Assembly (NCBI RefSeq): GCF_000026545.1
Contig: NC_011601.1
Strand: one strand, 5' to 3'
From: Escherichia coli O127:H6 str. E2348/69
Lineage (GTDB): Bacteria > Pseudomonadota > Gammaproteobacteria > Enterobacterales > Enterobacteriaceae
Length of the DNA stretch: 64,000 nt
Within the stretch, counting starts at the first letter, position 1; the number at the start of each line of letters is the position of its first letter. The position numbers were made by a program, and so were the translations under genes. Under the pieces are notes generated by a model. The model searched no databases and was not told the DNA's origin. It worked only from the letters and a program-made list of their open reading frames with translations. Positions 1 through 64,000 of the stretch are shown piece after piece.

Positions 1-559
1 TGATGTAAGAGAGACGGAAACTCCCCAGCGCGACAAAGCCTTGAGCAAAGGTAGAGAAACCACTGTCAAAACCGGAAATTGGCGACGCCCCGACAAAGTC
101 GTAATAGAGCGAGTTAATGCCGTAGACGATAATCATCGTACCGAGCGTGGTAATGAACGGCGTCACGTTGAGATAGGCGATAATCAGGCCGTTGATCAAA
201 CCGATCACCGCACCAATGGCACAGACAATCAGAATAACCAGCGCAATCGGCATCGTCGCCATTTCCGGGAAGACTTTGTTGGCGTTATCCATGGACTGCA
301 ATAACGTCGCTGCTACTACTGCCGCCAGCCCCACCTGGCGACCAGCAGAAAGGTCAGTCCCCTGGGTGACAATTAACCCTGCCACACCAAGCGCGATAAT
401 AATACGCACCGATGACTGGGTGAGAATATTACTTAAGTTCAACAGACTTAAAAATGTTGGGTCCTGGAAAATAATAATCGCCAGCAAAACTAAAAGAACG
501 ACGTAAATACCGCCCTCTTTCAGGTAAGTAAGAAAACTTTTCTTATTTAACGCACTCAT
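1..559 (-). CDS. mglC: Galactose/methyl-galactoside ABC transporter permease MglC (partial, 3' end outside window)
   Basis: Minus-strand frame runs off window start; ATG at 559-557 translates MSALNKKSFLTYLKEGGIYVVLLVLLAIIIFQDPTFLSLLN, matching the MglC N-terminus; sits downstream of mglA as in the mglBAC operon. Confidence 0.85.
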   Translation of the reverse strand, partial: MSALNKKSFLTYLKEGGIYVVLLVLLAIIIFQDPTFLSLLNLSNILTQSSVRIIIALGVAGLIVTQGTDLSAGRQVGLAAVVAATLLQSMDNANKVFPEMATMPIALVILIVCAIGAVIGLINGLIIAYLNVTPFITTLGTMIIVYGINSLYYDFVGASPISGFDSGFSTFAQGFVALGSFRLSYI

Positions 560-574
560 GGGAAGCCCCTAATC

Positions 575-2095
575 TTAAAGGTGCAAAGACGCAAGACGCA
601 GAATTTCGCTTTGCGTTGTTGTTTTTGTATCGACAATTCCGGAAACGAGACCATTGCTCATAACCAGAATACGGTCTGTTATCCCTAACAACTCTGGCAT
701 TTCGGAGGAGATAATAATAATCCCCTTGCCTTTCTTCGCCAGTTCGGCAATTAACTGATAAATCTCAAACTTAGCCCCAACATCAATACCGCGCGTCGGT
801 TCATCGAGCATTAATATTTCTGGTTGCGTTAACAGCCAGCGACCAATAATCACTTTTTGCTGATTACCACCGGAGAGCGAACCAATTTGCGTCCGATGCC
901 CCGGTGTTTTTACCCGCATCGAATCAATCACCCACTGGGTATCGCTTTTCATCCGCGAGTTATCCAGTAAACCAACTTTATTTTTATAGTTGCGGATATT
1001 GGAAATTAACGAGTTAAAGCCAATATCCAGATAGGCATAAATTCCCGTTGAGCGGCGCTCTTCAGTTACCAGTGCAAATCCGTGGTTTATGGCTTCGTTG
1101 GCATTATGGTTATTGATCTTTTTGCCGTGCAACGTAATGGTGCCAGCCGATTTCTCGCGAATACCAAATAACGTCTCAACAATATCGGTACGTTTCGCTC
1201 CCACCAGACCGGCTATACCGAGAATCTCCCCTTTATGCAGATCAAACGAGACATCGCGAATCGACGGCTGGCGCAGCGACGTCAGGTTACGCACTTCCAG
1301 AATCACTTCGCCCGGCTTGTTTTCTTTGTCAGGGAAACGCTGGTTAAGAGAACGCCCAACCATCATGGCGATGATCTTGTCCATCGTCAGCCCTGCCAGC
1401 GGTTCGGTAGCGATCCACTGACCGTCGCGCAATACGGTAACTTCATCACATAACTGGAAGATTTCTTCCATTTTATGCGAGATATAAACAATACCGCAGC
1501 CGCGCTCTTTTAATTTACGAATAATAGTGAACAGATGATTGACCTCTTTTTCGGTTAACGAAGAAGTCGGTTCATCCATAATCACAATTTTCGCGTTATA
1601 GGAAAACGCTTTGGCAATTTCGATCATCTGCATTTGCGAAACAGATAATGTACCGACGCGCGCACGCGGATCGATATCAATATCCAGTTCATCAAAAATC
1701 GCTTTGGTTTCGCGGTACATTTTGTCCTGATCGACAAACATGCCTTTGGTGGGATATCGCCCCAGCCACATGTTGTCCATCACCGAACGTTGTAATACCA
1801 GGTTTAACTCCTGGTGTACCATCGAAATACCATTTTCCAGTGCTTCTTTGGCGGAATGGAAATCGATCTCTTTACCCTGGAATAAAATGGTGCCGGAGTC
1901 TTTTTGATAAATACCAAACAGGCATTTTAATAATGTCGATTTTCCTGCACCGTTTTCCCCCATTAATGCATGGATAGAATGTGGTCGGACTTTTAAATTA
2001 ACGTTATCAAGTGCCTTAACACCAGGAAAAGACTTGTTGATACCGCTCATTTCCAACAAGTATTCCCCGGAAGACGGAGTCGTTGAGCTGACCAT
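575..2095 (-). CDS. mglA: Galactose/methyl-galactoside ABC transporter ATP-binding protein MglA
   Basis: 506-aa ORF with duplicated ABC ATPase motifs (GENGAGKST); length and sequence match MglA. Confidence 0.95.
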
Positions 2096-2155
2096 ATAAT
2101 TTTACCTTGTTGGCCATACAATAAGGGCGCAGTAAACGACTGCGCCCAATCAGTC

Positions 2156-3154
2156 TTATTTCTTGCTGAATTCAGCCAGGTTGTCTTTATCTACGCCAAC
2201 ATAAGGTACGCGGACCACTTTGTTGTCGATTTTCCAGTTGGTGCCATCAGCCGCACCTTTGCCATCGGCCAGGTTTTTCGCCAGATCAAAGGTCGCTTTC
2301 GCCTGGTTGTTAGCATCGTTCAGTACGGTGCCCGCCAGTGCACCGGATTTCACCAGCGCCAGCGCTTCTGGCAGCGCATCGACGCCAAACACCGGAATGC
2401 TGGACTTGTTGTGTGCTTTCAGTGCTTCTACCGCGCCCATTGCCATCGCGTCGTTGTTGGCGATAACCACCTCGATTTTGTTGGCGTTCGGGCCAGACAG
2501 CCAGGCATCCATCTTATCTTTCGCCTGAGCGGTGTCCCACATAGCGGTATCTAACTGTAACTGTTCAGTTTTAATGCCTTTGTCGTTCAATTCTTTAATC
2601 ACGTAAGTGGTACGTGCTTCTGCATCCGGATGCCCCGGCTCACCTTTCAGCAGTACGAATTGAATCTGACCGTCTTTGTTCAGATCCCAACCCTGATTCG
2701 CCGCCCAGTGTTTAGCAATCAAATCGCCCTGAATAATGCCGGACTCTTTGGAGTCAGTGCCAACGTAGTAGGCTTTGTCGTAGCTATCCAGCGCCTTACG
2801 AGACGGTTCTTTGTTGAAGAAAACCACCGGCACGTTTTGCCCACGCGCTTTCTCAATCACCGTACCCGCAGCTGCCGGGTCAACCAGGTTGATTGCCAGT
2901 GCCTTCACCCCTTTCGCCAGCAATACGTCGATCTGATCGTTCTGCTTGGACTGGTCATTCTGAGAATCATTCATCAGCAGCTGAACATCTGGCGCGGCTT
3001 TCGCATCTTGCTCAATAGCCTTGCGCACTACAGACATAAAGTTATCGTCGTACTTATAGATTGTTACACCAATGCGAGTATCAGCAGCGTGTGCAGCGGC
3101 ACCGAATAACATGCTGGCCATCACAGCAGACAGGGTTAACACCTTCTTATTCAT
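2156..3154 (-). CDS. mglB: Periplasmic galactose/glucose-binding protein MglB
   Basis: 332-aa ORF with signal peptide [23 protein letters not shown]; matches MglB. Confidence 0.95.
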
Positions 3155-3405
3155 GGTATCTCCGGTTTTTCTTATGCAGGGTAGTGCTTGAGATAAATGC
3201 TCGGCGGGGCAGTAGAGTTAATGAAGTGTTACTGAACGCCGAAGCTCACTTTTTAAAATTCGTTCTTCCATGCCCGGTAACGCTCCAGAAAACGGCTTTA
3301 ATTGTTGTTATGACGCTATTACCTCGGTGAAAGTGATTATTAACTGTTACATACTGGTTACAACGTTAAAACGGTGCAATCATAGCCATCACATTGTTAA
3401 GATAC

Positions 3406-3421
3406 TGTGAAATCACTCACA
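3406..3421. promoter_or_regulatory. CRP-binding site in mglB promoter region
   Basis: tgtgaaatcactcaca fits the CRP consensus TGTGA-N6-TCACA perfectly; upstream of mglB. Confidence 0.5.
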
Positions 3422-3424
3422 GAT

Positions 3425-3438
3425 TGAAAGCGGTTACA
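3425..3438. promoter_or_regulatory. GalR/GalS-type operator (mgl operator)
   Basis: Reverse complement tgtaaccgctttca fits the gal operator pattern; overlaps the galS stop, upstream of mglB. Confidence 0.45.
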
Positions 3439-4474
3439 TCGCCTGATTTGTTGAGTTAGTGATCGCCGCCGCATTCTGGCGTGTTGCGACAGAATGGCGA
3501 CGCACTAACGTCGGCATAAAACAGTGGCTGGCACGAGGATCAATATTGTCTGCTGCCCCCTGCAAGGCCAGTTCGGTAGCTAATTTAGCCATTGAAGCAA
3601 TGGGATAACGCACCGTCGTTAATTGCGGGTCGGTGTAACGGGCGATGGGAATATCATCGAAACCAATGATTGAGAGATGTAACGGAATCGCAATGCCATT
3701 ATCTTTTAATGCTGTCAGTGCGCCAGCGGCCATATTGTCGTTATAAGCAAATACAGCGGTTAGTTGTAGGTTGCGCCCCAGCAGTTCAACCATCGCCGCC
3801 TCACCGCCCGGCATGTCCGGCGTGCCAGTGCCAATCCAGCTTTCCGGCGGAATAATATCCTGCTCTTTCAACGCACTCATCCAGCCTGCTTTACGCATGG
3901 CGTCATCTTCAATGCCGTGGCTGGAAGAAAGATAACCAATACGTTGATGACCGTTATTCAGCAACATGCGCGTCGCCATTCGGGCACCGCTGAGATTATC
4001 CAGGCAAACGCAACGATGGGCGTACCCCGGCACAACGCGGTTGATTAACACCATACCGGGAATGTTATCCATAAATTGTGCCAGTTCATCGTCACTCAAT
4101 GCTTTTGAGTGAACAATCAACGCATTACAACGCTGGCGAATTAACACCTCAATGGCGTGACGCTCTTTTTCCGCTTCATGATAGCTATTGCCGATTAGCA
4201 CGTATTTCTGATGCTGCTGGGCGACCAGATCCACCGCTTTTACCAGCGCGCCGAAAAACGTATCAGAAACGTCCATCACCACCACGCCAATGGTATCGCT
4301 AACCTGAGTTGCCAGCGCCTGGGCATTGGCGTTTGGCCGATAATCCAGCTCACTCACGGCTTTCATTACTGCTTCACGCGTATCGGCACTGACCAGCGTG
4401 CTGTTATTGAGCACCCGGGAAACCGTTGCCACAGAGACGCCAGCCTGACGCGCTACATCACGAATGGTGATCAT
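3434..4474 (-). CDS. galS: Galactose isorepressor GalS (LacI family)
   Basis: ORF 3434-4480 begins [26 protein letters not shown]; trimmed 2 codons to the recalled 346-aa protein starting MITIRDV; HTH plus periplasmic-binding fold. Confidence 0.9.
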
Positions 4475-4570
4475 ATTCACTACCTGTTATGAGATTGCAG
4501 TAAATGACTGCTCGCTGGCGGCTATTTTGTCAGCACTGAATACAGGACTTCGTGAATCGAGTCACAGCAA

Positions 4571-4584
4571 TGGAAACGGTTACA
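4571..4584. promoter_or_regulatory. Candidate gal-type operator upstream of galS
   Basis: tggaaacggttaca fits the GalR/GalS operator half-site pattern, about 95 bp upstream of the galS ATG. Confidence 0.35.
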
Positions 4585-4615
4585 GCCGTTTTGTTAACGA
4601 ATGTGATCCAGATCG

Positions 4616-5773
4616 TTATCTTGATGTTTTAGATATTGTCGGTCCGGCAGCACGCAAAGTTAACTGACGCCAGAGCCATTCCACCGGCCCCTGGCGGAAG
4701 TAACGCAGCCAGATAACAGAGAAGAAGATATTCGCCAGCCATACCGGAATAACAAACGCCAGCAGCTCCAGACGGTCAAACTGCATAAACAAACCGAGGT
4801 GGTAAAAAAGCGTAGTACAAATCAGCGTTTGCAATAGATAGTTGGTCAGTGCCATCCGTCCGACACAGGCGATTGCCAGCACCAGCTTAAAGCGGCTTAA
4901 TTGCGGCCAGAAGCCATAAAACAGCGACGCATAGCCAATCGCCTGAAACGGCGCACTCAGTTCCCGCGGCATCTGAAGTAAGAAGGCGCACCAACGATAC
5001 GCCCAGTCCAGTCGCCATTGCAGGGCGATGACAGGAAGGTTAATGATCATCCCAATCGCCACCAGCACAAAACCAGTACGACGATAGTGACGTAAGCTGA
5101 ACTGCCCTTTCAGCCAGCCACTGCGCATCAATGCGGCACCAATGAGCATCATCCCAGCCAGTTGCCAGCCATACTGTGCGCCCAGTGCCAGTAAACTGTT
5201 GCCAACACCATCGGCACGATTACTGATCGCTTCAACACCACCGTGAAGTTTCCAGTGCTTTTCATACAAAATAGCCGATGCATCAGGTGTCCAGGCGCGG
5301 CTGGTCTGGCTATCGGAAATCAACCCCAATAACAGCAAAACGCCAAGCCCCACCAGATAAAGCATGACGCCGGTATTAAACAGGCTTTTTACCGATGGCG
5401 CATCGCGCACCAGCCGCCAGCAGATTAAGCCCACCAGCCCGTAAGCCAGCAGAATATCGCCGTCCCAGAACAATAAACCGTGAATAAAGCCCAGCAAGAC
5501 TAACAGCGTTAACCGCGACTGGATCCATCGTCTGCCACGGGGCAGCAACATTTGCAGGCCCGCACCAAACAACAGCGCAAAAAGCGTGAGGAATTTCACC
5601 TGGCCGATGAGATCGAGAAATGCCCAGGTCCATGCATCCTGTGGCGTAATAGCGCCGTACCAGGCGGGATTGAGATAAGCCGCCTTTGGTAGCCCAAAGG
5701 CGCTGATGTTTAATAGCAGGATCCCCAGAATGGCGACGCCGCGAACAAAATCGAGCGTGACGTTGCGCTCCAC
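4616..5773 (-). CDS. yeiB: Inner membrane protein YeiB (DUF418 family)
   Basis: Frame 4616-5902 trimmed to a GTG start giving 385 aa (VERNVTLDFVRGVAILGILLLN...), the recalled YeiB length; polytopic membrane protein. Confidence 0.8.
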   Translation of the reverse strand: MERNVTLDFVRGVAILGILLLNISAFGLPKAAYLNPAWYGAITPQDAWTWAFLDLIGQVKFLTLFALLFGAGLQMLLPRGRRWIQSRLTLLVLLGFIHGLLFWDGDILLAYGLVGLICWRLVRDAPSVKSLFNTGVMLYLVGLGVLLLLGLISDSQTSRAWTPDASAILYEKHWKLHGGVEAISNRADGVGNSLLALGAQYGWQLAGMMLIGAALMRSGWLKGQFSLRHYRRTGFVLVAIGMIINLPVIALQWRLDWAYRWCAFLLQMPRELSAPFQAIGYASLFYGFWPQLSRFKLVLAIACVGRMALTNYLLQTLICTTLFYHLGLFMQFDRLELLAFVIPVWLANIFFSVIWLRYFRQGPVEWLWRQLTLRAAGPTISKTSR

Positions 5774-5789
5774 GGTTCCTGCCTTTTTA

Positions 5790-6458
5790 TCAGTTGTGAT
5801 GACGCACAGCGCGCAGAAACTCGTGGCGCGTATTCTGACTGGATTTGAACAATCCACCAAGAGAGGTCGTTGTCGTGGCACTGGTTGCATCGCGGATGCC
5901 ACGCGCCTTCACGCAGTAATGCACCGCGTCGATAGAGACAGCCACATTATTGGTGCCCAGCAGCGTTTGTAGCGCAATGAGAATTTGCTGCGTCAGACGT
6001 TCCTGTACCTGCGGACGCTGGGCAAAGAACTGCACAATACGGTTAATTTTTGACAGACCAATGACCGAATCTTTCGGGATATAGGCCACCGTCGCTTTGC
6101 CATCGATGGTAACAAAATGGTGTTCACAGGTGCTGGTCAGAGTGATATCGCGCACGGTGACCATTTCATCGACCTTCATTTTGTTTTCAATGAGGGTGAT
6201 TTTCGGGAAATTGGCGTAATCCAGACCGGAGAAAATTTCATCGACATACATTTTAGCGATGCGATGCGGCGTTTCCATCAAACTGTCATCAGCCAGGTCG
6301 AGATTCAGCAGCTGCATGATTTCGGTCATATGACCAGCAATAAGGCTTTTGCGCGTTTCGTTATCCATTTCATGCACGGGCGGGCGCAGCGGTGTTTCCA
6401 GTCCTCGCGCAACTAACGCTTCATGAACCAGGGCCGCTTCTTTACTGAGTGATGGCAT
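5790..6458 (-). CDS. folE: GTP cyclohydrolase I
   Basis: 222-aa [27 protein letters not shown]... matches FolE. Confidence 0.95.
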
Positions 6459-6682
6459 TTATGATTTCTCCTGCAGGTGTGACGCCTCCGCCCTGCGTGG
6501 GGGCAAAGTTATTAAGCTGATTTACAGCCTGATTATTGTGCGTGAGGCGGCGCACATAATCCAGTATTCACAGCGATAATTATTGTAATTGCCGCTGCCT
6601 TTCATCAGCAGATGTTAAAACATCGTTATGCAAATACGGAAGTGAAAGTTACTCACAGCACATTGAATAAACGGTATGATGA

Positions 6683-7552
<870 letters not shown>

Positions 7553-7556
7553 AAGT

Positions 7557-7580
7557 CCGCCCGGTTCGCCGGGCATCTTC
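7557..7580. terminator. Candidate bidirectional terminator between convergent yeiG and cirA
   Basis: GC-rich hairpin gcccgg-ttcg-ccgggc with T-rich flanks on both strands. Confidence 0.4.
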
Positions 7581-7583
7581 TCA

Positions 7584-9575
7584 TCAGAAGCGATAATCCA
7601 CTGCCATAAAGTAACGACGTCCGTCTTCGTTATAGCTGTAGTCGTCACGACTGAGATCCTTGTCGCCAAGGTTCAGCACGCCTGCGCGCAGTTTGACGTC
7701 TTTAGTTACCTGCCAGGCCGCACCGGTATTCCAGATGGTATAACCGCCCGGAGTTTTAGCCGTCGCGCTGTCGGCGCGTTTCTGCCCGGTATAGTGACCA
7801 GAAACATAGAATGACCAGTCTTCCAGCGCCAGCGGTTTCCAGTCCAGCGTACCGTTAGCAGTATGGAACGGCAGATCGGATAGCGGTTTGTTTTCGCCGT
7901 TGCTGACATCACGACCATCGTTGTAGGTGTAGTTGATCGACAGTTTCCATTCATCGTTGAACGGAATTTTCAGTTCGGTTTCCACGCCCTGAATACGAGC
8001 TTTGTTAACGTTGTAGTAGCTAAATACCGGTATGCGCCGTCCGTTAGCGCCCGTCTCAAAACCGACAAAGTTTTGGTAGCCCGGTGCAGCGTTGACGTCA
8101 GACGTACGGCTGATGCTGATACGATCTTTCACATCGTTACGGAAAACGGTAACGCTGGATTCAACCCCTTCCAGCCAGCCTTCTTCACCCATGTAGTAAA
8201 GCCCCAGCTCCCAACTTTCGCTGGTTTCTGGTTTCAGATCCGGGCTACCCACAATCTTACATGCGCCACGGCAGGAATTGCTCGTCCAGTCAGGGCTAAG
8301 TTGCAACAGAGAAGGTGCTTTAAATGCCGTCGCCCAGCCCCCTTTCACCGTTACGGTGTCGGTGGCGTTATAAACCAGGTAGGCACGCGGACTCCAGTGT
8401 TCACCGTAGGTTTCGTGATCGTCCATACGCACGCCGGTCGTCAGCGCCAGCGGCTCGAAGATCCGCCATTCATCTTCCACAAACAGCGCGTACTGGCTGG
8501 CAGACGTTTTGGAGCTGGTTCCCCCGGTCAGGTTCACCGCATCGCTAAGTTTGTCGTGACGCCATTCACCGCCAACCGTGAGAAACTGATTAATCGCCGT
8601 CAGCGGCAACGTGTATTTGCCGTCGACCGTATTGCTTTCGGAAGTTATCGGGCTGCTGTTGCCAGGGTTTTTGTTCTCGATTTTCTCACCGTAGTATTTC
8701 AGTTCGCTGGTGCCGTAATCCCAACGCCCATTATGGCTGACGGAGTAGTTCTGGCGTTCCAGGCGGTTTTTGTCCAGCGAGTCGGAATCACGATCCTGAC
8801 GGTCGAAACCGTATCCGGCAGTAAAATCGTGATTTTGATTCGGTGTCCAGGCAAATTCGACATTGCCGTCGCGGCTGGAGAATCCTTCAATACGCGGCGT
8901 TTCTCCGGTATCGGTGGTTGTTGAGTTTTGCGGGTCATCCTTTTCACGTTTTGCCAGGCTGCCGTAAGCTTTCATTCCCAGCACGCCGTCAATTAATGGT
9001 CCGCTGGTAAAGAATTGACCGTTATAGGTATCACCGCGATCGCGATGTTCCTGAACGGTGGTATCGACGGTAACGGTGCCCGACCATTTCTGACCGATTT
9101 TTTTGGTGATGATATTCACTACACCGCCGAGCGCATCGGAACCGTACAGCGACGACATCGGGCCACGGACCACTTCAATACGTTCGATGGAATCGACAGG
9201 GATCCAGTTCAGATCGAAATCATTGTGGCGGAAGACGGCATTGCGGGAGTTAACGCGTTTACCGTCGACAAGAATCAGGGTGTAGCTGCTGTCCAGACCA
9301 CGAATACTTACGCCCTTACGGTTATCCCCTTCGTTCGTCAGTTGTACGCCAGGCACTTCTTTGAGGACATCCTCCAGATTCTGTACCGGTTTTCGCTGCA
9401 GGTCTTCCTGGGTAATGACGCTGATACTGGCGGGAGCATCTTTAAGGTTTTGTTCAACGGAAGATGCAGTGACAACCATCGTTTCGCCATCATCATCGAC
9501 CGCTAACACAGGCCATGCACAAGAAATAGCGGACAAACACAGCCCGACCCGTACGAAAGGGTTCAACCTAAACAT
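7584..9575 (-). CDS. cirA: Catecholate siderophore / colicin I outer-membrane receptor CirA (TonB-dependent)
   Basis: Longest ORF is 728 aa; trimmed to [25 protein letters not shown] (663 aa) matching the CirA precursor; C-terminal ...YRF. Confidence 0.93.
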
Positions 9576-9742
9576 TCCATATCTCCATGAGGTAACTACG
9601 AAAATAAAATGGGTATCGCTCACATCTTCTTTACGTCCCCTTGCGTACGGCAGCATCGCGGTGGACTTATTTGTATGCAGGTGATCATCCCAGAAAGCCG
9701 GAACAGCCTCTGATTTGTCAGCCTTTTTTGATTGCGGCGTAA

Positions 9743-9770
9743 CGATAATGCAAACGATAACAATTATCAA
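9743..9770. promoter_or_regulatory. Fur box in cirA promoter
   Basis: Minus-strand gataattgttatcgtttgcattatcg contains GATAATTGTTATC, a close match to the Fur consensus GATAATGATAATCATTATC; upstream of cirA. Confidence 0.55.
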
Positions 9771-9821
9771 TCCAAATGTTAAATTTTATATCAGCATGAT
9801 TTGTCAGGGAAATGGAATTGA

Positions 9822-9850
9822 AAAAGCCCTCTCGGTTGAGAGGGCTTAGC
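9822..9850 (-). terminator. Rho-independent terminator of lysP
   Basis: Minus-strand hairpin GCCCTCTC-aacc-GAGAGGGC followed by TTTTT, immediately 3' of the lysP stop. Confidence 0.6.
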
Positions 9851-9866
9851 AAGGAAGCGAGGAAAC

Positions 9867-11336
9867 TTATTTCTTATCGTTCTGCGGGAACTTCATTTCG
9901 CTGTAGCGTACGAAGTGAGTTCCTTTAATCAGCTTGTAGCCGAACCAAATAATCAGGAACAGCGGGATACCAATATACGTTGCCGCTACGCCGCCCCAGT
10001 CAATGGTATCTTTCAGGAACGCTTCGTAGTTCTGGCCCAAAGTGATAATCAGACACAGAATGAATGCGAAGATCGGCCCCAGTGGGAAGAAACCTGAACG
10101 GTACGGCAGATCGTTAATGTCGTGTCCCTGCAATACGTAACCGCGACGGAAGCGATAGTGGCTAATGGCAATCCCCAGCCAGGCGATAAAACCCGTCATC
10201 CCGGAGGTGTTCAGCAGCCACAGGTATACCGTCTGGTTGCCAAACATGGAGGTCAGGAAGCACAAACCGGCAATCACCGTCGTCGCATACAGCGCATTAC
10301 GCGGCACGCCACCACGCGACAGTTTAGCGAAAATGCGCGGCGCTTTACCGTCACACGCCAGGGTATACAGCATACGAGTAGACGCATACATACCGGAGTT
10401 ACCTGCTGACAGCACTGCCGTCAGAATAACTGCGTTCATCACCGCCGCCGCAGAGAGCAGACCCGCGTGCTGGAACACCAGGGTGAACGGACTGACGCTG
10501 ATGTCTTTAACATCGTTACGCAGCAGGCTCGGATCGGTATACGGAATAATCAGGCTGATAATCAGGATCGCGAACACATAGAACAACAGGATTCGCCAGA
10601 ATACCTGACGTACCGCGCGTGGAATGTTTTTCGCCGGATCTTCGGACTCGCCTGCAGCAATACCGATCAGCTCGGTTCCCTGGAAAGAGAAGCCGACAAT
10701 CATAGCTACGCCGATCATCGCCGCAAAACCACCAGCAAACGGCGCTTCGCCGATTGTCCAGTTGCTCCAGCCTGCAGGCTGCGCGCCTTTGAAGATACCG
10801 ATAATCATCAGCACGCCAACGATGATAAAGACAATAACTGTCGTGACTTTGATCAGTGAGAACCAGTATTCCGCTTCACCAAAGCCGCGAACAGAGATGT
10901 AGTTCAACAGGAAGATAACGCCGAGGAACAACGCACTCCAGATCCAGCCCGGTGTATCCGGGAACCACCAGCTCATGACCAGCTGTGCTGCAACCAGGTC
11001 AACGGCAATAGTCACCGCCCAGTTGTACCAGTAGTTCCAGCCCAGCGCGAAGCCAAAGCCTTCTTCAACATAGTTCTGACCGTAAGTGGCAAACGAACCG
11101 GAAACCGGCATATATGCAGCCAGTTCACCGAGACTGGTCATCAGGAAGTAAACCATCAGGCCAATCAGCATATACGAGAGCAATGCCCCGCCCGGACCTG
11201 CCTGAGAAATCGTTGCGCCAGAGGCAACAAAAAGACCTGTACCGATGGAACCGCCAATGGCAATCATCGTCAGGTGACGCGCCTTCAATTCACGGCGTAA
11301 GCCCGGCGCTTCTGTAGTTTTAGTTTCGGAACCCAT
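9867..11336 (-). CDS. lysP: Lysine-specific permease LysP (APC family)
   Basis: 489-aa ORF ...GLRRELKARHLTMIAIGGSIGTGLFVASG... matches LysP. Confidence 0.95.
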   Translation of the reverse strand: MGSETKTTEAPGLRRELKARHLTMIAIGGSIGTGLFVASGATISQAGPGGALLSYMLIGLMVYFLMTSLGELAAYMPVSGSFATYGQNYVEEGFGFALGWNYWYNWAVTIAVDLVAAQLVMSWWFPDTPGWIWSALFLGVIFLLNYISVRGFGEAEYWFSLIKVTTVIVFIIVGVLMIIGIFKGAQPAGWSNWTIGEAPFAGGFAAMIGVAMIVGFSFQGTELIGIAAGESEDPAKNIPRAVRQVFWRILLFYVFAILIISLIIPYTDPSLLRNDVKDISVSPFTLVFQHAGLLSAAAVMNAVILTAVLSAGNSGMYASTRMLYTLACDGKAPRIFAKLSRGGVPRNALYATTVIAGLCFLTSMFGNQTVYLWLLNTSGMTGFIAWLGIAISHYRFRRGYVLQGHDINDLPYRSGFFPLGPIFAFILCLIITLGQNYEAFLKDTIDWGGVAATYIGIPLFLIIWFGYKLIKGTHFVRYSEMKFPQNDKK

Positions 11337-11540
11337 ACAAAAATGCTATCCATCTTAAAAATGAGGCGCGATTGTAGCAGACGATTGGCAATCCTTCCGG
11401 CAGAAATACACGGTTATAAGACACCTTCATGATCGCCCAGGGATTATAAGTAAAGCAGCCAATCTCTTTTCTGGCGAATGCATGCTGAGGGCGCTGCGTC
11501 ACGAAATCGACACAGCACCAGCATGTTCTTGTACAGCACC

Positions 11541-12422
11541 TTAACGCGGTACATTCGCGGGATCGCAATAGTCCAGAAAGCGCCGTAGCGCGTTGGAAAG
11601 GTGTTTTTGCCGATGATGTATACGCCACAACGTACGCATCAGGCGCGGCAGAGGGACTGCAACTTCACTTAATGTGCCTGCCTGCAATTGATCTTCAATC
11701 ACCCGTCGCGACAGGCAACTAATTCCCAACCCATGACGCACCGCATGTTTGATTGCCTCGGAGTTACCTAATTCCATCGCCATCTCAAACTTCGGTAAAT
11801 GTGACAGCAACAGATAATCGACAATCTCCCGCGTGCCGGAACCGCGTTCACGCAGGATCCACGGCGCAGCGGCCAGCTGTTCTAAGGTGACCGGACCACG
11901 AGCCAACGGCGAAGTCGGCGCGGCGAAAACCACCAGCTCGTCTTCCAGCCACGGTTCAGAAATGATTTCAGTGCTGTGGCACGGTCCTTCAATAAAGCCA
12001 ATATCAACGCGGAAATCCAGCACCGCTTGCATCACGTCCTGGCTATTCCCAACGCTAAGTTCAATCGGCAACTGCGGATAATCATGGCGATAACGGGCGA
12101 TAACTGCAGGCAGAATGTAGTTACCGATGGTACTACTGGCATAGATACGAATCGCGCCGTTGTCTTCGCGAAACAGTTGTTCGATTTCAACCGCCTGTTC
12201 AAGCAGTGCCAACGCTCGCGGATAGAGCAGCCGCCCGTGTTCATTAACAACCAGTCTTTTCCCCACGCGATCAAACAGTTGAACGCCAAGCTGCCCTTCC
12301 AGGTCGGTCAAGGCTGCGCTCACTGCTGATTGCGACAACGCCAGCATCACCGACGCCTGGGTGGTTGATCCACTTTTCAATACTTCTGCAAAAACTTCCA
12401 ACTGCCGGAGGGTGATGTGCAT
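11541..12422 (-). CDS. yeiE: LysR-family transcriptional regulator YeiE
   Basis: 293-aa ORF with N-terminal LysR HTH ([35 protein letters not shown]); divergent from yeiH. Confidence 0.9.
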
Positions 12423-12520
12423 AGTCGCTTACCACTTATAAAGATTAATTATAAATATATAATCAATTTTATTTTTAAACCAGTTAGTCGTAACCTTATG
12501 CCCGGTTAAAGGAGAGGGTT

Positions 12521-13570
12521 ATGACGAATATCACCTTACAGAAACAACATCGTACACTGTGGCATTTTATTCCGGGGTTAGCCCTGAGTGCAGTTATCAC
12601 CGGGGTCGCCCTGTGGGGTGGTTCCATTCCCGCGGTTGCGGGTGCCGGGTTTAGTGCCCTCACCCTCGCAATCTTGTTGGGGATGGTTTTAGGCAACACC
12701 ATTTACCCGCACATCTGGAAAAGCTGTGACGGTGGTGTGCTGTTTGCCAAGCAATATTTATTACGTCTGGGTATCATTCTTTATGGCTTCCGTCTGACGT
12801 TCTCGCAAATTGCCGATGTCGGTATCAGTGGGATCATCATTGACGTGTTGACGCTGTCCAGTACCTTCCTGCTGGCTTGCTTCCTGGGGCAGAAAGTGTT
12901 TGGTCTGGATAAGCACACCAGCTGGTTGATCGGTGCCGGTAGCAGTATCTGTGGTGCTGCCGCGGTACTGGCGACTGAGCCGGTAGTGAAAGCAGAAGCC
13001 AGTAAAGTAACCGTGGCTGTTGCAACCGTTGTTATCTTCGGGACCGTCGCGATTTTCCTCTACCCGGCGATATATCCGCTGATGTCTCAATGGTTTAGTC
13101 CGGAAACTTTCGGTATCTACATTGGTTCTACTGTGCACGAAGTGGCGCAGGTGGTGGCGGCAGGTCATGCCATCAGCCCGGATGCAGAAAACGCAGCAGT
13201 TATTTCCAAAATGCTGCGCGTGATGATGCTGGCTCCGTTCCTCATCCTGCTGGCGGCGCGTGTTAAACAGCTGTCTGGGGCGAACAGCGGCGAGAAAAGC
13301 AAAATCACTATTCCGTGGTTTGCCATCTTGTTCATCGTCGTTGCCATCTTTAACTCGTTCCACCTGTTACCGCAGAGCGTGGTGAACATGCTGGTAACGC
13401 TGGATACCTTCCTGCTGGCAATGGCGATGGCGGCGCTGGGTCTGACCACTCACGTCAGCGCGCTGAAAAAAGCCGGGGCGAAACCTCTGCTGATGGCACT
13501 GGTACTGTTTGCCTGGCTGATTGTTGGTGGTGGTGCGATTAACTATGTGATTCAAAGCGTCATCGCATAA
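12521..13570 (+). CDS. yeiH: Inner membrane protein YeiH (UPF0324 / PSE family)
   Basis: 349-aa polytopic membrane ORF divergent from yeiE; matches YeiH. Confidence 0.9.
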
Positions 13571-13584
13571 ACCACTACATCTTG

Positions 13585-13636
13585 CTCCTGTTAACCCGCT
13601 ATCATTACCGTTTTCCTCCAGCGGGTTTAACAGGAG
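13585..13636 (+). other. Imperfect inverted repeat spanning the nfo ribosome-binding site
   Basis: ctcctgttaacccgct (13585-13600) pairs with agcgggtttaacaggag (13620-13636), 16 bp stem with one bulged base and a 19-nt loop; right arm contains the AGGAG SD 8 nt before the nfo ATG. Confidence 0.45.
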
Positions 13637-13643
13637 TCCTCGC

Positions 13644-14501
13644 ATGAAATACATTGGAGCGCACGTTAGTGCTGCTGGCGGTCTGGCAAATGCCGCAATT
13701 CGCGCCGCCGAAATCGACGCAACCGCGTTTGCCTTGTTCACCAAAAACCAACGTCAGTGGCGTGCCGCACCGCTCACGACGCAAACCATCGATGAATTCA
13801 AAGCCGCCTGTGAAAAATATCACTACACATCGGCGCAAATTCTTCCCCACGACAGTTATCTGATTAACCTCGGACATCCGGTTGCTGAAGCTCTGGAAAA
13901 ATCGCGCGATGCCTTTATAGATGAAATGCAGCGTTGCGAACAGCTGGGGCTTTCTTTGCTCAACTTCCACCCTGGCAGCCATCTGATGCAGATTTCAGAA
14001 GAGGATTGCCTTGCGCGTATTGCCGAATCCATCAACATTGCGCTGGATAAAACTCAAGGTGTCACCGCGGTGATTGAAAACACCGCCGGTCAGGGCAGTA
14101 ACTTAGGGTTTAAATTCGAACATCTCGCGGCGATTATCGACGGCGTGGAAGATAAATCCCGCGTCGGCGTCTGCATTGATACCTGCCATGCTTTCGCTGC
14201 CGGGTATGATTTGCGTACTCCTGCCGAATGCGAGAAAACGTTCGCTGATTTTGCCCGTATTGTAGGCTTTAAGTATCTGCGCGGGATGCACCTCAACGAT
14301 GCGAAAAGCACCTTTGGCAGCCGCGTTGACCGTCATCATAGCCTCGGCGAAGGCAATATCGGTCATGATGCGTTCCGCTGGATCATGCAAGACGACCGTT
14401 TCGACGGCATTCCGCTGATCCTTGAAACCATCAACCCGGATATCTGGGCAGAAGAGATCGCCTGGCTGAAAGCGCAACAAACTGAAAAAGCGGTGGCCTG
14501 A
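13644..14501 (+). CDS. nfo: Endonuclease IV (AP endonuclease)
   Basis: 285-aa [42 protein letters not shown]... matches Nfo. Confidence 0.95.
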
Positions 14502-14504
14502 TCG

Positions 14505-15593
14505 ATGAACGACAGGGAAAAGCAGATTCTTAAAATTTTACGGCGTAACCCGCTGATTCAACAGAATGAAATCGCCGATATTCTGCAAATCAGCCGCTCA
14601 CGTGTTGCCGCTCATATTATGGATTTGATGCGCAAGGGTTTGATTAAAGGCAAAGGATATATCCTTACCGAGCAGGATTACTGTGTGGTTGTGGGTGCAA
14701 TCAATATGGATATTCGCGGAATGGCGGATATCCGTTACCCGCAAGCAGCCTCTCATCCAGGTTCTGTTCACTGTTCCGCAGGCGGCGTCGGACGTAATAT
14801 CGCGCATAACCTGGCTCTGCTTGGTCGGGATGTGCATTTAATTTCAGCTATTGGCAACGATTTTTACGGCGAGACATTACTGGAAGAAACGCGCCGCTCG
14901 GGCGTGAACGTTTCAAACTGCATTCGTCTGCATGGACACAGCACTGCAACTTATCTCGCTATCGCTAATAAGCAGGAAGAAACTATCCTGGCAATCAATG
15001 ACACACATATTCTGCAACAGCTAACGCCTCAACTGCTCAATACTTCACGGGACTTGATTCGCCATGCTGGTGTGGTGCTGGCTGATTGTAATCTCACACC
15101 TGAAGCCCTGGAGTGGGTCTTTACCATTGCTGATGAAATTCCGATGTTTGTCGATACCGTTTCCGAATTTAAAGCGAACAAAGTAAAAAACTGGTACAGC
15201 CGGATCCACACTCTGAAACCGACACAAAATGAACTGGAAATTTTGTGGGGGCAACCGATTAAAGACGACAACGATCGTATCAGAGCTGTAAATTCGCTGC
15301 ATCAACAAGGTGTTAAACGCATTTTTGTTTATCTGAAAGATGAATCTGTATTTTGCAGCGATAAGGATGGAGAACAATTTTTGCTGACCGCGCCAGCGCA
15401 TACGACAGTAGACAGTTTTGGTGCTGACGATGGTTTTATGGCGGGCCTGGTATATAGCTTTCTTGAAGGATACAGTTTCCGCGACAGCGCCCGTTTTGCG
15501 ATGGCCTGCGCGGCAATTTCACGCGCCAGCGGCAGCTTAAACAACCCTACCCTGTCTGCCGATAACGCGCTTTCATTAGTGCCAATGGTGTAA
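14505..15593 (+). CDS. yeiI: PfkB-family carbohydrate/nucleoside kinase with N-terminal winged-helix domain (YeiI)
   Basis: 362-aa ORF; N-terminal HTH-like segment (MNDREKQILKILRRNPLIQQNEIADILQISRSRVAAHIMDLMRKGLI) followed by a ribokinase-like core (GGVGRNIAHNLALLGR) paralogous to PsuK. Confidence 0.88.
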   Translation: MNDREKQILKILRRNPLIQQNEIADILQISRSRVAAHIMDLMRKGLIKGKGYILTEQDYCVVVGAINMDIRGMADIRYPQAASHPGSVHCSAGGVGRNIAHNLALLGRDVHLISAIGNDFYGETLLEETRRSGVNVSNCIRLHGHSTATYLAIANKQEETILAINDTHILQQLTPQLLNTSRDLIRHAGVVLADCNLTPEALEWVFTIADEIPMFVDTVSEFKANKVKNWYSRIHTLKPTQNELEILWGQPIKDDNDRIRAVNSLHQQGVKRIFVYLKDESVFCSDKDGEQFLLTAPAHTTVDSFGADDGFMAGLVYSFLEGYSFRDSARFAMACAAISRASGSLNNPTLSADNALSLVPMV

Positions 15594-15600
15594 CAATGTT

Positions 15601-15635
15601 GCCGGATTCGACGCTTGACCGCATCTTATCCGGCT
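15601..15635. repeat. REP (repetitive extragenic palindrome) element
   Basis: gccggattcgacgcttgaccgcatcttatccggct resembles the REP consensus GCCGGATGCGGCG...CTTATCCGGCC; between convergent yeiI and nupX. Confidence 0.6.
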
Positions 15636-15648
15636 CATAAATTGCGCA

Positions 15649-16899
15649 CTACGCTAAACCAATAAAGAATCCTGCAATAGTAGCACTCATCAGGTTAGAA
15701 AGTGTCGCCGCCGCCAGCGCGCGTAAACCAAGTTGGGCGATTTCCGGCGCACGGTGTGGCGCAACCGCAGAAAACGCCCCCACCACCACCCCGATAGAAC
15801 CAAAGTTAGCGAAACCGCACAACGCGAAAGAAATAATCGCCACGGTTTTAGCATCCAGAGTGCCACCCGTTTGCAGATATGGCGAGAAATTGAGATAAGC
15901 GACAAATTCATTGATCGCCAGCTTCTGCCCAATCAAACTCCCGGCAAGATTTGCATCACTCCAGTCAACCCCCATCACCCACGCCAATGGGGCCAACAGG
16001 TAACCTAAAATCGACTCCAGCGAAGCATGTTCAAAACCAAACCAGCCGCCAACACCGCCGATAATACCGTTAATCAACGCAATTATTGCAACAAATGCCA
16101 TCACCACTGTCGCCACACCTGCGGCGATTTTCAGCCCGGTCATTGCCCCTGTTGCAGCGGCTTCAATAATGCTCTTTGGCGGTGTTTCGGTGAAAGAGAG
16201 GTTATTAAAGGAAACCTGCGAAGATTCCGTAGCCGGGCTTAACAGGCGGGCAAACAAGATCCCACCGGGAATCGCCATTAACGATGCCGCCAGCAGATAT
16301 TCCACAGGCACGCCCAGTGCGGCGTAACCAATCATTGTCGAACCAGCAATCGAGGCCATACCGCTGCAAATCGCTGTAAATAATTCATTGCGATTCAGCC
16401 GATCGATAAAGGGTTTGACGATTGCCGGAATTTCGTTTTGCCCGAGGAAAATGGTAGTGACCGCGACGAATGACTCGATCTTGCTGATATTTAATGCTTT
16501 CTGGAAGATACCGCCGAGAATTCGAATTAAGATCCCCATCACACCGATGTAGTAGAGAATACTCACCAGCGCGGTGACGAAGATAATTGCCGGTAACACC
16601 CTGAAACCAAAGATAAATCCTGCGCCATCAAATAAGGTATCCATTTTCGGTCCGACCAGAGAACCGAAAATAAATGCGCTACCCGCGTCGCTGTACGCCA
16701 TCACTTTATGGACGCCAAAAGCGACTTTTTCTGCGACCCAACGCCCTGGCGGTAACCAAAGCATTATGCCGCCAATCACGACCTGTAACACTAACGCCGC
16801 GCCAACGGTACGCAGGCTGATCTTCTTTTTGTTTACTGACAGCAAAAACGCAATAGCCAGTAATACCACCATTCCCAGAACACTTCTCATGACATCCAT
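15649..16899 (-). CDS. nupX: NupC-family nucleoside transporter NupX
   Basis: 416-aa ORF; concentrative nucleoside transporter fold; close paralog of the psuT product in this window. Confidence 0.9.
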   Translation of the reverse strand: MDVMRSVLGMVVLLAIAFLLSVNKKKISLRTVGAALVLQVVIGGIMLWLPPGRWVAEKVAFGVHKVMAYSDAGSAFIFGSLVGPKMDTLFDGAGFIFGFRVLPAIIFVTALVSILYYIGVMGILIRILGGIFQKALNISKIESFVAVTTIFLGQNEIPAIVKPFIDRLNRNELFTAICSGMASIAGSTMIGYAALGVPVEYLLAASLMAIPGGILFARLLSPATESSQVSFNNLSFTETPPKSIIEAAATGAMTGLKIAAGVATVVMAFVAIIALINGIIGGVGGWFGFEHASLESILGYLLAPLAWVMGVDWSDANLAGSLIGQKLAINEFVAYLNFSPYLQTGGTLDAKTVAIISFALCGFANFGSIGVVVGAFSAVAPHRAPEIAQLGLRALAAATLSNLMSATIAGFFIGLA

Positions 16900-16998
16900 A
16901 GTTATTATCTCTTCATGTCATTTTGGGCGACGGCTCTCTGCCCATCATAAATAGCCGGGCCTGCATCTTGCGATACTGACCCGGCTTGTTATCAACAC

Positions 16999-17940
16999 TT
17001 AATGGGTTTTTATGTAGCCGCGTACGCACTCTTCGACTAATCCCCAGAACCAGTCGGTATCAATAGTGATGCCGACTTTGGTATTGGCGGGCTTGCCAAG
17101 AACACCCAGCTCGTCGCAGACGGTACGCCCATAGCAAGGGCCACTGTTAACGTCCACTTCGACGTACATTTCCTGGGTTTTAATGCCATCAGGGTTAATC
17201 AAATAACCGATGCAGGTGGCGTCGTGCACCGGGCCGCCAGCCAGGCCGTAGTTTTCGAACTGCGTTTTGAGAGTGAAGTTCATGATGTCGCTGAACAGCT
17301 CTCCGGCAGGGCCGCCAGCCCTTTCCATCCGAGCAATCACATCCGGGGTGCAAACGGTCTGGTTGGTAAGATCGAGGCCCATCATCACTAATGGAACGCC
17401 GGAGGTGAACACCACACGTGCGGCCTCCGGGTCAGCAAAGATGTTGAACTCAGCAGATGGGGTGAAGTTGCCAGTACCATAAGCACCGCCCATCAGAACA
17501 ATTTCACGGATTTTCGGCAGGATCGCGGGTTGCATACGCATTGCCACCGCGATGTTTGACAACGGACCAACCGGCACCAGAGTGATATCGCCATCGCTTG
17601 CCATAAGGGTATCGATGATATATTTCACCGCATGAGTGTTTTCTGCCTGGCGGGTCAGCGGCTCGAATACCGGGCCATCCAGTCCGGTTTCACCGTGAAT
17701 ATTATCGGCAACAATTTGTTGACGCATAATGGGCTGCGGCATCCCCGCATAAACCGGAACATTAATCTCCAGTTTCTGGCAAACATTCAGGCCATTAATT
17801 AATGTTTTATCGAGGGTTTGATTACCCGCTACAATGGTGATACCTAATAAATCAATCGCCGGATGTTTCGCCGCCATCATTATAGCAATAGCATCATCAT
17901 GACCCGGATCACAATCCAGAATAATTTTTCTCTTTTCCAT
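16999..17940 (-). CDS. rihB: Pyrimidine-specific ribonucleoside hydrolase RihB
   Basis: 313-aa ORF with N-terminal DCDPGHDDA nucleoside-hydrolase motif; matches RihB (YeiK). Confidence 0.92.
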
Positions 17941-18108
17941 TGTTTATTTCCTCTGTTTCCAGTTGCGTTATTGTTTCTACAGCAAAGAAAATTCGATCGG
18001 GCCGATGATTGAATCTTAACAACAGCGTACGTATGCTAAATATGAGAAATCTCATAGCGGATAAACATCGTGAAAGAAATCCACAATAATGATCTTAAGC
18101 AGCAATTG

Positions 18109-18768
18109 ATGAGTGAATCTGCGTTTAAGGATTGCTTTTCAACGGATGTTTCAGCCGATACGCGGCTGTTTCATTTTTTAGCGCGTGACTACATTGTGCA
18201 GGAAGGGCAACAGCCGTCCTGGCTGTTTTACCTGACGCGAGGCCGCGCCAGGCTTTACGTCACGCTTGCTAATGGTCGCGTGTCGCTGATCGATTTCTTT
18301 GCCGCGCCCTGTTTTATTGGCGAGATTGAGTTAATCGACAAAGACCATGAACCGCGTGCAGTGCAGGCTATTGAAGAGTGTTGGTGCCTTGCGCTCCCTA
18401 TGAAGCATTACCGCCCGTTGTTATTAAACGACACGCTATTTTTACGAAAACTCTGCGTCACCTTAAGTCATAAAAATTATCGTAATATTGTTTCTTTAAC
18501 TCAGAATCAATCATTTCCGTTAGTGAATCGCCTGGCAGCTTTTATATTACTCTCGCAGGAAGGTGATCTTTATCACGAAAAGCATACGCAAGCGGCAGAG
18601 TATTTAGGCGTCTCTTATCGTCATCTTTTATATGTTCTCGCGCAATTCATTAATGACGGTTTATTAATTAAAAGCAAGAAAGGGTATCTCATTAAAAACA
18701 GAAAGCAGTTGTCAGGACTGGCGCTGGAGATGGACCCGGAGAATAAATTCTCCGGGATGATGCAGTAA
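18109..18768 (+). CDS. yeiL: CRP/FNR-family transcriptional regulator YeiL
   Basis: ORF 18070-18768 (232 aa) trimmed to [10 protein letters not shown]... giving the recalled 219 aa; cNMP-binding-like domain plus C-terminal HTH; start could be 18070. Confidence 0.85.
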
Positions 18769-18790
18769 AAATTATTGGCAATAGTGCGAT

Positions 18791-18827
18791 TGCCGGATGC
18801 AACGCTTAATAAGGTGTACATCCGGCA
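18791..18827. repeat. REP-like palindromic element
   Basis: tgccggatgcaacgcttaataaggtgtacatccggca; terminal inverted repeats GCCGGATG/CATCCGGC; between yeiL and psuT. Confidence 0.5.
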
Positions 18828-18834
18828 ATGAAAC

Positions 18835-20085
18835 TCAAGCTAAACCAATAAAGAACCCGGCAATGGTCGCGCTCATCAGGTTAGAAAGTGTCGCCGCCGC
18901 CAGCGCCCGTAAACCAAGCTGGGCGATTTCCGGCGCACGTTTTGGCGAAATAGCCGAAAACGCCCCAACGACAACACCGATAGAACCAAAGTTAGCAAAA
19001 CCACACAGCGCAAAGGAGATGATCGCCACGGTTTTCACTTCCAGCGTGCCGCCCGTTTGCAGATATGGCGAAAAACTCAGGTAAGCGACAAATTCGTTAA
19101 TCGCCAGTTTCTGCCCAATCAAACTTCCGGCAAGATTTGCATCACTCCAGTCCACCCCCATAATCCATGCCAACGGGGCCAGCACATAGCCGAAAATGCT
19201 TTCCAGAGAGACATTGGCAAAACCAAACCAGCCGCCAACTCCACCAATAATGCCGTTGATCAGCGCAATGATCGCCACAAATGCCATTACCACCGTCGCC
19301 ACACCGGCGGCGATTTTCAGCCCGGTCATTGCACCGTTCGCCGCAGCTTCAATAATGCTTTTTGGCGGTGTTTCGCTAAACGACAGATTTTCAAATGTCA
19401 CCTGCGAAGGCTCGGTGGCTGGGCTAAGAATACGTGCAAACAAAATACCACCAGGGATCGCCATCAGCGATGCCGCTAACAGGTAGTCAATTGGTACGCC
19501 CATTCCGGCATAACCAATCATCATCGAACCGGCAATGGACGCCATCCCGCTACAAATTGCCGTAAATAGCTCGTTGCGATTCATGCGATCGATAAACGGT
19601 TTAACGATCGCCGGGATCTCATTTTGCCCGAGGAAAATAGTGGTAACCGCAACAAAAGATTCGATTTTGCTGATGTTGAGGGCTTTCTGAAAAATACTAC
19701 CAAGAATGCGGATTAGCAGCCCCATCACGCCAATGTAGTACAGCAGGCTGATGAGCGCGGTAACGAAAATAATCGCCGGGAGTACGCGAAAGGCGAAGAT
19801 AAAGCCCGCACCGTCAAACAGAACATCCATTTTGGGACCGACCAGCGAACCAAAAATAAAGGCACTTCCTGCGTCACTGTAGGACATCACTTTATGGACG
19901 CCTAATGCCGCCTGCTCTACTGCCCATTTTCCCGGGGGAAAATAGAGCATGATGCCACCAATGGCAATTTGCAGCAGCAGCGCAGCCCCAACCGTGCGCA
20001 AGCTGATGCTCTTTTTATTTACCGACAACACAAAGGCAATTGCCAGCAATACCACCATCCCCACAACACTTCTCATTATATCCAT
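18835..20085 (-). CDS. psuT: NupC-family pseudouridine/nucleoside transporter PsuT
   Basis: 416-aa ORF, roughly 88% identical by eye to NupX; heads the distal end of the psuK-psuG-psuT operon. Confidence 0.9.
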   Translation of the reverse strand: MDIMRSVVGMVVLLAIAFVLSVNKKSISLRTVGAALLLQIAIGGIMLYFPPGKWAVEQAALGVHKVMSYSDAGSAFIFGSLVGPKMDVLFDGAGFIFAFRVLPAIIFVTALISLLYYIGVMGLLIRILGSIFQKALNISKIESFVAVTTIFLGQNEIPAIVKPFIDRMNRNELFTAICSGMASIAGSMMIGYAGMGVPIDYLLAASLMAIPGGILFARILSPATEPSQVTFENLSFSETPPKSIIEAAANGAMTGLKIAAGVATVVMAFVAIIALINGIIGGVGGWFGFANVSLESIFGYVLAPLAWIMGVDWSDANLAGSLIGQKLAINEFVAYLSFSPYLQTGGTLEVKTVAIISFALCGFANFGSIGVVVGAFSAISPKRAPEIAQLGLRALAAATLSNLMSATIAGFFIGLA

Positions 20086-20178
20086 AATGATTTTCCCTTC
20101 ATGCCAGTAAACCCGGCGTCAGCGCCAGGTTTTGGTATGTTTGATGAGTACGGGCGACGGCTTTCTGCCCACCAGAAA

Positions 20179-21117
20179 TTAACCCACGAGACGCTGATAT
20201 TCTTTGGCAATTTCGCTCGCCAGAATGGCGTTATTAAAGACCAGTTGAATATTGGATTTCAGGCTATCACCGCCGGTTAGCTCCGCAACACGCGCCAGCA
20301 GGAACGGTGTACTCTCTTTCCCAATAACACCCTGTTCTTCGGCTTCAGCAACGGCTTGATCAATTGCTGCATTGATGGTTTCTTCTGGCATCGCAAACTG
20401 TTCCGGGATCGGGTTCGCTACCACCAGGCCGCCGTTCAAACCGGTTTGCCACTTCACTGCCATCGCGCGAGCAATTTCGCGGGCACTGTCAAGACGAATG
20501 CTGACTTCAAATGGGCTGGTTCGGCAGAAAAACGCAGGCAGCGCTTTTGTCTGATAACCAATTAACGGTACACCGAAGGTTTCTAAATATTCTGTTGTTA
20601 ATCCTAAATCGAGAATAGATTTTGCCCCCGCACAAACAACAGTGACATTGGTATTTGCCAGTTCCTGTAAATCGGCAGAAATATCGAAGGTATGTTCCGC
20701 TCCGCGATGCACACCACCAATACCTCCGGTTGCAAAAACTTTAATCCCAGCCAGTGCTGCAATAATCATGGTTGATGCAACGGTAGTCGCGCCATTTTTC
20801 CCTGCAGCAACGACAAAAGGTAAATCACGACGACTAACTTTCGTCACGTTATGTCCTTCACGGCCCAGCAATTCGATTTCTTCTTTACTTAAGCCCACTT
20901 TCATCACACCGCCAATAATGGCGATAGTGGCTGGTACTGCGCCCTGTTTACGAATTGTTTCTTCTACTTCAATTGCGGTTTGGGCATTTTGTGGGAATGG
21001 CATTCCGTGAGAAATTATGGTCGATTCCAGCGCAACAACCGGTTTTTTATTTTTTAAAGCATCCTGTACTTCAGCGGATATTTGTAATAATTCAGGGGAC
21101 AGAGTTAATTCAGACAT
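20179..21117 (-). CDS. psuG: Pseudouridine-5'-phosphate glycosidase PsuG
   Basis: 312-aa ORF MSELTLSPELLQISAEVQDALKNKKPVVALESTIISHGMPFPQN...; indigoidine-synthase-A-like fold; matches PsuG (YeiN). Confidence 0.92.
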   Translation of the reverse strand: MSELTLSPELLQISAEVQDALKNKKPVVALESTIISHGMPFPQNAQTAIEVEETIRKQGAVPATIAIIGGVMKVGLSKEEIELLGREGHNVTKVSRRDLPFVVAAGKNGATTVASTMIIAALAGIKVFATGGIGGVHRGAEHTFDISADLQELANTNVTVVCAGAKSILDLGLTTEYLETFGVPLIGYQTKALPAFFCRTSPFEVSIRLDSAREIARAMAVKWQTGLNGGLVVANPIPEQFAMPEETINAAIDQAVAEAEEQGVIGKESTPFLLARVAELTGGDSLKSNIQLVFNNAILASEIAKEYQRLVG

Positions 21118-22046
21118 TCTGTGTTCTCCACTAACGATGTAACATTGGCAATTGATAATTCAGGGTTGTTGGTATATTCACAGGCAAGTGCCATTGACGA
21201 ACATCCCTGCGCAAATCGAACAGAATCGATAAACGGCATACCGTCTACCCAACAGGAGGCCAGCCCCGCCATCATGGCGTCGCCTGCCCCAGTAACATTG
21301 ATGACATTCGTTTTAATAGGGGCCGACCACCCACTTTCACCGTTGATATCACTGTAGTAAACGCCATCCCCTCCCATGCTCAGCACCAGGCGGTTCAGGC
21401 CGTGTTGATGAAACCAGGCGGCGACCTTTGCGACATCTTCACGTCCGGAAAGTGCAATTCCGCTCAACGTTTCGGCTTCAAGACGGTTAGGTTTTAACGT
21501 ATGGATTTTGCTCAGATGATCGCGGATTTTGACGCATTTCCATGCCGATACCGGATCAATAAATACAGGCGTTTCCCCGCTATTTTCCAGAACCCAGACC
21601 AGCGCCTCTTCACTAAGGTTGCAATCCGCGACAATAACCTTTGCACCGCGAATAAACTCCTGATGCTGGGCAAGAAATTCTGCAGAAATACAGTCACTAA
21701 TACTCATATCATTTATCGCGACAAGCATTTCTCCTGTATTATCGAGCAGTGATAAATAGCTGGATGTATTCTCACCCGGAACAATTAAGCATTTATCGAC
21801 ATAAACACCGGATTGATTAGTTTGCGCCAGTAATGATTGCCCATAAAAATCACCACCTACTGCACTTAAAAGCCAGGCATTTTTCCCCAGTAACGCCAGA
21901 TTATGAGCGATATTCCTTCCCACGCCACCTGGGGTAAATTTAATTTTTCCGGGATTCGAATCCGCATAATTCAATGGATGATGTGAATACCCAGCCACAT
22001 CAATATTCGCCGAGCCAATAATTACTATGTAGTCCTTTTCGCGCAT
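21105..22046 (-). CDS. psuK: Pseudouridine kinase PsuK (PfkB family)
   Basis: Frame 21105-22160 trimmed to MREKDYIVIIGSANIDVAGYS... giving the recalled 313 aa; overlaps the psuG start. Confidence 0.88.
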   Translation of the reverse strand: MREKDYIVIIGSANIDVAGYSHHPLNYADSNPGKIKFTPGGVGRNIAHNLALLGKNAWLLSAVGGDFYGQSLLAQTNQSGVYVDKCLIVPGENTSSYLSLLDNTGEMLVAINDMSISDCISAEFLAQHQEFIRGAKVIVADCNLSEEALVWVLENSGETPVFIDPVSAWKCVKIRDHLSKIHTLKPNRLEAETLSGIALSGREDVAKVAAWFHQHGLNRLVLSMGGDGVYYSDINGESGWSAPIKTNVINVTGAGDAMMAGLASCWVDGMPFIDSVRFAQGCSSMALACEYTNNPELSIANVTSLVENTECLN

Positions 22047-22289
22047 AGCACGCCCCCTGGCAATAAATTGCCAACGAAGAAATTGGGTAAAATAGTCATT
22101 ACAGTCAATAAGACTATTAGAGCACGTGTTCAGATTTAAACACATGTTCATAATAAGCATGTTTAACGTAATGTAAATCGATCAGAAAAAACGAAATCGG
22201 CCAGATATGAAGGCGGTCACAAAATTTGTCTATTTATGCAGCAACAAAAGAGAAAGTTGTGATGTGTAACACACAATATGGCAGGCAAG

Positions 22290-22314
22290 AAAAAGGGCAG
22301 AGATGTTTCTGCCC
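22290..22314 (-). terminator. Rho-independent terminator (distal terminator of the fruBKA transcript)
   Basis: Minus strand reads GGGCAGA-aacatc-TCTGCCC followed by TTTTT. Confidence 0.55.
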
Positions 22315-22345
22315 TCAGATTGTTGACAATGCGCGCTTTGTTCAT

Positions 22346-22444
22346 GCTGGATGTGGCGTAAACGCCTTATCCGACCTACAAAAGCGCAAAAATTCAATAT
22401 ATTGCAGGGTTCATGTAGGTCTGATAAGCATAGCGCATCAGGCA
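22346..22444. repeat. BIME: pair of inverted REP elements
   Basis: gctggatgtggcgtaaacgccttatccgacctac (22346-22379) and gtaggtctgataagcatagcgcatcaggca (22415-22444) both match REP consensus variants in opposite orientation. Confidence 0.6.
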
Positions 22445-22456
22445 ATTTTGCGTTTG

Positions 22457-22494
22457 TCATCATCGGGGCAGAGATGTCTCAGCCCCGATGATGA
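22457..22494. other. Perfect 13-bp-stem hairpin immediately 3' of fruA
   Basis: tcatcatcggggc (22457-22469) pairs perfectly with gccccgatgatga (22482-22494), 12-nt loop; no adjacent T-tract so not a classical intrinsic terminator. Confidence 0.5.
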
Positions 22495-22501
22495 AGAGAA
22501 A

Positions 22502-24193
22502 TTATGCGTTTTTTTCTACTATTTGTGTTTCCGGGCGTTTGAGGAAGGCATAGGCCAAACCCGCCACCAGCGTACCGGCAATAATTGCTACCAGGTAACC
22601 CAATACCGGCGTAATAGCGCCAGGGATCAGCAGAACAAACAGACCACCGTGTGGTGCCATCAGTTTCGCACCAATCGCCATTGAAATTGCGCCAGTCAGC
22701 GCCCCACCAACGATACAGCACGGTAGCACACGCATCGGATCACGAGCAGCAAACGGAATTGCACCTTCCGAAATAAAGCACAGACCAAGTACCAGAGCGG
22801 CTTTGCCACCTTCCTGCTGCGCTTTGTCGAATTTGCGACGCGCCACCATTGTTGCCAGACCCATTGCCAGCGGTGGCACCATACCTGCCGCCATAATCGC
22901 CGCCATCGGGCCATAGGTTTGAGTACTCAGCAGACCCACACCGAATGCGTACGCTGCTTTGTTTACCGGACCGCCCATGTCAGTACACATCATGCCACCG
23001 AGGATCGCCCCCAGCAGAACCGCATTCGCAGTCCCCATGGTCTGCAGCCAGTGAGTCAACCCATCGAGAATGCCAGCAACCGGTTTACCGATTAGGTAGA
23101 TCATCGCCAGACCGACCACCAGACTGGAAATTAGCGGAATGATCAGGATCGGTTTCAGTGCCTCCATACTCTGTGGCAGTTTCAGTTGCGTACTGATTAA
23201 CTTCGCAATGTAACCCGCCAGGAAGCCCGCAATAATACCACCAATGAAGCCAGAACCGGTGCTAACCGCCAGCATACCGCCAATCAGACCCGGCGTGAGA
23301 CCCGGACGATCGGCAATGGAGAAGGCAATATAACCTGCCAGTACCGGCACCATCAGCGCAAAGGCTGAACCACCACCAATCTGCATCAGCGCCGCTGCCA
23401 ACGTACCCGGCTCTTTAAACGCTTCGATACCAAAAGCAAAAGAAAGCGCGATACACAGACCACCTGCAACAACCATCGGCAGCATGTAAGAGACGCCCGT
23501 CAGCAAGTGACGGTAAGCACCTGCACTCTCTTTCTTACCTTCAGTGGTCGCTGTTTGAGTTTTGCCCGCCGGTTCATACGGCGTTGCTTCAGCAACCGCT
23601 TTATCCAGTTCCTGCGCAGTTTTCTTCAGCGCCAGACCGGTAGAGGTGCGATACATCGGTTTACCAGCAAATTTCGCCAGATCCACTTCGATATCTGCCG
23701 CCACAATCACCAGATCCGCTGCTGCGACTTCTTCAGGGGTGATTGCATTGCCCGCGCCAACAGAACCACGGGTTTCAACTTTCACCCACCAGCCACGTTT
23801 TTTCGCTTCGGTTTCAATGGCTTCAGCCGCCATAAAGGTGTGTGCTACGCCAGTCGGGCAAGCAGTCACCGCAACTACGCGTTTCGGACCGCTGGCAGCA
23901 ACCGGTGCTGTCGCAGCGACCGGCGCAGTGTAAGGTTTCGCATGGCCTTTGGCTTCACTCAGGAACAACTCAGGGTGCGCAACTGCCCGGGAAATATCAC
24001 CCAGCCAGACATTTTTACCGTTCAGCGCGCTGTCATTCGGGATGGAATCACCGAGAACAATCGCCATTTCTGCGTCGTTCGGATTGTCGATGATTTCCAG
24101 TTTTGCTTTTCGCGCCGCCGCGCCCAGCAGGGTCTTCGCCATATAGGCGCGTGCCTGACCGAGATTAGCGTCAATAATCAGCAGCGTTTTCAT
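22502..24193 (-). CDS. fruA: Fructose PTS EIIB'BC component FruA
   Basis: 563-aa ORF matching FruA. Confidence 0.95.
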   Translation of the reverse strand: MKTLLIIDANLGQARAYMAKTLLGAAARKAKLEIIDNPNDAEMAIVLGDSIPNDSALNGKNVWLGDISRAVAHPELFLSEAKGHAKPYTAPVAATAPVAASGPKRVVAVTACPTGVAHTFMAAEAIETEAKKRGWWVKVETRGSVGAGNAITPEEVAAADLVIVAADIEVDLAKFAGKPMYRTSTGLALKKTAQELDKAVAEATPYEPAGKTQTATTEGKKESAGAYRHLLTGVSYMLPMVVAGGLCIALSFAFGIEAFKEPGTLAAALMQIGGGSAFALMVPVLAGYIAFSIADRPGLTPGLIGGMLAVSTGSGFIGGIIAGFLAGYIAKLISTQLKLPQSMEALKPILIIPLISSLVVGLAMIYLIGKPVAGILDGLTHWLQTMGTANAVLLGAILGGMMCTDMGGPVNKAAYAFGVGLLSTQTYGPMAAIMAAGMVPPLAMGLATMVARRKFDKAQQEGGKAALVLGLCFISEGAIPFAARDPMRVLPCCIVGGALTGAISMAIGAKLMAPHGGLFVLLIPGAITPVLGYLVAIIAGTLVAGLAYAFLKRPETQIVEKNA

Positions 24194-24209
24194 TATGCCT
24201 CTCCTGCTG

Positions 24210-25148
24210 TCAGTTAAAAGGTTGTAAGTCGACGCGCGCCATCATTGCGGCCAACTGCGGACGATCGGTAATACCCACATTGCTTTGACTTACCGCCAGG
24301 GCTGCAACAGCTGTCGCCAGACGCAGTGTGTGTTCACTGGATTCACGCATCAGCAAGCCATAAATCAGGCCACCAACCATAGAATCCCCTGCGCCAACGG
24401 TGCTTACGACATCGACTGACGGTGGTTTGGCGATCCATTCGCCGGAGGCATTAACCCAAAGCGCGCCTTCGGCACCCAGTGAAATAACAACATGCGCGAT
24501 GCCTTGTTCACGCAGCGCATGCGCAGCTTCAATCACATCTTTCATTTCAGGCAGTTTACGGCCTGCCCAGATTTCCAGCTCGCGGCGGTTAGGTTTCACC
24601 AGCCACGGTGCCGCTTTCAAACCTGCTACTAACGCTTCACGGCTACTATCAAAGATAATGCAAGGACACTGACTACGCAGGCGAGTCATCCAGTCGGTGA
24701 ACGCTTCCGGGCTGACGCCTGACGGTAAGCTTCCGCTGACACAGACCATATCGAACTGACCGAGCCAGCTCAGAGAATCAGTCACAAAGCGTTCCCAGTC
24801 GGCGGGGGTGACTTCAAAACCCGAGAAGTTGAAGTCGGTCACTTCGCCGTCTTTTTCCGTCAGCTTAACGTTAATTCGGGTGCGCCCCTGTACAACCTGG
24901 AAACGGTTGGCAATGCCCAGCTCGCTGAACAGTTGCTGAAAACCATCCTGATTGTCTTTACCCATGAAGCCGCCAACGGTGACATCAATTCCCAGGTCTT
25001 TTAATACTTTGGCCACGTTGATGCCTTTACCCGCCGCATGCAGACCGGTGGTTTTCACCAGGTTCACTTCGCCGCGTTCAATTTCCGGGCAGAAACCAAC
25101 AAGGTCATAAGCCGGATTAAGGGTGATAGTAGCAACACGTCTGCTCAT
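24210..25148 (-). CDS. fruK: 1-phosphofructokinase FruK
   Basis: 312-aa PfkB-family ORF matching FruK. Confidence 0.95.
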   Translation of the reverse strand: MSRRVATITLNPAYDLVGFCPEIERGEVNLVKTTGLHAAGKGINVAKVLKDLGIDVTVGGFMGKDNQDGFQQLFSELGIANRFQVVQGRTRINVKLTEKDGEVTDFNFSGFEVTPADWERFVTDSLSWLGQFDMVCVSGSLPSGVSPEAFTDWMTRLRSQCPCIIFDSSREALVAGLKAAPWLVKPNRRELEIWAGRKLPEMKDVIEAAHALREQGIAHVVISLGAEGALWVNASGEWIAKPPSVDVVSTVGAGDSMVGGLIYGLLMRESSEHTLRLATAVAALAVSQSNVGITDRPQLAAMMARVDLQPFN

Positions 25149-26278
25149 TATGCGCCCTCCCCAAGACCAGCAGCGATAGCGTCGCCAATGGCTTTCAGCG
25201 CCTGTTCAGCATCTGCACCCTGGGCGGTAAAGCGTAGGCGATGACCTTTCTTAACGCCAAGTGCCACAACTTTCATCAGACTACGTCCGTTTGCCGGTTT
25301 GCCGGTGCCATCAAGGTTTGTCACGGTAATATCACTGTTAAATTGTTTAATGGTATTGACCAGCATGGTACCTGGACGAGCATGCAGGCCGTGTTCATTG
25401 CGCACCACAAACTCCGCGCTTAACACGTCGTCGGTCGGCGCATCATCGCTGGTCAGCAGCGCCAGCAACGTTGCCGCATCCGCTTTCAGCAAGCGGTCAG
25501 CTTTATTATCGAGCAACAAATCAGCGAGACGCTTAAGAACCGCGATGGGCTGATCGTCATTCATCGCCACACTCACCAGCATGGCTGCCGTTTCGCCGTC
25601 CACATCAAAAGCATTTGCCGCACGGCTTACCGCAATCGCGCTACGCAGATTGCCTTCGGCGCTATCGCTCAGCCAGATACCCTGCCCGAGGTTCAGCGGT
25701 TGTTCATTGATGGCTTTGGTGACGAAAGTGGCGTCAACTGCCCCCGCTTCTTTCAGACGCGCAGCGTTCAGCGCCTGAAGAGTCAGCAGATCGCTGGCGA
25801 CGATATCCAGCGTCAGCATTTCGTTGTCGAGCTTCAGCTGCTCACTCTGCTTTTCGCCCATCAGCAATGCGCGAAGTTCTTCTGCTGTTGTTGCTGACTT
25901 CAGTTGTTCAGCAACGGAATCATCGCTCAGTACGTGGGTCAGCTGGCGTAGCAGGCCCAGATGTTCATCCGAGCTGGCAGCAATACCGATCGCCACGTAC
26001 GCTACCTGGCCGTCACCCCAGGTGACGCCTTCCGGGAACTGAAATACCTGAACGCCGGTTTTCAGCACCTGATCGCGGGTGTCGGTAGTGCCGTGTGGAA
26101 TAGCAATACCATTGCCGAGGAACGTTGAGGTTTGCTGTTCGCGCGCCAGCATGCCATTGACGTAGCCTTCAGCTACATTACCGGCCTGCACCAGCGCCGC
26201 AGCGACCTGGCGAATCGCCTCTTCTTTGTCTCCGGCCTTTTCGCCCGGATGGATGTCCTGTACGGATAACTGGAACAT
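25148..26278 (-). CDS. fruB: Fructose PTS EIIA-FPr fusion FruB
   Basis: 376-aa ORF with N-terminal EIIA-like and C-terminal HPr-like ([11 protein letters not shown]) domains; matches FruB. Confidence 0.95.
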
Positions 26279-26292
26279 AGTTCTCCTCTCTT

Positions 26293-26313
26293 GCTGAATT
26301 GAAACGATTCAGC
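26293..26313. promoter_or_regulatory. Cra (FruR) operator in fruB control region
   Basis: gctgaattgaaacgattcagc contains a TGAATCGTTTCA-type Cra half-palindrome just upstream of the fruB ATG. Confidence 0.55.
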
Positions 26314-26362
26314 TTCTATGAGAAAAAAGCGCCAACCTGGCTTAGGGTTAAAGACAAGATCG

Positions 26363-26376
26363 CGCTGAAACGTTTC
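26363..26376. promoter_or_regulatory. Cra (FruR) operator
   Basis: gctgaaacgtttca matches the Cra consensus GCTGAAACGTTTCA. Confidence 0.6.
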
Positions 26377-26644
26377 AAGAAAGCATAATACTTTTGTTTC
26401 AGCACGCAAGGAAAGCCGTAAAGTTATGAGCAAAAGTTTGATGTGCTGCACAATTTTTTGTCATTTTTCCTAATTGCTGATGGGAAAATCCGTTATCAGC
26501 AATTTCATTTCAGCAGCGTCAGCAGCCAATCAGCAACAGTGAAATGGCATTTTGATTATTCGTGGCGCTTTTGATTTCGCTGTCTGTTTATTTTCTGACA
26601 AGCAGCGTAAACTCCGCGTCTTCCTCTTCCAGTGATCGACCAGC

Positions 26645-27826
26645 ATGCATAACTCCCCCGCAGTCACCAGCGCGAAATCGTTTGACCTGACCTCGATGGC
26701 GTTTTTAATCGTTGCCTTTCTCACCGGTATTGCGGGCGCTCTGCAAACCCCGACACTCAGTATTTTTCTTACTGATGAAGTACATGCCCGTCCGGCGATG
26801 GTGGGATTCTTCTTTACCGGCAGCGCAGTCATTGGGATTCTGGTGAGTCAGTTTCTCGCCGGGCGCTCTGATAAGCGCGGCGATCGCAAATCGCTGATTG
26901 TCTTTTGCTGCCTGTTAGGCGTGCTGGCCTGCACCCTTTTTGCCTGGAATCGCAACTACTTTGTTTTGCTATTCGTTGGCGTCTTTCTTAGCAGCTTTGG
27001 CTCGACCGCTAACCCGCAAATGTTTGCCCTTGCCCGTGAACATGCCGACAAAACCGGACGTGAGGCGGTGATGTTCAGCTCTTTTTTACGCGCTCAGGTT
27101 TCACTGGCATGGGTCATTGGCCCACCGCTGGCTTATGCCTTAGCGATGGGTTTCAACTTTACGGTAATGTATCTGAGCGCAGCGGTAGCGTTTATTGTTT
27201 GCGGCGTGATGGTGTGGCTGTTTTTGCCGTCGATGCAAAAAGAGCTTCCGCTGGCGACCGGCACGGTTGAAGCGCCGCGCCGTAACCGTCGCGATACGTT
27301 GCTGCTGTTTGTCATTTGTACATTGATGTGGGGCTCGAACAGCCTGTACATCATCAACATGCCGCTATTTATTATCAACGAACTGCATCTTCCCGAGAAA
27401 CTGGCCGGTGTGATGATGGGGACCGCCGCCGGGCTGGAAATCCCGACCATGTTGATTGCCGGATATTTTGCCAAACGTCTAGGTAAGCGCTTCTTAATGC
27501 GCGTTGCTGCCGTGGGTGGCGTCTGTTTTTACGCAGGAATGCTGATGGCGCATTCACCTGTCATTCTGTTGGGCTTGCAGCTGCTAAATGCTATTTTTAT
27601 TGGCATTCTGGGCGGCATCGGGATGCTCTATTTTCAGGATTTGATGCCCGGTCAGGCAGGTTCAGCCACCACGCTCTATACCAACACGTCGCGCGTGGGC
27701 TGGATCATCGCAGGATCAGTGGCGGGCATCGTCGCCGAGATCTGGAATTATCACGCTGTGTTCTGGTTTGCGATGGTGATGATTATCGCCACTCTGTTTT
27801 GCTTACTGCGAATTAAAGATGTTTAA
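26645..27826 (+). CDS. setB: Sugar efflux transporter SetB (MFS)
   Basis: 393-aa 12-TM MFS ORF matching SetB. Confidence 0.9.
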
Positions 27827-28077
27827 GGCGCGGTCAGCATTTCCAGATCGATAAGCCAGGTCATTGCCTGCTGACGCGAGTTACCGCACATTTCAGCGCT
27901 GGCTTGTAAGCCTGCACAGACTTTCGGTCGCAGTGGCGAGGTGAAAATTTTACAGCGTTGCTGTTCATCAAGCTGAATGCAGGGCGTATTGGCGGGCTTG
28001 CCATCTGGCATACCGGGAATAGGGCTGGAAATTGAAGGGGCAGTGCAACACGCCCCGCAACCCGGACGGCATTCCAT
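27823..28077 (-). CDS. yeiW: Cysteine-cluster protein YeiW (UPF0153)
   Basis: Frame 27823-28209 trimmed to [45 protein letters not shown]... (84 aa); Cys-rich; stop overlaps the setB stop convergently. Confidence 0.8.
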
Positions 28078-28231
28078 ACGTTGTTCTCTTAAGGTTAACC
28101 ACCGGATTGATGAGCGCGCACAGTACCACCTTTTTTGCACCAGCAAAAGTGCGAATACCACTTGCCCGAAAGGCCCGTCGCGAGTACTTTGTCGCGATAT
28201 TTTTGACATTTTTGACTACAGGAATTTTTCG

Positions 28232-28804
28232 ATGCCAAGAGCGAACGAAATTAAAAAAGGTATGGTACTGAATTACAACGGCAAACTGCTGCTGGTTAAG
28301 GACATTGATATTCAGTCGCCCACTGCCCGCGGTGCCGCTACGCTGTACAAAATGCGTTTTTCTGATGTCCGTACCGGGCTGAAAGTAGAAGAGCGTTTCA
28401 AAGGTGATGATATCGTTGACACCGTGACGCTGACCCGCCGTTACGTTGACTTCTCCTATGTCGATGGCAACGAATATGTCTTTATGGATAAAGAAGACTA
28501 TACCCCGTATACCTTCACCAAAGATCAGATTGAAGAAGAGTTGCTGTTTATGCCTGAGGGCGGCATGCCGGACATGCAGGTGCTGACCTGGGACGGTCAA
28601 TTGCTGGCGCTTGAGCTGCCGCAGACCGTTGATCTGGAAATCGTTGAAACTGCACCAGGCATCAAAGGGGCATCTGCCAGCGCCCGTAACAAACCGGCGA
28701 CATTGAGCACTGGTCTGGTGATTCAGGTACCAGAATACTTAAGCCCGGGCGAAAAAATTCGTATCCATATCGAAGAACGCCGTTATATGGGTCGTGCTGA
28801 CTAA
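28232..28804 (+). CDS. yeiP: Elongation factor P-like protein YeiP (EfpL)
   Basis: Frame 27977-28804 trimmed to [30 protein letters not shown]... (190 aa); EF-P fold. Confidence 0.92.
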
Positions 28805-28820
28805 CTTCAGCCGCATGCAG

Positions 28821-28850
28821 AAAAGGGATAGCTCAGGCTGTCCCTTTTTT
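28821..28850 (+). terminator. Rho-independent terminator of yeiP
   Basis: aaaaggga-tagctcaggctg-tccctttttt hairpin plus T-tract directly after the yeiP stop. Confidence 0.6.
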
Positions 28851-29026
28851 AATTTATTATACCAATCTTCTATTTTGCGCTTCCTGAACACCTTACGCCC
28901 GCAATTTTCACTCGTTGATTGATCGCCCTCACACTTCATCGCATTAACAATCCAGACCAATTTCAATTGTTGTCATATAACTTTACACTGTCATTGTTAA
29001 TTAATCGTTACTAAGACGTGACTCCT

Positions 29027-30493
29027 ATGAATACAATCGCCTCCGTTACGCTCCCGCATCATGTACACGCTCCACGATACGATCGACAGCAGTTGCAATC
29101 ACGTATCGTTCATTTTGGCTTTGGAGCCTTTCACCGCGCACATCAGGCATTACTGACCGATCGTGTGCTGAATGCCCAGGGCGGCGACTGGGGGATCTGT
29201 GAAATCAGCTTGTTCAGCGGCGATCAACTGATGAGCCAACTCCGCGCACAGAACCATTTATATACCGTGCTGGAGAAAGGTGCGGACGGCAATCAGGCGA
29301 TAATTGTCGGTGCCGTTCACGAATGTCTGAATGCAAAACTGGATTCCTTAGCGGCAATTATTGAGAAATTTTGCGAGCCACAGGTGGCAATTGTTTCCCT
29401 GACGATTACCGAAAAAGGCTATTGTATTGACCCGGCCACCGGTGCACTCGACACCAGCAATCCGCGTATTATTCACGATCTACAAAACCCTGAAGAACCT
29501 CACTCCGCGCCAGGTATTCTCGTCGAAGCACTGAAACGCCGCCGTGAGCGCGGCCTTACACCGTTTACCGTGCTCTCCTGCGACAATATTCCCGACAATG
29601 GCCATGTGGTGAAAAACGCGGTGCTGGGAATGGCAGAAAAACGTTCGCCAGAACTCGCCGGGTGGATAAAAGAACACGTCAGTTTTCCGGGAACTATGGT
29701 CGACCGCATTGTTCCGGCTGCAACCAACGAATCACTGGCGGAAATAAGCCAGCATCTGGGGGTGAATGATCCCTGCGCAATTAGCTGCGAACCGTTTATC
29801 CAGTGGGTGGTTGAAGATAACTTCGTCGCTGGGCGTCCTGCCTGGGAAGTCGCAGGTGTACAAATGGTGAATGATGTCCTGCCATGGGAAGAGATGAAAC
29901 TGCGGATGCTTAATGGCAGCCACTCTTTTCTCGCTTATCTGGGTTACCTCTCAGGATTCGCCCATATCAGTGATTGCATGCAGGATCGCGCATTTCGCCA
30001 TGCTGCCAGAACATTAATGCTGGATGAGCAAGCGCCGACACTGCGGATTAAAGATGTCGATTTAACACAATATGCGGATAAGTTAATTGCACGTTTTGCT
30101 AATCCGGCACTGAAACATAAGACCTGGCAAATCGCGATGGATGGCAGCCAAAAATTACCGCAACGCATGCTGGCAGGTATTCGCATACATCTGGGGCGCG
30201 AAACGGACTGGTCGTTGCTGGCATTAGGCGTTGCAGGCTGGATGCGTTACGTCAGCGGCGTTGATGATGCCGGAAATGCCATTGATGTTCGCGATCCGCT
30301 TAGCGATAAAATTCGTGAACTTGTTGCGGGCAGCAGCAGTGAACAACGCGTAACCGCCCTGCTTTCCCTGCGTGAAATTTTCGGTGATGATCTGCCAGAT
30401 AACCCGCATTTTGTGCAGGCCATCGAACAAGCCTGGCAACAAATCGCACAATTCGGCGCGCATCAGGCGCTATTAAACACCCTCAAAATTTAA
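29027..30493 (+). CDS. yeiQ: Mannitol-dehydrogenase-family sugar-alcohol oxidoreductase YeiQ
   Basis: ORF 29018-30493 trimmed 3 codons to MNTIASVTL... (recalled 488 aa); long-chain mannitol/fructuronate dehydrogenase family. Confidence 0.88.
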   Translation: MNTIASVTLPHHVHAPRYDRQQLQSRIVHFGFGAFHRAHQALLTDRVLNAQGGDWGICEISLFSGDQLMSQLRAQNHLYTVLEKGADGNQAIIVGAVHECLNAKLDSLAAIIEKFCEPQVAIVSLTITEKGYCIDPATGALDTSNPRIIHDLQNPEEPHSAPGILVEALKRRRERGLTPFTVLSCDNIPDNGHVVKNAVLGMAEKRSPELAGWIKEHVSFPGTMVDRIVPAATNESLAEISQHLGVNDPCAISCEPFIQWVVEDNFVAGRPAWEVAGVQMVNDVLPWEEMKLRMLNGSHSFLAYLGYLSGFAHISDCMQDRAFRHAARTLMLDEQAPTLRIKDVDLTQYADKLIARFANPALKHKTWQIAMDGSQKLPQRMLAGIRIHLGRETDWSLLALGVAGWMRYVSGVDDAGNAIDVRDPLSDKIRELVAGSSSEQRVTALLSLREIFGDDLPDNPHFVQAIEQAWQQIAQFGAHQALLNTLKI

Positions 30494-30511
30494 CGATTTC
30501 TGCGGTTAAAG

Positions 30512-30560
30512 CGGATGAAGCTCGCCTTCGTCCGCTCTCCCCTTCTCTTTTCTGCCTTTT
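30512..30560 (+). terminator. Candidate terminator after yeiQ
   Basis: agcggatgaag-ctcgc-cttcgtccgct hairpin (one G-U pair) followed by a pyrimidine-rich tract. Confidence 0.4.
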
Positions 30561-30610
30561 TTAGCCAGGATTAACGCTCAGTTAACTTACCAGAGTATTG
30601 CGGAGCCGTT

Positions 30611-31597
30611 GTGACCAGAACCAACCTCATCACCGGTTTTCTCGGCAGCGGGAAAACTACGTCGATTCTTCATCTGTTAGCCCATAAAGATCCCAACGAA
30701 AAATGGGCGGTACTGGTTAATGAATTTGGGGAAGTCGGAATTGATGGTGCTTTGCTCGCCGATAGCGGCGCACTGCTGAAAGAGATCCCCGGCGGCTGCA
30801 TGTGCTGCGTTAATGGTTTACCCATGCAGGTAGGGTTGAATACCTTACTGCGTCAGGGAAAACCAGACCGCTTGTTGATAGAGCCGACCGGGCTGGGCCA
30901 TCCGAAACAGATCCTCGATCTCTTAACCGCACCCGTCTATGAACCGTGGATAGATCTGCGCGCCACGTTGTGCATTCTCGATCCACGCCTGTTGCTGGAC
31001 GAAAAAAGCGCCAGCAATGAAAACTTCCGTGACCAACTGGCTGCCGCAGACATTATTGTCGCCAATAAATCCGACCGTGCGACGCCCGAAAGTGAGCAAG
31101 CGCTAGAGCGCTGGTGGCAGCAAAATGGTGGCGATCGGCAATTAATTCACAGCGAGCATGGAAAAATTGACGGTCATCTTCTGGATTTGCCGCGTCGCAA
31201 TTTAGCCGAGTTGCCCGCCAGCGCCGCGCATTCTCATCAGCATAGCGTGAAAAAAGGGTTAGCAGCGTTAAGCCTGCCAGAGCATCAACGCTGGCGTCGC
31301 AGTCTGAACAGCGGACAAGGGCATCAGGCCTGTGGCTGGATATTCGACGCTGATACGGTATTCGACACCATTGGTATTCTGGAATGGGCGCGACTTGCAC
31401 CGGTGGAACGCGTCAAAGGCGTGCTGCGTATTCCCGAAGGGCTGGTGCGAATCAACCGTCAGGGCGATGACCTGCACATTGAAACGCAAAACGTTGCGCC
31501 ACCGGACAGTCGTATTGAGCTGATTTCCAGCAGCGAAGCTGACTGGAATGCCTTGCAGAGCGCGCTGTTGAAGCTTCGTTTAGCGACTACCGCGTAA
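30611..31597 (+). CDS. yeiR: COG0523/CobW-family zinc-binding GTPase YeiR
   Basis: 328-aa ORF, GTG start, P-loop GFLGSGKTT and CxCC (GGCMCC) metal motif. Confidence 0.88.
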   Translation: MTRTNLITGFLGSGKTTSILHLLAHKDPNEKWAVLVNEFGEVGIDGALLADSGALLKEIPGGCMCCVNGLPMQVGLNTLLRQGKPDRLLIEPTGLGHPKQILDLLTAPVYEPWIDLRATLCILDPRLLLDEKSASNENFRDQLAAADIIVANKSDRATPESEQALERWWQQNGGDRQLIHSEHGKIDGHLLDLPRRNLAELPASAAHSHQHSVKKGLAALSLPEHQRWRRSLNSGQGHQACGWIFDADTVFDTIGILEWARLAPVERVKGVLRIPEGLVRINRQGDDLHIETQNVAPPDSRIELISSSEADWNALQSALLKLRLATTA

Positions 31598-31635
31598 GGT
31601 TGCCTGCGTTTTTCAGTAAGATAATTAGAGAAAAT

Positions 31636-32349
31636 ATGATTAAAAATTTGCCGCAAATAGTGTTGTTGAATATTGTCGGCCTCGCGCTGTTTCTTTCCTG
31701 GTATATTCCCATTAATCATGGATTCTGGTTGCCGATTGATGCGGATATTTTTTATTTCTTTAATCAGAAACTGGTCGAAAGTAAGGCCTTTTTGTGGCTG
31801 GTTGCATTGACCAACAATCGCGCTTTCGACGGTTGTTCACTGCTGGCGATGGGAATGTTGATGCTGAGTTTCTGGCTGAAAGAAAACGCCCCAGGCAGAC
31901 GACGTATCGTGATTATTGGTCTGGTCATGCTATTAACTGCAGTGGTATTAAACCAGCTGGGTCAGGCACTAATTCCTGTAAAACGGGCCAGCCCAACGTT
32001 GACTTTTACCAATATTAACCGCGTCAGCGAACTGCTCTCTGTTCCCACGAAAGATGCCTCACGAGATAGCTTTCCCGGCGATCACGGTATGATGCTGCTT
32101 ATTTTTTCGGCATTCATGTGGCGTTATTTCGGCAAAGTTGCAGGCCTTACCGCCCTTATTATTTTTGTGGTTTTTGCGTTTCCCAGAGTAATGATTGGCG
32201 CACACTGGTTTACTGACATCATCGTCGGTTCCATGACCGTGATATTGATCGGCTTGCCCTGGGTGTTGCTGACGCCATTAAGTGATCGATTAATCACCTT
32301 TTTTGACAAATCACTACCTGGAAAAAACAAACATTTCCAAAACAAATAA
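31636..32349 (+). CDS. lpxT: Lipid A 1-diphosphate synthase LpxT (PAP2 family)
   Basis: Frame 31600-32349 trimmed to MIKNLPQIVLLNIVGLALFLSWYIP... (237 aa); matches LpxT (YeiU). Confidence 0.88.
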   Translation: MIKNLPQIVLLNIVGLALFLSWYIPINHGFWLPIDADIFYFFNQKLVESKAFLWLVALTNNRAFDGCSLLAMGMLMLSFWLKENAPGRRRIVIIGLVMLLTAVVLNQLGQALIPVKRASPTLTFTNINRVSELLSVPTKDASRDSFPGDHGMMLLIFSAFMWRYFGKVAGLTALIIFVVFAFPRVMIGAHWFTDIIVGSMTVILIGLPWVLLTPLSDRLITFFDKSLPGKNKHFQNK

Positions 32350-32760
32350 CTCACAGTAATTAACATCATCAGGTTTATTTTTATAGTGAGGATAATCCTG
32401 ATGATGCGCCTCCTGCTTTCATCCATCGAGCGCAAAAATCATTCTCTAAGTAAATGAATGGATTGCATGCGTTTCACTCAATCGTACTTTAATTGACCAA
32501 TCCCGCTGATTAACTTTCTGTATCACTTTTTCTTATAAAAAATCATGTAAAACCGCTCGCCAAGACCGCACCAATCGGGTAATCTCGAACTCGTTTTGCC
32601 TCGGCGGTAGATTATCCTCACAGCATATAATTTTGTGCGTTAGTCCACAGATTTGGCCTTAAGGAATTGTTTCAACATGCCCAGGTAATTAGTCTCGTGT
32701 CGCTTGGCATTTTTTTATAACGATATTTGTCGTTAAGGACTTCAAGGGAAAACAAACAAC

Positions 32761-33327
32761 ATGGTCAAATCTCAACCGATTTTGAGATATATCTTGCGCG
32801 GGATACCCGCGATTGCAGTAGCGGTTCTGCTTTCTGCATGTAGTGTAAATAACACCGCAAAGAATATGCATCCTGAGACACGTGCAGTGGGTAGTGAAAC
32901 ATCATCACTGCAAGCTTCTCAGGATGAATTTGAAAACCTGGTTCGTAATGTCGACGTAAAATCGCGAATTATGGATCAGTATGCTGACTGGAAAGGCGTA
33001 CGCTATCGTCTGGGCGGCAGCACTAAAAAAGGTATCGATTGTTCTGGTTTCGTACAGCGTACATTCCGTGAGCAATTTGGCTTAGAACTTCCGCGTTCGA
33101 CTTATGAACAGCAGGAAATGGGTAAATCTGTTTCCCGCAGTAATTTGCGCACGGGTGATTTAGTTCTGTTCCGTGCCGGTTCAACGGGGCGCCATGTCGG
33201 TATTTATATCGGCAATAACCAGTTTGTCCATGCTTCCACCAGCAGTGGTGTTATTATTTCCAGCATGAATGAACCATACTGGAAGAAGCGTTACAACGAA
33301 GCACGCCGGGTTCTCAGCCGCAGCTAA
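32761..33327 (+). CDS. mepS: Peptidoglycan DD-endopeptidase MepS (Spr; NlpC/P60 lipoprotein)
   Basis: 188-aa ORF with lipobox LLSAC and NlpC/P60 catalytic region (GIDCSGFV...H); matches MepS. Confidence 0.93.
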
Positions 33328-33373
33328 TAAACCGTTTGGATGCAATCCCTTGGCTATCCTGACGAGTTAACTG

Positions 33374-33405
33374 AAAGCACTGCTTAGGCAGTGCTTTTTT
33401 GTTTT
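33374..33405 (+). terminator. Rho-independent terminator of mepS
   Basis: aaagcactgc-ttagg-cagtgcttt hairpin followed by tttttgtttt. Confidence 0.65.
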
Positions 33406-33507
33406 CATTCATCAGAGAAAATGATGTTTCCGCGTCTTGATCCAGGCTATAGTCCGGTCATTGTTATCTTTTAAATGTTGTCGTAATTTCAGGAAATTAA
33501 CGGAATC

Positions 33508-35064
33508 ATGTTTATACGCGCTCCCAATTCTGGACGTAAGCTCCTGCTTACCTGCATTGTTGCAGGCGTGATGATTGCGATACTGGTGAGCTGCCTTCAG
33601 TTTTTAGTGGCCTGGCATAAGCACGAAGTCAAATACGACACACTGATTACCGACGTACAAAAGTATCTCGATACCTATTTTGCCGACCTTAAATCTACTA
33701 CTGATCGGCTCCAGCCGCTGACCTTAGATACCTGCCAGCAGGCTAACCCCGAACTGACCGCCCGCGCGGCGTTTAGCATGAATGTTCGTACGTTTGTGCT
33801 GGTAAAAGATAAAAAAACATTCTGTTCATCTGCGACCGGTGAGATGGACATTCCACTCAATGAATTGATTCCGGCGCTCGACATTAATAAAAACGTCGAT
33901 ATGGCGATCTTACCCGGCACGCCGATGGTGCCGAACAAACCCGCAATCGTCATCTGGTATCGCAACCCTTTGCTGAAAAATAGCGGCGTGTTTGCCGCTC
34001 TGAATCTCAACCTGACGCCTTCACTCTTTTATAGTTCACGGCAGGAAGATTACGATGGCCTCGCCCTCATTATTGGTAATACTGCGCTATCTACCTTTTC
34101 TTCACGTTTGATGAACGTTAATGAATTAACCGACATGCCGGTCCGTGAAACTAAAATTGCGGGCATTCCTCTGACCGTTCGGCTTTATGCAGATGACTGG
34201 ACATGGAACGATGTGTGGTACGCATTTTTACTGGGTGGCATGAGTGGAACTTTCGTTGGACTTCTCTGCTATTACCTGATGAGTGTGCGTATGCGCCCAG
34301 GCAGAGAAATCATGACCGCCATCAAGCGCGAACAATTTTACGTGGTATATCAACCGGTGGTTGATACACAAGCTTTGCGGGTAACGGGCCTGGAAGTACT
34401 GCTACGCTGGCGGCATCCAGTAGCAGGTGAAATCCCCCCGGATGCCTTCATTAACTTTGCCGAAGCGCAAAAGATGATTGTGCCACTGACTCAGCACCTG
34501 TTTGAGTTGATTGCCCGCGATGCCGCAGAATTAGAAAAAGTACTGCCGGTAGGCGTCAAATTTGGCATTAACATTGCGCCGGCCCACTTGCACAGCGAAA
34601 GCTTTAAAGCGGATATCCAGAAACTGCTCACTTCCCTGCCCGCACACCATTTCCAGATTGTGCTGGAAATTACCGAGCGCGATATGCTGAAAGAGCGAGA
34701 AGCCACACAACTCTTCGCCTGGCTGCATTCGGTCGGCGTAGAAATTGCTATTGATGACTTCGGCACCGGGCACAGCGCGCTTATCTATCTTGAGCGTTTT
34801 ACGCTCGATTATCTGAAAATTGATCGTGGATTTATCAACGCCATCGGTACGGAAACGATCACTTCACCCGTACTTGACGCGGTGCTGACGCTGGCGAAAC
34901 GTCTCAATATGCTGACAGTTGCTGAAGGGGTCGAAACGCCAGAACAGGCACGATGGCTAAGCGAACGCGGCGTTAATTTCATGCAAGGCTACTGGATTAG
35001 TCGCCCGTTACCGCTGGACGATTTTGTTCGCTGGCTGAAGAAACCGTATACGCCGCAGTGGTAA
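33508..35064 (+). CDS. rtn: EAL-domain c-di-GMP phosphodiesterase Rtn (PdeN) with CSS-type periplasmic sensor
   Basis: 518-aa ORF; N-terminal TM/periplasmic region and C-terminal EAL domain (EVLLRW, DDFGTG). Confidence 0.88.
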   Translation: MFIRAPNSGRKLLLTCIVAGVMIAILVSCLQFLVAWHKHEVKYDTLITDVQKYLDTYFADLKSTTDRLQPLTLDTCQQANPELTARAAFSMNVRTFVLVKDKKTFCSSATGEMDIPLNELIPALDINKNVDMAILPGTPMVPNKPAIVIWYRNPLLKNSGVFAALNLNLTPSLFYSSRQEDYDGLALIIGNTALSTFSSRLMNVNELTDMPVRETKIAGIPLTVRLYADDWTWNDVWYAFLLGGMSGTFVGLLCYYLMSVRMRPGREIMTAIKREQFYVVYQPVVDTQALRVTGLEVLLRWRHPVAGEIPPDAFINFAEAQKMIVPLTQHLFELIARDAAELEKVLPVGVKFGINIAPAHLHSESFKADIQKLLTSLPAHHFQIVLEITERDMLKEREATQLFAWLHSVGVEIAIDDFGTGHSALIYLERFTLDYLKIDRGFINAIGTETITSPVLDAVLTLAKRLNMLTVAEGVETPEQARWLSERGVNFMQGYWISRPLPLDDFVRWLKKPYTPQW

Positions 35065-35145
35065 GGTGTGCTTACGTCCCTTATTATTCATAGTGAAAGC
35101 ATGCCGGATTGCGGCTAATGATGAGTAAAAGGAAATCCGTTGCAG

Positions 35146-36960
35146 ATGATTGTGCGCATACTGCTGCTGTTTATCGCTCTGTTCACCTTTGGTGCGCAGG
35201 CGCAGGCTATCAAGGAAAGCTATGCCTTTGCCGTACTGGGCGAACCCCGGTACGCATTTAATTTCAACCATTTTGATTATGTGAACCCCGCCGCGCCAAA
35301 AGGTGGGCAAATAACGTTGTCTGCCCTCGGCACCTTCGATAATTTCAACCGCTATGCACTGCGCGGCAATCCGGGCGCACGCACCGAGCAGCTGTACGAC
35401 ACGCTATTTACGACTTCCGATGACGAACCAGGCAGTTATTACCCGCTGATTGCTGAAAGAGCACGCTATGCTGACGATTATTCCTGGGTGGAGGTCGCTA
35501 TTAATCCACGCGCCCGTTTTCATGATGGTTCGCCCATTACTGCCCGCGATGTAGAGTTTACTTTTCAAAAATTTATGACCGAAGGCGTGCCGCAATTTCG
35601 TCTGGTCTACAAAGGCACCACCGTCAAAGCCATTGCGCCGTTAACCGTGCGCATTGAGTTAGCTAAACCCGGCAAAGAAGATATGCTGAGTCTGTTTTCG
35701 CTGCCGGTATTTCCAGAAAAGTACTGGAAAGATCACAAACTTAGCGACCCGCTCGCCACGCCTCCGCTTGCCAGTGGTCCGTACCGCATTACGTCCTGGA
35801 AAATGGGGCAAAATATTGTCTATTCCCGCGTGAAAGATTACTGGGCAGCAAACTTACCGGTAAACCGTGGACGCTGGAATTTCGACACCATTCGCTACGA
35901 TTATTACCTCGATGATAATGTCGCCTTTGAAGCGTTTAAAGCAGGAGCCTTTGATTTGCGTATGGAAAACGACGCCAAAAACTGGGCCACGCGCTATACC
36001 GGTAAAAATTTCGATAAAAAATACATCATCAAAGATGAGCAAAAGAACGAATCAGCCCAGGATACGCGCTGGCTGGCGTTTAATATCCAACGTCCGGTAT
36101 TCAGCGATCGCCGGGTCCGGGAAGCGATCACTCTCGCCTTTGACTTTGAATGGATGAACAAAGCGTTGTTTTACAATGCCTGGAGTCGCACGAACAGTTA
36201 TTTTCAGAATACCGAATATGCGGCCAGAAATTACCCCGACGCCGCGGAACTGGTGCTTCTGGCACCAATGAAAAAAGATCTACCGCCAGAAGTCTTCACG
36301 CAAATCTACCAGCCGCCGGTATCCAAAGGCGATGGCTACGATCGTGACAACCTGTTAAAAGCCGACAAACTTCTCAACGAAGCAGGCTGGGTGCTGAAGG
36401 GTCAGCAACGCGTTAATGCCACAACGGGTCAGCCACTCAGCTTTGAATTATTGCTTCCCGCAAGCAGCAATAGTCAGTGGGTATTGCCGTTCCAGCACAG
36501 CCTGCAACGGCTGGGTATCAACATGGACATTCGCAAGGTGGATAACTCGCAAATCACCAACCGCATGCGCAGTCGCGACTATGACATGATGCCGCGCGTA
36601 TGGCGGGCGATGCCGTGGCCCAGTTCCGATTTACAAATTTCCTGGTCATCGGAATATATCAATTCCACTTATAATGCCCCCGGCGTGCAAAGCCCGGTTA
36701 TCGACTCGCTGATCAACCAAATTATTGCCGCGCAGGGAAATAAAGAAAAATTACTGCCGTTGGGGCGAGCACTGGATCGCGTATTAACGTGGAATTATTA
36801 CATGCTGCCAATGTGGTATATGGCGGAAGACCGTCTCGCCTGGTGGGATAAATTCTCCCAACCCGCTGTACGCCCTGTTTACAGCCTGGGTATCGATACC
36901 TGGTGGTATGACGTTAATAAAGCGACGAAACTGCCGTCAGCCAGACAACAGGGAGAGTAG
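35146..36960 (+). CDS. yejA: Periplasmic substrate-binding protein YejA of the YejABEF peptide/microcin C ABC importer
   Basis: ORF 35140-36960 (606 aa) trimmed to the recalled 604 aa; signal peptide ...FGAQAQA; SBP family 5; exact start uncertain. Confidence 0.88.
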
Positions 36961-38055
36961 ATGGGCGCTTATCTGATTCGCCGTCTGTTGCTGGTGATCC
37001 CAACGTTATGGGCGATTATCACTATCAACTTTTTCATCGTGCAAATTGCGCCTGGCGGTCCGGTCGACCAGGCCATCGCCGCCATTGAGTTTGGTAATGC
37101 CGGAGTATTACCCGGCGCAGGCGGTGAAGGTGTTCGCGCCAGCCATGCGCAAACGGGCGTCGGCAATATCAGCGACAGTAATTACCGTGGCGGACGCGGA
37201 TTGGATCCAGAAGTGATCGCCGAGATCACTCATCGCTACGGTTTCGATAAGCCGATCCACGAACGTTACTTCAAAATGCTCTGGGACTACATCCGTTTTG
37301 ATTTTGGCGACAGCCTTTTTCGCAGCGCCTCGGTGCTGACGCTGATTAAAGACAGTCTGCCGGTCTCCATCACCCTCGGATTGTGGAGCACGCTGATTAT
37401 CTATCTGGTGTCGATTCCGTTAGGCATTCGCAAAGCTGTTTATAATGGGAGCCGTTTTGACGTCTGGAGTAGTGCATTTATCATCATCGGCTACGCCATT
37501 CCGGCCTTTTTGTTTGCCATCCTGCTGATTGTCTTCTTCGCGGGCGGCAGCTATTTCGATCTGTTCCCTCTGCGCGGCCTGGTTTCCGCTAACTTTGATT
37601 CGCTGCCGTGGTATCAGAAAATCACCGATTATCTGTGGCATATCACGCTGCCGGTGCTGGCGACAGTGATTGGCGGCTTTGCGGCTCTGACCATGCTGAC
37701 AAAAAACTCATTCCTTGATGAAGTGCGTAAGCAATACGTGGTGACGGCACGTGCGAAAGGGGTAAGTGAAAAAAATATTCTCTGGAAACATGTGTTCCGC
37801 AACGCCATGCTGCTGGTGATTGCCGGTTTTCCGGCGACGTTTATCAGCATGTTTTTTACCGGCTCGCTGCTGATTGAGGTGATGTTTTCACTCAATGGCC
37901 TCGGCTTACTGGGCTACGAAGCGACCGTCTCGCGCGATTATCCTGTAATGTTTGGTACCTTGTATATTTTCACCCTGATTGGCCTGCTGCTGAATATTGT
38001 CAGTGATATCAGCTATACGCTGGTCGATCCGCGTATAGATTTTGAGGGACGCTAA
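36961..38055 (+). CDS. yejB: ABC transporter permease YejB
   Basis: 364-aa permease immediately after yejA. Confidence 0.92.
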
Positions 38056-39080
38056 TGCCGCGACTCAGCCCCGTCAATCAGGCCCGTTGGGCGCGTTTTC
38101 GCCATAACCGTCGCGGCTACTGGTCGTTATGGATTTTCCTCGTCTTGTTTGGTTTGAGTTTGTGTTCTGAACTTATCGCCAACGATAAACCGTTGCTGGT
38201 GCGTTATGACGGCAGTTGGTATTTCCCGTTGTTGAAAAACTACAGCGAAAGCGATTTTGGCGGCCCGCTGGCAAGTCAGGCTGATTATCAGGACCCGTGG
38301 CTGAAACAACGGCTGGAAAATAACGGCTGGGTACTGTGGGCTCCGATTCGCTTTGGTGCTACCAGTATCAACTTTGCTACCGATAAGCCCTTCCCTTCTC
38401 CACCCTCCCGGCAAAACTGGCTGGGAACGGATGCCAATGGCGGCGATGTACTGGCACGCATTCTCTATGGCACGCGGATCTCAGTTCTGTTTGGCCTGAT
38501 GCTGACCCTCTGCTCCAGCGTGATGGGCGTGCTGGCGGGGGCACTACAAGGCTATTACGGCGGTAAAGTCGATCTCTGGGGGCAACGTTTTATTGAAGTA
38601 TGGTCGGGGATGCCGACGCTGTTTTTGATTATTTTACTTTCCAGCGTCGTACAGCCTAACTTCTGGTGGCTGCTGGCAATTACTGTCTTGTTTGGCTGGA
38701 TGAGTCTGGTCGGTGTGGTGCGGGCGGAGTTTTTACGTACCCGTAATTTCGACTACATCCGCGCGGCGCAGGCGCTTGGCGTCAGCGATCGCAGTATCAT
38801 CCTGCGTCATATGTTGCCAAATGCCATGGTCGCTACCCTCACTTTTTTACCGTTTATTTTATGTAGTTCGATAACCACCCTGACCTCACTCGATTTCCTC
38901 GGCTTCGGTCTGCCGCTCGGTTCACCGTCACTCGGCGAACTGCTGTTACAAGGGAAAAATAACCTTCAGGCCCCGTGGCTTGGGATCACCGCCTTCTTGT
39001 CGGTGGCGATATTGTTGTCTTTGCTGATCTTTATTGGTGAAGCCGTCCGCGACGCATTTGATCCTAATAAGGCGGTGTAG
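38055..39080 (+). CDS. yejE: ABC transporter permease YejE
   Basis: 341-aa permease overlapping the yejB stop. Confidence 0.92.
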   Translation: MPRLSPVNQARWARFRHNRRGYWSLWIFLVLFGLSLCSELIANDKPLLVRYDGSWYFPLLKNYSESDFGGPLASQADYQDPWLKQRLENNGWVLWAPIRFGATSINFATDKPFPSPPSRQNWLGTDANGGDVLARILYGTRISVLFGLMLTLCSSVMGVLAGALQGYYGGKVDLWGQRFIEVWSGMPTLFLIILLSSVVQPNFWWLLAITVLFGWMSLVGVVRAEFLRTRNFDYIRAAQALGVSDRSIILRHMLPNAMVATLTFLPFILCSSITTLTSLDFLGFGLPLGSPSLGELLLQGKNNLQAPWLGITAFLSVAILLSLLIFIGEAVRDAFDPNKAV

Positions 39081-39081
39081 C

Positions 39082-40671
39082 ATGACGCAAACTCTGTTAG
39101 CGATTGAAAATTTGTCGGTGGGTTTTCGCCATCAGCAAACCGTACGTACAGTAGTCAATGATGTTTCACTACAGATTGCGGCTGGCGAAACGCTGGCGCT
39201 GGTAGGTGAGTCTGGTTCAGGTAAGAGCGTTACCGCGCTGTCAATTTTACGCCTGCTCCCTTGCCCGCCGGTTGAATATCTCTCCGGCGATATTCGTTTT
39301 CATGGCGAATCGCTGCTTCATGCCAGCGATCAAACGTTGCGCGGTGTACGCGGTAATAAGATCGCCATGATTTTTCAGGAGCCGATGGTGTCGTTAAATC
39401 CATTACATACCCTGGAAAAACAGCTTTATGAAGTACTTTCACTCCACCGCGGGATGCGTCGGGAAGCGGCTCGTGGCGAAATTCTTAACTGCCTTGATCG
39501 CGTCGGTATCCGCCAGGCGGCAAAACGGCTGACAGATTATCCGCATCAGCTCTCCGGCGGCGAACGCCAGCGGGTGATGATTGCGATGGCGCTGTTAACG
39601 CGACCGGAATTATTAATTGCCGATGAACCAACCACCGCGCTGGACGTCTCTGTCCAGGCGCAGATTTTACAGCTGTTGCGCGAACTGCAAGGCGAGCTGA
39701 ATATGGGTATGCTGTTTATTACTCATAACCTCAGCATTGTCAGAAAACTGGCCCACCGCGTGGCGGTAATGCAAAACGGTCGCTGTGTCGAGAAAAATAA
39801 CGCCGCTACGCTATTTGCCTCACCCACTCATCCTTACACACAAAAGCTACTCAACAGTGAACCATCTGGCGACCCGGTGCCATTGCCAGAACCTGCCTCA
39901 ACTTTGCTAGATGTTGAACAGCTTCAGGTTGCCTTCCCCATCCGCAAAGGGATTTTGAAGCGCATTGTGGATCATAATGTGGTGGTGAAAAACATCAGTT
40001 TTACGCTACGGGCAGGTGAAACACTGGGTTTAGTGGGCGAGTCCGGTTCCGGGAAAAGCACGACGGGACTGGCGCTGCTGCGACTGATTGACTCTCAGGG
40101 CAGCATCGTCTTTGACGGTCAGCCACTGCAAAATTTAAATCGCCGCCAGCTGTTACCTATTCGTCATCGCATTCAGGTGGTATTTCAGGATCCAAACTCC
40201 TCACTCAACCCACGACTCAACGTTTTGCAAATTATTGAGGAAGGCTTACGGGTTCACCAGCCGACGCTTTCTGCCGCACAACGCGAACAACAAGTGATAG
40301 CCGTGATGCATGAAGTGGGATTAGATCCTGAAACACGCCACCGTTATCCGGCGGAGTTCTCTGGTGGTCAGCGGCAACGTATTGCGATTGCCAGGGTGTT
40401 AATTCTTAAGCCCTCGCTGATCATTCTTGATGAACCAACATCATCACTCGACAAAACGGTGCAGGCGCAAATATTGACGCTATTGAAATCATTGCAACAA
40501 AAGCATCAACTGGCCTATTTGTTTATCAGCCACGATTTGCACGTTGTCCGCGCGTTATGTCATCAGGTTATCGTACTGCGACAAGGGGAAGTAGTGGAAC
40601 AAGGACCGTGCGCGCGCGTGTTTGCCGCACCGCAGCAGGAGTATACGCGTCAGCTACTGGCGTTGAGCTGA
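39082..40671 (+). CDS. yejF: ABC transporter ATP-binding protein YejF (double ATPase)
   Basis: Frame 39034-40671 trimmed to [15 protein letters not shown]... (529 aa); two Walker A sites (GESGSGKS twice). Confidence 0.9.
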
Positions 40672-40674
40672 CGC

Positions 40675-41019
40675 TTAAAAAGGATTGTAGTTTGAAAAGG
40701 GTTCGGCAATTGCCACACCAAAATTTTTCAATCGGCATGTTGCAGCAAATTCGTCCTGGCGATTTACAAACAGGCACGGCTCACCTTCACACTCCAGCAC
40801 CGAACATGGAACTTCGATGTCGCTTAACGCCTGGCTTAGTTTGTACATCACCGACCATGCATTATCACCATCCGGGCTAAGCAATTTAAGCGCCACCAGG
40901 CTGTTGTCACCGCACGGTCCATTTTGCGGAATCGGTTCAACCTTCGAACCTGCGAAACCAGCAGACCAGCGATAGTTCTGCGGCAGTCGATGGACGATTG
41001 AGAGTTGTAATGAAGTCAC
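40675..41019 (-). CDS. yejG: Uncharacterized protein YejG
   Basis: 114-aa [50 protein letters not shown]...; matches YejG. Confidence 0.85.
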
Positions 41020-41352
41020 TTATTTTCCCCGGAAGTACATTTTACTTCACAATTTGTTTACATCAATTTTAACACATCATCAACAATCCGTCTTTATACA
41101 GATCGTAAAGATTGATGCCTCGCCTGCGTGGCCTCTATGGCTCTGATTTAAATAATATCTGCGGGCGTGGTCACGTTTGCGGGGCTATATGTACCCGTTT
41201 CTGCGATCTAACTCAACCTTTTTAACTACAATAATGTGACTTTTTACATAAATTGATTTTACATAAAATAAACATATATCGGGGGAATGATAGATTTGTG
41301 GTTGACATGCATCAACAAAGGAAGCCTTTTAGCTTCCTCGTTGTGCAATAGA

Positions 41353-42543
41353 TCACCGTTTTTTCGGCCGACTGGCGTACAAACAGAAGAGAATGGAGCT
41401 GGTTGCGCAGAATGCAATTGACCAAATCATCGGCCATGCAGAGTTAAAGGTCGCAAGAGAAAGTAATGCGCCAACAATTGCCCCTATGCCGAAACGGAAG
41501 GTTCCTGCCAGCGAAGATGCCGTTCCCGCCATATGGGGAAACTCATCAAGAATGACCGCCATCGCATTGGATGACACCATCGACACGCAGCCCACAAACG
41601 CCGCAACGCCAACCACCAGCGACCAGAATCCCAGCCCCAGCAGTGCACTGATGACCATCCACGCTGCCATAATAAACTGTATCCACAACCCCGAGCGGAA
41701 CATATTTAACGCGCCAATACGGCGGACGAAGCGGCTGTTAAAGATGGTCATCACGAACAGAAAAAGAATGTTTAGCGCAAAGTAATAACCAAAGTTTTCC
41801 GGCGCGACGTGGTTGATTTCAATGTAGACAAACGGTCCGGCGCTTAAGAATGAGAACATCCCGGCAAAGCTGAAACCGCTGGCCAGCATATAACTCAGGA
41901 CACGCTTATGACGGAACAGCGCCGCAAAGTTACCAATAGTGGTACGAATGTGAAAAGGCTGGCGACGCTCCGGCGGTAAGGTTTCTTTGATCAGAAAGAA
42001 GATCATTGCCGAAGCCAGAATCGCCGCCACGGCGAGGATCCAGAAGATGTAATGCCAGCTCAGCCACACCAGCACCCAGCCGCCAACTATCGGTGCCATC
42101 AGCGGTGCAATGGTCGTCACCAGCATGACAAACGACATCATCCGTGAGAACTCTTCTTTCGGGTAGATATCACGCATCAAAGCGTTGATAACCACGCTGG
42201 CCGCAGCCGCAGCCAGCCCGTGGAAGAAACGCATCACAATCAGCTGATCGATGGTTTGTGCCAACGCACACGCCACCGCGGCGGCGGCAAACACCAGCGT
42301 ACCGCCAAGAACCACCGGCTTACGCCCGAAGCTGTCTGCCATCGGCCCGTAGATTAACTGCCCCAACGCAAAGCCCAGAATATAAGTACTGAGGGTCATC
42401 TGCGTACTGCCCGCCGGTACACCAAACTGCGCTGAAATTACCGGTAGCGCAGGCAGATACATATCAATCGACAGCGGCATCAACATGGCCAGCAGGCCAA
42501 GGATAAAAACAATAGCAAACGACGAATGCTGTCGGGTGGTCAC
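41353..42543 (-). CDS. bcr: Bicyclomycin/multidrug efflux MFS transporter Bcr
   Basis: 396-aa 12-TM MFS ORF matching Bcr. Confidence 0.92.
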
Positions 42544-42570
42544 AACGGGCTCCTGAAAGTCATTGAAAAG

Positions 42571-43266
42571 TTAGACGACGCTGGCAATTTCTTCTTCAGT
42601 TAACGGACGATATTCACCGGGGGCTAAATCAGCATCCAGCGTAATGCCGCCAATACGTTCACGATGCAGCTCAACCACATGGTTACCCACGGCGGCGAAC
42701 ATGCGTTTCACCTGATGATAACGCCCTTCGCTGATGGTCAGACGAACCTGCGTTGGGGTAATCACTTCCAGCACCGCCGGCTTAGTGAGATCTTTTTCGT
42801 TATGCAGCTGCACGCCTTTAGCAAATTGCTCTGCCGTATCGTCAGCTACGGGTGATTCCAGCGTTACCAGATAGGTCTTCTCGCAATGATGGCGCGGGGA
42901 AGTAATGCGGTGCGACCACTGACCATCATCTGTCATTAGTACCAGACCGGTGGTATCGATATCCAGACGCCCTGCAGCGTGCAGTTTCCACGCTACCGGT
43001 TCATCAAGAAAATAGAGCACCGTTGGGTGATCCGGGTCGTCCGTGGAGCAAACATAGCCCTGAGGCTTATTGAGCATGAAGTAACGTGGACCGTGTTGCT
43101 GCGCCAGCGGGTTGCCATCGTAAGCGACATCATGTTCAGGGAGCAGTTTGAACGCTGCATTACGGACGATTTCGCCATCGACGGTGACACGATTGCCGCG
43201 GATTTCACGCCCGGCAATAGCACGGCTAACGCCGAGTTGCTGTGCGATAAATTTATCAAGTCGCAT
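42571..43266 (-). CDS. rsuA: 16S rRNA pseudouridine516 synthase RsuA
   Basis: Frame 42571-43362 trimmed to [22 protein letters not shown]... (231 aa); S4 domain plus pseudouridine synthase core. Confidence 0.9.
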
Positions 43267-43415
43267 GTGTGTGATTTTGCCTGTAAAAAACGGAGGTCGG
43301 GTAATGACCCGAAAATCTGAACTGTTGTCTGCCCAGTATAGCGGTCTAATAACTTCCCTCAAGGGAAAAAGATCCGTGGCATACTATTAGCAGAATAATC
43401 TACCTACGCGAGACC

Positions 43416-45176
43416 ATGATTTTTACACTCCGCCCATATCAGCAAGAAGCCGTGGATGCCACGCTCAACCATTTTCGTCGTCATAAAACCCCTGCTGTAA
43501 TCGTGCTGCCCACCGGTGCAGGTAAAAGCCTGGTGATAGCGGAACTGGCGCGGCTGGCGCGTGGTCGCGTGCTGGTGCTGGCACACGTTAAAGAACTGGT
43601 GGCACAAAACCATGCAAAATATCAGGCGCTGGGGCTGGAAGCCGATATTTTTGCCGCCGGGCTAAAGCGCAAAGAGAGCCACGGTAAAGTAGTATTTGGC
43701 AGCGTGCAGTCGGTCGCCCGTAATCTTGATGCCTTTCAGGGTGAATTTTCGCTGTTGATTGTCGATGAATGCCACCGTATTGGTGACGATGAAGAGAGCC
43801 AGTATCAGCAAATCCTCACTCACCTGACCAAAGTGAATCCCCACTTACGCCTGCTGGGGCTGACTGCCACGCCTTTTCGACTGGGCAAAGGCTGGATCTA
43901 CCAGTTCCATTATCACGGCATGGTACGCGGCGATGAGAAAGCCCTTTTCCGTGACTGCATTTATGAGCTGCCGCTGCGTTATATGATTAAACACGGCTAT
44001 CTGACGCCGCCAGAACGGCTGGATATGCCAGTAGTGCAATACGATTTCAGCCGCTTGCAGGCACAGAGTAACGGACTGTTCAGCGAAGCCGATCTCAACC
44101 GCGAGCTGAAAAAACAGCAACGCATTACGCCACACATCATCAGCCAGATTATGGAGTTTGCTGCAACGCGCAAAGGGGTGATGATTTTCGCCGCGACGGT
44201 CGAACACGCAAAAGAGATTGTGGGATTACTGCCTGCCGAAGATGCAGCACTGATTACTGGCGACACACCCGGCGCTGAGCGCGATGTGTTAATTGAAGAT
44301 TTTAAAGCCCAGCGTTTTCGCTATCTGGTCAACGTCGCGGTACTGACCACCGGATTTGACGCCCCGCACGTCGATCTTATCGCCATTCTGCGCCCTACCG
44401 AATCGGTGAGTCTTTACCAACAAATTGTCGGGCGCGGCCTGCGCCTGGCCCCCGGCAAGACTGATTGCTTAATTCTTGATTATGCGGGTAATCCTCACGA
44501 TCTCTACGCGCCGGAAGTTGGTACACCGAAAGGCAAAAGTGACAACGTCCCGGTACAAGTTTTCTGCCCTGCCTGCGGTTTTGCCAACACCTTTTGGGGG
44601 AAAACGACTGCCGACGGGACATTGATTGAACACTTTGGTCGTCGCTGTCAGGGATGGTTTGAAGATGACGACGGACATCGCGAACAGTGTGACTTCCGTT
44701 TCCGTTTTAAAAATTGCCCGCAATGTAACGCAGAAAATGATATTGCCGCCCGCCGTTGCCGCGAGTGTGACACCATTCTGGTTGACCCGGATGATATGTT
44801 AAAAGCGGCGCTACGACTGAAAGACGCGCTGGTATTACGCTGTAGCGGCATGTCTTTGCAGCATGGGCACGACGAAAAAGGCGAATGGTTGAAAATCACC
44901 TATTACGATGAAGACGGCGCGGATGTGAGTGAGCGTTTCCGTCTGCAAACGCCCGCCCAGCGAACTGCCTTCGAGCAACTTTTTATCCGCCCGCATACGC
45001 GCACACCGGGCATCCCGCTGCGCTGGATCACCGCCGCCGATATCCTCGCCCAGCAAGCCTTATTGCGACACCCGGATTTTGTCGTCGCCCGCATGAAAGG
45101 CCAGTACTGGCAAGTGCGTGAAAAAGTGTTCGATTACGAAGGTCGTTTTCGTCGGGCGCACGAATTACGCGGTTAA
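43416..45176 (+). CDS. radD: Superfamily-2 helicase RadD (YejH)
   Basis: 586-aa ORF with Walker A PTGAGKS, DECH box, helicase C motifs and a C-terminal zinc-finger-like Cys cluster. Confidence 0.92.
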
Positions 45177-45192
45177 TGGTAGTTTTGATTGA

Positions 45193-45585
<393 letters not shown>

Positions 45586-45602
45586 TTGCTGAATAAGTTG
45601 TA

Positions 45603-45630
45603 AAAAACCCCGCTCCGGCGGGGTTTTTTG
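45603..45630. terminator. Bidirectional Rho-independent terminator (rplY / yejK)
   Basis: aaaaaccccgc-tccg-gcggggtttttt; A/T tracts on both sides serve the convergent genes. Confidence 0.7.
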
Positions 45631-45670
45631 TCTCTGCAAATTATGCCTGATTACGGTATTGCTATTTTTT

Positions 45671-45705
45671 GCAGGCCAGATAAGGCGTTCACGCCGCATC
45701 TGGCA
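45671..45705. repeat. REP element
   Basis: gcaggccagataaggcgttcacgccgcatctggca matches the inverted REP consensus GGCCGGATAAGGCGTTCACGCCGCATCCGGC. Confidence 0.55.
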
Positions 45706-45723
45706 TTCAGAACACAAAACCGA

Positions 45724-64000: not shown

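Follow-up and report, generated by a model that had tools for sequence, protein, structure and literature searches.

The two copies of the 11-mer TTTTACATAAA in the bcr–yejG spacer probably serve as recognition elements for phosphorylated ArcA (ArcA-P), an oxygen-responsive repressor that senses redox state, that is, as direct-repeat (DR) half-sites with a TGTAAA core in the upstream regulatory region of the yejG promoter P2. We put the probability of this reading at roughly 70%. The distal copy is DR2 of the canonical, catalogued ArcA box yejG2. In substance, the feature is already known from the supplementary tables of a 2013 paper (PMC3798270). Three points are new. The visible tandem repeat consists of DR2 and an unannotated, equally strong, off-phase DR-like element; this two-core arrangement is conserved in about 70 species; and a natural single-copy allele occurs.

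The 11-mer is present in two exact copies, at 41242-41252 and 41257-41267, which were found alike by reading the sequence, by a pattern search and by a repeat finder. Their start-to-start period is 15 bp, and on the gene strand, shared by yejG and bcr, the arrangement reads TTTATGTAAAA-tcaa-TTTATGTAAAA. No third copy of TTTTACATAAA exists elsewhere in the window (the whole 64-kb stretch of DNA that was analysed), even with one mismatch allowed. The spacer measures 333 bp from the bcr stop codon (41353-41355, minus strand) to the GTG start codon of yejG (41019, minus strand), and the 72-bp AT-rich core around the repeat has a G+C content of 22%. Both coordinate pairs reproduce exactly what the sequence-only reading had given for two 11-bp copies 15 bp apart, and the place it had named, an AT-rich spacer upstream of yejG and downstream of bcr, was borne out as well. 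The regulated gene, yejG, occupies 40675..41019 on the minus strand; to our knowledge, its product is a small conserved protein whose function is not known. The bcr gene (41353-42543, minus strand) ends in a terminator hairpin at 41308..41347 on the same strand (fold -23.8 kcal/mol, z = -5.1). The promoter/terminator scan missed this terminator, and folding revealed the hairpin clearly. The order on the gene strand is thus bcr stop codon, terminator hairpin, repeat and yejG. Because the terminator precedes the repeat, the latter lies outside the bcr mRNA.

Two sigma70-dependent starts of yejG have been determined by primer extension in K-12, at 2,276,299 (P1) and 2,276,419 (P2) in U00096.2 coordinates (PMC3798280). 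The offset of 1978 from U00096.2 to NC_000913.3 was fixed by matching published site strings, and conversion to the window places P1 at 41060 and P2 at 41180. An independent TSS-seq data set (PMC3415461) confirms P1-proximal starts at 2276298 and 2276287, and contains no start upstream of these. P2 is supported by a single primer-extension result, with P1-proximal starts only in the TSS-seq set, and its position is good to about 1-2 nt. The P2 core promoter spans 41180..41216 on the minus strand. Judged from the sequence, its hexamers are probably TTGAGT-17-TACATA, with the -35 element TTGAGT at 41216-41211, the -10 element TACATA at 41193-41188 and the start at 41180; the 17-bp spacer between them contains a GATC. 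In alignments, this core promoter block is nearly invariant across genera. An RpoH SELEX peak has been reported near P2. Promoters of the sigma32, sigmaE, sigma28 and sigma54 types were rejected for P2 by eye, as their hexamers or spacing do not fit.

The repeat occupies -62 to -87 of P2, a distance that does not change from genus to genus, whereas relative to the start codon of yejG it is found at positions between -139 and -258. Because the distance to P2 is fixed while that to yejG and P1 varies, the element is tied to P2 and not to P1. A loop that joins the P1 operator to the upstream site in fixed phase is disfavoured, since their separation varies by up to ~120 bp among genera.

The position of the repeat also bears on a role in RNA or as a promoter. 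The units had been proposed as duplicated -10-like elements. This finds no support, as the nearest mapped starts lie 62 and 182 bp downstream of the repeat and the promoter scan gave no promoter with 16-18-bp spacing that uses it. Neither primer extension nor TSS-seq has mapped a start site or 5' end within or upstream of the repeat. The hexamers TAAAAT and TTTACA do occur in it and could belong to an unmapped promoter, but on the plus strand TTTACA and TAAAAT are separated by a spacer of 15 bp, and the promoter scan accepted no candidate. Alternatively, transcription from a TTGATG-17-TATCAT promoter (41315-41287) could produce a long yejG leader in which each of the two units forms an AUG-UAA start-stop mini-ORF. 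This promoter is predicted upstream and has been proposed from SELEX, and from its start the repeat would lie at roughly +13 to +38. Each unit does contain ATG-TAA, and where GTG or TTG commonly replaces the ATG, a start codon is preserved. However, a Shine-Dalgarno sequence is absent ahead of either ATG, the Klebsiella and Intestinirhabdus variants (CGTTTAAAA and ATTTAAAA) break the start-stop while retaining the block, and the surroundings of the TATCAT -10 element are not conserved across genera. An RNA or promoter role in either form is very improbable. An Rfam scan of the spacer returned only noise (CRISPR-DR41 with 18.3 bits against a threshold of 36, E = 1.6; ST7-AS2 with 21.7 bits against a threshold of 80), and these sub-threshold scores rule out a curated RNA element or a CRISPR repeat.

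The operators of the OmpR/PhoB family (PhoB box, PhoP box, CpxR box, and OmpR F and C boxes) are, as we assume, head-to-tail direct repeats bound by a winged-helix dimer. The TGTTTA-N5-TGTAAA found here presumably resembles the PhoP box TGTTTA-N5-TGTTTA at 10 of 12 positions, and GTAAA is what we take to be the CpxR pentamer (CpxR box GTAAA-N5-GTAAA). The PhoB, PhoP, CpxR and OmpR boxes presumably all use a period of 10-11 bp, so that 15 bp fits none of them. PhoP, CpxR, OmpR, RstA and KdpE were rejected by eye: their half-sites are similar, but the 15-bp period does not suit them, and supporting data were not found. The literature yielded no report that connects yejG with binding by PhoP, CpxR or OmpR. 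The TGTTTA-N5-TGTAAA pattern suggested an ArcA box, which the literature then confirmed.

Two ArcA ChIP-seq regions, yejG1 and yejG2, have been found upstream of yejG in K-12 (Park et al., 2013, PLoS Genet 9:e1003839, PMC3798270). The yejG2 region has its peak at 2276488 with an enrichment of 1.9, was called in one of two replicates and holds an ArcA box of 17.6 bits (PMC3798270). Its published 31-bp site, ATGTTTATTTTATGTAAAATCAATTTATGTA (PMC3798270, Table S4), matches the window exactly at 41245..41275 on the minus strand, the string being identical in the window and K-12. The deconvolved ChIP-seq peak converts to window position 41249, inside the proximal copy. DR1, ATGTTTATTT, lies at 41266..41275 on the minus strand and has 8.0 bits in Tables S1 and S4 of Park et al. 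The distal repeat copy, TTTATGTAAAA at 41257..41267 on the minus strand (-77 to -87 of P2), holds DR2, ATGTAAAATC at 41264-41255, which was scored at 8.5 bits (PMC3798270, Table S4). DR1 and DR2 lie 11 bp apart, centre to centre, on one strand, as in the sequence definition of an ArcA box. The proximal copy, at 41242..41252 on the minus strand (-62 to -72 of P2), contains the ArcA DR-like ATGTAAAAAG at 41249-41240 and carries no DR annotation in Park et al., whose DR3 at yejG2 is a 1.4-bit element located 10 bp further on (PMC3798270). On the sequence, DR1 and the distal copy thus form the ArcA box, and membership of the proximal copy is not demonstrable. As for the proposal of a site for an AT-hook-type or nucleoid protein, the binding site stands, since the repeat falls in an ArcA ChIP-seq region, while the kind of protein does not, since ArcA is a response regulator.

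The stronger site, yejG1, comprises four DRs at 41043..41086 on the minus strand, from -26 to +18 of P1, and overlaps the extended -10 element of P1, TGTTAAAAT (41074-41066), as well as the P1 start near 41060. It showed enrichments of 8.2 and 8.5 in both replicates and contains an 18.8-bit ArcA box (PMC3798270). The yejG gene is listed among 85 directly ArcA-repressed operons, its expression is 11.9-fold up in ΔarcA, and its sigma70 occupancy falls anaerobically (PMC3798270, Table S6). A companion FNR study reports a sigma70 ChIP signal at yejG of 1462 under aerobic versus 56 under anaerobic conditions, and yejG of Salmonella is likewise ArcA-dependent. It is among the more strongly ArcA-repressed genes, and the 11.9-fold effect of ΔarcA cannot be apportioned between yejG1 and yejG2. 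The occupancy and expression data come from K-12 or Salmonella, and the 31-bp site is the same in the window.

The strength of the individual elements was assessed with a 10-bp ArcA PWM built from 132 DRs of the two-DR class in Table S4 of Park et al. DR1 scored 7.3 bits, the distal and proximal copies 9.1 bits each, and a further ArcA DR-like element, TAGTTAAAAA at 41219..41228 on the minus strand, 21 bp from the proximal copy, reached 10.8 bits. On the same scale, the four DRs of yejG1 at P1 gave 8.1, 10.1, 9.6 and 8.1 bits. Scores of at least 9 bits occur at just 34 of 127,982 window positions, and the summed score of DR1 and DR2 is reached at only 4 of 127,960. Within the 72-bp AT-rich core, the gene strand carries four matches of at least 7 bits, compared with 0.6 in composition-matched shuffles (P = 7.5e-4), and three of at least 9 bits, compared with 0.16 (P = 2e-4). 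ArcA DR motifs are AT-rich and degenerate, and an AT-rich conserved block may score well for other reasons.

The scores were also followed across 17 genera. The distal copy retains 7.2-11.0 bits in all 17, and the TGTTT core of DR1 is invariant in the genus-level alignment. The proximal copy scores at least 6 bits in 15 of the 17 genera and is lost in Franconibacter and Siccibacter. TAGTTAAAAA has at least 6 bits in 13 of the 17, with a nearly invariant AAAAAGG; it is also an A-tract adjoining the -35 element, like a proximal UP element.

Conservation was examined within E. coli and across species. The spacer occurs once each between bcr and yejG in 5,425 of 5,426 complete E. coli genomes, and the exact 32-bp two-copy string is present in 5,339 of them. 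Copy-number alleles were counted with junction-only and repeat-only BLAST queries, which returned one single-copy and no triple-copy allele among the 5,426 genomes. In the single-copy genome, strain EC24.26 (NZ_CM186189.1), 15 bp have been cleanly deleted, and one copy remains. In this allele, DR1 and a hybrid DR2 are still 11 bp apart, and the latter is now fused to the GTCACA half-site.

The cross-species set comprised one genome per species, fetched via YejG, and gave 80 enterobacterial loci, including those of Escherichia, Salmonella, Citrobacter, Kluyvera, Klebsiella, Kosakonia, Enterobacter, Leclercia, Mangrovibacter and others. Two TGTAAA cores are found in 70 of the 80 species and are spaced by 15 bp in every one. 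TGTTT-N6-TGTAAA is present in 77, and both exact 11-mers in 29. The alignments contain a conserved, almost indel-free block of ~95 bp, TGTTTnTTTTATGTAAAATCnATTTATGTAAAAAGTCACATCATTGTAGTTAAAAAGGTTGAGTTAGATCGCAGAAACGGGTACATATAGC, which stops at the -10 element of yejG P2; the spacer sequence on either side of it is essentially unalignable across genera. The first bases of the proximal unit (TTTA) drift among species, where TTTG, TTAA, TTAG and TTCG are seen, and the selected core would therefore be (A/G)TGTAAAA. Exactness over 11 bp in E. coli is probably in part incidental, selection appearing to act on the (A/G)TGTAAAA core at a fixed 15-bp offset. A conservation check had been proposed for the repeat, with absence from close relatives as a point against it. 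Such absence was not found: more than 15 genera retain the repeat. Conservation at this phylogenetic depth supports yejG2, a weak ChIP call from a single replicate, which is thus probably a real operator.

The same data bear on the reading of the repeat as a chance or slippage-made tandem duplication without function. The number of 11-mer matches in the window is not significant (2 against 1.33 expected with up to one mismatch). An exact repeat of at least 11 bp recurring within 11-30 bp appeared in 0.2% of the shuffles when the whole spacer was randomized and in 0.1% when only its 72-bp AT-rich core was. In block shuffles of the whole window (100-bp blocks), 0.3 such close repeats were found on average and at least one in 24% of the shuffles, compared with 3 in the real window. 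By itself, such proximity of the two copies exceeds chance by only a modest margin. The repeat is judged non-random because of its conservation, which is decisive, and not because of repeat statistics. Slippage finds some support in the 15-bp deletion of one strain, but a copy has been lost in only 1 of 5,426 E. coli genomes. Cores and spacing are kept in 70 of 80 species and in more than 15 genera with unalignable flanks, which effectively refutes the chance reading. An origin by accident alone, with no function, is hardly credible.

It is unlikely that the repeat is generic AT-rich DNA to which Fis, H-NS or IHF binds as a nucleoid-associated protein, or that it works through DNA shape. The low G+C content of the core agrees with such a role. 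A Fis ChIP-seq enrichment overlaps a predicted FNR site ~40-60 bp upstream (2276541, corresponding to window position ~41302), and TACATAAATT presumably resembles the H-NS nucleation motif, which we take to be TCGATAAATT. However, a table of RpoD SELEX results flags H-NS at many spacers and not at yejG-bcr. Moreover, sites of nucleoid proteins tolerate drift, whereas 70 of 80 species preserve TGTAAA at a spacing of exactly 15 bp amid AT-rich positions that vary. A sequence-specific factor is favoured because the conservation is base-specific and spacing-exact. At the 4-bp linker, conservation does not extend to the IHF core ATCAA, for which ATCCA, ATCTA and ATATA are found in other species, and a 15-bp period, equal to 1.5 turns, cannot phase A-tracts for curvature. 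Several other motifs were rejected by eye: an IHF site, in which ATCAA is not conserved and TTR is missing; a TyrR box, whose right arm is without the required C; and Fur, NsrR and DnaA boxes, which match poorly.

Within the ArcA reading, the proximal copy differs from DR2 in its helical position. In all 70 species possessing two cores, it lies 15 bp from DR2, where the canonical offset is 11 bp. Additional DRs are expected in helical phase, at ~11 or 22 bp, and the proximal copy falls outside these distances. Its sole in-phase relation is that of 21 bp to TAGTTAAAAA. At putP, a third DR at a 12-bp offset lost ArcA protection (PMC3798270). Since a 12-bp offset was already sufficient for this loss, cooperative binding of ArcA to the proximal copy is doubtful, and because the copy is out of phase, it is not filed as a demonstrated ArcA DR.

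In an alternative view, P2 has a class I CRP site, and the proximal copy acts chiefly as the left half of it. The resemblance of this copy to the distal one would then arise from the overlap of the ArcA DR and CRP half-site consensus sequences (TGTAA versus TGTGA); P2 would be activated by CRP-cAMP, and ArcA, bound to the neighbouring box, would oppose this activation. The candidate is the 16-mer TATGT-AAAAAG-TCACA at 41235..41250, which on the gene strand matches TGTGA-N6-TCACA at 8/10 positions and is centred at 41242.5. Its TCACA half agrees fully with the consensus, and from the frequency of such CRP matches over the whole window, 0.12 would be expected per 333 bp. In E. coli, by contrast, the left half matches at 3/5 positions and is without the first critical G; in 10 species it reads TGTGT, which raises the CRP match to 9/10. 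The GTCAC half is almost invariant across genera. The TGT of the proximal copy is less well conserved than AAAAAGTCAC, which persists in Franconibacter and Siccibacter, where TGT is lost, but GTCACA also scores as an inverted ArcA DR (ATGTGACTTT, 6.2 bits). The centre of the CRP-like site lies at -62.5 of P2, given a start that is good to about 1-2 nt. Canonical class I CRP sites are centred near -61.5, within one base of this position, or whole helical turns further upstream. A CRP genomic-SELEX peak falls within the bcr-yejG spacer. However, SELEX-chip has low resolution, and its authors placed two other boxes in the spacer and not TATGT-AAAAAG-TCACA. No report of crp-dependent yejG expression was found in the literature, and one study assigned yejG to repression by Cra. 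We regard a mainly CRP-directed role of the proximal copy as possible but doubtful. Such a role is compatible with the ArcA model if the copy is a dual-use element, and the proximal copy may work as an ArcA DR, as a CRP half-site, or as both.

The ArcA reading suggests the following mechanism. When respiration is limited, ArcA-P would nucleate on DR1-DR2, at about -80 to -95 of P2. From there, it would spread over the equally strong proximal copy and over TAGTTAAAAA next to the -35 element. The resulting occupancy of roughly 57 bp would resemble the long ArcA footprints that have been described. ArcA would in this way occlude the upstream activating region of P2, with its alpha-CTD/UP-like contacts and possibly the class I CRP site of which the proximal copy forms part. 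Both promoters would be silenced at once, P1 through direct occlusion by yejG1, the main operator with four DRs.

More tentatively, the proximal copy may be a separately selected element, positioned 1.5 turns from the ArcA box in more than 15 genera and acting either as a hinge between CRP and ArcA or as part of an opposite-face ArcA architecture. As a hinge, it could mediate ArcA/CRP antagonism at P2, and an ancient 15-bp duplication could have un-nested the ArcA DR from the CRP half-site. The single-copy allele of EC24.26 re-nests the two. In an opposite-face architecture, DR1-DR2 could occupy one face of the helix, and the proximal copy together with TAGTTAAAAA, 21 bp apart, the other. This architecture could fall outside the 11/22-bp rules of the 2013 study.

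The conspicuous repeat is thereby explained as part of the oxygen/redox control of yejG, which is of little import beyond annotation. A full-strength ArcA-type element at a 15-bp offset in ~70 species could help to refine the tiling rules of ArcA dimers. Alternatively, the 15-bp offset could reveal how ArcA and CRP inputs combine at one promoter.

Among known systems, the placement of the 16-mer may correspond to that in class I CRP promoters of the lac type, whereas the match is 8/10 here and CRP binding is predicted. The closest counterpart of the repeat is the yejG2 site of Park et al., with which sequence, locus and the 11-bp spacing of DR1 and DR2 are the same. The use of TGTAAA in place of a TGTTAA core is common among the DRs accepted in that study, such as those of fadI, fadH, yigG and rsd. 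As in Park et al., yejG2 is located upstream of an ArcA-repressed operon that has another strong ArcA site overlapping a promoter. The architectures described there use offsets of 10, 11, 12 or 22 bp, whereas the proximal copy at yejG stands at 15 bp.

The tandem 11-mer of the bcr–yejG spacer, with its proximal copy at 41242-41252 and its distal copy at 41257-41267, is one of three exact 11-mer direct repeats in the whole window whose copies lie no more than 30 bp apart. The other two are both GC-rich and both probably intragenic: TCCGGCACGCT at 51743-51769, with copies 16 bp apart, and TCGCCACGGCG at 60209-60249, with copies 30 bp apart. Among 5,426 complete E. coli genomes, a clean 15-bp deletion of one repeat unit was found in that of EC24.26 alone (NZ_CM186189.1, as assembled), where it aligns to window positions 41242-41256. 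In this allele, the ArcA direct-repeat element DR1 (41266-41275) and a hybrid DR2, the element otherwise lying within the distal copy, are still 11 bp apart and are fused to the GTCACA half-site of the CRP-like 16-mer (41235-41250). The assembled EC24.26 allele is thus the natural counterpart of the one-copy deletion experiment suggested by the sequence-only reading.

Directly past the bcr terminator lies an FNR-type palindrome, TTGATGCATGTCAA, at 41302-41315, which occurs in the perfect TTGAT-N4-ATCAA form in many other genera, as seen in the cross-genus alignment. It corresponds to a predicted FNR site with the high score of 14.14, which was without binding in FNR ChIP-seq and is overlapped by Fis ChIP-seq enrichment (Myers et al. 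2013). Folding places the left half of the palindrome in the extended stem of the bcr terminator, and this role may be the real constraint on it.

Just downstream of the P1 start site of yejG (41060), at 41038-41052, two substitutions and an insertion of 1 bp set the window, which reads GAAGTAAAATGTAC, apart from K-12, which has GAAGTGAATGTGC. These changes alter the last base of the fourth direct-repeat element of yejG1, the strong ArcA site over P1, and give rise to the hexamer TAAAAT, for which TTGATG is the partner in the promoter scan. Regulator sites have been reported or predicted in the literature within yejG itself (40675-41019): a Cra ChIP-exo site lies in the coding region, and a GalR operator is predicted about 80-95 bp into the gene, at NC_000913.3 2278144-2278159. 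One transcriptome study assigned repression of yejG to Cra.

The second start site, P2 (41180), has a core promoter (41180-41216, minus strand) that is almost invariant over its entire length in alignments across more than 15 genera, including its 17-bp spacer, TAGATCGCAGAAACGGG, which holds a GATC Dam site. An RpoH genomic-SELEX peak has been reported at 2276452 (U00096.2), equivalent to about window position 41213. The near-invariance of the core, spacer included, suggests from sequence comparison that either a further factor binds there or another holoenzyme acts; such invariance is unusual in a sigma70 spacer.
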